A stretch of DNA of 64,000 bases, from the NCBI GenBank assembly GCA_051362555.1, contig CM120645.1, positions 4,774,001 to 4,838,000 on the forward strand, written 5' to 3'. This DNA comes from Lingula anatina. Lineage: Eukaryota > Animalia > Brachiopoda. How positions within the stretch are numbered: the first letter of the stretch is position 1; the number at the start of each line of letters is the position of its first letter. The notes below the pieces were generated by a model. That model saw nothing but the letters and a program-made list of their open reading frames with translations. It made no database searches and had not been told where the DNA came from. Shown piece after piece: positions 1 through 64,000 of this stretch. The translations under genes were made by a program, and so were the position numbers.

Positions 1-1190
1 TCTTTGTAGTTTCGCTGAATGAAGGTAGCATTGATGATATTACTGACCACTGGGCTTGCGGACATGTTTTTCATCTTCTGTTTCCCTGCCTCCTCAATTA
101 ACTTCAAGGCTAGCTCATGAAGATTTTGGCATGCATTCAAACTAAGACGCTCATTTCTACTTCCTTGGTTGTCTTGTTTTCTACTAAGTAACTGCTCAAG
201 GATTTCTTTGGCTACAATGACATGGTTTATTCTCCAGCAATAATTTTTTTCTTCAATGATAAACTGGCTGGCTGAATGGCTATGCAGAGAGTTAAGGGTT
301 ACTTGCTCACATTCTGAAACATTGAGCAGTTTGGCAAAGAATTGAGCAGGGACAGGAACATGGCCATAGAAGTAAGCTAAGGCTAGAAAACCCAAAACAT
401 ACTGCCATGGCTTAAGGTCTCCTGAATAAGGAATTTGGAGATAACCCTTAACATATCTTTGAATGCCAACATATTCTTCTGCATACACGGTAATTCCAAA
501 TTCCCAAACATAGTGGACTTCTCTTTCTTTCACCTCATGGACAAGCTCTTGGAGTTTAGATCTTTTATCAGCACCTTTACAAAAGGTGGAAAAAGCCACA
601 TAAAATCTTGGTGCCTCATCTATTGCAACCTTTCCAGAAAGCCAAATCTGATCTAACCTGTTCCTTTTGCAGTTGAGGTCAATTGGTTGATTATAACGCT
701 GCACACAGAGAACAATCACCCTCACCTGTAGACAAAGATCGAAAATCTTGTGAATTTGTGTGATATCTTTACCATCAATCAAGACCACAACAGGGAGATG
801 GGTGTGCAAATAAAGCCACTCAATGCGACTGAACACACTGCTTGCATTCAACAGGGGAGATGACACATAGACACAAGCACACATCTCATCACAGTGTAAA
901 TCCCAAAGAGCTCTCATACCAAGTGTGGTACCCCCAGAGCCAGGCTCATGGTTCAGACTTATGAGAGCAGACTTTCCCTTCTCAACAAAAAATCTTATAG
1001 TTTTCAACAGATATGGAAGGACATCCCGTCTTGCATCGTAACAGCCAATGTTCAACTCATCCCAAGATATCTGCCCTCCACGTAGAAACTGTTCACCATC
1101 TTCAGTATCATCGCCCTTTGCGTAGATTTTTTTGTCCTTTGACAAGTAAAGAACATCCAGCTCTGCATCTAGCCATGCTGCATCTTCTGG
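1..1190 (-). CDS. SAMD9: SAMD9-like NTPase half (frame after the frameshift), open to window edge
   Basis: Manual translation gives ~396 stop-free codons: PEDAAWLDAELDVLYL...EQFLRGGQISWDEL...DARRD...LISLNHEPGSGGTTLGMRALWDLH (Walker A, cf. SAMD9 HPGCGGTT)...LPVVVLIDG (Walker B)...WEFGITVY...WRINHVIVAKEILEQL. Absent from the ORF track. Confidence 0.9.
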
Positions 1191-4100
1191 CTATGGTAAG
1201 ATGGGGGCCACACCCTTCAGCATCTTCATGAGGCAATTGAAAGGCTTCTGCCTGTCCAGGTATTTGAAGACCATAAATGCTTTCTATTTCAAAACAGATC
1301 CTTTCCAATGAAATAATTATTGGATCAATTTCTAAATCTGAGCACAATGACTTTAAATGCTGCATCTCAGTAGGATTATCTGGTAAAGATGGAATACAGA
1401 ATGCAACTTTCAAAGAGTTGACATTTTCATCGAGCTTTATCATAAATCGTTTAAGATGCCCAAGACTTTGATCAACCCCATACCATAGTATAACAGCAGT
1501 CAAAACCCTGCTGCTGTTGCAATACTCAGCAATCTGAATGCAATGTTCGTCAACCATGGGACCTGCTCTCTTAATCCAAGACCTTGGATCATCAAGCATC
1601 TCATGACAGTTATGATACCCTCTTGGGAAGAACCAATTAACTGACCTTGGCCCGAGGTTACCAGGTTGATCTTGCCAGGTGGAAATTTCCAAGTACCTTG
1701 CTGTTTTCAAAAGAGGCTCACAAACACTGAAAGTACCATTTTCCCTACTCATGGTATCAAAATCAACAACTTTGAACCATGGGATACTTGTTAAAGCCTG
1801 CAAATGCCTTGTATCATGCTTACATTGGCCAACAATGAGTAAAAACTGCTGGTAATCTTTGAACATATCAACCTTATCCAGAAACTTCTGCAGTGCATCA
1901 TCTCTCAATGAACGTGGTTTACCTTGACCTTTAACAACCTCACTATAGGGGGTAGGCTTTTGAAACCATTTGTACACACTGTCATGGTGTTTAACAGATA
2001 GTATTTGATTTGATGCACCACGTCTACCCCAAATTTCCCTCATATTCCATCTACCCTCCCTATGCCACTGCTCTGCCACACAAGGTCCCTCCATTCCTTG
2101 TGAAGGAGAAATGATAACTATTCCAAACAACATTCTATTGTACTCATGTTGAATGTATCGAAACTTTGGCCGAGAAGTGAAGTACTCATCAAGGAACAAA
2201 TTTTGATAATCTGCATCTATTCTACCATCACTGATGCCAATCAATTTATGGGGTGGATGAGAACACTTTTCTATTCCAATTATTATGTAGGCATTGCCTT
2301 CTCTGCCTGGTGTATTCCAAAAAGACACAACATCCTCCATAAAAGAAGCCTTCCCCTTATCTCTACAGAAATATACTTCATCAGAAGGTTTAAATTCAAG
2401 ATGTTCAGAGGCAGAACTTTTCAGGCACAAAGACTCAAAAATTTTGTTTGACATTTCTGTTTCATATACTTGTTCACTTTCAGTTGATTGTTTTAGCATA
2501 GGGAACTGAGTACCTAAAGTCTTGTTATCACGTTTTTTCCTCTGTATCTTTTGCCAGTATTGTTGTTGTCCATATTCTGACCCTACAAGTGTGACCTCAG
2601 AATCAGTTCTCTGAGGCAATCCCTTTGAAGAAGAAAGAAAATGTAAAGGAGTGTTGTCCCTAGAAGTCAAATCGCTGGGACAAGTGACAAAAGAGTCCAA
2701 TTCAGAGAGATCAGAATCAGAACACAATGCTGCATCGTCAAAGCATGACTCTTCTTTCAGATCTTCATTTTCAGTATCTGAAATAGGCAAGCTGACCACT
2801 TGTTCAACTATCTCAATACCCTTTGAATTTTTCCTCAAATCAAAATATGGACTTTTATCTAAGAATCTTTGAAGAGGGCCTACCCCAAACTGTTTGAAGC
2901 CCCCTTTCCGACGGACTGCATCCAGTATCTCCTCATAAGGCTTGGAATAGGTTCTATTGTAGTTCAAAGGGTTGATCAATCCATTAAGAAATTCTACTGC
3001 TTTTTGTTCCTTGGTTTTAGCTTTTTCATCTTTTCTGATGAATTTCCTGCTGCTTTCTGGAAGTAAGGGGAATATAACGGGGAAGTTTATTTGAGGAGAT
3101 TTATCAAATTTGGCAATACTGGTTATGGTAAAGTCTTGAAAAATTCGTCGGCAGACGCTTTTCCGCCGACGTAATTTTTTTCACTTTGAAAACTTCGTCA
3201 ACCTTGAAAATGAGGTATTCGATAATTGTCAGGGTTTTGTTTGGGTAAGATCATCAGAGGGGGATCGTTCGCGATCCGAGAGAGACGGGAAGGCAGTTTT
3301 CATGTCTTCATCAGGAGATCTTTCACGATGTAAGGAAATATAAAATCCAATTCTCTTATTAGTTCACAGGACTCAGAAACTTTGTTCGTGGAAGATTATC
3401 AGTGGGAGATCATTATTTTATCCCCCCCCCCCTTTAAATTTTTAAAAATAATTTATATTTCTTCATCTTATCTTTAACCACCCCCTTCCTCCCCCGCTCA
3501 CGGCATATCTTGAGCGTTGCCAAGTGCGTAATTTGTTACATAGGCCACGACCAGTTTATAATGCAAGGTTGCAATTAGGCTTATCTTGATCCCTCTCCTC
3601 TATCAGGAGGTATGTTTGTTACCGACAAGACAATTCTCAACGAGTAAATTAATATAACTTTATCGAGATGCACTAATAAAAAGATTATTATTAACCACCA
3701 GAAAATGACTTGAGAAGTAGTGATAAATATCCCACAATATATGACGGACAAGGATAAAAGCCGGTAAGGAGTCGGGGAGACGTAATTTTGAAAAATTTGT
3801 CTGATTTACGCAAATGAAAATTTTTATTAATTTTCAAGCGACGAAATTTTCAAGATTTTATTACCATATATCATTATGATCCATTAACAGGGGCGTAACC
3901 AGACCTTTTAAAATTGTACACACATATTTTCAAAATGCCCAAGTACAGCTAAATATAGACTTATGCAACAGATGAAGGGCAGTTTAAATTATTAGAGGTG
4001 GCAAAGACTTCATTTGGGGCAGTTTAAATTATTAAAGGTGGCAAAGACTTCATTTGTGACTAGTCAAGTGATCATATATGAAGAGGTGAATGTCAAATGT

Positions 4101-7100
4101 GTAGTTGATAGTTGTTAATATAGAAAAATATGTTTATAACCTGGTCATCCAAAAAATACTAAAAGGCACTCAGGTAATTATCAGTAAATTAAACATTCTT
4201 TTTTAATAACTGTACCTTTTTCCATAATAACTTAGGCAGAATGAATGCACTTTTGAGTAGTGGTGATTTTAATCTTATAATTCTTATCTAGGTATATGTA
4301 TATAAGGCCACACTTTTTTATTTTTATGGATGACATCCTCTGGGGACCCTGAAATCGGTGTGAGAAGGAAAAAAAACTGATTAAGTAAAGGAATGCTGTC
4401 AGTACACAGCTGGAAACACAAATTTACCACAGAAACACGTATCAAACTAACAATATGTCTTTATACATGCTCTCAAAATATTAAATCATTGTGAATACCT
4501 CGTAAAAGGTAAAAAAGTCATGAATAGATATGCTGCATATTACCAAATCTATTTAAGGTTATTTCAGGCATTTTGTTGGTATAGCAATCAGTAAAACAAA
4601 TATCAAACAAACAGCGTATCTTTATTTGTACTCTCAGAATATTAAAGCATTATGATCACTTCACAGAAATGTTAAAAAAATGATGTAAAGATATGCTTAA
4701 TACTACCAAATCTATTAAAGGTCATTTCGGTCGACGACATTTTGTCTATTTCGACTCACACGAAGCAGCCAAACTGTCAGGTGGCCTGTCCTACCTTCAG
4801 CCCACCAAATACCTCGACGCCCTTGTTGCCCCTTTTTTCGCTACAAAAAACTGGATTTGGGCAGAATGTCACTGAAATGTTCCAGGCGATAATCGTTGGC
4901 CACCGCCAGCCTTTCGTATAATTGTAAAGGTGATATCTCCATGCCCAATATCAATGGCATACCAATCCAAAACGACGGCCCCTGTTCTCATTATGACTTT
5001 AATTGTCATGTAATTTGAAAGTAATCCTAGAGATAATGACCTTTGCGACAAACGACTTTGTTGGGGGTGACTTTTTTTTCAGAGAACGGATGAAAATCGG
5101 TGCGCGCGCAGGATGTCATCCATAAAAATAAACAAGGCAGCAAAGCTGTCAAATGTACAGACAAAAAGCAGGAAATAACTATGCACAAAATAGGCTACTG
5201 TCAATTCTGATGCAAAAGTACATTATGTTAAACTGTAAATTCAACATCAAATTTTAATTATGCTCAACAGGTAATACCAATGAAAGTAAAATGTGTAACA
5301 AGCATAAGGCTTCAGGCCCATGAGAGTTCAAGTTCACACTTTGAAAATGTATAACTTCCAGAAAAAGAAGCCAATTAGACTGCTTTTCCAACTCAGGCTG
5401 CATGCCGATTTTCGAACTTGACCTCCGTTTTAGTAAGATCGATTATTCCTGAGAGTTTCACGACAACAGGCCTATCGGTTTTCCTTGAAATGTGTTTACA
5501 GAGTTGCATATATGTTGAAAAGTGAAAGAAAATAGCATAACTTCTACAATAATGGCCCGATCATCCTGATTTTCGAACTTGACCTGCGTTTTATGAATAT
5601 TCATCAGCTCTTTAAATATAAAGCCCAAAAGTAAAACTGCCTTCCACTTATCGTGTTTACAATGAGGTGCAAGGTGCCGGCAACGGCGATGACGGCGACG
5701 ACAGACGCAGGTGATGGCAATATGTACAGACACATCTGTACATATTTACTGTACTGTTTGAGAACAGTAAGTGACATGGTTTTTCTTAAATGGTCATCAT
5801 GGGAGCAGTGCCCAAAATAGGTTTTTTTCAAATTTTGATGCAATATTACATAATGTTTAACAGCATAATGACCATCAATTTTTAAGAATAAAATATTAGT
5901 ATCATGGATATTCAGAAAATGTGACTAGCAAAGGTCTTCAGGCCCATGGAACTTCAAAGCCACAACTTGAAAATGCCAAAATGTAAACAAGACAGCACTG
6001 TTCTGAAATGGGTTTATTTCCATTTTTAACAATTTTTAACATAAAACGAAATTAACAGTTTACTGCCATTTTTATATGATCAACTAAGAAAATTGATGAG
6101 ATTGGAAAAATATCAATAGAATAGTGTTAAATGTCCAATTTCTTCCATTCTGAGATTCTGAACATAGTGAATGATTCAATCTGACAAACTGCAATGATAT
6201 GAGTTTATTTCCATTTTTGAAACTTTATTACACAATACATGATAACAAGTTTACCATCATTTTTACAAAATCAACTAACAATGTTGTAAAGATTCAGGAA
6301 ATGTCAAACAAACACTTTTACGTATCTTATTAGTTTAATAATGAGACTGTTAACATGCCTAAGAATTGAATCTGAGGAAATGTGAAAAATATGCTGAAAA
6401 GTGAAAAAACAACATAACTTCTACAATAATGGCCCGATCATGCTGATTTTCGAACTTGACCTGCGTTTTATGAATATTCATCAGCTCTGTAAATATAAAG
6501 TCAAAAAGTAAAACTGCCCTCCACTTATCGTGTTTACAAGGAAAGTGCGCGGCGCCGGCATCGGCATCGGCATCGCCATCGCCATCGGCGACGACAGACG
6601 CAGGTGATGGCAATATGTACAGACACATCTGTGTCTGTACATAAAAAGTGTGGCCTAATCATGGTATTTAAGAAAATCACTTTGCTGCCTTAATATAGGT
6701 GAATATCTTATGAATACAAATAAATTGGTAAATGTTAACAGTTATTTAATAAACTACATATAACTTACGTTTTGCTGGGTGTTCTATGATCTGCTGGTTG
6801 TGGTCTCCAATAACAACATTGCTGCTTGTAATGTTTATCACATTGGTCACATGTTTTTCTGAAAAACGAGGAAATGTTAACCTTTTTTATTACAACATGC
6901 AGAGTAGACACATTTATATGGAAAAAAAAGGACACCACCTCCAGTGCTGTGCTGACAAGCTCTACAAAATGCAATAAATGAAGGTTCTCAATTTTTCATA
7001 GAAATTTACAAAACCGTGGGGAAAAGTACATGTAAAGGGCCAAATCCAAGGTTGCAGTATAAGATTGTGAATGTAAGACATCCCATAGTAAATATACAAA

Positions 7101-9062
7101 CTTGAAAATTTGTTAAGTGTAGATGAAAAGCAGGTCAAAGGTCAAATTCAAGGTTATAGTAAGATTGCCAAAATATACGACTCTCTATTCATGCACTCTC
7201 TAAATGATTTACAATTGTATCCAAACATTCTGTTAAGTTAATATTGAATAATGTCAGAACTATACCTTTACTGGGTGTAGATACTGTTATAGGTGTGAAC
7301 CTCCTTTCTGCTGCCGATGGAGGAATCAAAGGCTGCGGATCTCCTACACTCATTGATGAAGATACAGTAGTGTTTTCTGGTGGATTCCAAACCACTGTTT
7401 AATGGACAAAATTACATTCAGTACACGTTTTTAAAAATGTAAATAACAAGACACAACAAACTCTGCACGAAGACTTCTGCAATCAAAACCAGCCAACCTC
7501 CAAACTGACTAGCTCAGAGAAATACACTGCTTGGGCTGGCTCATTGAAAACGACATTCTTAAAGCAAAGTGAGGATCAAATTCAAGGACTTTTGAGGCTC
7601 CAATAAGTGCCTTTCAAGGGAAAATAATTGTCATTTATAAGGGTTTATTTTATCACTAAATGCTTACTAATTTCTTCAAGTACCCATTTGCTCTGACATT
7701 TAATCGAACCATAATCAACATTAATCAAATTATATTTATATAGACAAATTTCAAGTCCTTCATTTTGATAGTAAAATGGCAACAAACTAATTAACGTTCA
7801 TCAACGATTTTATTTCAACCACATAAAACAATATTATCTTTCGTATATGAGTAGGCTCAACTTTTCAATACTTTTTAACCTTATCACCTACTGTAGTTCT
7901 CTTTCTAACAATTCCACATTAACTTTTAGCTTGGGTTGTGTTTTTTGTTGTTTTTTTTTGGACTCCTTTTGTTCAGGCTTTCATAAGAAAGAATGGCACA
8001 GTAATCCTGTATGCTCTTCCACATTTGCAGAAAATAGTCACTTTTATGACAATGCAAAATACACCAAATCATAACATTTCTCATATTCAGTGATCCATAT
8101 TTTTCCTTATGTACAAAGCATGCAGAACTTACTTGGAATGGAAGCACTCTCTTCTTCCAATTGTTGTCCAATATCAGCAAGTCCACTCTGTCGTAATGCC
8201 TCACAAAGAGCATTAAATGCTTGATCATTTTTCTGTGTGAGTAAAGTGAGCAAAACTTCATTCTTTTCCATGGGCGTAGCTTCTGGGCTGTATTCTACTT
8301 CTTTCAAATCTTTCTCGTCAATTACATCTTTCTCTATAAGGGCTTTGCATAACTGTTCATTGTTTGCATTCCTAATGATCTTTTTGCTATACTTTTGAAG
8401 CAAGCGTTCCAGCTCAACTCTCATTCCTGGGAGAGAGAGAGGAAAAATCTGAATATATATATATAATAACAAGTTTTACAACTTTCAATAATTAAGTTAC
8501 TAGCAACTGCTTAAGAGCTTAAATATGTCTCTATAAATTAATTTTTTTGCTTTAATACAGTGACTTCAGAATGTACACATATAATCTGAAAATATCTAAA
8601 TTTAATCTTACCACTCTTAGCTCTTGGTTTGGGTTGCCTTTCAGATTGTTTGCTAGCTGTTGAACTTGATGATGCTGAAGAATCATTGTCAGAGAGGGAA
8701 GACAATCTGTTCCTAGAGCCTGGCAAATAAAGAAATATTGTTATCAAGTTATATTAAGTTATATACCTACTGGTATATTACAATTTTTCAAAATATGAAT
8801 AATGGATTTCTACATGCACACCTGACAACGGCCATTATCCCCATTCTCTAACAACTTCATTGGCTACTTATAAGAGCATGGATTCTTTTTTAACTTTCAA
8901 GTCCTTTTTTAGAACATGGCACTGCCATATATTTATGTGAACTTCTGACCTGAACAAGGGAATGCTTCAGTGAATAAATAAATAAATTCCATGATCCAGA
9001 AAGTAATAGCTATATTATAATTATAAATAATATCTTCTAAAGGCTGGTATGTTACTTTATTC

Positions 9063-9117
<55 letters not shown>

Positions 9118-11064
9118 TTTCATATTGTCAGTGACATTTTTGATAGTGTTTTAAATAATTCACATTTTGTAAGGCAATAATTTATTATAATAACTATTAT
9201 CATAATTAATATGTGATTACCTTTCCTTTTTTTGCCACCTTTGGCTCCACCTCCTAGTCCAGTTTTCCTCTGGGCATTAGCATTCTGAGGAATTTGTTGA
9301 TCTGCCATCGTTAAGACAAAATTAATCTGAAGACAAAAAAGTCTTTCATGTTATCCAATACAAAAACGACGTTTTCCAGTGTCTGTAAAGTATATTGATT
9401 GAGCCAATAGCTTTGAAATACATTATTGGAACATGGGCAAAATCAAATTATGAATAATTTACTATAACATGCACCTAAACAGGATTCCAATGTCTGCGCT
9501 TGTGTGAAAAGCATACCATTTGGCATGGTGGTTCTGCGATTTGACCTTGCTGTGAGCAGGGAATTATATTGTATAGGTAATTACAATATAATATACGATT
9601 TAATTCCCTGCTGTGAGTGATGGACTGAAGGTTTCAGGACATATATATACAGTATTTAAGGGCATGTAGAATTTTCTTTTGCTCTAAAATCCGGTATACT
9701 GGAAGCGAATGACATTTTGTTCAAAAAGATTTCAGGAATTTTGTTATGAAATTTGTAGAATGGGCTCAATCAAAATACTTCTTGTTTATTATTGGAAACT
9801 TCAGTAATAATAAATATATTAACATATCATAAGAAAACCATGGTTTTTGGCCTATTTATTAGCTAAATTGATATTCTGTAGAATTTATAGGCTAAAAATG
9901 CCAGGGACTGTCTGGTTGACTTGGTTCTCATATTGAGGTACTCTTTTGTGCTCCTTGATCCCCCTTCTTAGTCTAACATACATGTAAAGTGAAATGCACT
10001 TTTCCTATCCCATATTACAAACTTTACCAGCCTGGGATAGCGCTAACACTCACCAATTTAATCAAAAGCTGAAACTGACTTCGACTGTCTAAACAAAATG
10101 TGGTTGATTTGACTTGTAATGAAAAAAGTAGTGATTTGGCTAAGTGAAAAAAATGCTAGTGCTACCCCAGTCAGCAAGTAACAAACCTTTTTCCTTGCAA
10201 GCATATACAGTTGCACATCAATTGGCCATGCACGTATACATCCCGATACTGCTTCAACGGTTGTAAGAGAAAAATTTTGCAGCCTTCTCCCATTATCTAA
10301 ACTTCTGCCAAATCAACATACTGAGACAGTCCTTTATATATAACTGCATGCATTTCCCTTGGACAGCATCTCTGAAACAACATCAAGCATTATAGTAATA
10401 TTTGATAAAAATATGTGGCAAAGTCATATTTTGTATATGCACTGGGCCACTGGCACATACCCCTACTAAATATATACATATACTGCCACATGTAGTGGGC
10501 ATCTTTCCCAATTCGTACGTAGAGGGTGACACCCCCCCCCCCCTAAAAAAAAAAAAATAATAATAAGTAAATAAAACAAATAAAATTGTATCTTTTAAAT
10601 CCTACAAAGGTCCATCAAGTGTACCTACTGAAACATACAGAAAGATATGAGTTTATTTGTGAGTAACAGACAACTACTTTTAAAAAGAAATTCGAGTTGC
10701 CGGGAAAATTCCAGATCCAGACAGAAAACGTTAAAAAAAATATATCCGGTTTCGCTTTTATCAAGGCCCACCATTTAGATCTAATGATTTACAATTGTAT
10801 CCAAACATTCTGTTAAGGTAATATTAAATACTTTCAATTTGAATTAAAGCAATAAAGAAATGTTTTGGTTTTCAAGGCCGTTCTACATTTCAATACTTTT
10901 CAGTACAAACAACTACCCTGTACATGTATACTTCCTTTTCGTGACGGTTACCGTGCTAACTATCTACAGCTGTTGTTGAATCCTACTCCAAAAATACAAT
11001 CTTGGCACTAGACTGACTAGTACTACACATTTAAAAGATGTTTTTCAAAACATGAACATACCAT
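1..11064 (-). CDS. SAMD9: SAMD9/SAMD9L-family STAND NTPase immune gene (CARD-[LOTUS-like]-AlbA_2-SIR2-like-NTPase), spliced, 3' end outside window, one frameshift at ~1191
   Basis: Exons 11064-11062 (ATG|GTATGT), 9326-9221, 8719-8612, 8426-8133, 7394-7266 and 3056-<1 join in frame through canonical GT-AG sites. Motifs HLEFKP/GNAYIIIGI, IPWFKVVDFD, FLRGGQISW, HEPGSGGTT and PVVVLIDG occur in SAMD9 order. The symbol denotes the family, not proven orthology. Confidence 0.85.
1191..3056 (-). CDS. SAMD9: SAMD9-like large exon, 5' part: LOTUS-like, AlbA_2 (Schlafen-like) and SIR2-like domains
   Basis: ORF 1108..2979 extends upstream to acceptor ttccccttacttccAG|AAAGC at 3056. AlbA_2 motifs EHLEFK, SFWNT, AYIIIGI; SIR2-like motifs FLLIVG, WFKVVDFD, NWFFPRG. 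Confidence 0.9.
3124..3868. mobile_element. Non-autonomous DNA transposon-like element with imperfect ~27-bp TIRs
   Basis: Left end tatggtaaagtcttgaaaaattcgtcg is the near reverse complement of right end cgacgaaattttcaagattttattaccata; CpG-richer than flanks; TA at both ends. Confidence 0.5.
3977..4056. repeat. 40-bp direct tandem duplication
   Basis: gggcagtttaaattatta(g/a)aggtggcaaagacttcattt present twice in tandem. Confidence 0.9.
4306..6655. mobile_element. PIF/Harbinger-type non-autonomous element (~0.83 kb), right TIR interrupted by a HINE
   Basis: Left TIR ggccacacttttttatttttatggatgacatcct. Right TIR is split into aggatgtcatccataaaaataaa (5110-5132) and aaagtgtggcc (to 6655). TAA TSD at 4303-4305 and 6656-6658. 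Internal ~160-bp diverged tandem duplication (~4460-4730). Confidence 0.75.
5133..6644 (-). mobile_element. Helentron-associated non-autonomous element (HINE/DINE-1-like), copy 1
   Basis: Reverse complement of 20147-21938: T-run plus subTIR atgtacagaca, adjacent inverted repeat, (gccgat/gccgtc)n microsatellite, core repeat, 3' subTIR tgtctgtacat plus hairpin gacagctttgctgcc; inserted in a T-tract. Confidence 0.85.
7266..7394 (-). CDS. SAMD9-like gene linker exon (Ser/Pro/Thr-rich), phase 1-1
   Basis: Acceptor aaacAG|TGGTT and donor AAAG|GTATAG (alternative phase-1 donor 6 nt earlier); VWNPPENTTVSSSMSVGDPQPLIPPSAAERRFTPITVSTPSK; preserves frame between the CARD exon and the large exon. Confidence 0.7.
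8133..8426 (-). CDS. CARD (death-fold) domain exon of the SAMD9-like gene, phase 1-1
   Basis: Acceptor tctctctcccAG, donor A|GTAAGT; ELERLLQKYSKKIIRN...LCKALIEKDVIDEKDLKEV...TPMEKNEVLLTLLTQKNDQAFNALCEALRQSGLADIGQQLEE fits the six-helix CARD pattern. Confidence 0.85.
8612..8719 (-). CDS. SAMD9-like gene Ser-rich exon, phase 1-1
   Basis: Acceptor tatttgccAG, donor G|GTAAGA; GSRNRLSSLSDNDSSASSSSTASKQSERQPKPRAKS; 108 nt. Confidence 0.75.
9068..9114. repeat. (TA)n microsatellite
   Basis: Perfect dinucleotide run. Confidence 0.95.
9221..9326 (-). CDS. SAMD9-like gene exon 2 (N-terminus INFVLTMADQQIPQNANAQRKTGLGGGAKGGKKRK)
   Basis: Acceptor ttttttgtcttcAG, in-frame ATG at 9308, donor AAAG|GTAATC (phase 1); basic KKRK cluster. 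Confidence 0.75.
10032..10170. mobile_element. Possible small degenerate MITE
   Basis: ctgggatagcgctaaca versus reverse complement of tgctagtgctaccccag (14/17 match), ~140 bp apart. Confidence 0.35.
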
Positions 11065-11420
11065 ATAATCTATGTTTGCAGCGAATCCCCCTCACAAAAA
11101 ACAAACACGTTATCCACAACCGGTAGCTCGAGATCTAAACTAAAACCGCGCGATCGTGTTATTTTGGGATTCTGGGAAATTCAATCACGTGACAACATCT
11201 GGGGCCCGCTGATTGGATACCACGCAGAAACCTCACGAAACAACGTGTACGGAGGTTCCAAGAATAAAAATCCAGAGTTAAAAGATGATCATCAATTTCA
11301 AATGGGAGGGCGTATTTTTTTCTTTTGAAAAAGTCGATCATTTTTGTCACAATGACATAAAACATTGATCACATGTTGATGCACGGTGCCGCGTTTTCCC
11401 GGCCAAAAGGGAGTGCTGCA
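10700..11420 (-). promoter_or_regulatory. Promoter, first exon and proximal intron of the SAMD9-like gene
   Basis: Local CpG enrichment, donor ATG|GTATGT at 11062/11061, E-box CACGTG 11186-11191, kB-like GGGAAAATTCC 10702-10712 and GGGAAATTCA 11174-11183, IRF-E-like AAAAGCGAAACC (minus) 10748-10759. Confidence 0.55.
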
Positions 11421-11815
11421 GAGTGATATTCAATTAGAAAATGCTTCTTTAAATTTTGCGTCAGTTTATCCATTAAACGAAAACAATTGAAAAACTTTTG
11501 GTGTGTACAATTTTTACTCCATCTTCCAAACAAACCAAAATATTTTTGAGATTAAATGATTAAATGATTAAATGACACATGATTAAATGACACAGTTTTT
11601 CACACTTAATTTTGTTTTACCCTATGTCAACTTCCCCCTTTATTCTTTCATTAAAAATTACTGAATCCATGCAGATTTTCCAGAATATTTATGGATGTTG
11701 TCCTATCAAAAGACAAAACATCTTACCAGCTTTTGTCACTGATGGCTTTAGTGTCTGATCTTGTTCTTTACTTCAAGCTTTGTATATAATAAACTCACAT
11801 AAGAATTGACACTAT

Positions 11816-12002
11816 GGGCACATTCCCATAGATTTTAGATCGATCTATCCCCGATAATCCGGCTTAAATGTTTGTCCCGCCTACTACAAGCTGTAAGGGG
11901 GTAATTGACTTTAGTGCCCGCGCGGCTGACAACTATTTAGCATGAACTCCCAGGGAGTTAGGTCAATCTAGTTGGATTGATCTAATCTCTGGGAATGGGG
12001 GT
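11816..12002. mobile_element. MITE (~190 bp), copy A
   Basis: Termini cattcccatagattttagatcgatcta / attgatctaatctctgggaatg are inverted; the body matches 18552-18779 in reverse orientation. Confidence 0.75.
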
Positions 12003-12100
12003 CTACGTATACGCATGTAACAATTACATACAAAATCCTTTACAGTTCAAACAACTGAAATGATCAAAGAACAAGTTCAAGTTACACGAGATATAAAACC

Positions 12101-12106
12101 TTTATT
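12101..12106 (-). promoter_or_regulatory. Probable polyadenylation signal (AATAAA) of the HMGB gene, implying a ~2-kb 3' UTR
   Basis: tttatt on + strand; U/GU-rich sequence downstream on the minus strand; AU-rich UTR-like sequence up to the stop at 14124. Confidence 0.45.
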
Positions 12107-13355
12107 TTTCTATCGCTTCAAATACAAGTCAGAAGCTTTCTACAAGACAATTCAGAATTTTGTTTACAATTTTAACTAAAACATGACAATTTAAAGCTGA
12201 CAAATCTTGTATGCTTTTAAGAGATTTCTAAATTTTGAGTAAACATTCTTTTTTGTGTACATACAAATCCTGAATGATATATTATCTTGGTCAATATTTT
12301 TTTAACCAACAGTACAATAGCAGTTCTTATATCCATCATATCAGGTGGAGGGTTGCCTCAAAAACTGGCCTCAACATTGAAAAAAAATTCAATTTAAAAA
12401 CACTGTCTGTACACAATAGCACAATCTCTACAAATAATGACATAATTGTGACCACATTATTTTAAAAATAAAAATTAAAAACATCCATTTTTTAAAGTTG
12501 TAATGGTTTTGTTCAGTGAAAGAGAAGATATGTCAGCAATTCAAGACAAAAAGTTAGCAATATTTTTTTCTAATCAACAAAGAGCAATTGATGTCCTATT
12601 TCTTTCCCTAAAGCTGGCACTGGTACAGATTGCACAGACAATTCTTAAATTTTAAAGCATTACACCACTCCACATTTAAAGTGTACATTCAATTTTGTAA
12701 ATTCTAAAGGGGGAAAAAATCTGGAAAGGGTGCTCTGCAATGGACAGTGACAAAAGTATATTTCATAAGTATCCCTGAGCAGATATGTATGTTCATGGAC
12801 AAGCAACCATATCATCCTCTACAAGTATTACATTCCAGCAAAAATCAACAAAAATTCTCACAAGTCTGGTTTTATGATTCATGACATTTAATTTTCTTGC
12901 CAGTTTTAGTTTTCAAAATAATACAATCACTGTTGATTTTAAACAGCAATATTTTTTTCAATCTTGCTTGCAGAAAACCATGCACACTTATTTAAAAGGC
13001 AGTATACAGGATTGACATTATTACAAATCTCTCCTCTTTAACTTTCAAAGATTTGTACTTATTCCAAAGATACCCCAAACTTGGTTAAAGCAATGAAACT
13101 GGCACCGTTCTGAAATTGCATTTTTAAGCAAAGCAAATATTGCCTTGTGAATGCAAGTAACAGTTCACACAGTCCAAAAAACAAATTAATATGGTGGTTC
13201 TGAGGTTTGACCCTGCTGTATTTGATGAGCAGAAGGTTGCACGACGTTTTTGTTGACGTAGAAGTTTCTTCTGCTCCAAAATCCTGTATACTGTCTCTTG
13301 AAAGAGAATGACATTTTGTTCAAAAAGATTTTGGGGTTTCACATGCAATAACAGC

Positions 13356-13359
<4 letters not shown>

Positions 13360-13396
<37 letters not shown>
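13360..13396. repeat. Poly(A) tract (poly-U in the HMGB 3' UTR)
   Basis: ~37 consecutive A. Confidence 0.95.
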
Positions 13397-13397
<1 letters not shown>

Positions 13398-14123
13398 ATC
13401 CATTTGTGGAAAAATTATCCAGATTCAATGTTCAGATGACAAAAAAAGTTGAATAAGTAGATTAGAAAATTGAGGTCACATGACTAATCAAATAATAATA
13501 AAAATGAATATATATGTATAAGTATGCACACTACAAACATGTACTTTTTTTTTTACAGAATTCAGACTCCTGGGACTACAACCAGTGTTCTCCAGCATCT
13601 TCTTTTACATTATCCATATGTAGTGGCCCACACAGTAGACCATATGACCCTGGTTAAGGATAAGTCTGACTACAGCATCTACTTGGAATGACCACCTGCT
13701 GTGGATACATCCAGATACATAATAACACTACAGACTGGAGAGCTCTATTCCACTGCAGTTTGCACTTCCAAGATATTTTATTTTTCAATCTGCAGACTAG
13801 ATAAGGTGGCTACTTCATAAGTCACTAGTTAAGCTCCAGAGTCAATCAGCTTTTCTTCACTCTCTCTAACACAATTAAGTAGCTGAACTGTCCAGGTTCA
13901 CCGTGTTATGCTGTGAGCTTTTCCCAGTTTTCCATTTCTAGAAAACTTACCATCATTCCCATGGTGTATAGGTTCCAATGACTCCCATTTTCAATTCACG
14001 TCCTCACAAACCTTATCATTTTTTAATTCTGGAGAAAGAAGTCGTAGCTCATGACCAGATCAAAATAAATGCACGTTGTTTCAGATCTTTCCACCTACTC
14101 TACTATAAAAAAAGTTATTTGAT

Positions 14124-17571
<3,448 letters not shown>

Positions 17572-17599
17572 TCTGCAGAAGCACCGATAATCAACAACC

Positions 17600-18065
17600 T
17601 AAAAGGTGTTTGGATCAGATATCTGCCTTTCCTATTCCTTCTTTACCGTCCCTTAAATGTGTAGCTATATTCACTCAACTTTTTGATTTAGACTAACAAG
17701 CTCTAGTCACGTGACCTGCAGAAGCCGCTACCGAGGCACGCATAATCGAGCTAGCAGAAATTTCGATTCATAAAAGCAATCAGTTTGGCAACAAATTAAA
17801 ATTTAAACCAATATCTCATCAAAACACCAATTTTCTGACTTATTGCTTTATTCTTTGGACTTCGGCGACTTAACAGCTCCGTTTTAACGATCAAATGTTA
17901 TTTGAGTTTGATTGATGTTGCCTTAAGCGGAAATGCTTCTCGCGCACGCGCTGTTTACCGGAACTTCGATTGAAATGGAGGTCGTTGACGGGAAAGTTTG
18001 AAAATATTATTAAACAAGATGTTTTCATTGAAAGAAAAAGACTCTCCCTATCACTGGTTTCTATG
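17600..18065. promoter_or_regulatory. CpG-rich bidirectional promoter (HMGB on minus, unidentified gene on plus)
   Basis: Palindromic E-box GTCACGTGAC 17706-17715, CCAAT 17808 and 17827, ETS-like GCGGAAAT/CCGGAAC, NRF1-like CGCGCACGCGC 17941-17951; strong donors point outward on both strands (17567 minus, 18066 plus ATG|GTGAGT). Confidence 0.65.
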
Positions 18066-18551
18066 GTGAGTACTACGAGAAGTATGTTCTAGCTCTTAGG
18101 TTTGAATGTTTCGTTCTTATTTCAATGGGAATCATTAGAAATCATTAAAATTCCCCGTCGAAATAATTAGGTCACGCATATTTTTCAAAACAATCATCGC
18201 CATTCAACCATTGAAATTAGTACAATAATGATAGGAACGACACTGCCATAGATACCAAGAAGCCAAATAAAATGAAGCCGACATCAGAATATTTGCATTT
18301 AATTTTCAAATGAGCCCATATACATAAAAAACAAAGATCCATTCCCTACATTATTTTAGGCCCACCCTGGACTAGGCTATATAGCGTGTGGGCAGTTAAT
18401 TAAATTACCTGCATCACTGCAAAAGTAGTTGTTATAACTGGGATACCTTTACCCTGTAAATGAATGCATATAGGAAACGTTATCTGGGAGGCGAAAACTG
18501 TGGTTTGGTGATTGGATCATAATATTGTAGTGGCCAAACGGGGTTGTCCCA

Positions 18552-18779
18552 GGGTGCTTTCCCAGAGATTTAGATCGATCTAAAGATTAAGTTTTAGATC
18601 GACCCAACTCCCTGGGGGTTCACACTAAATTGCAGTCAGCCGAGCAGGCACCATAGTTAATTACCCCCTTACAGCTTTCAGTAGGCGGGACAGACGCTTA
18701 AGCCGGCCAAGCTGACAGTAATCTAGTGAGACTCCCCACAGGGATAGATCGATCTAAAAATCTATGGAAATGGGGTCCC
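18552..18779. mobile_element. MITE (~230 bp), copy B (same family as 11816-12002, inverted)
   Basis: Termini ttcccagagatttagatcgatcta / tagatcgatctaaaaatctatggaaatgg; shared core aactccctggg...aattacccccttacagct...gtaggcgggaca. Confidence 0.75.
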
Positions 18780-18780
18780 A

Positions 18781-19115
18781 GCCTCTGATGGCATTCAGAA
18801 CAAAGTGATCTGTGGACTAACAGGTCAGCAGACTTAGTCTAAATAGACATTGCATGTGAATGAAGCCTTAATATGGCCAACTCACTTAAAAGCAGCACCG
18901 GTTAACCCTCTGATGGCCTTTCCTGCCTCCACATGTGCTGTCGCTGCAGGGGCCTTGCAATTAAACCTTGGAGCCAAGATTCAATCTTTAATGGCCCAAG
19001 TAGAGGCAGGGAGACCATCAGGGGATGTTTAGCTGCTTTTATGTGGGGTTGCCATATTTAGTCTGAGGATCAGTTAGTCTATGGATCAGCTGTTTTTAAT
19101 GCGCTCTCAGAAGGT
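18781..19115. repeat. Degenerate long inverted repeat (old fold-back element) with a 30-bp Harbinger-MITE terminus in its left arm
   Basis: Left arm (gatctgtggactaac...atatggccaactcacttaaaagcagc...ctgatggcctttcctgcctc) pairs with right arm (gaggcagggagaccatcag...gctgcttttatgtggggttgccatat...gttagtctatggatc). 18841-18870 matches the right end of 62671-62927. Confidence 0.6.
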
Positions 19116-19394
19116 ATAGCACTTGCACAGCACTCGCATGGTAACGGGTGTCACAGGTTTGATCCCCAGTCAAGTCAGGTATTTTCTCTCAAATCATTCA
19201 ATATTAAGTGGTAAGGTTTAAAATTTTAATCCCCCATTGGGTCATCCTAAAGTGCACATGCAATAGAAAAAACAAGTTCAGTCATAAGTAAACACGGGAA
19301 ACAATTTTTAAGAAAAGAAAAAAAAAAGGTAATTAAATATAAAAGCAAATTATATTGCTAGGTAACTGATATTGATGATCCAACTTAACAAATT

Positions 19395-19600
19395 GGTACA
19401 GCTTGTTTATGTCGTGGCATCAGATTCATTCACCAGCAAGTGCAGTGAAAATCAAATCATGCCAGTTTCTAAAGTTTGATCAGTGATAATATACTAGTAA
19501 CCTAGTAATATATTTCACTGTACATCATCCTACTTTCACTATCAGTATCAAAAGCCTTGGTGTAATCAATGAATTAAGGAGGTACATGTTTGAGAACTCC
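19395..19600 (-). mobile_element. Highly degenerate LINE (RTE-like) reverse-transcriptase fragment
   Basis: Minus strand 19541-19573 translates to FIDYTKAFDT, the non-LTR RT F(I/L)DxxKAFD motif; INKLYQ lies further downstream; no continuous ORF. Confidence 0.4.
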
Positions 19601-20146
19601 TAGGCTATGTCAGCAGATATATACTATAACATGATCATGTATTACCATGGAAAAGAGCTAGACATAGTAAACATCCTTACAGGTAACACCCCCCACCCAC
19701 CTTGTTCATACTTGGGACTATAGCATGAGCAGTAAGGAACAGCAATATTTCTGTTATCTATATACTTGTTTGAATTAACCAAGCTATTTTATTTGAAGTT
19801 TAGCTGTCATTAGATTTTATAAGAAGAATCTGACAGAGTAAAAAATTAAGTCAAAGTAATGATATTCACAGTATAGATTGGGAAAGATAAGTTTTGAAAG
19901 CAAGTAGCTTTAAAAACTTATCTTTTCCAACAAGGCTTTCCCCAGAGAGTCATCCGGCCACTGACCTGACAAGATGATCTACATTTTTAAAGACGTCTGG
20001 ACGACTTACAATATGGAATTATTGGGAAATTATGGTATATTTATAGTTGGACTCCCTATAAAATTACAGATTAACATTTTGGATTCCCTGTACCCAAAAT
20101 CCTGGGGAAACCCCTGTTTGAAAGATAAAAACATTACCAATGCACA

Positions 20147-21938
20147 TTTTTATGTACAGACACAGATGTGTCTGTACATATTGCCATCACCTGCGTCTGT
20201 CGTCGCCGTCGCTGTCGCCGTCGTCGCCGTGCACTTTCCTTGTAAACGTGATAAGTGGAAGACAGTTTTACTTTTTGGCTTTATATTTACAGAGCTGATG
20301 AATATTCATAAAATGCAGGTCAAGTTCGAAAAACAGCATGATCGGGCCATTTTTGTAGAAGTTATGCTGTTTTTTCACTTTTCAGCATATATGCAACACT
20401 GTAAACACATTTCAACAAAAACCAATAAGCCTGTTGTCATGAAACTCACAGGAAAAATTGATCTTACTAAAACGCAGGTCAAGTTCGAAAATCGGCATGA
20501 TCGGGCCACTATTTTAGTAGTTATGCTTTTTTTTTCACTTTTCAGCATATATGCAACACTGTAAACACAATATAAGAAAAACAGATAGGCCAATTGTCAT
20601 TAAACTCACAGGAGTGGTCATTTCTGCTAAAAGGCAGGTTAAGTTCAAAAATCAGCATAATCGGGCCATTATTTTAGAAGTTATGCTGTTTTTTACATTT
20701 CCTTAGATTCAATTCTTAGGCATGTTAACAGTTTCATTATTTAATTAATAAGATATGTAAAAGTGTTTTTTTGACATTTCCTGCATCTTTACAACATTGT
20801 TAGTTGATTTTGTAAAAATGATTTTAAACTTGTTATTGTATATTGTGTAATAAAGTTACAAAAATGGAAATAAACTCATATCATTGCAGTTTGTCAGACT
20901 GAATCATTCACTATGTTCAGAATCTCAGAATGGAAGAAATTGGACATTTAACACTGCTCTATTGATATTTTTCCCATCTCATCAATTTTCTTAGTTGGTC
21001 ATTTAAAAATTGCAGTAAACTGTTAATTTTGTTTTATGTTAAAAATTGTTAAAAATGGAAATAAACCCATTTCAGAACAGTGCTGTCTTGTTTACATTTT
21101 GGCATTTTCAAGTTGTGACTTTGAAGTTCCATGGGCCTGAAGACCTTTGCTAGTCACATTTTCTGAATATCCATGATACTAATATTTTATTATTAAAAAT
21201 TGATGGTCATTATGCTGTTAAAAATTATGTAATATTGCATCAAAATTTGAAAAAAAACTAATTTGGGCACTGCTCCCATTGTGACCATTTAAGAAAAACC
21301 ATGTCAATTACTGTTCTCAAACAGTATAGTAAATATATATAAATGTGTCTGTACATATTGCCATCACCTGTGTCTGTCGTCGCCATCATCGCCGACGCCG
21401 GCGCCGTGCACTTTCATTGTAAACATGATAAGTGGAAGGCAGTTTTACTTTTGGGCTTTATATTTATAGAGCTGATGAATTTTCATAAAATGCAGGTCAA
21501 GTTCGAAAATCAGGATGATCGGGCCATTATTGTAGAAGTTATGCTTTTTTTTCACTTTTCAACATATATGCAACACTGTAAACACATTTCAAGGAAAACC
21601 AATAGGCCTGTTGTCATGAAACTCTCAGGAGTAATCGATCTTACTAAAACGCAGGTCAAGTTCGAAAATCGACATGCAGCCTGAGTTGGAAAAGCAGTCT
21701 AATTGGCTTCTTTTTCTGGAAGTTATACATTTTCAAAGTGTGAACTTGAACTCCCATGGGCCTGAATCCTTATGCTTGTTACACATTTAACTTACGTTGG
21801 TATTACCTGTTGAGCATAATTAAAATTTGATGTTGAATTTGCAGTTTAACATAATGTACTTTTGCATCAGAATTGACAGTAGCCTTTTTTGTAATTTCCT
21901 GCTTTTTGTCTGTACATTTGACAGCTTTGCTGCCTTGT
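20147..21938 (+). mobile_element. Helentron-associated non-autonomous element (HINE), copy 2, most complete
   Basis: ttttt-atgtacagaca-cagat-gtgtctgtacat head, (gtcgcc)n, ~160-bp tandem units (caggtcaagttcgaaaa-like at 20316, 20475, 20635), second head at ~21343, 3' subTIR tgtctgtacat plus stem-loop and ttgt end. Confidence 0.88.
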
Positions 21939-24900
21939 CTAACTTGTGCAGGACCATGCATTTCATGAAGACCTTCATTTGCTAGAAAGTTCAATGATTG
22001 AACATTCATAGAGCTTTATAATACAACTTAGAGATAATAAATATATTGCATTTATTAAATATGAGAGTGGTGATTGATTTCATGTCCTTTATATAGAATA
22101 AACGATTACTGCTGAAAGACTTATTGGGCAGCTGTGGTAAGTGTATTCCCAGTATTATCACTACTAAGAAACACATTTGCCATCTGCAGTGCCCCACTAG
22201 AAGAAAAAAAAAAAATTCACTTTCAGTAAAAAGTCCAGTCACTTCAGCTGTGAAGGTTATCTAGAGGTCTGTAGTAATTAAAAACTGCTTCTAGTGATGG
22301 CTTTTGATTCTTTTGCTTGTAGACCTTCAAACGGACCATGAGAGAAATCACACCAGATACTACAGCCTGGTATATATCCAATTTACAGTGGGTTCTCATC
22401 ATTATCATGCATTTTGACAAAGCTAATACAGTGGACAGATGCATTCTGGAGTCCTTTGCCAGTCCATAGCATTGCCGTCAGTGTTATCTTTGCTCCTGGT
22501 CTCTCAATGCAGTGGAAAAGATACTAGTAGTTGCATTCTGATGCTCCATACCCATTCAAATCCTTCATTATCAGCACCATTATCCATGATCTGGGCCCTC
22601 TTTGATGCTGATGGTGCCAATGCATTGGACAGTGTAATCTCGACTCTTTATCTAGCCAATATACAGTATCATCAATCTGGAGTTCACCTGTGGTCATGTT
22701 TTTACTAGCACTGTACTGTGTAAATCCCTCACCATGTATTTTACACCATAGAGTATTTTAGGTAATATCATTGATACTGTGTTCTTTATTGGAATCATTT
22801 AAATCTTAAGGCCCTTACCATGGGTAATTGCAATTGAAATGCACATGTAATCTATTGATTCAGACTGCAAAAATCAATTGCGCACAATAATTTCCCATCT
22901 CATTGACAGTATATTTATCTGGGTCTTTACAGCAAGATTTGTATTTTCAGCTGACCATTTATTTGAGGTGTCATTGAGGATCAATTTTTACCCCCTTTGG
23001 CTCATCTATGAATGGAATTTATGAACTTGTATTATTTATTTACATGTTCTTGTTACTATGCTTAAATGATGAATAAAACATGATATACAGATAATATTTT
23101 GAAAAATACATGCTTTTTTTCTTTTCACAATGCACATTGGAATTGCCTACCTTTTCCATGCAGTGCAATTTTTCTGTTTCGTACAATTATAAATTTTGAG
23201 AGATTTTTCCATGCAGTACAGTTATAATAAATTCTGCATGGTACAGTTATTAATTTTCAAACATTTTTCCACACAGTTTGATTATTCGGGCAGTACAATT
23301 ATTTGGAACTTCAGAGTAATGTGCTTAAAGCCATTTGCTCATTTGGTGTTCACCTCAGATTAAGCCAGCACTATATAAGGACAGCTAAGGCTGGTTTGTA
23401 GAATATATTCATCAATTCATAGCCCTTGGTCAAAATCCCCTCTTGAGAAATGTCCAGTTTGTACCAATATTCTGTAAATTGTGGACTCAAATCATTTGGA
23501 ACATGTGTTGTTGTGTTGTGGTTCAATGTCTTGTGTACATCTGTAGGTTTTAGTTATAGATCTGTAGACTCAAAGAGAGAGAAGTACGTTACCAGCAGCC
23601 TGCTTTATCAACTTTGAGGATGAGGAAAAAATTCTGTTTGATTGAATTCCGAGATTGAAGATATACTAGTATATGTCTACAGAGGGAAGTGAGGGGAATG
23701 TATGGTCTTATTCTTTGTGCAAATCATTGGTTTTAAGATACATTTCTCCAAGAGGCACTGACAAATAGATGAGATATGGATGCATGAATCCATGGCAAGG
23801 AATAGAGACTTGTTCACCAAGCTTACTAGTATTTTCTGCAATGAGCTGTTTTTCGTCCTCTGTTGAAAAAACCTGACTAATGAAAGTAAGTACTAGTATA
23901 TTTATCCTACACCTTAAGAGTTTTTTATTGATGAGTCATGATTCCTGAGTGTGTGATTATAATGTTTGTTCTTTAATGTATTTGGAAGATGAAGACTGTC
24001 ATTGGAATTATAAGGCAGTGGTGCAGATAATTAATCCTATCATGATTTAAAAAACTCTTTAGAATATTTTTTAAGGTAAATTGCAATTTATCCTGTCACA
24101 ATAGAAAGCAGGATTAACGTACATTATATAAGGTGACATCTACATGACATGTTCGATGTAATGAATCCAACTTTTAGCAGTTTTTCTCTTATTGGATTTA
24201 ACAGTAAATCTCTTGTTGCACTGGTTGAGATAAAAAAGTAATTGCTGTGATCACATTTTATATCACTCTCTATTAGAAAGGGACATTTAACATGGAAGAA
24301 ACCATCAATTATAAATTGGCAATGATTCTCATGCGTGCACAATGGCGAGATAAAACCTGCAATCAATTTTCTCAAGTGGAGAATCCCCGAGTTATCATTT
24401 TCTTGTCCTGAACACAAACTTGGTATTTAGAAAGTCGATTTAGATATGTTGGATTGCTCATGAGGCATTTAGGTACATGCCAAAATACATTCCTTTGAGA
24501 AGATAAGAAGAGGATGAAGTGAATATCATTACTACCTTCACTCTACTGTGTGGAAATCAGGCCATGTTTTTAATGTGTATAACTGATCTTATTTTGTTAG
24601 GATATGTCAGCACACTGTGCATAGTAAGCTTAAGACATTTTACACTTCAAAATAAGACAAAAATAGGAAATTATCGTTAAGACCTATAGAAAAGAATATC
24701 CATTTAAAAAAGCAATGACTGTTAAGATATCATTAAAAACATTTATTGATAATAAATATTAATTTTAGAAAAGCAGTGTTGTCAAGAGAGTCACACACAG
24801 CAAGTATGCAACAAGTTGCATGTTTGACATTTTGTTTAAAACAATCAATGTTAGGTCATATGCAAAAAGCAATGGTGAATCAATACATGGATGTAACATT

Positions 24901-25745
24901 GATATTTTTTATTTGGAAAATAAGATCATTGTTGCTGGTAGGTTGGGCTGATTTGGTTCTGAGTGTCTGAGTACAGTGTGATATTTTAGTATTTTTGTGA
25001 GGATGTTTCAACTTACAGATTTTAGCATAGATGTTTATGAATTTGTACTTTTTGTAAAGTCAGATGATAGTAAAGATCATGGTGATTTTCATCAAGGGAG
25101 CTAAATATTGTGATGATTTATCATTACTGTTATACCTTCAATTCGTTTGCAATATTTCTTGGTTTTGTGATGTATTATTCAAAACGCTTGGTCATTATTG
25201 GTCATTTGAGTTTGAGATTGAAATAAGGAATCCAATGAATAAATAGGAATGGCACGAGAAATTTTATGATAAGAAAAGATAATATACTTTGGATGTAAAT
25301 TAAGACAAATACGTGACTACTACTGCCCACATTTATTGAAAAGGTTTGCTGTAAGATAAGTGATTTGGTTTCAAAGAAAAAGGAGACAGTTGAAATATGG
25401 AGTCATGACTACCATCAAGGGAAATATAGAAAGTCACAGCATACTTGGGAAAACTGTGTCATTTTTACGATTGATTAAGTAGTAAATTTATTTGTTCTTC
25501 CAATTGCAATTTCTGTCCGCTGTTACATGTGGTATTATCAATTGACTGAGACCTGTCCCAGGTCTCAAAACAATGTGAGATTTTTTTATGAATATCTTCA
25601 ATTTTAATTTCATTTCAATTTCAGTTTGGAGAATATAAATTGGATTCTAAAAATATACTTAACTCTCTATTCAGAGAAATGTTGTTTTTTTTTCAGAATT
25701 TGAAGAATTTTCAAATTACTGGGTAATTCCGGTCGACTGGGTATG

Positions 25746-28249
25746 TTTTTATGTACAGACACAGATGTGTCTGTACATATTGCCATCACCTGCGTCTGTC
25801 GTTGCCGATGCCGTCGCCGATGCCGATGCCGTCGCCGATGCCGTGCACTTTCCTTGTAAACACGATAAGTGGAGGACAGTTTTACTTTTTGGCTTTATAT
25901 TTACAGAGCTGATGAATATTCATAAAACGCAGGTCAAGTTCGAAAATCAGCATGATCAGGCCATTATTGTAGAAGTTATGCTGTTTTTTCTTTTTTCAGC
26001 ATATATGCAACCCTGTAAACACATTTTAAGGAAAACCGTTAGGCCTGTTGTCATGAAACTCACAGGAGTAATCAATCTTACTAAAACGCAGGTCAAGTTC
26101 ATAAATCAGCATGATCGGGCCACTATTTTAGTAGTTATCAGTGTTTCCCCTGCACTTAAATGAGCGAGGCGCCCGCCTCGCTGAAATTTGCAAGCGCCTC
26201 GCTGAAATTTGTCAAAAGCACCGCCTCGTTGGGCTGAATGGAACGACAAAGTATATTTTCACTCATGCTAACTGAAAATTATATTTATTTCTAAGCAAAT
26301 ATGGCATTTTGTGTTTACATACGTAATCCCATGCTTCTGAGCACTTGATTTAGCAGTAACGGAAGTACGCATGCGCGTATGCCTAAAAATAACAAGCAGT
26401 TACTATCTCCCTGTAAGTGCCTCGTTTTCGCAGTTCTGTGAAGTATGAGAGACGCAGCGAAACGAGGCAACTGTTCTTGACACCGTTTAATCACGTGTCA
26501 AGAATACACTTTCTCTGTCACTTCATGTTCCGAAATTCAGACTGCCTGTTGTTTGTTTTTATAGTTTACGAATATTCACTGATAAAAAAGGAGCAAATAA
26601 AGTGGCCTTCGTTGTTTTTATAAACTTGGAGAAGATTTTCTATTGATTTACGGGTAAGTTTTGTGAAAGCAGTAGCGTTGTAAAACTGGGTCACGTCAGT
26701 ATTTCGCGTGGAAACCTATGCATTGAATATGAATTCCCATGACCGAATAGAACCATATAAATGAATAAACGAAGAACTAAAATTGATGATAAGTGTGATT
26801 TTCATCTCTTTAATTCCGAAGAATTCATTTAACGGTGTTTGAAGTTGTTGATTATAAATTACATCTCAAACTACGTAGGCCTATAACTAGTAGCGGGAGC
26901 GACAATTGCGCTGAACGACAATTAAGGGAGAGAACTTTTTGAAGCAGTTTTATATTAGGATGAAGCGCTCCCACACGCAAAGTCAATTGACCAGTTACTT
27001 TCAGAAATGTGAAAACGGTAAGAACAACATATTTTATCAACTTTTTGGTCAATTTGAAAATAATTCAATGTAGTAAGCCCTTTTTCTTGTTTCTTGTAAG
27101 TATTAACTTTTTTTTTGAAAGTACTAACTTTTTTTTTTCTTGAAAGAGTATGTTCTATAAACTGAAAAGGACTAAACTGAGCGAATGCATACTGGAAAAT
27201 AAATTTTGTCCAAACCTTTGTTATGTCATTACTGAATTTACTCCTCAAAACATCTAAAACAAGACAATTCAGTGCCACATAAAATGTAAAAAAAATCAGT
27301 TCTAAATACCCTAAAATGCACCAAATTGCACCTCGATTAAAAAAATTTTCCGGGGGGGCATGCCCCCGGACCCCCCTACTATTGCTGGGATCGCGGATTG
27401 CCTACCACCTCGCAGAGCTTGAAAGCCAGGGGAAACACTGAGTTATGCTGTTTTTTCATTTTTCAGCATATATAGGCAACACTGTAAACACAATATAAGA
27501 AAAAACAGATAGGCCAATTGTCATTAAACTTACAGGAGTGGTCAATCTTACTAAAACACAGGATGAGTTTGAAAAACGGCATAATTGGGGCATTATTTTA
27601 GAAGTTATGCTGTTTTTTCACATTTACTCAGATTCAATTCTTAGGCATGTTAATAGCCTTATTATTTAAGTAATAAGATACGTAAAAGTGTTTGTTTGAC
27701 ATTTCCTGCATCTTTACAACATTGTTAGTTGATTATGTAAAAATGATGGTAAACTTGTTATCGTGTATTGTGTAATAAAGTGTCAAAAATGGAAATAAAC
27801 TCATATCATTGCAGTTTGTCAGATTCAATCATCCACTATGTTCAGAATCTCAGAATGGAGGAAATTGGACATTTAACACTGTTCTATTGATATTTTTCCC
27901 ATCTCATCAGCTTTCTTAGTTGATCATATAAAAATTGCAGTAAACTGTTTATTTTGTTTTATGTTAAAAAAGTGTTAAAAATGGAAATAAACCCATGTCA
28001 GAACAGTGCTGTCTTGTTTACATTTTGGCATTTTCAAGGTGTGACTTTGAAGTTCCATTGGCCTGAAGACCTTTGCTGGTCACGTTTTCTGAATGTCCAT
28101 TCTACTAATATTTTATTATTAAAGATTGATGGTCATTATGCTGTTAAACATTATGTAATGTTGCATCAAAATTTGAAGAAACCCCTATTTTGGGCACTGC
28201 TCCCAAGATGACCATTTAAGAAAAACCATGTCACTTATTGTTTTCAAAC
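25746..28249 (+). mobile_element. HINE copy 3, 3'-truncated, interrupted by a hAT-like element
   Basis: Same head, microsatellite, core repeats and spacer as copy 2; homology resumes after 27446 and ends ~28249. Confidence 0.85.
26139..27440. mobile_element. Non-autonomous hAT-like DNA transposon, 1302 bp, 14-bp perfect TIRs, 6-bp TSD
   Basis: TIRs cagtgtttcccctg / caggggaaacactg; TSD agttat at 26133-26138 and 27441-27446 (single agttat in the uninterrupted HINE copy); subterminal cgcctcg repeats and a ccggggggg-catg-cccccgg hairpin; no transposase ORF. Confidence 0.85.
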
Positions 28250-29762
28250 TAACAGGAAAGAAACATGGGACTAAAATACAGCTTCAGTAGGCAATGCAGT
28301 CTGTTTGGTAATTCTTTCTTCCAGTTAAACAGTTTTTTTTTTTTTTTTTTTTGTGAAATTTAATTTTTTCACATATTTTTCAGCTTATTTTAAAATATAT
28401 TTTAAATGTTGAAAAGTGGGTATGTTCAACTTTGAAAGCTTTTTTCCTAAATGGTAATCTTTTCTTTAAAAGAATTTTTATTGGAGGTGCAAGATAAGAT
28501 GGCACACTGACAAAGTACGAGTCCCAGTTTCATCACACCCAGGGAGATAATGTAGAACCTTATTGATTAAGACATTAGAGGGAACTGACTCATTTCTTTT
28601 AGCAAATTAGTTCTTAAACAGCCATGTTAGTTTTTAAAAACTCAATCAGAACTAAAATGGCAAATAAGATTACATTTCACTTCATTGTCTGACATCAAAG
28701 TTAATAATTTAAGCCCGGATTGGCGAGCATTTTACGTGCTCAGCACGAGCCCAGATAACATTCGCAGCCATGCAGTGCCATTGAAAGATAAGAGGATATA
28801 AGCAAGTACACTTGCTTTACTTTGAAACAATGGGCCCTCATGTAGTATATATACACACCGCTTAGATAAGGGGGGGAAATATTCCTACTTAAACTTTGTT
28901 TTGTGACCTTCTGAAAGATACCACATCTTATTAATTATATCAGTTTCATATTAATATATATATACATGTTTGGAATGATGGAATATTATAAGGAAGTTAA
29001 ACTTTGCGTAAGGATAAAGGAAGGAATAGACACAGCTTTTGGGGTTGGATTGGATCGATAGTTAGTTCTGTTGGTTGAGAGTTGTCTGAATCTGGAGTAA
29101 CAGGTTGTATGTGGCAGAATCATGGATTCAGTGGCGGAAATGAGAGGTACCAGTCGTAATGAAGATAGCGGCGACGTTTAGTGATCATTTTATCTGCAGT
29201 CGTGTCTCCATCTCATTAGTTGTCACAGACCATATGTGGTTGAATGTCAAGTTGGTTTTGGGTGTCATTACATCTGTTATTGCTCTTTTTAAAGATTTTT
29301 TTCATCCACTGTTGAATATGATGTCTTATTTTAAAGATTGATTAGTCTCTCATGCCATGTAATTGGTTTCCAGGTTGAATAAGACATGAAAGTCTTTTAT
29401 TTTAGTAACCGTATGCGACACATTCCAACATTTGATTACAGTATAAAATGGGTGAACATTTGTTTCCTAAACATTCATTGAGACAGACATATTTACAGTA
29501 CAAGCTCTTATTTTCATGGAGTGAATTAACGTGTAATTTTTGATATTTTGAAATTACTAGTTATTGTAATTAAGGTTGTAGTTGCCAGTAATTTTTTTAC
29601 AGTCACTTGTATTTATTATAGTTGACATGTTATTGTATAAGGATGATGATACACATCTGTTACTGCCATTCCCAATGTCTTCTGGATAGACAAGAATTTT
29701 TTTCTCTTTAATAACAATCTGAATTATGCTTAATCAAAAAATTTATTTTTTTTTACTGCCAG

Positions 29763-29851
29763 ATGTCACTGCATCAGTATTAAGAAGATGGGACCAACAC
29801 CTAGTTTACCACAGGGACCAGTGTGAGGCTTTGCAAGCAAGAGAATTAGCA
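29763..29851 (+). other. Candidate internal exon of the plus-strand gene
   Basis: Strong acceptor ttttttttactgccAG and donor GCA|GTAAGT. One open frame (VTASVLRRWDQHLVYHRDQCEALQARELA, phase 1 in / 0 out) could join MDSVAEMR-G at 29122-29146. May be UTR. Confidence 0.4.
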
Positions 29852-32800
29852 GTAAGTTTGCTGAGAATGTTTTTTCTGAATACTAGTAAATTACTCTAAC
29901 TAACTGGCAAAACAGACTGGGGCATGATTCAAGCATTTATCAACAATAAACAGTGACATTTTAGAGTTCTTACACAGAAAGATAATTTCAAACTTGGAAA
30001 AAAATAATTGGCTTTTATCCCAAACTTCTCTGAACTAGAATCTTTAGTCACTGTTGAAAACATTACGCAATGCTTGAAGTGGTAGTCTGGCCTTTGCTTA
30101 CCTTCATGTGTGTGAAAATCAGATTGCATAAGTGTGCAACAACGAGTTCCAGTAGCACAACATGAGTTGTGTTCAGACATGGCTCCATGGCCCGAAAAAT
30201 GTCCTGGCTGACGTTGTCTTGTAACTAGATGTAAGAGAGTTTCTTTCATGAAGTGCACTCTTTGTAAGGTATTCATTTACAGATTTCATGCACAACTTAA
30301 TTCAATATTTTGATAATTTTTTAGAATTTTCAGTTTTTAGCTAAGTTTTGACAAAATCTAACATGAACCCAATTTACCTTTGAGGACTTTTGAACCTGTT
30401 TTTATGTTAATACTAACAAATCTTTTATTTTTTGAAAAAAAAATATTTCAGTTTTGAAATAAATGTATACTTTGGTGATTTGATGTTTTGTTTCAGGCCG
30501 ATTTTCGGTCCAAAGCCTTCCAGGTTTGAATGCAGTTTTATGTTTCTTCAAAGAAATTTCCTACAGTAAACCACCTAGTATGTAGATGTAGCTGACAGTG
30601 ATAACAAGGAATGGCACAGCTGGAGAGAAAGTAGAAGAACAGGCGTGTACGTTGTCATCTCTCTCAGTTGGCATATGTTTCATATTTAACCCTATGTTGC
30701 ACAAAACTGGCCCTGTTAGTGTTATGGCAAAGGAAATATCTGAAGACATTACTAACAGTTCCTAACCTTAACCTCATAACTTTTTTGTATGTGTGTGTTT
30801 TTTCAGGTGTTTTATTTTATTTTTATTTATTAATTTATTTATTTTTGTTGTTAACAAACTTTGAATGAACATTTCACATATTATTGCTTTGGTTTCTCAT
30901 TATCTTGAGACCAAGTTAAAGATGATATAAAGATTGTTAAAAAAGCTACTTTTCAGGACTTTATTAACATGGGAAAATGTCACAATTTTTGAATGTAACT
31001 ATGAAAGCATTGCTCAAAAAGGTGTCAGCTTTAGCAGATGAACTGTCTGTATCAAGATGAGCACTCATCAGAAGAGAATTGAATTGCAGCAGGTGAGACT
31101 GGAACAGAATGAACAGCAGTCTGTCTCAACTAACACATTTCTGTCCAACACTACTGTAGTGGTAATAGGATAGAAAGTCTCTCTTGGATATTTGTTACGA
31201 TAACGTTGAAAATTCCTTTAAGCATACTGCTTCTGGATATTGCTCTTATGAAGTGTTTCTTGCCCCCTTTTTTTTTCCTTCCAAGGAGTTGGATGTTATA
31301 GTACACATAGCCCTTTGAGAACTAAAGCAGGTGCTGATAGATAATAGACAATTTCTTTCATTTCTGGTTTCATCAACTCCTAATAACTGCTTATCAAAAA
31401 GGCCTACATGAAATTATATATTTCATTCATTCTTTAGTCCACTGTTGAGGGCGTCATGACATGAAAATGATGATGCGAGTTCGCTAGTTAGAACAGATGT
31501 TTTAGATAACTACTATTGATCACCAGTGACGGCAAAAGGACATTTTTTTCCCATTGTCGTGCATTTATTTATGATTGATTTATCAGAATTTCTCGACCAT
31601 CTGTCGCTCAGCGCATCTCCTTACAGGGTGAAATGAAATGATTTATATATTGATCAGTCTTATATCTGTTGATAATTGTATTAATATGGAAATTCAGACC
31701 AGGCCGACTGACAAATCCTGATTAATAAGGCCTCTCGGCAGTTATCAGATTACTGCAAACACTCGGGAGAGCCGGGAGATGCAGTCACTGCCCTTGTTAA
31801 TCTGATTGAATGCAAATGACTTTAATGGAGCAATGGCTAATTAAAAGGGCAAGTCTGATAGCTAAATGCCATTGTCACTGGCAGATGATTTCTTCTGTTA
31901 TCTTGGATTCCTCTAATGATAAAATATTTTCAGCTGTTTATGTGGGAAGTAATTTTTTTTGGGGGGGGGGGAGGGGAATAGGGTGATTCTGTTTATCTGT
32001 TTCAAAGCGAATATAAAAAGGCAGTGAATTGTTAAAATATAAATGCTGATTTAGATTATTTAAAAAAGGAAATTAGTGTTAGGGTTATTGAATTGATGCT
32101 GATTGCAAAATCTCAATTTTAACTGTTTTCTCTTTCTAGCTCAAAAAAATTTAAACCAAAAGACTTGAAAAGCCATTTTTTTTACTTATGTTGTAAGATT
32201 TTTCTTTCTGTGTCATTCATTGACCACTTTATTTGAACAAATCATAGACAGATGGATGTAAGCAGGAATCATCTGAAATAGAGTTCAATGACATTTTTGG
32301 TAGTGAGTGGGTTATCTCAGATTTTTTCATTTCTTTAGTGACATTGTCACTCTGACTAATCTTCCACTTTAAATTTCAGCACGCACACTTTCTAATTTGT
32401 TACTTGACACATTATTTAACAATTTGGAAATACACCTGTTCCAAAACAAAATGATGGCAGAAACAGATTGGAGACTTCCCAGATTGAAATTTCAACATCA
32501 GATCAGTTTCAAGGATTTCATTCCTTGCCTTATTTGCCCAAGTTCTTTTTTTTGTCAAGGTTAAAAAGAAAAAAAAAACACAAATATAAAATCCAGAAAA
32601 AAGAAATATCTTGAACGTGTGTCACTGTAATCTTAATAGAGTATAAATCACTGCATTGCATGAAGTAACTCCAGGGTTTCTGCTTGAAGGGCATTTGTGT
32701 AGAATTACAGCTTCTTCTGTAACTCAGAAGGTTTCAGATTGAGAGATATATTTAAGATTTTCCAGCGCTTATTCAGACATGTAATAGAAGACTGGTTAAT

Positions 32801-35800
32801 AGGGAAAAATTCAGATAAGACGGAGAGAGAGATGCAGTATTTTTTTCTTAGTGTTATAACACACTGGTGAAGACTCCAGAAATTTCTGAGAAGTTGAATA
32901 GAGAAGGTTTGAGACTCATATTGAAGATATTTTTCCAGTAAGAATAAGATTCTTAGAAGTGAATTTCAGGTGGTCGTGAAGCAAAGGATAACCTTTAGAA
33001 TTTATATATTGTGGAGAAAACTTTCTTGAAATGCGGCCACATATGACAAATGAACAATGATATTTAAGGTAGGTGGAGATGTGAAAATTATCCAGTTGCA
33101 TGCTGTTTTTAAAGCTTGCTGAACTTTACATGCACAATGTGGATTTTCACAAACATTTCCTTGCATTTTTTTGTTTATTTTTATTTTTTTATTTGTAAAG
33201 AGGTGTTTTGTAGAAATCATTTGATTTATAGGTAAAATGTGATTTAATAGTCCGAGGCAGTGCCACACACAGTGGTCTTTTGCTAGTTTCCAGGGACGAG
33301 TGTTTCTTATGTGAATGGTTTATTATTCTTCATATCCAGGTGTTAGAATGTTCATGCTGCGATCATTTAGTGTTTCACTCGGATATGAAAATACTGAAAG
33401 ATTGCCAGGCTGTTTTCTAACTGTTGAAACTGACTTTATCCCACTGCCAGTGCTTCAAACAGTAGGATAATTGCACTTGTATTTCACTCACAGGCTTGCC
33501 TGTATTGTCATACGTTTTGTTGCGTTCGTCCTCTTGCTCGTAGCACCAGTCATGGGCAAAGTCAGTTATAACTTCTCGCTGTCCACTGGATTTTGTCATA
33601 CAAGATCAAATTATATCTCAACTGTGTCTTGATATAATTATATCTCAATATAACTATAAATATTATGTCGTATACAGCAGATAACTCATGTTGTAACTAG
33701 TACTTAGTTAAAAATAGGTCTTTCTCTGGCCCCCATCCCTATGTACTCCCTTATTCAAACCCTCATCCTACTCTCTGAGTGTACCAGCTGTGACACCTGG
33801 ATACTGCCACACCCTTCAGGTAACTACATCACCCCACCTGACCCCCAGCAGACAGCTGGTGCTCTGATGTCACACCTTGTGGAGAGATTATTGGCGGAGA
33901 TTGTTCATTCTGAAAAAAAAAAAAAAATCAGTAGCTACTATTATATTAGAACATGGATTAATACTTAAGACCATTTTTTAGTGTTAAGTTTTTTCGTGAC
34001 ACTTGCCCGTGGTATGAGATTCCAGGATAAAGTATAATTAGGAGATATCCTTGGAGTTGCATTTATCTATCAATGAAATGATTTGTCCAATCTTTTCTAT
34101 TATAGATAGAGAAGTTGGAATTTGTTGTGGATTTTTACTGGAAGAAAAAAGAAGAAAAGACTGAGGAACAAACAAATGAAACTGCCTTCACAATTATGAT
34201 TATCAGTGATGCTTTTCACCTTTGTTTCTTTTCCTCTGATGATTAGAATGTGGTTTCTCTTTCATCCTGTTGTTACTGTTAATAATCTACTGCGTAATTG
34301 ACCATGGTGAATTAGGTTTGTCACTTGCCCAATGATAATTATTGATCCCCCCTTCCCCTGTGTCATTTCTTTTGTTCATTACCAGGTTGCAATTAACTTC
34401 TCTTATTACCCGTCAACAATTTTTTTTTCTTCTGTAAAAAGTTTTGATAGTCTTGTGTGAATTCTGAGATTGGCAAGGGTTATTATCATTCATTCTACCT
34501 CAAGAAACTCAATTAATTTGAAGGAAAAAGACCATATTTTATTCAATCAAAGCTTATTAATATAACCACCAATGTTTATTTTAATAGATTTGTGTGTGGA
34601 TTATTTTCAAGAGCTATTTGATATCTACAAATATCGGTTGTATTTTCATTTATCTTGGCATATTTTGGCTCTACTTTCTCATTTCTTTCTTCTGACTATC
34701 ACTGTTATCTTCAGCATGACACTTTGAAAAAACATCTGCAAAAGTTAATCAGACATTTCATTCCGACCAATTCTTCACACAGGAACCAGCTTATTTTCCT
34801 ACCACCTCCATCTTTTTCCTTTGTTAGACTGAAGTAATTTTGTTAGGTTTTTATTATCCCCATAATTGGATAGAGTCGAGCCTCATTAAACATTAGCGTC
34901 TTTTATCCCACTGTTTATAACCCTGGAAAAGAGAGTACATGACCCTAAGGATGAGTCATAGAATCTCTCAGTTATTTTGCCAAGAGCTAAGTTTGTTTGA
35001 TGGTGTGTGAAATGCTGCATCAGATAAACCTATTCTTCTCTATTCTGTTGTCTTTTTGGTTTAGTTCTTGTGCTTTGGTTAAGTGACAGGAAACTACTAT
35101 GCAGTTTAACTTGGTGTTTTAGTTGTTGTGGAAATAAGCCTGATAGTGAGATTTAAACTTAAATAATCATTTTTTTCCAGTCAATTTTTTAAATTTCGCA
35201 TTCATCCATTTATCTCTCCCTTCATCCATTCTTCCATTCATTTCATGAAGTTGATTAAAACCAGGTGAAGCGCCTTCATGTTTTAGGATTTGATGGCACA
35301 ATTGACACAGATAGCCATCACAATGACATTTTTTACCGTAGCAAATACTACTCTCACTTCATCTGGATGAGGTTAGTAAGATGATACAATTTGCCATACC
35401 ATCCTGTCATGTAATTTGCATAGGGATATTGTCGGCTTATGATGGATCAGGTCTCCTTTATGACTTCATTTAGGATTATGTGATTCATAGACTGGGCTCC
35501 TGCCAGCAGGGATCTGTTTCACATAAGGACTTTTGAAAGAAATAAGTTGAAATTTTTGTGCCAAAATTTAACCTATTTTGACTCAAGATAAATCAGTAGG
35601 AGGTGTATGAAATGAGTAATTGTGCCTGTTTTGGAACCAGAAAAAGATCGCTTATGTTTTAGATTAATATATTTACTTCATTTAAGTGAACTCGCATTGG
35701 TTTTCCCCCCCAAATTTTTTTTATTTAATTTTAAATCCTGAAATATTCTGTTTGGGAAATATTGGTGCCTTATCGATGAGAATAACAAAAAAAATTGATA

Positions 35801-38800
35801 CCAGATATGCATCTTGTAACATCTTGGGTTATGACCCGGTCTTTTATTACTTTATCAATGACAAATTGCATGAATTGCCAAGTATGCCGTCCTGCCTAGA
35901 TTATGATTTATTGCGTCTCCTTTCATTTCACATAAAGGACAAATGATCCATTGGGTTCATATTGGAGATGTGAAGGTGCTTCGTCTTCCAGTTTGTTTGA
36001 ACTGCCTAGATTTCATGAAAGGGATTAATAAAGTCTAAGCTGCCTTCAAAGGAAAAAGTATATTTTTTTAACCTTTGAAATGTCAGAATATATGATTCAT
36101 AATCATTACAGAAGCTTCTGATTTTTGATATGAAAAATTAGGTGTTCTTTACCTTTGAAATCTCAGCTCATTTGATCTATAATGATAGCTTCTGATATCT
36201 TGTTTTATAGTGGCCTTGTATAATTATTTCACTGACAAGGATTATGGAAATGTGTAGATTATTCATAGTAATGGGCTTGTACATTTGATAGCATTAGCCA
36301 GGAATATGGATGTTACAACCAGCACAATCTGACAGCACACCTAACACAATGATGCTGGTTACCAGGCCTGCTCTTGGCTGGGATTATGTCAGGGATGTAG
36401 AAAGCATTTTTTTTTTTTTGAAAATAGAATGTAACAAGTTTTTGGTGGTGATTTTGTATAAATACAGTTTAAAACAACAGTTATCAAATGGGAAGTTACC
36501 ACTCAAGAATGTAGTATCGGAATTGGTTATTATTTGCTAAGGTAGAATGATTGATGTAACATTTCTATTTTAGAAAAGAAACATGTCTATGCCACAATTC
36601 AATTTTTTGATTAGATTTTTTTCTAAGGGAAATTTGAGACAGATTATCATTAATATAATTATCAGGATAATTGTATAAATTTAGGAAATGGATTACCAGT
36701 ATAAAGAGCATGGCCACCGACAGTTATATTATGCATTACTTGATAACAGGCTATTGATGATGATACTCAATAATGATTATAGTTTCCGCCCAGACAGTGA
36801 CGTCACATAAATGCACCAATTGTAGCAGTAACTCATCCATGCATAATTTTCAACTTGAGAAATTGCTGGATTACTTTATTCTTTTCTCCCTCTCTCTTTC
36901 ATCTTATTTATCCAAGGTTACATGCAATGTGGTGTGAGGCACCCTGAATGTCATAATTTAAAAAAGACGGCAGGCTATTGTAGTATTTGGAATATGAGAG
37001 AGGGGAAGGGGATTCAAAAGGCAGGGATACTCAGGGTAACATGGTAAAAATGAAAATAGTCTCTGATCAGACGTTTAGTGGGAAGTTTGGTATCAGCAGG
37101 AATATTTTAAAAAAGTCCCTCCAGCACGTTGTAATTTACATACTGATTACACACTGACAGTATCAGTAGCCGGCAATTTAATAGCCATTAATTGTTTGTC
37201 TCTGATAACAATTATAGTCAACTCCCAGGACTTTGGTCCTGTCTCATGATATTTTCCCAATAATAACTGGAATTATTCTCACTACTGGAGATTATGTCTG
37301 GATCTTCTGAAAGGTTCATATCATGACATAAATATAGGGTTTTATTAGCAGTAATTTTTGCAAAAACGAAATAAGTAAGAATAAACACTGTATGCAAGAT
37401 AAACAGAATGTATGTGTTTTTTCAGTATTTGGACAATCTGTACTTTCAGTTTATAACTTTTATTTTTAAGGAATATAATGGATTGCCTGGTTTTCTTAAC
37501 CTTGTCTCGGGAGTTACCTGACGTGAGGCAATGGTATTTGCAGGAATAGAATATGAACCTGAATTACTCTGATCACCCCAATTTGTTCCCCCCTCCTCCT
37601 CCTGGCCTCTGCTCCATCCCTTTTGATATTTAAACCACACTATGAAATATCTTACAATGAAATATCTTTTTTTGTTTGTGAATTGTTCCAGTACACATGA
37701 TGACAAAGGAGGAGGAGCCCAACCCCGTCTCTCTCTATCTTATCTATGTAATGAAGGTATACTGTTAGTGATTGGAATGTGGGAGGGATATGTTAAGGCA
37801 GTGTTTGGTCACGCTCAGACCTGTCTTAAGTTAGACTGGCTGTGTTCAGACATTCTGTGAAGTTGGATTTGTCCATAGAAAAATTGTCACCAAGCCTTTA
37901 GGCAGAGAGACCCCGCTAATCTTCAGACCTCTGTTTCTCTGATGAGCTTATTTTGCGATGTGTAATGCATTAGGGTGTGAACCACTTTTTTAAGAACTTG
38001 TCACAGTGCATCGTGTCATGTTTAGTGCACTATTTACTGCCTACCTGGCATATCTTACCTGACTGATAAGCCTGCTGTAAGTGGGTAATGATTAGCTTTA
38101 ATAGTGCCTCTTAGTGCATTTCAATCCAGAAAAGTGTTCATTTGAAACCTTTTTTGTATTTTACCACTTTACATGTAACTGCCCTTTTTATTTCAGCCTT
38201 GGTTCATTCTAATTGCACTTAATTAAAAGAAAAACCTGAGTTTTTATTTCTTTTACATGCTTCTGTTTTGGATGTTAAGAATTGGTGGAGGGAAAAGTGC
38301 AGAAGTGATAGCAAGCAAAGAAGGAAAAAAATGGGAGGAAATTTTATTTTATTTTATTTTTTTGCTGATTCGAGCGTAGAGGGCCTGGTGCTATTGCAAT
38401 GCTTTAAAAATTTCTGACTCATACAGACTTTTTCTATTTAAAAAGATATCCTATTATAAAAAAAGCTGGTTAAAGGTGCCATTAATTTGCAAATTTGAAT
38501 TGCAAAAAGAATTAAAGTGCAAACTAAATTGTTTACATCCACTGACGAGGTAAGAGGCACCTTTAGTTTCATGCTCTTGTCTTGTGTAAATGAAAAGTGA
38601 AAAAAAAGCAAAATTCTGTGCAATTTAACAGTGGACTTTGTTATTGTCATTATACTCAACAAAAAGGGACATTTCAAAGTGATGAGGGCTACAATTAAAA
38701 CCGGTCTAACTTCTATAGCCGGTCTAACTTGAAGTCTGAGTATTTCATTCATTACTGGTATTTATAGCGTAATCAGCCAAGCCTAAGATGTGAATTTTAT

Positions 38801-41800
38801 TACTTGCTTTGTTGGAATGACCCTTTTCCGGAAAAAAGCATCTACGGTTGCCACAAAGGTCATCCACCCAGATGTTTTATCATATGTCCAGCCAGGTATT
38901 AAATGGGAAGTTAATAGTGTAACAAATAGGGTCTTTTCTGAAGTTGAATTAATTTTCCATTTGGGTGGAAAACATGGAATATAAATGGCCAGGTTAGAAG
39001 TTATCACATAGGAAAGGTTAGTGTGAGTGAGAGTTTATTATCCAATATGTCACAGGCCAATAAATGTTGAAAACAAGAGGTTGTTTTTGCACCCTGATCA
39101 CGTAGGACATGAGAGTGGTGACTACAGCTGTCTGACCAATAATTACACGTATCTGTCTCAAGACACAGATGTAATTAGGCAACAGATTGTTTTCTAGGAG
39201 CTGCTTGGCATTTCAAGGAATTCTGAGTTACTTTTAGTGACTTGGTTGGTGATTTTTCTCAGAATAAATTTGAGGAAAAATGTTTTTTTTTTAGCAGGTA
39301 GAATATGAAGTAAAGTTATAGATTGTTGATAAAAAAGTCAATGGAGGATTTTTTTCTCATATTAAAAATCCTCTTTAGGCCTGAATCCAAACTCTAGTCA
39401 TTTTCCCCTTTTGACCCTTGTAAGTAATTAACTTTTTTTTTCTTTATGTCTAGCTTTAGAATCACACTGTCTTTGGGCAGTAGTTGCCTTTTTAATACTG
39501 ACCAGATAGTCTAATTTCTACTGGAACAAACAATACCCTTACTGGACCGTTTATTGGGCTTTTTTTCCTGTCAAGTGGAATACCACGTTTCAGTGGTCAA
39601 GTTCTATTAAGTATACCAATACCTTCAAGTCTGCTGTGCTGTATCTACACAATCGTGGTTAAACATTAGGGCAAGTAACGGCACTGCTTTAAAATCAAGC
39701 TGAGATCAATTTGGTTTTGAATGAAAGGTAAACGACTCCAAATGCACCACCACACAGCCTCCCCATTAAAAGCAGTCGCTGGCATGTAACGAGGGGTTGA
39801 GTTTTATATCGTTGAGTCACATAAAATGTATCAGACTTCAAGTTGTTAACTCTACTTAATGGAACTAGGTAGTTTCATTCAGTTTTATAACTGTTACATC
39901 ATGATCGAAACGGCCCATTTTAAAGTCAGCATTATAAAATTTGGACCCAAGTTTCGCCATTGATAAAAATCTGTCTTGTACCACAGATAGTGGCTCCCCC
40001 CTGTGAGCTTTGGTGTGGTTAACCACTTTGGCTGTGGTGTGGTGCAGTGTGTGGCAAGGCTGGGACATAGGTGGTAGGATTCGGGAGATTTATATAGGAA
40101 ACAACCGAGGAGAAGGAGGTGGAAGAGAAGTTTAGTGAGCTCTGATAGTTAAATACAGGAGGAACAGACTGTAAGCAGAGTTCTAGGAAATCTACACAGA
40201 GGCTTTGACTAATGAACTCTGGCGTGAATTAACTGACAAGGAAAGGATAGAGAACCAGGGACTTAACTCTGTCTGGATATATTGAAATAAAGGGAGAAGA
40301 TCCTGAGGAAAAAAAATCATAGGGTTTTGAAAAGAGAGTTAACTTGACTTTTGGGATCATCTCAGGGAGTAGGGATCTTTAAATGTGAATGATTACTCAG
40401 GAGGAAATAATAAAGAATTTCACTACGGGAGCGGGAATGAGAATAACCGTAAGATCCTGCGGATTTTGACTACAGGATCAACCCCATGTGACATATACCC
40501 TTTTTTTATACAGACTCAGATCAGGACTATTTATCTACGCCAGTGACTCTTAAAAATCATTCTTAATCATTTTCAATATTCTCCAACCTCACAGAACTTG
40601 TATATAGTATTATGTCCAAACACCCGTTGTAGAAGGTCCATGTAGACAGGGGTGGCCTTGAAGAGGTGACAATATCGACCAAGTTCTGATAAGGTGATGC
40701 TCCTCATTGGGTGACACACTTAATACAAGGACAGTATTAGTGTCTGTTGGAGTTAGAGATAAAGGAAGGAAAGGAGACAAATATAATCACAGCAAAACAA
40801 GTGGGGATGCAGACTTAATGAACTGTATTTATTCATGTCAATGCTTACATTTTTAGCGTTAATTCTGTTTGGTGAGTCCAGCATACCTCGGCTACTTCTA
40901 TATATTGAGGATGCCATCAAAAAAGTTGTCAGGGAAAAACCAAATTATTTACATAAGGAATTGATGGTTGCAGATTACTAACCGCCATCGACTTGTGTGA
41001 CTGGAATGCAGCTAAGGATTATCTCTGTGCAGTTTGTATGTGCTGTTAACCTAAAATTGCTGGTCACAGGTTAAGTAATATTTTGGGGATTTTAAGTGCA
41101 AACTGGCAGGGAGAAAGAGTCTTGCCTGACTGCCAGTTAGAAACTCAGAGGAACTTTCTAAATACAATTTTTTATAAACAGAGGAAGGATGACAGTGCCG
41201 AAAGGATCTTCAAGACTGATTTAATTTACTTGTTAATGTTCCTTACATAGGTTTACAGTGTTAAGGAGGAACTTCAGCATTAATAAATCTCTACACCTTA
41301 TTTCCTGTACGAATACCTGGAGATCTCGTAAACTTTGATGATGGAAGAGAGTAGGAGTAATTAGATATAATGGGAAATGTACAGAAATAGCAGCAAATTC
41401 ACCAGTTGCAATCAGTGTTAATTTGAAACCATAAAATTGGAGAGGGGCAATCTGGGAAGGTTGGGATTCATTAATGCACTATTTCTGTGGTTGGGAAAAT
41501 TAACAGCTAGTATTTTATATATCTGAACCCCTGCCATAGATCATGCAAAAATTCCATTCAAAAAAGAGTATAATATTTGAATGTGACGGCAGTTTGAGGT
41601 TCGAGCTGACAATCCTTGGTAGTGGCTGTTATATTGGCTCTATTTAGGCCCCTGGAATGGATAAGAAGAATGTTTTTAGGTGGGAAATGCCATGGTAACA
41701 AGAGGCAGGGTTACAGCTACATTGGCGGCAGGCGTTCGGAGTCTCCGGTTGATCGACCTCAACTAACAATTGTCCCTTTTGCGGCAAGATGTTAACACGA

Positions 41801-44709
41801 AAATTGTGTCATTAAACAACTTATCACACAATATTGCCGTCACCCGGAGGCGTTGAACAGATTGTTGTGGAAATGAGACAGCGGCATACCTGAAAACCAG
41901 GAGAAGGGGATCAGTAGTGCTTAGGAGTTCAATTATCGGAAAAAGAGTGCTTGTATGTGGATTATAGGAGATCGCTTTCAGGACGCTCAATTGGATTACT
42001 GTTTTCACATATATTGCAGCATCATCCAGTTTGTCTGCTATAATTTAATGTCGGTCCATGTGCTACGTTAATAAGAGGCAAAACTGTACATTAACTTAGC
42101 ATGCTTCGATGGCTTTAAAGATATACCTTGTCTCAGGTTGCAGTCAGACAGTGCGATTGTCGTCGTGTGACTTCAAATTATTTATCCAACGTCATGCAAT
42201 AGGGATGTTATTTATATGAAAAATACATGCATGATTTGGCACATAGACAAGTTGCACATAGGCGCAGTGGAGTTCTGTAGAAAAGGTATTGTAGTTGTCA
42301 ACTATGGGAAATTAGTGCCTTAATGTGACATCCGGAGAGTGTTTTGATGGATTGATGTCTCACAGCTGTACTTTTGATAGAAATTCATTGAGAAAAGCAT
42401 TTCGTTTTACACAGAAAATATCTGCTCTCTCTATTTCCGTGAAATTAAGATGAATTCACAATGAAGACACTTGGTGAAGTGATGAACTGCAATCTTCTCT
42501 TGTAAAACCTGAAGCCACTAGAACATTTTTATTTCAATAAAAAAGAAGATATCCACAAAGAAATGAAGGACATGAAGCTCATAAGTTGCACCTACTAGTA
42601 ATGGTATAGTAAGTAGTAGAACAAGAATTTATGTATCAAAAATTCCACACTATACCAGAGTTTTTCTTTATTAAGTTAAGTCTTTAACACGTTAGAGTGA
42701 TTCATACCACCAGTTTGTGATTAAGATACAGTACTGGTTCTGGTGGGATAGTGTGTTTACCTGAACTTGCACCAAGGCTATCCATTGCCAGCATGTGAGT
42801 GATGAGCTGTGAGAAGTGGATGTCTTCTACCTGTCTGTTACAGACTCTTCAACGCCTAACGAGCAACCACGATCCCACAATCCGAAATCAGCGAAGCTGT
42901 CTGAAATAAGGTGCCACGCTAGGCTTGCCAGGATTTAAAATTGTAATTTCTTTTTGTCATCTTTTCATGAAAATAAGACAGCGCGACTGGAGACATAAAG
43001 GAAAATTTGAGGATGTTAAGCGTGAAAAAGGTGTGTGAATTCAAATAAGGCATTAGCTTCAGTTAACAGATGTGATGAGAATATCTTCATGTTGCCAAAT
43101 GGGAATTAGAAAGGAACATATAAGCTGACAATTTTTTTCAAGATTTAAACAAACGAGCTACAAGAAGAGAGTCATTTTCTGAATCGGGAGCAGAAAGCTT
43201 TGTACAAGCTTCACCAAAGAGTTTATTTTGTGTCATAAAAAAGACTTTGAACAGGAATAGAAAAGCTGATAGTCTTGTCCAAGCTTCAAAGGATTGATCT
43301 ACTAGCAGAGGGGCCATTTTCTAAAGAGGAAGCAATAGCTACGTGTAAGTAAGCCCCCACAGAGGAGCTGCACTAAATGTTTTCTCCCACAGTTGGTATT
43401 GTTGAAGAAAATATTGATGTATGGTGCTTCTTGATGCACATTAACTGGTTTCTCACCACCTAGAAGAAAGAAAAAAATACATTGAGGGGGTCAGTCAGCA
43501 TATGTGACCAGTTCAGTCACTCGCACCAGATGTTATTTACACCTGTTGGACTTTTCTGAGGTCATTTTTTGACCAAATCTTTAAGTTGTGTGTTAAGAAC
43601 ACTTGGATTTCATAGACGGACCACAACAGGTACTCCTCTAAACAGTTTGTTATAGTGACCAAAACCAGCTACAATTCAAGAGTGGACACCTGGACGTCTG
43701 CTGACCAATACTTAATGAGGATGTTCTCACCTTTAAAATGTTTTGATGGACGTCAGGTATAGCTAGCAGTGAGTTTAATGGGCTGTGTTTTTACCGTGCT
43801 AATGTTTTAATGGACGAGTGTTTTCACCTATTGACAGACAACTGTGTTAACACACCTCGGTCAATTATAGGCCAGCAGGTGCTCAGAACAGGATATATCA
43901 GTTTATGCTCTTCCTCTATATAAATATATATACATTGAATGTTTTAGGGGGGTATGGGTACACAATAATGCAGATAATGTGAGATTTGCTATGCCAAAAA
44001 TGCAGCTTTGATACAAGTAGACTCGAAGTGCACCTCAAAAACGGCTGCGACCGCTGGTTACTAACCCTTACCCGCTCCAAAGTCAAGGAGCTAATTAGGT
44101 GGGAATTATCACCGGGTTTCCAGTGAAAATAGCTGGAAGGTGAAAAGAACAGCAGTTTGGAGTTTGAGATGCAGGTTGGATGTGGTATATCATTTCTTTT
44201 ACACACTCATGCAAGAAGGACTTTGTAGAAGTAAACACAGCTGGTGTAAAAAGTGTGGATCCGGAATTAAAACTTATCAGAAATTTTTGGAGGCTCTGTT
44301 TGAAGGTGATAATAATATATGAGTACACAAACCAGGAAGATGTTGTTTTCTGAATGCTAGAGGATGGGCTAAAATAGTGAAACAAACATGTGCGAATGTT
44401 GATTTCAGCATGGGGACTATAAAGATATAGCCCTTATTGGCAAAGTGCTCAAAAACTATCAGGAATCACTTTAATTATGCTTTTCCTATAAACAAGTGGA
44501 TTTCTGTTTCACCTTCCTGTGTACAGGGAATTTAAAAAACAAAGTGCAAGAGCAGGACTGGGACAATTGCCAGGCATTTGTTTTATTTTTTTAAAGACAA
44601 GTACAATGTGAGCAGCTCATTAGGATGCATTTTCATAACCCTCCTGACAGAAAAGGTTCTTTTCAATAAGAGATATTGGATATAATTGTGAATCATAGTG
44701 ATCGCAGTC

Positions 44710-44835
44710 ATGTCATACTCGTGTCGATATCGGACGGGATCAGACGCTGGAGGGATGGAAGGGAAGCCGCGACTAGTGAGAAGTGCGTCCATGACGTCCG
44801 TACGCAACCTCATGAAAGCTATCGAATTGAAAGTG
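44710..44835 (+). CDS. Candidate alternative first coding exon (MSYSCRYRTGSDAGGMEGKPRLVRSASMTSVRNLMKAIELKV), phase-0 donor
   Basis: 42 open codons from ATG to GTG|GTATGT; CpG-rich with an abrupt switch to T-rich intron; upstream acceptor at 44526 and a UTR-exon donor GTAAGT at 43345. Confidence 0.55.
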
Positions 44836-47800
44836 GTATGTCACATTTTATGATTTTATTTTATGTTGATCTTGTATTACTTTTGTTGATATTTGATTTA
44901 TTTATTCATTTATTAAGAAGTTTGTTAATACTGGTATGTAGATATTTTTCATATTAAATATGATGAGGGATGTGGAGCTTAACTTGCAGTCAATATATGT
45001 AGCCTAGAAATGCAGATATTGCAGAAACAAGTTCATTTTTCTCTCTTCATATCAAGTACCATATTGTACTGAATATGGTGCTGTAGTTAATTCATACAAC
45101 TCATGAGGTGAATAAGTTCTTTTTCTCCACAACACACCTGTTTATTCTCCCCAACACAGGTGATTTGTTAAGGTATTTATTAGGATAAAAATCACATCAA
45201 AACAAAGTGTATGTCACTGAGTATGATATATAGTACGTTGTTTGTTATTATTATATTGTGGCACACCATAAGCTGATAGCAAGGTGTGTATAATAATAAT
45301 AATAATAATATCATCACCTGGTTTTTACCTGTATATTATACCTGATACCTTGAACCCCATGTGCTGGTGTAATTATATGAAAACAGAGTTTTTGTTTGTT
45401 TATTTTTTTCATTTTTGTATAATATTTACAGCAGGGTATGATATTTATAGCCATAACTGGCAACTTAAAAAACGAGACTTGTTTAATTTTTTGGCCAGTA
45501 ACTTAGTGCTTAGAATCATATTATGTGCCCTACACAACTCCAGTTTGTAGTACTTTTTAGTCCATACATGAGATATGGACAACACATTTTGCTCCTCCCC
45601 CCCCCCTCCCCTTTAAAAGCCAATATTTTTAAATAGTGATTCATGTAATTTTTATTATTTTCAAAGGGCTTTGAATCTTATACCCTGATTGACAAACAAG
45701 GCATTGCTGTGTTTCTACCTGCCTCTCCCAAAAGGTGGTGCACCATAGCACGTACCGTATGTACCACTCTAACCCCTGCAGCGCATGAATCACAACATTA
45801 CGGCGCTCTGAACCCCGAGTAAGGTTACCGCGCCCCGCTGAGTGCGCTGAATACCAGTCTAAAATAACGCGGTCATTAAATCTGCCTGTGAGTGACAACT
45901 TCTCATAGTTAGACAGGGGTTTCAATTGATCTGACAGGATAAATGCTGAAATGTTTTGAACTGTTGGAGGTGGGGCTGAGGCATATTGTGTTTGGGGCTC
46001 GTCAAAACGTTTGAGTTTAGTCTTGGAGGTTAAGCAGGCCTGAAGCGTGCAGTTTCAAGGGGGGGTTGGGGGGTGGGGAGGAGTTGAGGTTCTGGTGTAA
46101 ATGTGGACATTTTTGCCATATTGGCATGGAAAATAGTTTTATAAAAAAATATTCAAAACCAGACCAGAGGGGTGGTTCATCATTCATACACTTGAAATCC
46201 CTCATCCCTTGGGGCCTGTTAAGGTTTTATAGGAGTGGATAGAGCTTCTACGCTTTGGAGCTGTTTTGTGTTATTTCCATGGGAACCAAATTTGTGAGAC
46301 ATTTTAACAAAGGAGCTGTAATTAATGTCCATTAATGCTTTGTTTATGTCGGAAAGTGGCGCTTATGTGTTACTTTCTAATTGTTCACCTAAGCATTTTA
46401 ATGCTTAATTTGAAATGAAACAAAGGGATGAGATGAGGTATTTTTGTGGATGACCCCCTTCATCTCTCTTCTCATCTCTCTCTCTTTCTCTCATATTCAT
46501 ACATGTGTAGGTACACGATAAAGCTTAAATGTTGATATTTCTAGTAAAAGAGCTCCAAAGGCAATCAAGCCTTCTTTTGCATTGTAACAAAGACAACAGG
46601 AGGCAGAATCACTGGATATGTGCTACACGGGTATTTTCTTTATTTCCACTCATGAAAATTCTGCTGGTCATAGAGAGTCCACATGGGAAGTTTCCCATTT
46701 TATTTGTTTAAACATCCAGGACAGCACCATACTGGGTTAGTGTGTTGGATCAGCTGGTTCGGCCCACGTTGTTTAACCAGCCGCTCAGTTAACTTGTTTT
46801 TAAAAACTAAATCCCAGTTGCTATTGGTGCCAATGCTTTGATCTTGAATTTTATGAAGAATTTTGGGGAGGTACTTTCTCTTGGTGTCTGCTAATGTAGT
46901 AACCTTTGTGTTTGGAGAGAATTGTCTTGTGTAGGTTTGAGTGTTATAAATGTTAAGTTTCTCAGAAACTCTTAGTTGACAGCTTGTAGTATTAAAAAGA
47001 AAAGGTCAGTTTTTTAACCAATGTAATGAGCAATTTTGAAAACGGTGAAACTCTCTCTCTCTCTCTCTCTCCATTATCATCACAGGCAGCATTATCTTTT
47101 ACCTTTAGGGTTGTGCCACTTTCACCAACCACTAATTCCACCAAAACCACTTACTGTCATCAAAATAATGGAGTTTAATGAGGGGGCTGACACGACCACA
47201 GACATATAAATGTCGGTGTATTATTTCATTGGGATTTTTTCTTAAGGGATTGCTCAAATTGATGCAAGTGTAGGATGTCTCTGAACAATTAAGGGATATA
47301 TCACTGGTAAATTTAAGGCTTTGAGCAAGACTTATAAATGTTTGAATGGTGAAAATGCAGGGTGGGTGACAGAATTATTTTCTTTTTTTAATCACTCTTC
47401 ATTTATTTTGCACCAATTATGTAACAAGTTGCAGTGTATTGAAGTCTTATGATATTTTTCAGTGAAGAGGTGTTGTACAATTAATGCCAGCTAAATTACT
47501 CTGAAAATATTTAGTCAGGGTAATCTGAACAAAGCTAGCATTTATAAGAAAATATGTTTGTCTTATAAATAAAAGGGAAACTGATAGAAATATAAGAAGC
47601 TTACAGCAGCTCCCTATAGGAATTAACGCAATTGATTTCAAGTTATGTAAAAATAATTTTCAGGTGTAATGATTTACGCAGAGCACTCTATACAGGAAAT
47701 AGTTAAGCCAGTTTAAGGAGTGTCTGAGGAAACTGTGGTCAGTTCATTGTCGTCTGCTGTCTTTGTGGTCTGCTGTAAATGGGTCTACCTTCTGTTACCA

Positions 47801-48045
47801 GTAGAGTCTGTGAAAGAGCATATTTCACTGTCACCAGGCTGTTTGTTGCATTTTAAGGTTAATGCATTCAATTTTGATTTAAGGAGAGATCCCTTCTGTC
47901 TCTTATGTGATGTATTTGTGTGAAGGATGGTTTTGAATTGTACAAAAAAGTGCTTGTACTTCAGAACAATCATTTGCAAGCGTGCACGCACCATATTCTT
48001 CTTATTTTGTCTTGAAATTCCCTTTGTTTTGTATGGTATAATAAT

Positions 48046-48049
<4 letters not shown>

Positions 48050-48089
<40 letters not shown>
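48050..48089. repeat. (TA)n microsatellite
   Basis: Perfect dinucleotide run. Confidence 0.95.
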
Positions 48090-48092
<3 letters not shown>

Positions 48093-48206
48093 TTGGTATA
48101 ATTCACATGATAAACAGATATGTGTACATTACACTCTGTATTTAATTACATTTGGATTTCCTGAAAGAGTGCTCCCCGCCTCCCCAACACACACGCAGCT
48201 TTTCCT

Positions 48207-48208
48207 CC

Positions 48209-48239
<31 letters not shown>

Positions 48240-48249
48240 CTCTCTCTCA
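48207..48249. repeat. (CT)n microsatellite
   Basis: Slightly imperfect dinucleotide run. Confidence 0.9.
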
Positions 48250-51200
48250 TCATTTTCATTGGGAAGCAATAAAAAGCATTATCTGTCACAATGCATTGAT
48301 TCCCTAGAATCCCTCGGATTATTTTGTCTAGACCACTACCTGCTGACACCTTGTGGGAGACACACAAACTAATTTTTGATCCATGCCTGTAGACTACTGC
48401 CACCTTGTGGGAGACAGCAACACTAAACCTTCAAACATTCTTATACACTGCTGCCATCTAGTGGGGGACTACCCAGGTATGCTTAAAGCTACCAGCTCAT
48501 TAGTATTCTATGTCACCTGCAATTATTTAGATCCTGCTGTCACTGCTGTGTTAGTTTACTGTACAAGGTGGGAGGGGAAGAGAGCAATGACTGGAGTTAA
48601 TATATGTAGGGGCAAACCCATTATTGCTTTAGCGAGTGGAGAGGGACACCAACTGTTGTGGTACATATATCTCTCTCTGACCCCTGGATTCGCTCTAGTG
48701 AACAAGGGACATGTATAGTGGGTGATTTGTGGGTTTTGGGCGCAATGAATTTTTAAACGGTAGTTTGTCCTTATTTGCTACACTGTACTCTCTGTAAGAC
48801 AGGATGGATTTGACTCAGCTTTTTTTCTGTGACTGCCCAAGAGACTTGGGAGAGTTTTGAGTCTGTTCTGTTCTGTTGTCAGACTGGTTTTGTTCAAGAA
48901 CAGCAGGAGGATGAAAGGAATGATTGGCGATTTTTGAAAATTTCAGTATAAAACAAGCATTCTTGCCTTCCTTTGTTCAGGGAATAATTTGGAACATTTT
49001 CAATCCAAACAGGGAGCATTTCATAAAACCAGTTATGCTGTGTCACATCTATAGTATGTGATTTGTGGATATTTAAAATTTGGCTCCTTTACTGACATTT
49101 GCACTGGGAATGCAAAGAGTGTGAAGAAAAGGACTGTGAAATTCTCTACATGCGGATAGGACACCTGAGTGTATGTGTTCTGTATGTTGATGTCAATACA
49201 TGTTACAACTTAGCACGACATTATGGAGCATCCTCTGTGTATTGTGGAAAGTCAGAGAGGGGTGACACAGCTTCTTGTGTCACTGTGAAAAGGACACTGA
49301 AAAGAAGCTGAAACTCAGAGCTTTGACATTTGAACACAAAGGAGAGATTTAATTTGTGGTTGGAGAAATCAGAGAGAAAGGGGAACAGAGGTCAAGTTTG
49401 GATTGAAAAGAATTGATAGAATTAGATGTGGTTCGGTGTTCAGTAGGTGTTAGATATTGCAGAAGGGAAGAAAAAAATGTGTATATGCTATACCATTGTG
49501 TGTTGCACATGTGGAAGAGACACCAAGTTGTCGTAATTCTGTGCTCATTTCAGGGACTGCAAGTGTTATATTGTTACTGGTGTATTGTGAAGATCTGTGT
49601 GCATGTTTTACCACTGTGCCTGGATGGTAAATCCATAGCATAGTGTTATTATACCTACTCTTACTGGCTTTCAACTTCCACTTATCAGGCAGTTATTTCA
49701 GAAAATGTGCAGGCATGTTATTCAGTGTTGAAACCAAAGGCAATAAGAGGATTTTGACGCCAAAAAAGAGGATTGTTTTAACAGGAGGCCCACATAAAAT
49801 CACCACCAACACAAACTGGAGATATTTTCATATAACTACAGACTTTTCGTAATCGAGAGGTGGTTTTTCTGGAGAGATGTATTGAGCATAGTGAAAAAGG
49901 TCATCAGTGAGGATGTCACGGAAAAGACATGTTTGTGTATATATACATATTTATGTAACACAACTGTGGTGAGGTTAGGAAAGCAGGCAGTTTTTTATGG
50001 AACATCCGTTGTCTCCATGTAAAATGTTGTGACATTCTTTCTGGCGGCTGAGAGAGACAGCAGAGAGCTGATTTTAGCTGTGTATCTCATTTTATAGACA
50101 AATGTTGTTGAAAAAAATAGTTATTCGAGATTGAGGAGGATGAAAAACAGACAGGGATTAAAGTGACATAATAAGAGAGCTTAAAAGGAAGAATTGTTGA
50201 TTTTTCAAAGTTTGAGCTCAAAGGAAGACGTGAGTTGTTCTCAGTGTGGAAACCTTAATGAAGGAAATTTGAATATTTAGAAAAGTACTCAAATTTTATT
50301 CATTTTTATGCTAGTATGTATAACTTTTTATTGTACATTAAGTGACTTCTATATTGGTTGCATCTCATATTATAATCTGAAAATAAGAATAATGTAAAAT
50401 TGTATTTTGTATTTAAAAAAAGTTCAATTACAAAGACTTGTCATCATAAAACCAGGACTGCCTCTGAAAAATAGATCACGTTTCTATTTAGCCAAACAGA
50501 ATAACACATACTAGTAAGCAGTCTCTGCTCAACTATAAATAATACAGGAAACATGAGAGTCCTTATATAAGATCTGTTACAATAGAAACTGGTAGGCATT
50601 GGGAGATTTCTTGTGTTGTCATTGGCTATGTCATCTCTTGGCTAAAGCAGAGCCCCTTAAAGATCCATATCTGCGGAAAGAGATACAGTTTCTCAAGCAA
50701 AATGTCTCCCAAGTCGTCTATAAGAGGTACTTTTAACAGTGAGGGGTTACATCACTGACCTCAAACTATCTTCAGGCGAGATTTGGCCAGATATTTAATG
50801 ACCACAATGGTCGCCCAAAGGAGTCCCTGAGCAAGATGTTGTGCGATGTGCATTTGAAGGTTAAATACATCGCCACAGGATTACAGATGGAAGGATGATG
50901 CACACATTCTCTGCCCTGAGGAAGTGGCATTGTCAAAACATATGGACTGACTTACAAGATTTATATAGCTCCTTCTGGCCTAGATAGTGTCTCTGGAAAA
51001 AAATAAAATTGGTCGTCAACCTGGATTGGTCTATTGAGACGTTTACACACTATATAGCAAAAATGGTGCTTTCTGTGCAGAGAGACAGAAGGAGTATGTA
51101 AAAGTGCTGAAGAACTCGAGGAATGTTATAGTGTGACTGATAAAGGCACAGAAAAAAGGAGAATTATTTTGAACTAGACATTTGCATTAGTGTCAAACGG

Positions 51201-51421
51201 CAAGCCTGGTTTCCTGCATCTGGTCAAAACACACCTGTACCGTTTGGTTCGTCATAGGTGTGCACCAAATGAGACTTGTGTAAATGCTCTTTTTCACTGA
51301 TCAACCTTACTATTGAGCTTTTTATGAGCTGGATTTTTTTTCTTTGGCTGTGTCCCACTGTGATATCATAGCATGCAGTTGACCAGGAATGTGACACACT
51401 GGGATTAGTTATTTGTTCACA

Positions 51422-51496
51422 ATGCCGAAGGTACCACTTCGTCCTCGCCAACTTTTCCGCAAGTCTCAAATCGAGATGGTGCCGGAAATTCCTTGG
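51422..51496 (+). CDS. Candidate alternative first coding exon (MPKVPLRPRQLFRKSQIEMVPEIPW), phase-0 donor
   Basis: ACAATG context, 25 open codons, TGG|GTATGT donor, local CpG enrichment followed by T-rich sequence. Confidence 0.45.
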
Positions 51497-54400
51497 GTAT
51501 GTAGTGTTATTATGATATCATTGTTATCTGTCTGGCAATCTGTCCATCTGTCTGTTTTTTTTTTTTTTTCATCTGTTTCTCTGGGCTATTTGTATGTTTT
51601 TGTTTTTGTTTTTTTGGTTCATTGAACAGCCGCTCTTCCGGTAAATATGACTTTAATGTTACCGTCATACATGTTGAATTATGTATTTCAGATACATACA
51701 TACAGTTTTAGTTGTCATGAGGTTAAATTAATTTTCCCAATTTTCAAAGGGAATAGTTTTATCCCTTAATACTGGTTTACACCCAAACTGGTTTGTATCA
51801 GTCTTAGGTCGAAATACACCTTTAGAGAAAAATTGTTTACATTTTTATGTGCAACTATTTTATTGTCTGCCAAACCTCAACTGACTTCACCTTTGCCATG
51901 CACCAGTGCTTTACTAAAAAAAGTTCTATTTACTAGTTTAAATATATTTCCTTCTTTCATTGTCATTCATCCCTGAAAGTATGTATTCTTTTCACTACCA
52001 GCGGTTTCACATAATATGTGCATTTGACATTATATTATAATATTTACAGAATGCAGTGTGTTAATGCATTTGCTTTCTGATACTTTCTACAAAGTTCACA
52101 TTATTAACAGATTTACTATATAGCAGATTTATAACTGGTTTCTGCTAATCTCTCTCTGACTGTGACCCTTTTGTATGTACAGCCAAGAAAAAATGTTTTT
52201 GAACCACATGCAGGCCTAGACTGGCGAGGGTTGTAACAGTCCTGAAGACGGACAGTTTCCTATTCCCAGTCTCTGTACTACTAATCTACGAATGAGTGAC
52301 CAAAGATAACATCACGGTGGACATGTACAATACAGAAATAATTGATGTGGTTTATGCACTTTGCATAGATGAAATGACAGCGATGAACCTCTGCACATGT
52401 TGCATATTTGTGCCTGAAGGTTCGCACGATCATGCATGCTCACACGTTTGCACTTAAAATTTAATAGATTTGGAGTATTTATGACTTCAGCAAATGTATT
52501 TTGGGGACATGTACGTATGTGTACATAGATCTGTTTTTTTAGCACATGTTGTGGCATTTTCCTTGCTTCTCTACATCTAAAACTTCTGCTCAGATTTCTA
52601 GTTATTTGACCTTCTCTCTTTTACTTGATACTTTCTCACTTTCTCACTTGATACTATGTTTATTATCAAGATGCTACTTGAAATATCAGAATTGGATAAT
52701 CCCAAATACTTCCTTAAAGGTATTACTGCACCACTTCAAGGATTACGCTCACAAGATGGTGGACAAACAAAATGAAAGAGAATTTCTGAATAGAAAGCAC
52801 AGCAGAGGCTGAAAACTTGCGTCGTGTTTGAAAATCGATACAGTTGAAATAAAGAGAAGAATTCAGTGACATAACATTATACATTAAACTGGTATGTAAT
52901 GCAGAAATAATCATTCGACTTATAACATAGGCTAATGTTTGCAAAATTGTAAACATACAAGCATGCTACCCTCTACGATTCATTTTTCACAAGATATTCA
53001 CAGAAATGCCTCTGGCTAATTCGTGACACAGTTCTCTGATGCTGTGCACACAATCAATTTGCTGCCCTTCTGGGGTACTTGCACGAAAGCATGCACATGC
53101 ATTCGCAAATTTTCCACTACAGTAAACTAGTCAAGGGGTGTTATCGTAGCTACATTTTTTCATTCATTTATAGTCTGTATATGCATGCAGTTATTTGAGA
53201 GTGCAGGAGAACTCTTCGTGATAGGTTTACAAGGCCTACCCCTTAGGCTGTTTGCACTTGATGACTACAGAGACATTTTTTTCTCCCCACATTTGCTGAT
53301 TGACCTCTGAGGTCAGAGTTGACTAACCGACCTTTTCTGTGAGATGCCCCTGCAGGGTGGGTCTATTTTATAGTTTAGGGGGTGAAAAGATAGAATGTTT
53401 GTGATAAGTAATTTGCATGCTATTTTACAGTTATTATTTCTGGGTTGTTGGCAGTTGCTTTTAATCTATTCCAAGCGTCAAAAATGAAAAAAGTTATGAT
53501 ATATATCTTCCTGTTGTCATTTTCAAGGAACTTATTAATGTGACTGTGACATTATATTTCCATTAAACTGGTTACAGAAAGTAAAAAAAAAAAAAAAAAA
53601 AAATAGGCAATTCATAACAAAAATTGGAATGATAATCATTATGAAATAGAATAGATGAACCAATGAAATAGAAAAAAAAAAAATTATAAGAAAAAGAATG
53701 AATTAATTGGAGTGAAATCAACCACTAATTGATTGGTCATTGAATTAGCTTTTTAGGGAGGGATACACCCTAGTTATACCACTCAGGAACACTTTCAATG
53801 TACTGGTTATGACTGTGTCTTTGAAGACGAGATGATTTATGGAGGAGTTGTGTGATGTTATGTGCTAGGTACTTCATATACTTATAATCTCCAAGGAATG
53901 AGATAGATTTGCTGTATATAACTGTTCTAAGGATCATATTTCCAAATCTGAGGCCCTGGAAATGTTTTCTTATTGAAGAATATTTTTATCTGTTGCTTGA
54001 GATGTGTTTTTTCATCATAAATAAATAAGTAAACCTCACTGCTTTATCCCATATTGGAAAATAAGACAGGGGAATGTTGAGGTGAACAGTCTGCTTTGTG
54101 ACAGCACTGCTCGTTTGTTTAAGTGTTTTTTTCTGTATTTTGATTCTCTGCCATTATTTTACTGCCCTCATTTGTTAAATGGAATATGATCATAGTCGCC
54201 TAAAAATAAAACCTTTTTATATCATTTGTATATATAACCCTAGAGACAGGTAACCTACCTTGCTTATTATAACTGTTAGTTGTGTACCTAGCAGAAAGCA
54301 GAAATGGATACCGTTTGGAACGTGGCATTGGGTGCATAGTGATGAAATGTTGTATAATATTGGTTTTTGTAGCATTGTATGTGAATGAGAGGAGTGTAAA

Positions 54401-57400
54401 GATAGCAAGATACAGATGAACTGAGAGACGGGTTGACAGACAGACAGACGGACATGTGGACAGACAGACTTCTTATCTCACCCGGACATGCTAGCAGCTT
54501 GACTGCTGATCAGTTACATCTCACTGACCACCTGATGCCTTCTACAGATGGTTGGTCAGTTCACAGCTGTGGTCAGTTCACACCTAGAGCTAAGTGATGA
54601 GGCACTGATTAGTAAGTCATGTAATTTATTGACAGCTGACCACCCCTGCTCTGTGTGGACCAAGTGATGACCACCCAACTAGATGTGTATTGGCTTTTGA
54701 AAAGAAAAAAATTGAAAATTAAATGATATTTTAATTTTCTAAAAACATTTTGAAGTTATTTTGAAACCAAATGATAATAGATAGTGATCTTGGTTTGATC
54801 TCGCTTTGTTGTACTTAGATTTTTAGTGTTGACCTTAATTAATGAGTTAGGACAGCAGATAATGATAACATCTTGACCTTTTGGCTAGTGCCAGCTACTT
54901 ACCATCCATGGATGCTTGACCTTACAAGTTGACCTAAATGTAGAGACTTCAAAGTACTCCCAATATCAATCATCAAAGGATTATTTGAGGTGAACCTTAA
55001 GATAAGGTTAATCACAGTGGCTCCCCTTGTTGGATAGCTTGTTGGGGTGGGGGGTTCAATACATTTCATCAATGTAGCCCAAACTTCTTATTGTTTTGAG
55101 CAAGAGATTGGTGTTCATCAACATATCAAAATTTTCAACACATTTTCATTAATATGCCAAAATATGTTATTGTTTTGACTAAAAATTTGGCATTGATAAA
55201 CATTTTAGTGTGTATCAGTTGAAAACCATGGTGCCATGTAAGGCAAAGGGGGCATACAGTCAGTTGGCAGTGCATTGGGCAGTTCTCTTCTTGGGAGATC
55301 TACTGGAGCAGATGGTGGAGAAGCCTTGGAGAACATTAATCAGTGAAAAATATCTACTTTACCCTATGATGAGGTTGTGCCTGCTGGGTTTGTGTTTTGT
55401 TTTTGAGGTGAACTTGGAACGAGAGCTATCATTTACAAGATTGTTACGAATCTGTTAAAGTTCTTCATTTTGGAGTTGTCTTGGGCCTATATGATAGATA
55501 TGTGTTGCTGCTCTCATCTTTGACAAGGTTCTCGAATATTAGGAAATATCTTAGGAACTGCAAGAAAAGTTTGGTATTTCTGTTCTTAATGGATATAGTT
55601 GCACTTTTGCTTTCCTTTGTTTTCATACCTCTCTACATGACTTTTGTAGAGATGGTTATCTGATTTTTTGACTGGAATAGTTGACCTTGCCCTCAGTGGG
55701 CTCAAAGGATCGTCATTTATTGGTAGATATGATCGCCTCACCACGATTGCTGGAAATTTCATGTTGATTTTATGAAAACTGCTTTATTGAGATCTGGAAC
55801 CTTAGGGGAACATTTTGTTCAGCATTACCACCAACTCAAGAAGCAATGCACAGAGTTAGCTATAAGCTGTATAATATAAGGAGTTAAATTTATGACTGAC
55901 AGCATTAGAATAAAAAGATGATTGAAGTGGTTGTACTATGAAACTGATTTCAAGATTATTTTCTGTGCACATTGACTCCATCAGTTGCAAGAAGGAGCGT
56001 CTTCAGTTTTAATCTTATCTGTTCTCTCCTCTGAGTGACTTGTACTGCTGTCAGTTTCTATTACTCTTAACCTGTGGATGTAATAGGAATGGTGTAAAAT
56101 TTCTGACTTGGAAAACCTGCTGGATGAACCATACTTTTTTTCATTTCATGATCCACTCAGATTTCAACTCTGAATGCAGCTTTTTAAAAATGTTTTTATC
56201 GTGGATTTATAGAAAGGGGAGTTCTTGATGAAATAAGCAAAGTGATGTGAAACCATAGGACTTGGAGAAGTGATTTACAAGAATAGTTCTAAATGTTTGA
56301 CTACAATGAATTATTCATAGAAAGACCAAGAAATCATCTGGATAAATCACCCACAAGAAAAAGAAACAGTTGAAGTAATTTACTTAGAATTCTGCTCAGA
56401 AAGTGGTTGAAAATAGGCCTTGTAACTGGTTCTGTGTCTGTAAGGAGTCTTTTATTGCCTCTCAAGTGATGGATGATTTTACGCCTCTTTTGAACTAGAC
56501 AGGAATACCAATAGAAGTAGCACAACTTCTTGGCAGCTGAAAGGTGTTTTTGCCCTTGATTTAAGATTCTTTCTTCTATCAAAGTACCTGAGAAGAAAAA
56601 ATAATGTATTTTTAACTATGTCATAAGTTAAAGTCCTTCTTGTTAATTCTGGGGAATATTGATGGACCCATTTTAAGCCATATCCTAGTATATGCTCACT
56701 TTTGTGCAAACCTCATCAAAACTGGATAGGTAATATGGTGAAAGTTACTTGAGAAAAGTTGCTTAAAATTCATGCAGTCTTGCTTGCTTGATAAACATCA
56801 ATGAAATCACAGAAATGATTAATCCAATTATGTATCAAAATTTGGATATAAGCATTGCATCCCTGGAAAATGCAAATGGAGTCTCAAAGGTAAAACAGTC
56901 TTGTTGAGAGAATTCATGAACCGTGGGCCAAAGCGATTTCATGGTAATTCCCATTACTGGGTCAATTACCAGCAGCAACACTCTGGGAGTTAGGACCTTT
57001 TGAGCAACCTCGTTAACTCTTATGACCAGGTTTTTTTCTTGTTCTTTACCTCCTCCGTGAAAAAAATTAGGATTAATTATAGACCAGACAACTGATGAAA
57101 GTCATTACAGGCTGGAAAACAGTTGATGAAGAAATGCAGACTTAATGTCAAGTTACTGTTTTGAAAGCAACTCCTTCTCCAGGCGAAGATTTTTTTAACC
57201 AAGGATGTTTTTTAACAGTATGGAAGCTGGGGTATACACATTACATAGCCAAGGTGGAAGGTGTAACCATATCGTTGACTTCTAAGGAGTTGGAAGTTTA
57301 TATATATTTGTGTGCTGAGAGGTGCAAAGATATGGGTGATTAACCATCCAGAGAAGGAGGTGGGCTGATTGTACTGAAACAGTTTTGGATATTTATCTTG

Positions 57401-59074
57401 CAGAGTTTTATAAACCGTTGCTTGCTCTCTCTCACTCTCCCTTTTAATGTTGGAGATAAGGTTAGAACAAAGTGAATTTATTGGAATAATTCAGGAGTCT
57501 GCTTTTCAGCACTTCGCTGGGGTTATAACATGTAGTTGACAGAGGAGAGTTATTTGATAATTACTGCTGTCCAGGAGTTGGAACTTTTCATCCTATCCAG
57601 TACAGTACAGTGCACGGAAGGATTCCCTAATATGTTGCAGAACTCGGCAGGGCAGCTGTCGTTGTGTGAAAGATTTCATGATTTAAAAAAATCAGTTTCG
57701 TAAAAGCAGATGAAAGTGATCAAAATGTATGTCATTTCATGGGTCAACACCAATGTCTGTTCCAAGTTAAATGGAACAATCTGTGGATAGATGTTCGAGT
57801 GGAAATTGAAAAGAAGAAATTGAAAAAAAAAATGTTGGAAAAAGTGCAGAATTGGTCATGGGGTTAAGAAGAGGCTTAACTTTTAAATGGAAACAAGCTG
57901 GGGGAAAATGTCAGAACACTTAGTACCGAGAGATTGTGATGTAACACACCATTGGGAATCCCAGCAGAGAAAAAAATACTGTTGCAGTTTATGTAGTGCA
58001 GATTTAGGGTCAGCAAAGATAATGTTACCCCTGCACCTTGTTCGCACTTATTAGTGAGCGCCTTGTTTTTTGACCCATGACCAAAGGACACCAAGAGAGC
58101 TTAGAGAGGATTTGTACTCCTTGTCTTTTAGTGTCAGGACATTTTTGGCATCTGACGTAATAGTAAGAGCACCTAGCGAGGAAGATGATGGCAGCCCCTT
58201 AGCGAACTGTGTGTGTTGGGTTGCATCCAAGCAGAAGGCTGCGAAAGGTGGTTACTTGACTTTTTATTCAAAGAAACATGATTTTGGATGTTCTTGTGCT
58301 TGTACTTGGAATTTGTTGTGTTTACTTTGAGTGTGGTCACTGCAAGTTTAAAACAATAAGGGAGAATTTACGCAGGGAGAGAGAAACTCATTAATCTGTG
58401 GATTTCGGTCTCTCTGGAGTGCAGGGTTAAAGTGGTGTGCACCTCAGATACCTTATGCGGAGAATTCGCAGAGGATTTTCAGAGGAGATATGAGGTTGTG
58501 TGGAATACCTGATTAAAACAACATTGGAAACCTTAGCACCAATACTGAGTAACCGAACTAGAAATATTTACTTTGGAAAACGTGCGTATTTCAGAGAAAT
58601 ATTTTTTTTAAAATCTGTGCTAATATTTCCTTTCCATTCCATCTGGATAACTGTGATGGAGAAATCACAGATACGATTTTCACTGTGTCGACTGGTAGCA
58701 ATCAGCAAATGTCATGTTTCTAATTGAATTACTCCTTCTGGGGGCTCGCCTTGTCAACAGTAACGGCAAAGTGGATAAAATGACATTAGAAGCAAATCTG
58801 CACAAATTCTAGACTTCTTTTCCTCTGGGAATTTACCTTTTGAATAGACCTCACTCAGGTAACTTCTGGGAAATATCTTGAATTTGCAGAAACAGTGTAG
58901 AAATTCTGAGGATTCATCATTACGTTTGTGAAAAATGTTTTATGTCATTAATCTGAAAAAGTCATTCCTGGAAGTCAATCGTTGTCTGTGACATAATGTT
59001 CCAGAAGGGATGAATTTAGATGAGATTATTTGTGGTTATTTTGGACAATACTCGTGTACACAGAGGGTGTAAAA

Positions 59075-59173
59075 ATGTATAAAGTCAGTGAAGATGTGGA
59101 GCTGGCCCTTCAGCAGGGGAAGATGGCCTCCATGTTGTGTTGCGGAAGCAAATGGAGCAAAGTCTCATTCATG
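59075..59173 (+). CDS. Candidate alternative first coding exon (MYKVSEDVELALQQGKMASMLCCGSKWSKVSFM), phase-0 donor
   Basis: AAAATG and AAGATGG starts in frame, 33 open codons, ATG|GTAATA donor then pyrimidine/T-rich intron. Confidence 0.45.
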
Positions 59174-59529
59174 GTAATACAACCAAGTTTTGTTCTTTTT
59201 TTGTTTTTGTCATTCTTTCTTTCTTTCTTTCTTTCTTCTTCTTCTTCTTATTATTATTTTGTGTATGTGTGTCTATGGGCGTACATGTGCATGTTTGTTG
59301 GAATAGTGCCCATTATGCCTATTATGCCCATTATGCCATATACTTTTTCCCCACATTGTACTTGGTTATCAGGAAAGTGTAAACTGGTGTAATGTTGATG
59401 ATGTAAGTCTTTACTTATGGTAGCTGACAATAGTGTGTTCTGTGGGTAGTTGAAGAATTAAGGTGTTCATTTTCCAGTTTATAGTTACACGGCCTTTAAC
59501 CTACACATTGAAAGTAAGGTTAAGATTGC

Positions 59530-59533
<4 letters not shown>

Positions 59534-59614
<81 letters not shown>
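59534..59614. repeat. Compound (GT)n(GA)n microsatellite
   Basis: Perfect dinucleotide runs. Confidence 0.95.
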
Positions 59615-59617
<3 letters not shown>

Positions 59618-59904
59618 TGGGTGTGCTATCAGTTGTGTTGCTGTCTCACCTACCACATTTTCAGCAACATTGAAGGCAACTGCAACTGATGCCTGCATTG
59701 TTTGTTTCATATGTTATTTAATACTCCCACTGCGGTGCCATTCTAAATGTATGGTAATGACATAATGGCAGATAAGCATGGGGTAATGTCTATTTCATAG
59801 GGTGCTCCTCATAATGTAAAGCTGACTAAAAGCAATTGAAATGAAATGAGTCAGTGTTTTATTCTAATGAGTGCTCAACATGCTACCTTTGTGTTTGTGT
59901 ACAG

Positions 59905-59931
59905 TCAGTCAACATGTGGATAGATCTTCAG
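59905..59931 (+). CDS. Candidate 27-nt microexon (SVNMWIDLQ), phase 0-0
   Basis: Acceptor ctttgtgtttgtgtacAG, donor CAG|GTAAGA, open in phase 0. Confidence 0.4.
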
Positions 59932-62670
59932 GTAAGACACTAGACTGAGGATTGTGTTTGCTTTTGTTTTCTTTTTATTAATTTAAAAAAAAAAAGGTGA
60001 ATAAGAACATATAACATACAAAATCCCTATGGATAATGATTATTATTTTCTTGTATGTGAACATCTGGGGTCATAAAAAAGGGTTTCTAACTTAAATCTC
60101 TCTCTCTCTCTCTCTCTTGTCTGGCTGAATTAATTGTTTACAAGGCTACAAGATAAAAATGACAGGTTGTCAATTGAGACACATCAGGTCTTCATTACAC
60201 GCCTGTTAATCAGGCTCCATCAGCATAGGTGATGTATTTTCCCGGTATAATAGAGTAGTTGTAACACTAATAGCAGTACTAATATTCTTTCGATGCTATA
60301 CCTGAAGCAAATTATGGACTCAGTTTATATCTCCCAATTTTTTTTTCAAAAATGTTAAGTATGCATGAAGGTTTTTTTTTTTAAATAGTAACTTGTTGAG
60401 TATGATAGTTTTATCATCAGAAAAACACAGGAGATAATGAATCAACATTTTAATGCTAGCACATTGTTTGTTTTTTATGGTGTAATTAGGGTCTCGGACT
60501 ATATTGAACATATCCTACCTGTCAGGTACTTAGGAAAAATTAATGTACCACAGGTAAGGTACTGCAGTGAGTGATTCAGGTGCAATTAAGAGCCCTGATA
60601 AAACTTCAACTGCCTCAGTTGGAGATTAATTGACTAATCTGTTGTGGAGATTAGGGTTTTTTCTGAAGTCAGCCCTACACAGTGTATTATTTGATGTACA
60701 TGGCCAATGTTGAGGAGGTGATTAGTCATATCCATCATTCTGAGATGTTAGAAAAATAATTACTCTGATCTGATTTTGCAGAATATTGATATTTTTTAAA
60801 TGGGTGTTTGAATTTTGATTTTGTGTTTAAAGAAAACTTTCTACTCGGGTAGATTGAAAAATATATGTTTGTTATTTAGCAGAGAGAGACTCCTCCAAAA
60901 AAAGGTTAATTAGTCTGAGGCTTGTGACCTATTTTGTCATTTTACAAGCATTTGTTGGCTGGTTACACACTTCCTGGTCGGATTTCCGCTTAGAGTATAA
61001 AAAATGCCATGATTTTTTTTTTTCAACAGCGATGTTTTCACCAGGGGGCAGCAGCTGTTAATGGGTTCAGTTCTTTTGGCTCATGCTGTGTCTTGTATTA
61101 CTTTTTAGCAAAGAAGAATTTTAAGGTTTCAAGAACTAACACATTTTTCTTTTCATGTTAGGTGCAAAAATCAGACCTTTAGTTAGTTGTAAATTAATAA
61201 ATAAATAAATAGGTAGATGTGGGAAAATATGTATATAATGATAATGATTCATTGATTATATTAATAATCATAAATGATAAAATGAATAAATGAGTTGATG
61301 AATTTATTTACAAATAATTAATTTACAATTGTTTGTTTTATACAAAAGTTACTTTTTTAAACATCATAACTAAACCCAGGCTTTTTTCTTCTGTACCCTT
61401 TTTTTTTCATCTCTTGCAAGTCAATTGTGTGAGAAGGTTTCCATGTGTTCAGAGCAACACAATGAGGCCGTGTGTAATGGAGGAGTAGAAGATGACAGGG
61501 TAGTTAGCCATGTGTGTGATTCTGTGTAAATAACACAGACAACCTCCCGCTAATTGAATGAGAGGTTCCGAATAAGCCTGCAAATTTATTTGAGTGGAAT
61601 GTGCATAGAGGACTAAAGGATTAAGCCTCTGCAGGAGTCAATTTGGGGAAAAAAAGAGGGAAAATGTATTGTGTGTATTGGATATAATGGAGAATGGATT
61701 TCATTTCATTTGATTTAACAAGAGGAAATACATTTGCAAAAATAAAAAATGCATTGGACAAAATATATTAATCAAACAGTTGGAATGAAAGACTGATGAA
61801 ATGATTAATCTTCCTTATTTAGGCACGGAATAAGAGAAGGAAGAAAGGCTCAAAAACGCTTTCTGCCAATTTACAAAAAAATTGGTTATGTGTGCTTTTA
61901 GAGCTTTTTAAAAAAGTGAGGAATGTTATATGATCAAAGGCATACAAAAGAGGTTAGAGCTAACGAATTTTCAGAGGAAAATTGACTTGGACATGCCAAA
62001 GGTCAAGACGAAATAGCTGTGCTTTGTTTGGGATGATTCAGTTATGATTTGTGCAGTTTCCATGGTAACAGTAGAAATTGTGAAAGGTGAGAACTGCCCA
62101 AGAACAAAGGGTGGTGGTTGAAGGTCAAATTATCATGTCTGAAAGGTGGAAGTGTTTTAGAAAACTCTAGCAGTGGTTTTCAAGGCAGAATTGAGACAAT
62201 TTTGAACATTGGAGAAGGTACAATTTGGATAGTTTGGTTGCTGAACATTCAAGAGCTGCTTGGAGGTTTTGCCGAACATCATGTTACACCCACAAACTTG
62301 TACTTTCTCCATTTCCTTGGATAGGATTGTACAATTACAACCATAATCATAGGAACATTCTGGAAACCCTGGACAGACTGTCCAGTTTGTAGGGATGTTT
62401 GAAAAAACTGAAGTGACTTATGACTTATAAGGGTACACGGAAATATTGCCACATCAACTGCAGACTAGAAAAGAAATGTTTGGCAAAAAAAGTCTTCTAT
62501 ATTTTAATGTTTAAAAACAGTTTACTTAAGATTAATCCATTGGTCATATTAATCCAAATATAACACTGGGTATTGGTGGCTACCTGACAAAATGAGTCAT
62601 TATTTATTTTGATGAATTACAGTGACAAATGGACTGTCATTGAGTGGCACCTGCTGTTGCTGTCTGCTTA

Positions 62671-62927
62671 GGCTTAGTTCACATGCAATGTCTATTTTCT
62701 AATTTCTATTTTCTATTTGCGCTATCTTATGATCACGATCTGTGCCCTGAATATCCCGCCGCGTAATTACTGGCAGCGCGAGCCAGTTACTTATAGTAAC
62801 TTATAGTAACTGGCTCGCGCTGCCAGTAATTACGCCGCGGGATATTCAGGCCACAGACCGTGATCATAAGACATACCGCAAATAGAAAATAGAATTTAGA
62901 AAATAGACATTGCATGTGAACGAAGCC
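62671..62927. mobile_element. Palindromic Harbinger/Tourist-type MITE, 257 bp
   Basis: Whole element is a near-perfect inverted repeat (ggcttagttcacatgcaatgtctattttct ... agaaaatagacattgcatgtgaacgaagcc); TTA TSD at 62668-62670 and 62928-62930. Confidence 0.9.
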
Positions 62928-63359
62928 TTAATGTCAGGTGTTTTGGACACAATGATTACCTGTCAAGGACTTGTATGTAACAGAAAGTCCAACTGCTCTA
63001 ATATTTTTTACTGTAGTCTGTTCTCAGAGCAGCTGCTTCCTTTCGCTGATTGAAAAGGTTGGTGGCAATGTTCACCTGGAAATGTAGTGGACCATGGTCA
63101 TGATCAGAGTCGAGAATGGCAGACGACAGGTGGATGTTACATGGCTGTGAATAGCAGTGACTAAAAAGTATGGACTTTTCTTTTAGGGTTTTTTTGGGGG
63201 GAAAATTCATTTTTGTTTCAAGAAATTTGAAAATTGCAATTTTTTATGGCTTTTGTGGAGGATATGTGCAGAGGAAAAATATGGATAAAACTTATTTGGA
63301 AATTGTATATCAATCTGATGCATAGCTTTGTGATTGTCAGAACTGTTCTCTTTTCTCAG

Positions 63360-63374
63360 GTGAAGTGTTTTGAT
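63360..63374 (+). CDS. Candidate 15-nt microexon (VKCFD), phase 0-0
   Basis: Acceptor ctgttctcttttctcAG immediately followed by GTGAAGTGTTTTGAT and donor GTGAGT. Confidence 0.45.
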
Positions 63375-64000
63375 GTGAGTAAACAAAAGAGAGAGATAAA
63401 AGTTACCCAAGTGTAATGTAATCATGATAGTTGATGTCAAACGAGAAGGCGCGTGTGACGAGTGATCTCCTTAGGTTGACACACCTGACTGCTTCTTTTC
63501 TTCACCACATCTCACATTTACTGTTCTTGACTAATAAACTGTGGCTGAGCACACAGCTTCAGTGATAGACTGGCTGGGGCAAACATTTGTACTGTGTCTT
63601 TACCAATCTACATGATCAGAGAGAGATTTTTGTGACTTGCAAAGCACATAGGAGCTACTAGTAACTGCCTCTGGTTACATATTGCCTTATGCTTCTACTC
63701 TTTGGTAAAGGAGGAAGCACCCAACTCGGTGTTTGATTACACACAGTAGTTCATGGACTCTTTACTTGGGAGAAAGAAGAAGCACCTGTCCTAGTGTTTG
63801 ACTTTTCACACTGAGAAAAAGTCGGGCTCAGCAATGTTGTGATGTTTAACTTATTCTGAGGGGTCTGGAACAGAGTGATATTACAACACAAAGTTACCTG
63901 TGTCTGATTTTGTAACACACAGATACTAACTGGTTTAGGAAGCACATTCCATAGTCAAAATAGTTGGTCGAAGGCAACTCACCAGCAGTGTGATTTTCTG

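What the first reader, a model, noticed from the sequence alone, without database searches (positions are those of the whole stretch)
1..11064. Invertebrate SAMD9-like sensor combining a CARD, a putative LOTUS domain and a Schlafen-like nuclease on a STAND NTPase
Seen: small minus-strand exons splice in frame onto a >3-kb exon, giving basic N-terminus - CARD - S/P/T linker - winged-helix-like segment - AlbA_2 - SIR2-like - P-loop NTPase; no SAM domain is evident. Established: vertebrate SAMD9/9L are antiviral STAND NTPases whose AlbA_2 domain cleaves tRNA and shuts off translation, architecturally parallel to bacterial Avs defence proteins. Death-fold domains in place of SAM are reported for some invertebrate homologues. 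Inference: this protein could couple NTPase oligomerisation to two outputs, caspase/adaptor recruitment through the CARD (apoptosome/NLR-like) and RNA attack or binding through AlbA_2/LOTUS. The full combination is one I do not recognise as characterised.
Basis: partly seen in the sequence, partly recalled or inferred. Interest (0 to 1): 0.85.

Follow-up and report, generated by a model that had tools for sequence, protein, structure and literature searches.

The report
Invertebrate SAMD9 sensor with amyloid motif
This likely brachiopod gene is a SAMD9-family protein whose CARD-bearing form was already described, but it also has an overlooked exon for a RHIM-type amyloid motif and a predicted LOTUS RNA-binding fold shared with relatives in many invertebrates, so it likely works as an immune sensor that signals to a partner kinase rather than mainly cutting tRNA; the copy in this window is frameshifted.

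Summary
A 90-nt exon (6858-6769) was missed: 37 RNA reads in three runs splice it to 3056. The large exon is frameshifted near 1192; intact alleles are transcribed. The closest protein (91% identical) is Lingula XP_013415988.1, the CARD-SAMD9 example in Mekhedov 2017, so CARD+AlbA_2+SIR2+STAND is published. Not found in print: (1) the missed exon encodes a divergent RHIM; the motif sits just upstream of the winged helix in molluscan and hemichordate relatives, and its profile retrieves only RHIM amyloid structures; (2) the winged helix folds best like LOTUS domains (Z 7-8); (3) the core aligns end to end with Avs9-like Pseudomonas proteins (26%, E 4e-85); (4) the three nuclease acids are complete in 57 of 57 bacterial-side but 1 of 36 animal-clade proteins, so 'nuclease' is doubtful. 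Best reading: a STAND sensor that likely signals through RHIM/CARD assembly to a RIPK1-like partner. Function untested. An earlier scan note flagged an untested RHIM-like motif in an urchin SAMD9-like gene. New variant of a known kind.

The parts
11062..11064 (-).
   Evidence: GT donor seen; not covered by read lays; P0001 starts at 9308
9221..9326 (-). Exon with start codon at 9308, basic Gly/Lys N-terminus
   Evidence: AG/GT ends; matches P0001 1-29
8612..8719 (-). Ser-rich linker exon
   Evidence: stranded RNA depth 0.93 in bin 8401-8700 of X12
8133..8426 (-). CARD exon (Pfam match about 8406-8170)
   Evidence: PF00619 44.2 bits, cut-off 23.9; RNA depth 2.4 in X12, none in the flanking intron bins 7501-8100
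7266..7394 (-). Ser/Pro/Thr linker exon
   Evidence: RNA depth 2.15 in bin 7201-7500 of X12
6769..6858 (-).
   Evidence: 37 reads join its end to 3056; in P0001; best of 2200 window ORFs with a RHIM profile built without Lingula, 0 of 2000 shuffles reach it; no Pfam RHIM match on its own
2794..3012 (-). LOTUS-type winged helix at the start of the large exon
   Evidence: AlphaFold2 pLDDT 92; 6 of the top 7 of 48,161 chains are LOTUS-type domains, Z 7.0-8.0
2002..2409 (-). AlbA_2 (Schlafen-like) domain, Avs9-type; site residues Ala (2412-2410), Glu (2397-2395), Asp (2334-2332), Glu (2271-2269)
   Evidence: PF04326 28.8 bits; 37% identical to the AlbA_2 of Pseudomonas-type P0059, E 4e-17; site tally
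1318..1776 (-). SIR2-like domain (limits carried over from the published annotation of P0001 662-811)
   Evidence: match to human SAMD9 chains (E 0.001; profile, E 1e-35); Mekhedov supplement
1191..1198 (-). Frameshift in the window's allele, between SIR2-like and NTPase domains; off-frame stop at 1110-1108
   Evidence: intact in RNA of X12 and X13 and DNA of X2, present in DNA contig X1
690..1091 (-). STAND P-loop NTPase; Walker A HEPGSGGTT (950-924, GGT type), Walker B region 791-774
   Evidence: PF25199 E 6.5e-6; human SAMD9 chains E 2e-8; motif positions
1..689 (-). Helical part of the STAND module; gene runs off the window (TPR, OB fold and a Cys-pair tail lie beyond, by P0001)
   Evidence: 95% identical to P0001 855-1250; P0001 continues to 1823 aa

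Best explanation
The gene encodes CARD - RHIM-type motif - predicted LOTUS winged helix - AlbA_2 - SIR2-like - STAND NTPase (TPR and OB fold inferred beyond the window), and the intact protein likely acts as an immune sensor that, once its TPR/OB end binds a ligand and the STAND module oligomerises, would cluster its RHIM and CARD to seed assembly of a RIPK1-like kinase and CARD partners, with LOTUS and a probably weak or dead AlbA_2 holding RNA. Shown: exon order, the RHIM exon spliced to the large exon, the domain matches, the spread of RHIM and winged helix across an invertebrate clade, full-length homology to Avs9-like bacterial proteins, loss of nuclease acids in the clade. Inferred: ligand sensing, oligomerisation, amyloid formation, the partner, RNA binding. 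The window's own allele is frameshifted before the P-loop and is likely a null.
For: RHIM exon spliced in 37 reads, 3 runs. RHIM core 27-52 residues before the winged helix in 9 of 16 proteins with 30 or more upstream residues, against 3 of 563 downstream windows and a shuffle mean of 0.06 (pattern written after seeing the sequences). Profile of 10 such motifs retrieves 10 PDB sequences, all RHIM-type chains (5 RIPK1, 4 RIPK3, 1 viral reductase-like chain), best E 3e-6; 5 of 10 match Pfam RHIM. Named carriers: Ptychodera, Liolophura, Sinanodonta, Potamilus, Solemya, Mya, Haliotis, Lingula. A RHIM-bearing RIPK1-like protein is reported for Lingula, zebra mussel and lancelets, and the mussel one needs its RHIM for full NF-kB activation (PMC12119088, passages). 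Three core nuclease acids complete in 57 of 57 bacterial-side but 1 of 36 animal-clade proteins. LOTUS fold; sub-threshold Pfam OST-HTH in relatives P0008 (E 8e-5) and P0005.
Against: The Lingula motif is divergent: VVIG instead of V/I-Q-V/I-G, no Pfam match, and the P0001 version has a two-residue insertion and scores only 2.1 bits; single changes in the tetrad can abolish NF-kB signalling (PMC12119088). The Lingula AlbA_2 keeps more acids than most of its clade (A/E/D/E), so it may still cut RNA. LOTUS Z-scores are modest and within 1 of generic winged helices (6.9-7.1), and Foldseek gave no match at E 0.001. 7 of 16 eligible relatives lack the core pattern. No read joint linking the CARD exon onward was displayed. 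A frameshifted allele exists. No functional data.
Confidence: 0.55

Rival explanations
1. Vertebrate-style effector: the AlbA_2 domain is an active tRNA nuclease and CARD/RHIM only replace the SAM domain as self-assembly modules that bring nuclease domains together.
For: Lingula keeps three of the four positions mapped to Avs9 E14/D19/D45/E65, including the Asp whose mutation kills Avs9 activity, and the E-F-K motif; that Asp is invariant in 36 of 36 animal-clade proteins. Mekhedov 2017 proposed SAM and death folds are interchangeable.
Against: The first acid, invariant in 57 of 57 bacterial-side proteins, is Ala in both Lingula sequences; the second acid is present in 2 of 36 animal-clade proteins, while RHIM and winged helix are kept across phyla.
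Confidence: 0.25
2. In the Lingula lineage the RHIM has decayed and the CARD has taken over, or the gene is dispensable and drifting, so only the clade, not this gene, uses RHIM signalling.
For: Divergent tetrad, weak score of the P0001 version; this exon is among the least conserved between the two Lingula-type sequences (73% against 91% overall); a frameshift allele in real DNA.
Against: [quoted passage not shown]
Confidence: 0.15
3. The protein works in RNA or transposon control (germ-granule type, through LOTUS) rather than pathogen sensing.
For: Top fold matches are germline LOTUS proteins MARF1, TDRD5, TDRD7, Tejas; MARF1 pairs LOTUS with a nuclease (PMC7498356, passages).
Against: CARD, RHIM and STAND-TPR are innate-immune modules; the core is homologous over its whole length to Avs9-like proteins.
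Confidence: 0.05

Closest known systems
Lingula anatina XP_013415988.1 (LOC106177688), the CARD-SAMD9 of Mekhedov, Makarova and Koonin 2017 (PMC5445408)
   Same: 91% identical over the window's part (1133 of 1243 aligned residues), same exons; published as CARD, AlbA_2, SIR2-like, APAF1-like NTPase, TPR, OB fold.
   Different: That paper's table lists nothing between residues 162 and 451; RHIM, LOTUS and OST-HTH occur 0 times in its three supplements. The window's allele is frameshifted. Orthologue or close paralogue not settled.
Vertebrate SAMD9/SAMD9L
   Same: SIR2-like and GGT-type P-loop region match human SAMD9 chains; same core order.
   Different: No SAM; CARD, RHIM and LOTUS instead; the AlbA_2 domain does not find human SAMD9 chains at E up to 10.
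Bacterial Avs9 (Legrand et al. 2025, PMC12680541)
   Same: P0001 436-1778 aligns in one piece with all 1224 residues of Pseudomonas-type P0059 (26%, E 4e-85); P0059 has E14, D19, D45 as numbered for Avs9.
   Different: Animal clade adds winged helix, RHIM and in some a death fold, and loses catalytic acids. P0059 has Lys, not Glu, at 65, and the published Avs9 sequence itself was not in hand, so 'Avs9-like' rests on numbering, genus and architecture.
RHIM-bearing sensors: ZBP1, amphioxus RHIM-NACHT, fungal NWD2/HET-s (Kajava 2014, PMC4262963)
   Same: Short amyloid motif in a disordered N-terminus in front of a nucleic-acid-binding winged helix or a STAND domain.
   Different: [quoted passage not shown]
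Minimal LOTUS proteins such as MARF1
   Same: Best fold match (Z 8.0, rmsd 3.3, 67 residues); LOTUS next to a nuclease-fold domain.
   Different: Single copy, fused to a STAND sensor; RNA binding untested.

Membership tests
SAMD9 family | Core order AlbA_2 - SIR2-like - STAND - TPR - OB | tested here: met
   AlbA_2, SIR2-like and NTPase in the window; TPR and OB lie outside the window and come from P0001
SAMD9 family | Walker A with GGT/S and upstream His | tested here: met
   HEPGSGGTT at 950-924; Gly at that place in 52 of 57 animal-clade proteins; feature defined
Vertebrate SAMD9/9L subfamily | N-terminal SAM domain | tested here: not met
   No SAM match in three small exons and both large-exon frames or in P0001
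Vertebrate SAMD9/9L subfamily | tRNase-SA site E184/E196/E218/D241 | tested here: inconclusive
   The AlbA_2 domain could not be aligned to human SAMD9 by sequence; site mapped only through Avs9-like proteins
Avs9-like core | Full-length collinear homology from AlbA_2 to OB fold | tested here: met
   One alignment over P0059 1-1224, 26%, E 4e-85 (with P0001)
Avs9-like core | Complete acidic nuclease site (E14, D19, D45) | tested here: not met
   Ala/Glu/Asp in the window; complete in 57 of 57 bacterial-side proteins
Avs9-like core | AlbA_2-dependent cell killing | not testable with these tools
   Bench assay
CARD | Pfam PF00619 above gathering score | tested here: met
   44.2 bits against 23.9
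RHIM (clade-wide motif) | Profile similarity to RIPK1/RIPK3 RHIM | tested here: met
   10 of 10 PDB hits are RHIM-type chains, best E 3e-6; 5 of 10 motifs match PF12721
RHIM (this gene) | Canonical V/I-Q-V/I-G tetrad | tested here: not met
   VVIG; no Pfam match
RHIM (this gene) | Homologous to the clade's RHIM in sequence and position | tested here: met
   Profile without Lingula ranks the exon first of 2200 ORFs (15.8 bits, next 7.9); 0 of 2000 shuffles reach it; same position before the winged helix
RHIM (this gene) | Cross-beta amyloid formation and homotypic binding | not testable with these tools
   Bench assay
LOTUS / OST-HTH | Winged-helix fold closest to LOTUS structures | tested here: met
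   6 of top 7 of 48,161 chains, Z 7.0-8.0, but generic winged helices reach 6.9-7.1
LOTUS / OST-HTH | Pfam PF12872 above gathering score | tested here: not met
   No match for the window protein; relatives reach 22.8 and 17.1 bits against 23.8
Extended LOTUS (Vasa-binding) | Extra C-terminal helix | tested here: inconclusive
   No helix after the hairpin, but the model ends 7 residues later; the following sequence is Pro/acid/Ser-rich
LOTUS / OST-HTH | Binds G-rich or G-quadruplex RNA | not testable with these tools
   Property reported in PMC7498356

The most novel reading that the evidence does not exclude
Invertebrate bilaterians carry a second, Avs9-derived branch of SAMD9-family sensors, descended whole from a bacterial antiphage STAND protein, in which the nuclease output was retired and replaced by RHIM amyloid signalling to RIPK1 plus a LOTUS RNA-binding domain: a ZBP1-like role filled by a STAND protein in animals that lack ZBP1, and a counter-example to the view that animal SAMD9-type and bacterial Avs9 architectures arose only by convergence.
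Probability: 0.35. Interest if true: 0.85.

Novelty: new variant of a known kind. Interest (0 to 1): 0.62.

Why it matters
Molluscs, lancelets and Lingula have a RHIM-bearing RIPK1 but no reported ZBP1, so what feeds that RHIM is open; a STAND sensor with a conserved RHIM is a direct, testable candidate, and members are at hand in bivalves and abalone. The clade also shows an effector swap (nuclease acids lost, amyloid motif and LOTUS gained) on a core that is a full-length sequence homologue of Avs9-like bacterial proteins, which bears on the published convergence claim.

Tried and rejected
No genome is held for the window, so paralogues and a RIPK1 partner were not searched in this organism; tblastn found no second copy in the window. 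Single-sequence fold of 2725-3054 was poor (pLDDT 57.5) and not used. Foldseek gave no match at E 0.001. Atlas search gave only a lead (OST-HTH cluster, score 0.80). PADLOC: no match for the two window frames; three bacterial-side proteins hit PDC-S50 over AlbA_2 only. Word-index searches with alignment A1 added nothing. No GTDB locus found for P0059. No indexed RNA holder was listed; RNA evidence comes from raw-read runs of the same species label. The joint table was filled by intronic repeats. Rejected: assembly-only error as the sole cause of the frameshift (contig X1 has it); gain of function by truncation as in human SAMD9L disease alleles (those cut 71-85 residues after Walker B; this one cuts before Walker A); Z-alpha identity of the winged helix was considered, and none is named among the 50 rows, which does not exclude it. 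No complex prediction was run. Literature searches: SAMD9+RHIM gave 4 unrelated papers by listing; SAMD9+OST-HTH 0; SAMD9+'LOTUS domain' 0; Kaur 2021 has 0 occurrences of SAMD9 or RHIM in its main text. Subscription papers and figures were not searched.
Full report
Observation. The CARD exon 8426-8133 matches Pfam CARD at 44.2 bits, AlbA_2 passes its cut-off, and the distal frame matches nSTAND_NTPase5 below cut-off and human SAMD9 chains at E 2e-8. Two parts of the model are wrong. First, a 90-nt phase 1-1 exon lies at 6858-6769. At the 3056 acceptor, 22, 7 and 8 RNA reads in runs X12, X13 and X18 continue into the end of that exon, with agreement 1, 1 and 0.99; no other loose-end consensus was listed there. 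Second, the large exon is two ORFs. Read as it stands from ATG 9308 the protein stops at 885 residues, before Walker A. RNA reads show two extra bases at 1191-1192 (3 of 4 in X12, 6 of 8 in X13) with substitutions at 1195 and 1198, and DNA contig X2 is two bases longer over 1-3199. DNA contig X1 matches the window with no gap, and may be its source. So the frameshift is in sequenced DNA, and intact alleles are transcribed. The upstream junctions were not displayed as read joints; they rest on P0001, on phase, and on stranded coverage confined to exons. Junction 11062/9326 was not tested.

Identity. The best hit is P0001, Lingula anatina XP_013415988.1, 1823 aa, identical at 1133 of 1243 aligned residues and containing every exon including 6858-6769. 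The organism is therefore likely a lingulid brachiopod (inference). Mekhedov 2017 (PMC5445408; I read parts 1-2 of 4 of the text, part 1 of 2 of supplement 1, and term searches of all three supplements; the figure is not held) lists this accession as CARD 78-162, AlbA_2, SIR2_2, APAF1-like, TPR, OB fold. CARD on a SAMD9 core is thus published for this protein. RHIM, LOTUS and OST-HTH occur 0 times in those supplements.

Relatives. A full HMMER scan with the 620-residue first frame gave 297 proteins at E 0.001; the best 150 were examined. A tree of the SIR2-STAND core (119 of 145 core hits kept by a length filter, 451 columns, FastTree, midpoint root, no vertebrate SAMD9 included) splits 57 animal-type from 62 other proteins with support 1.0. 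Of the animal-type proteins looked up, named ones are from Branchiostoma, Ptychodera, Acanthaster, Gigantopelta, Sinanodonta, Liolophura, Potamilus, Solemya, Mya, Littorina, Haliotis and Babylonia; of four from the other side, one cluster is named as Pseudomonas and three give no organism. Many animal-type entries begin at the winged helix, as expected for gene calls on the single large exon (inference), so their N-termini are unknown.

LOTUS. With a 42-row alignment, AlphaFold2 gives an 82-residue winged helix at pLDDT 92. Against 48,161 chains the top rows are MARF1 LOTUS (Z 8.0), TDRD5 (7.5), TDRD7 (7.5), Egalitarian (7.3), an Smc5/6 subunit (7.1), Tejas LOTUS (7.1) and TDRD7 LOTUS 2-3 (7.0); unrelated winged helices follow at 6.9. 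Foldseek found nothing at E 0.001. Pfam OST-HTH is hit below cut-off in two relatives. A profile built without Lingula finds the window's domain (E 9e-7), P0001 and one further untrained protein besides its 40 training rows, and none of the bacterial-side proteins. LOTUS-type fold: supported with a modest margin. Minimal LOTUS domains bind G-rich RNA and not Vasa (PMC7498356, passages).

RHIM. The missed exon reads NVINITSSNVVIGDHNQQII at its centre. Of 16 winged-helix proteins with 30 or more upstream residues, 9 have a RHIM-like core 27-52 residues before it, against 3 of 563 downstream windows and a mean of 0.06 in 1000 shuffles (the pattern was written after I had seen the sequences, so the next tests matter more). 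A profile of ten motifs (the window's and nine chosen relatives) retrieves ten PDB sequences at E up to 10: five RIPK1, four RIPK3 and one viral reductase-like chain (recalled as cytomegalovirus M45), best E 3e-6. Five of the ten match Pfam RHIM; the window's does not. A profile of the nine relatives alone ranks this exon first among 2200 six-frame ORFs of the window (15.8 bits, next 7.9), and 0 of 2000 shuffles reach its score. Against: the tetrad is VVIG, and the P0001 version scores 2.1 bits. So the clade has a true RHIM and this gene a divergent homologue of it. RHIM carriers are scattered over the animal clade. CARD, RHIM core and winged helix together were seen only in Lingula; CARD also occurs in Babylonia, Gigantopelta and, below cut-off, Littorina (51 of the 152 stored proteins were scanned with Pfam). 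PMC12119088 (passages) reports RHIM-bearing RIPK1-like proteins in Lingula, zebra mussel and lancelets, RHIM-dependent NF-kB activation by the mussel protein, ZBP1 only from tetrapods on, and loss of signalling with some single tetrad changes. RHIM in front of a NACHT STAND is already known from amphioxus (PMC4262963, parts 1-2 of 4).

Nuclease site and origin. P0059 and three named Pseudomonas members have E14, D19 and D45, the numbering given for Avs9, but Lys at 65 where Avs9 has Glu. These three acids are complete in 57 of 57 bacterial-side proteins that cover the site (5 of 62 set aside) and in 1 of 36 animal-clade proteins (21 of 57 set aside for lacking the segment or having gaps); the third is invariant, the second is kept in 2 of 36. 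The window has Ala, Glu, Asp and a Glu at the fourth position, more than most of its clade but lacking the first. Its AlbA_2 is 37% identical to P0059's (E 4e-17) and does not find human SAMD9 chains. P0001 436-1778 aligns in one piece with the whole of P0059 (26%, E 4e-85). Legrand 2025 (PMC12680541; sections 6 and 7, passages, part 1 of 3 of supplement 2) concluded that SAMD9/9L and Avs9 are convergent; its supplements have 0 occurrences of Lingula, Branchiostoma, Acanthaster or Crassostrea but list three molluscan entries in the part I read, which I could not place. My result concerns this invertebrate clade only; it does not test the origin of vertebrate SAMD9, and direction of transfer was not tested.

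Mechanism. [quoted passage not shown] Rivals: active tRNA nuclease with CARD/RHIM as self-assembly modules (0.25); decayed RHIM or dispensable gene in this lineage (0.15); germline RNA control (0.05). The window's allele truncates before Walker A, unlike the human gain-of-function truncations that fall after Walker B (PMC8403910, passages), so it is likely a null.

Novelty. Searches for SAMD9 with RHIM (four unrelated papers by listing), OST-HTH (none) and LOTUS domain (none) found no description; PMC13245274 (passages) and PMC8195603 (term search of main text) add none. Figures, subscription papers and bioRxiv supplements were not seen and may bear on this. An earlier scan note (e1-7881579) flagged an untested RHIM-like motif at the front of an urchin SAMD9-like gene. 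Verdict: the headline CARD architecture is known; the RHIM-LOTUS front end on an Avs9-like core with a decayed nuclease site is a new variant of a known kind. Interest 0.62.

Noticed in passing
window 5100-6650: The long intron holds high-copy repeats that draw RNA depths of several hundred to 1500 from elsewhere in the transcriptome; the 137-nt direct repeat at 5529-5665/6406-6542 shares sequence with the 160-bp tandem unit at 20309-20701. Looks like a satellite-bearing mobile element; not classified.
   Followed up: no
window 4313-5136: 27-nt inverted arms 770 nt apart, MITE-like.
   Followed up: no
window 16696-16527, minus strand: Exon with AG/GT ends encoding the start of an HMG box (Pfam E 2e-4, below cut-off): a neighbouring HMG-box gene upstream on the same strand.
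   Followed up: partly
P0001 about 1780-1810 (beyond the window): A C-terminal pair of CxxC motifs follows the OB fold in P0001 and P0002; weak zinc-ribbon/IBR Pfam hits in P0018, P0128, P0013; P0059 ends before it. Not in the 2017 annotation table.
   Followed up: no
window 900-3055: RNA run X18 differs from the window at many fixed sites while X12 and X13 are near-identical, and P0001 is only 91% identical: divergent populations or cryptic species under one label.
   Followed up: no
window 33005-33319, minus strand: Weak Pfam Peptidase_C31 hit (E 8e-4, below cut-off; 1 of 42 ORFs); probably chance.
   Followed up: no
P0117, P0109, P0128 and others: Some animal-clade members appear to lack AlbA_2 while keeping the RHIM, consistent with a dispensable nuclease; seen by eye, not counted.
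   Followed up: no
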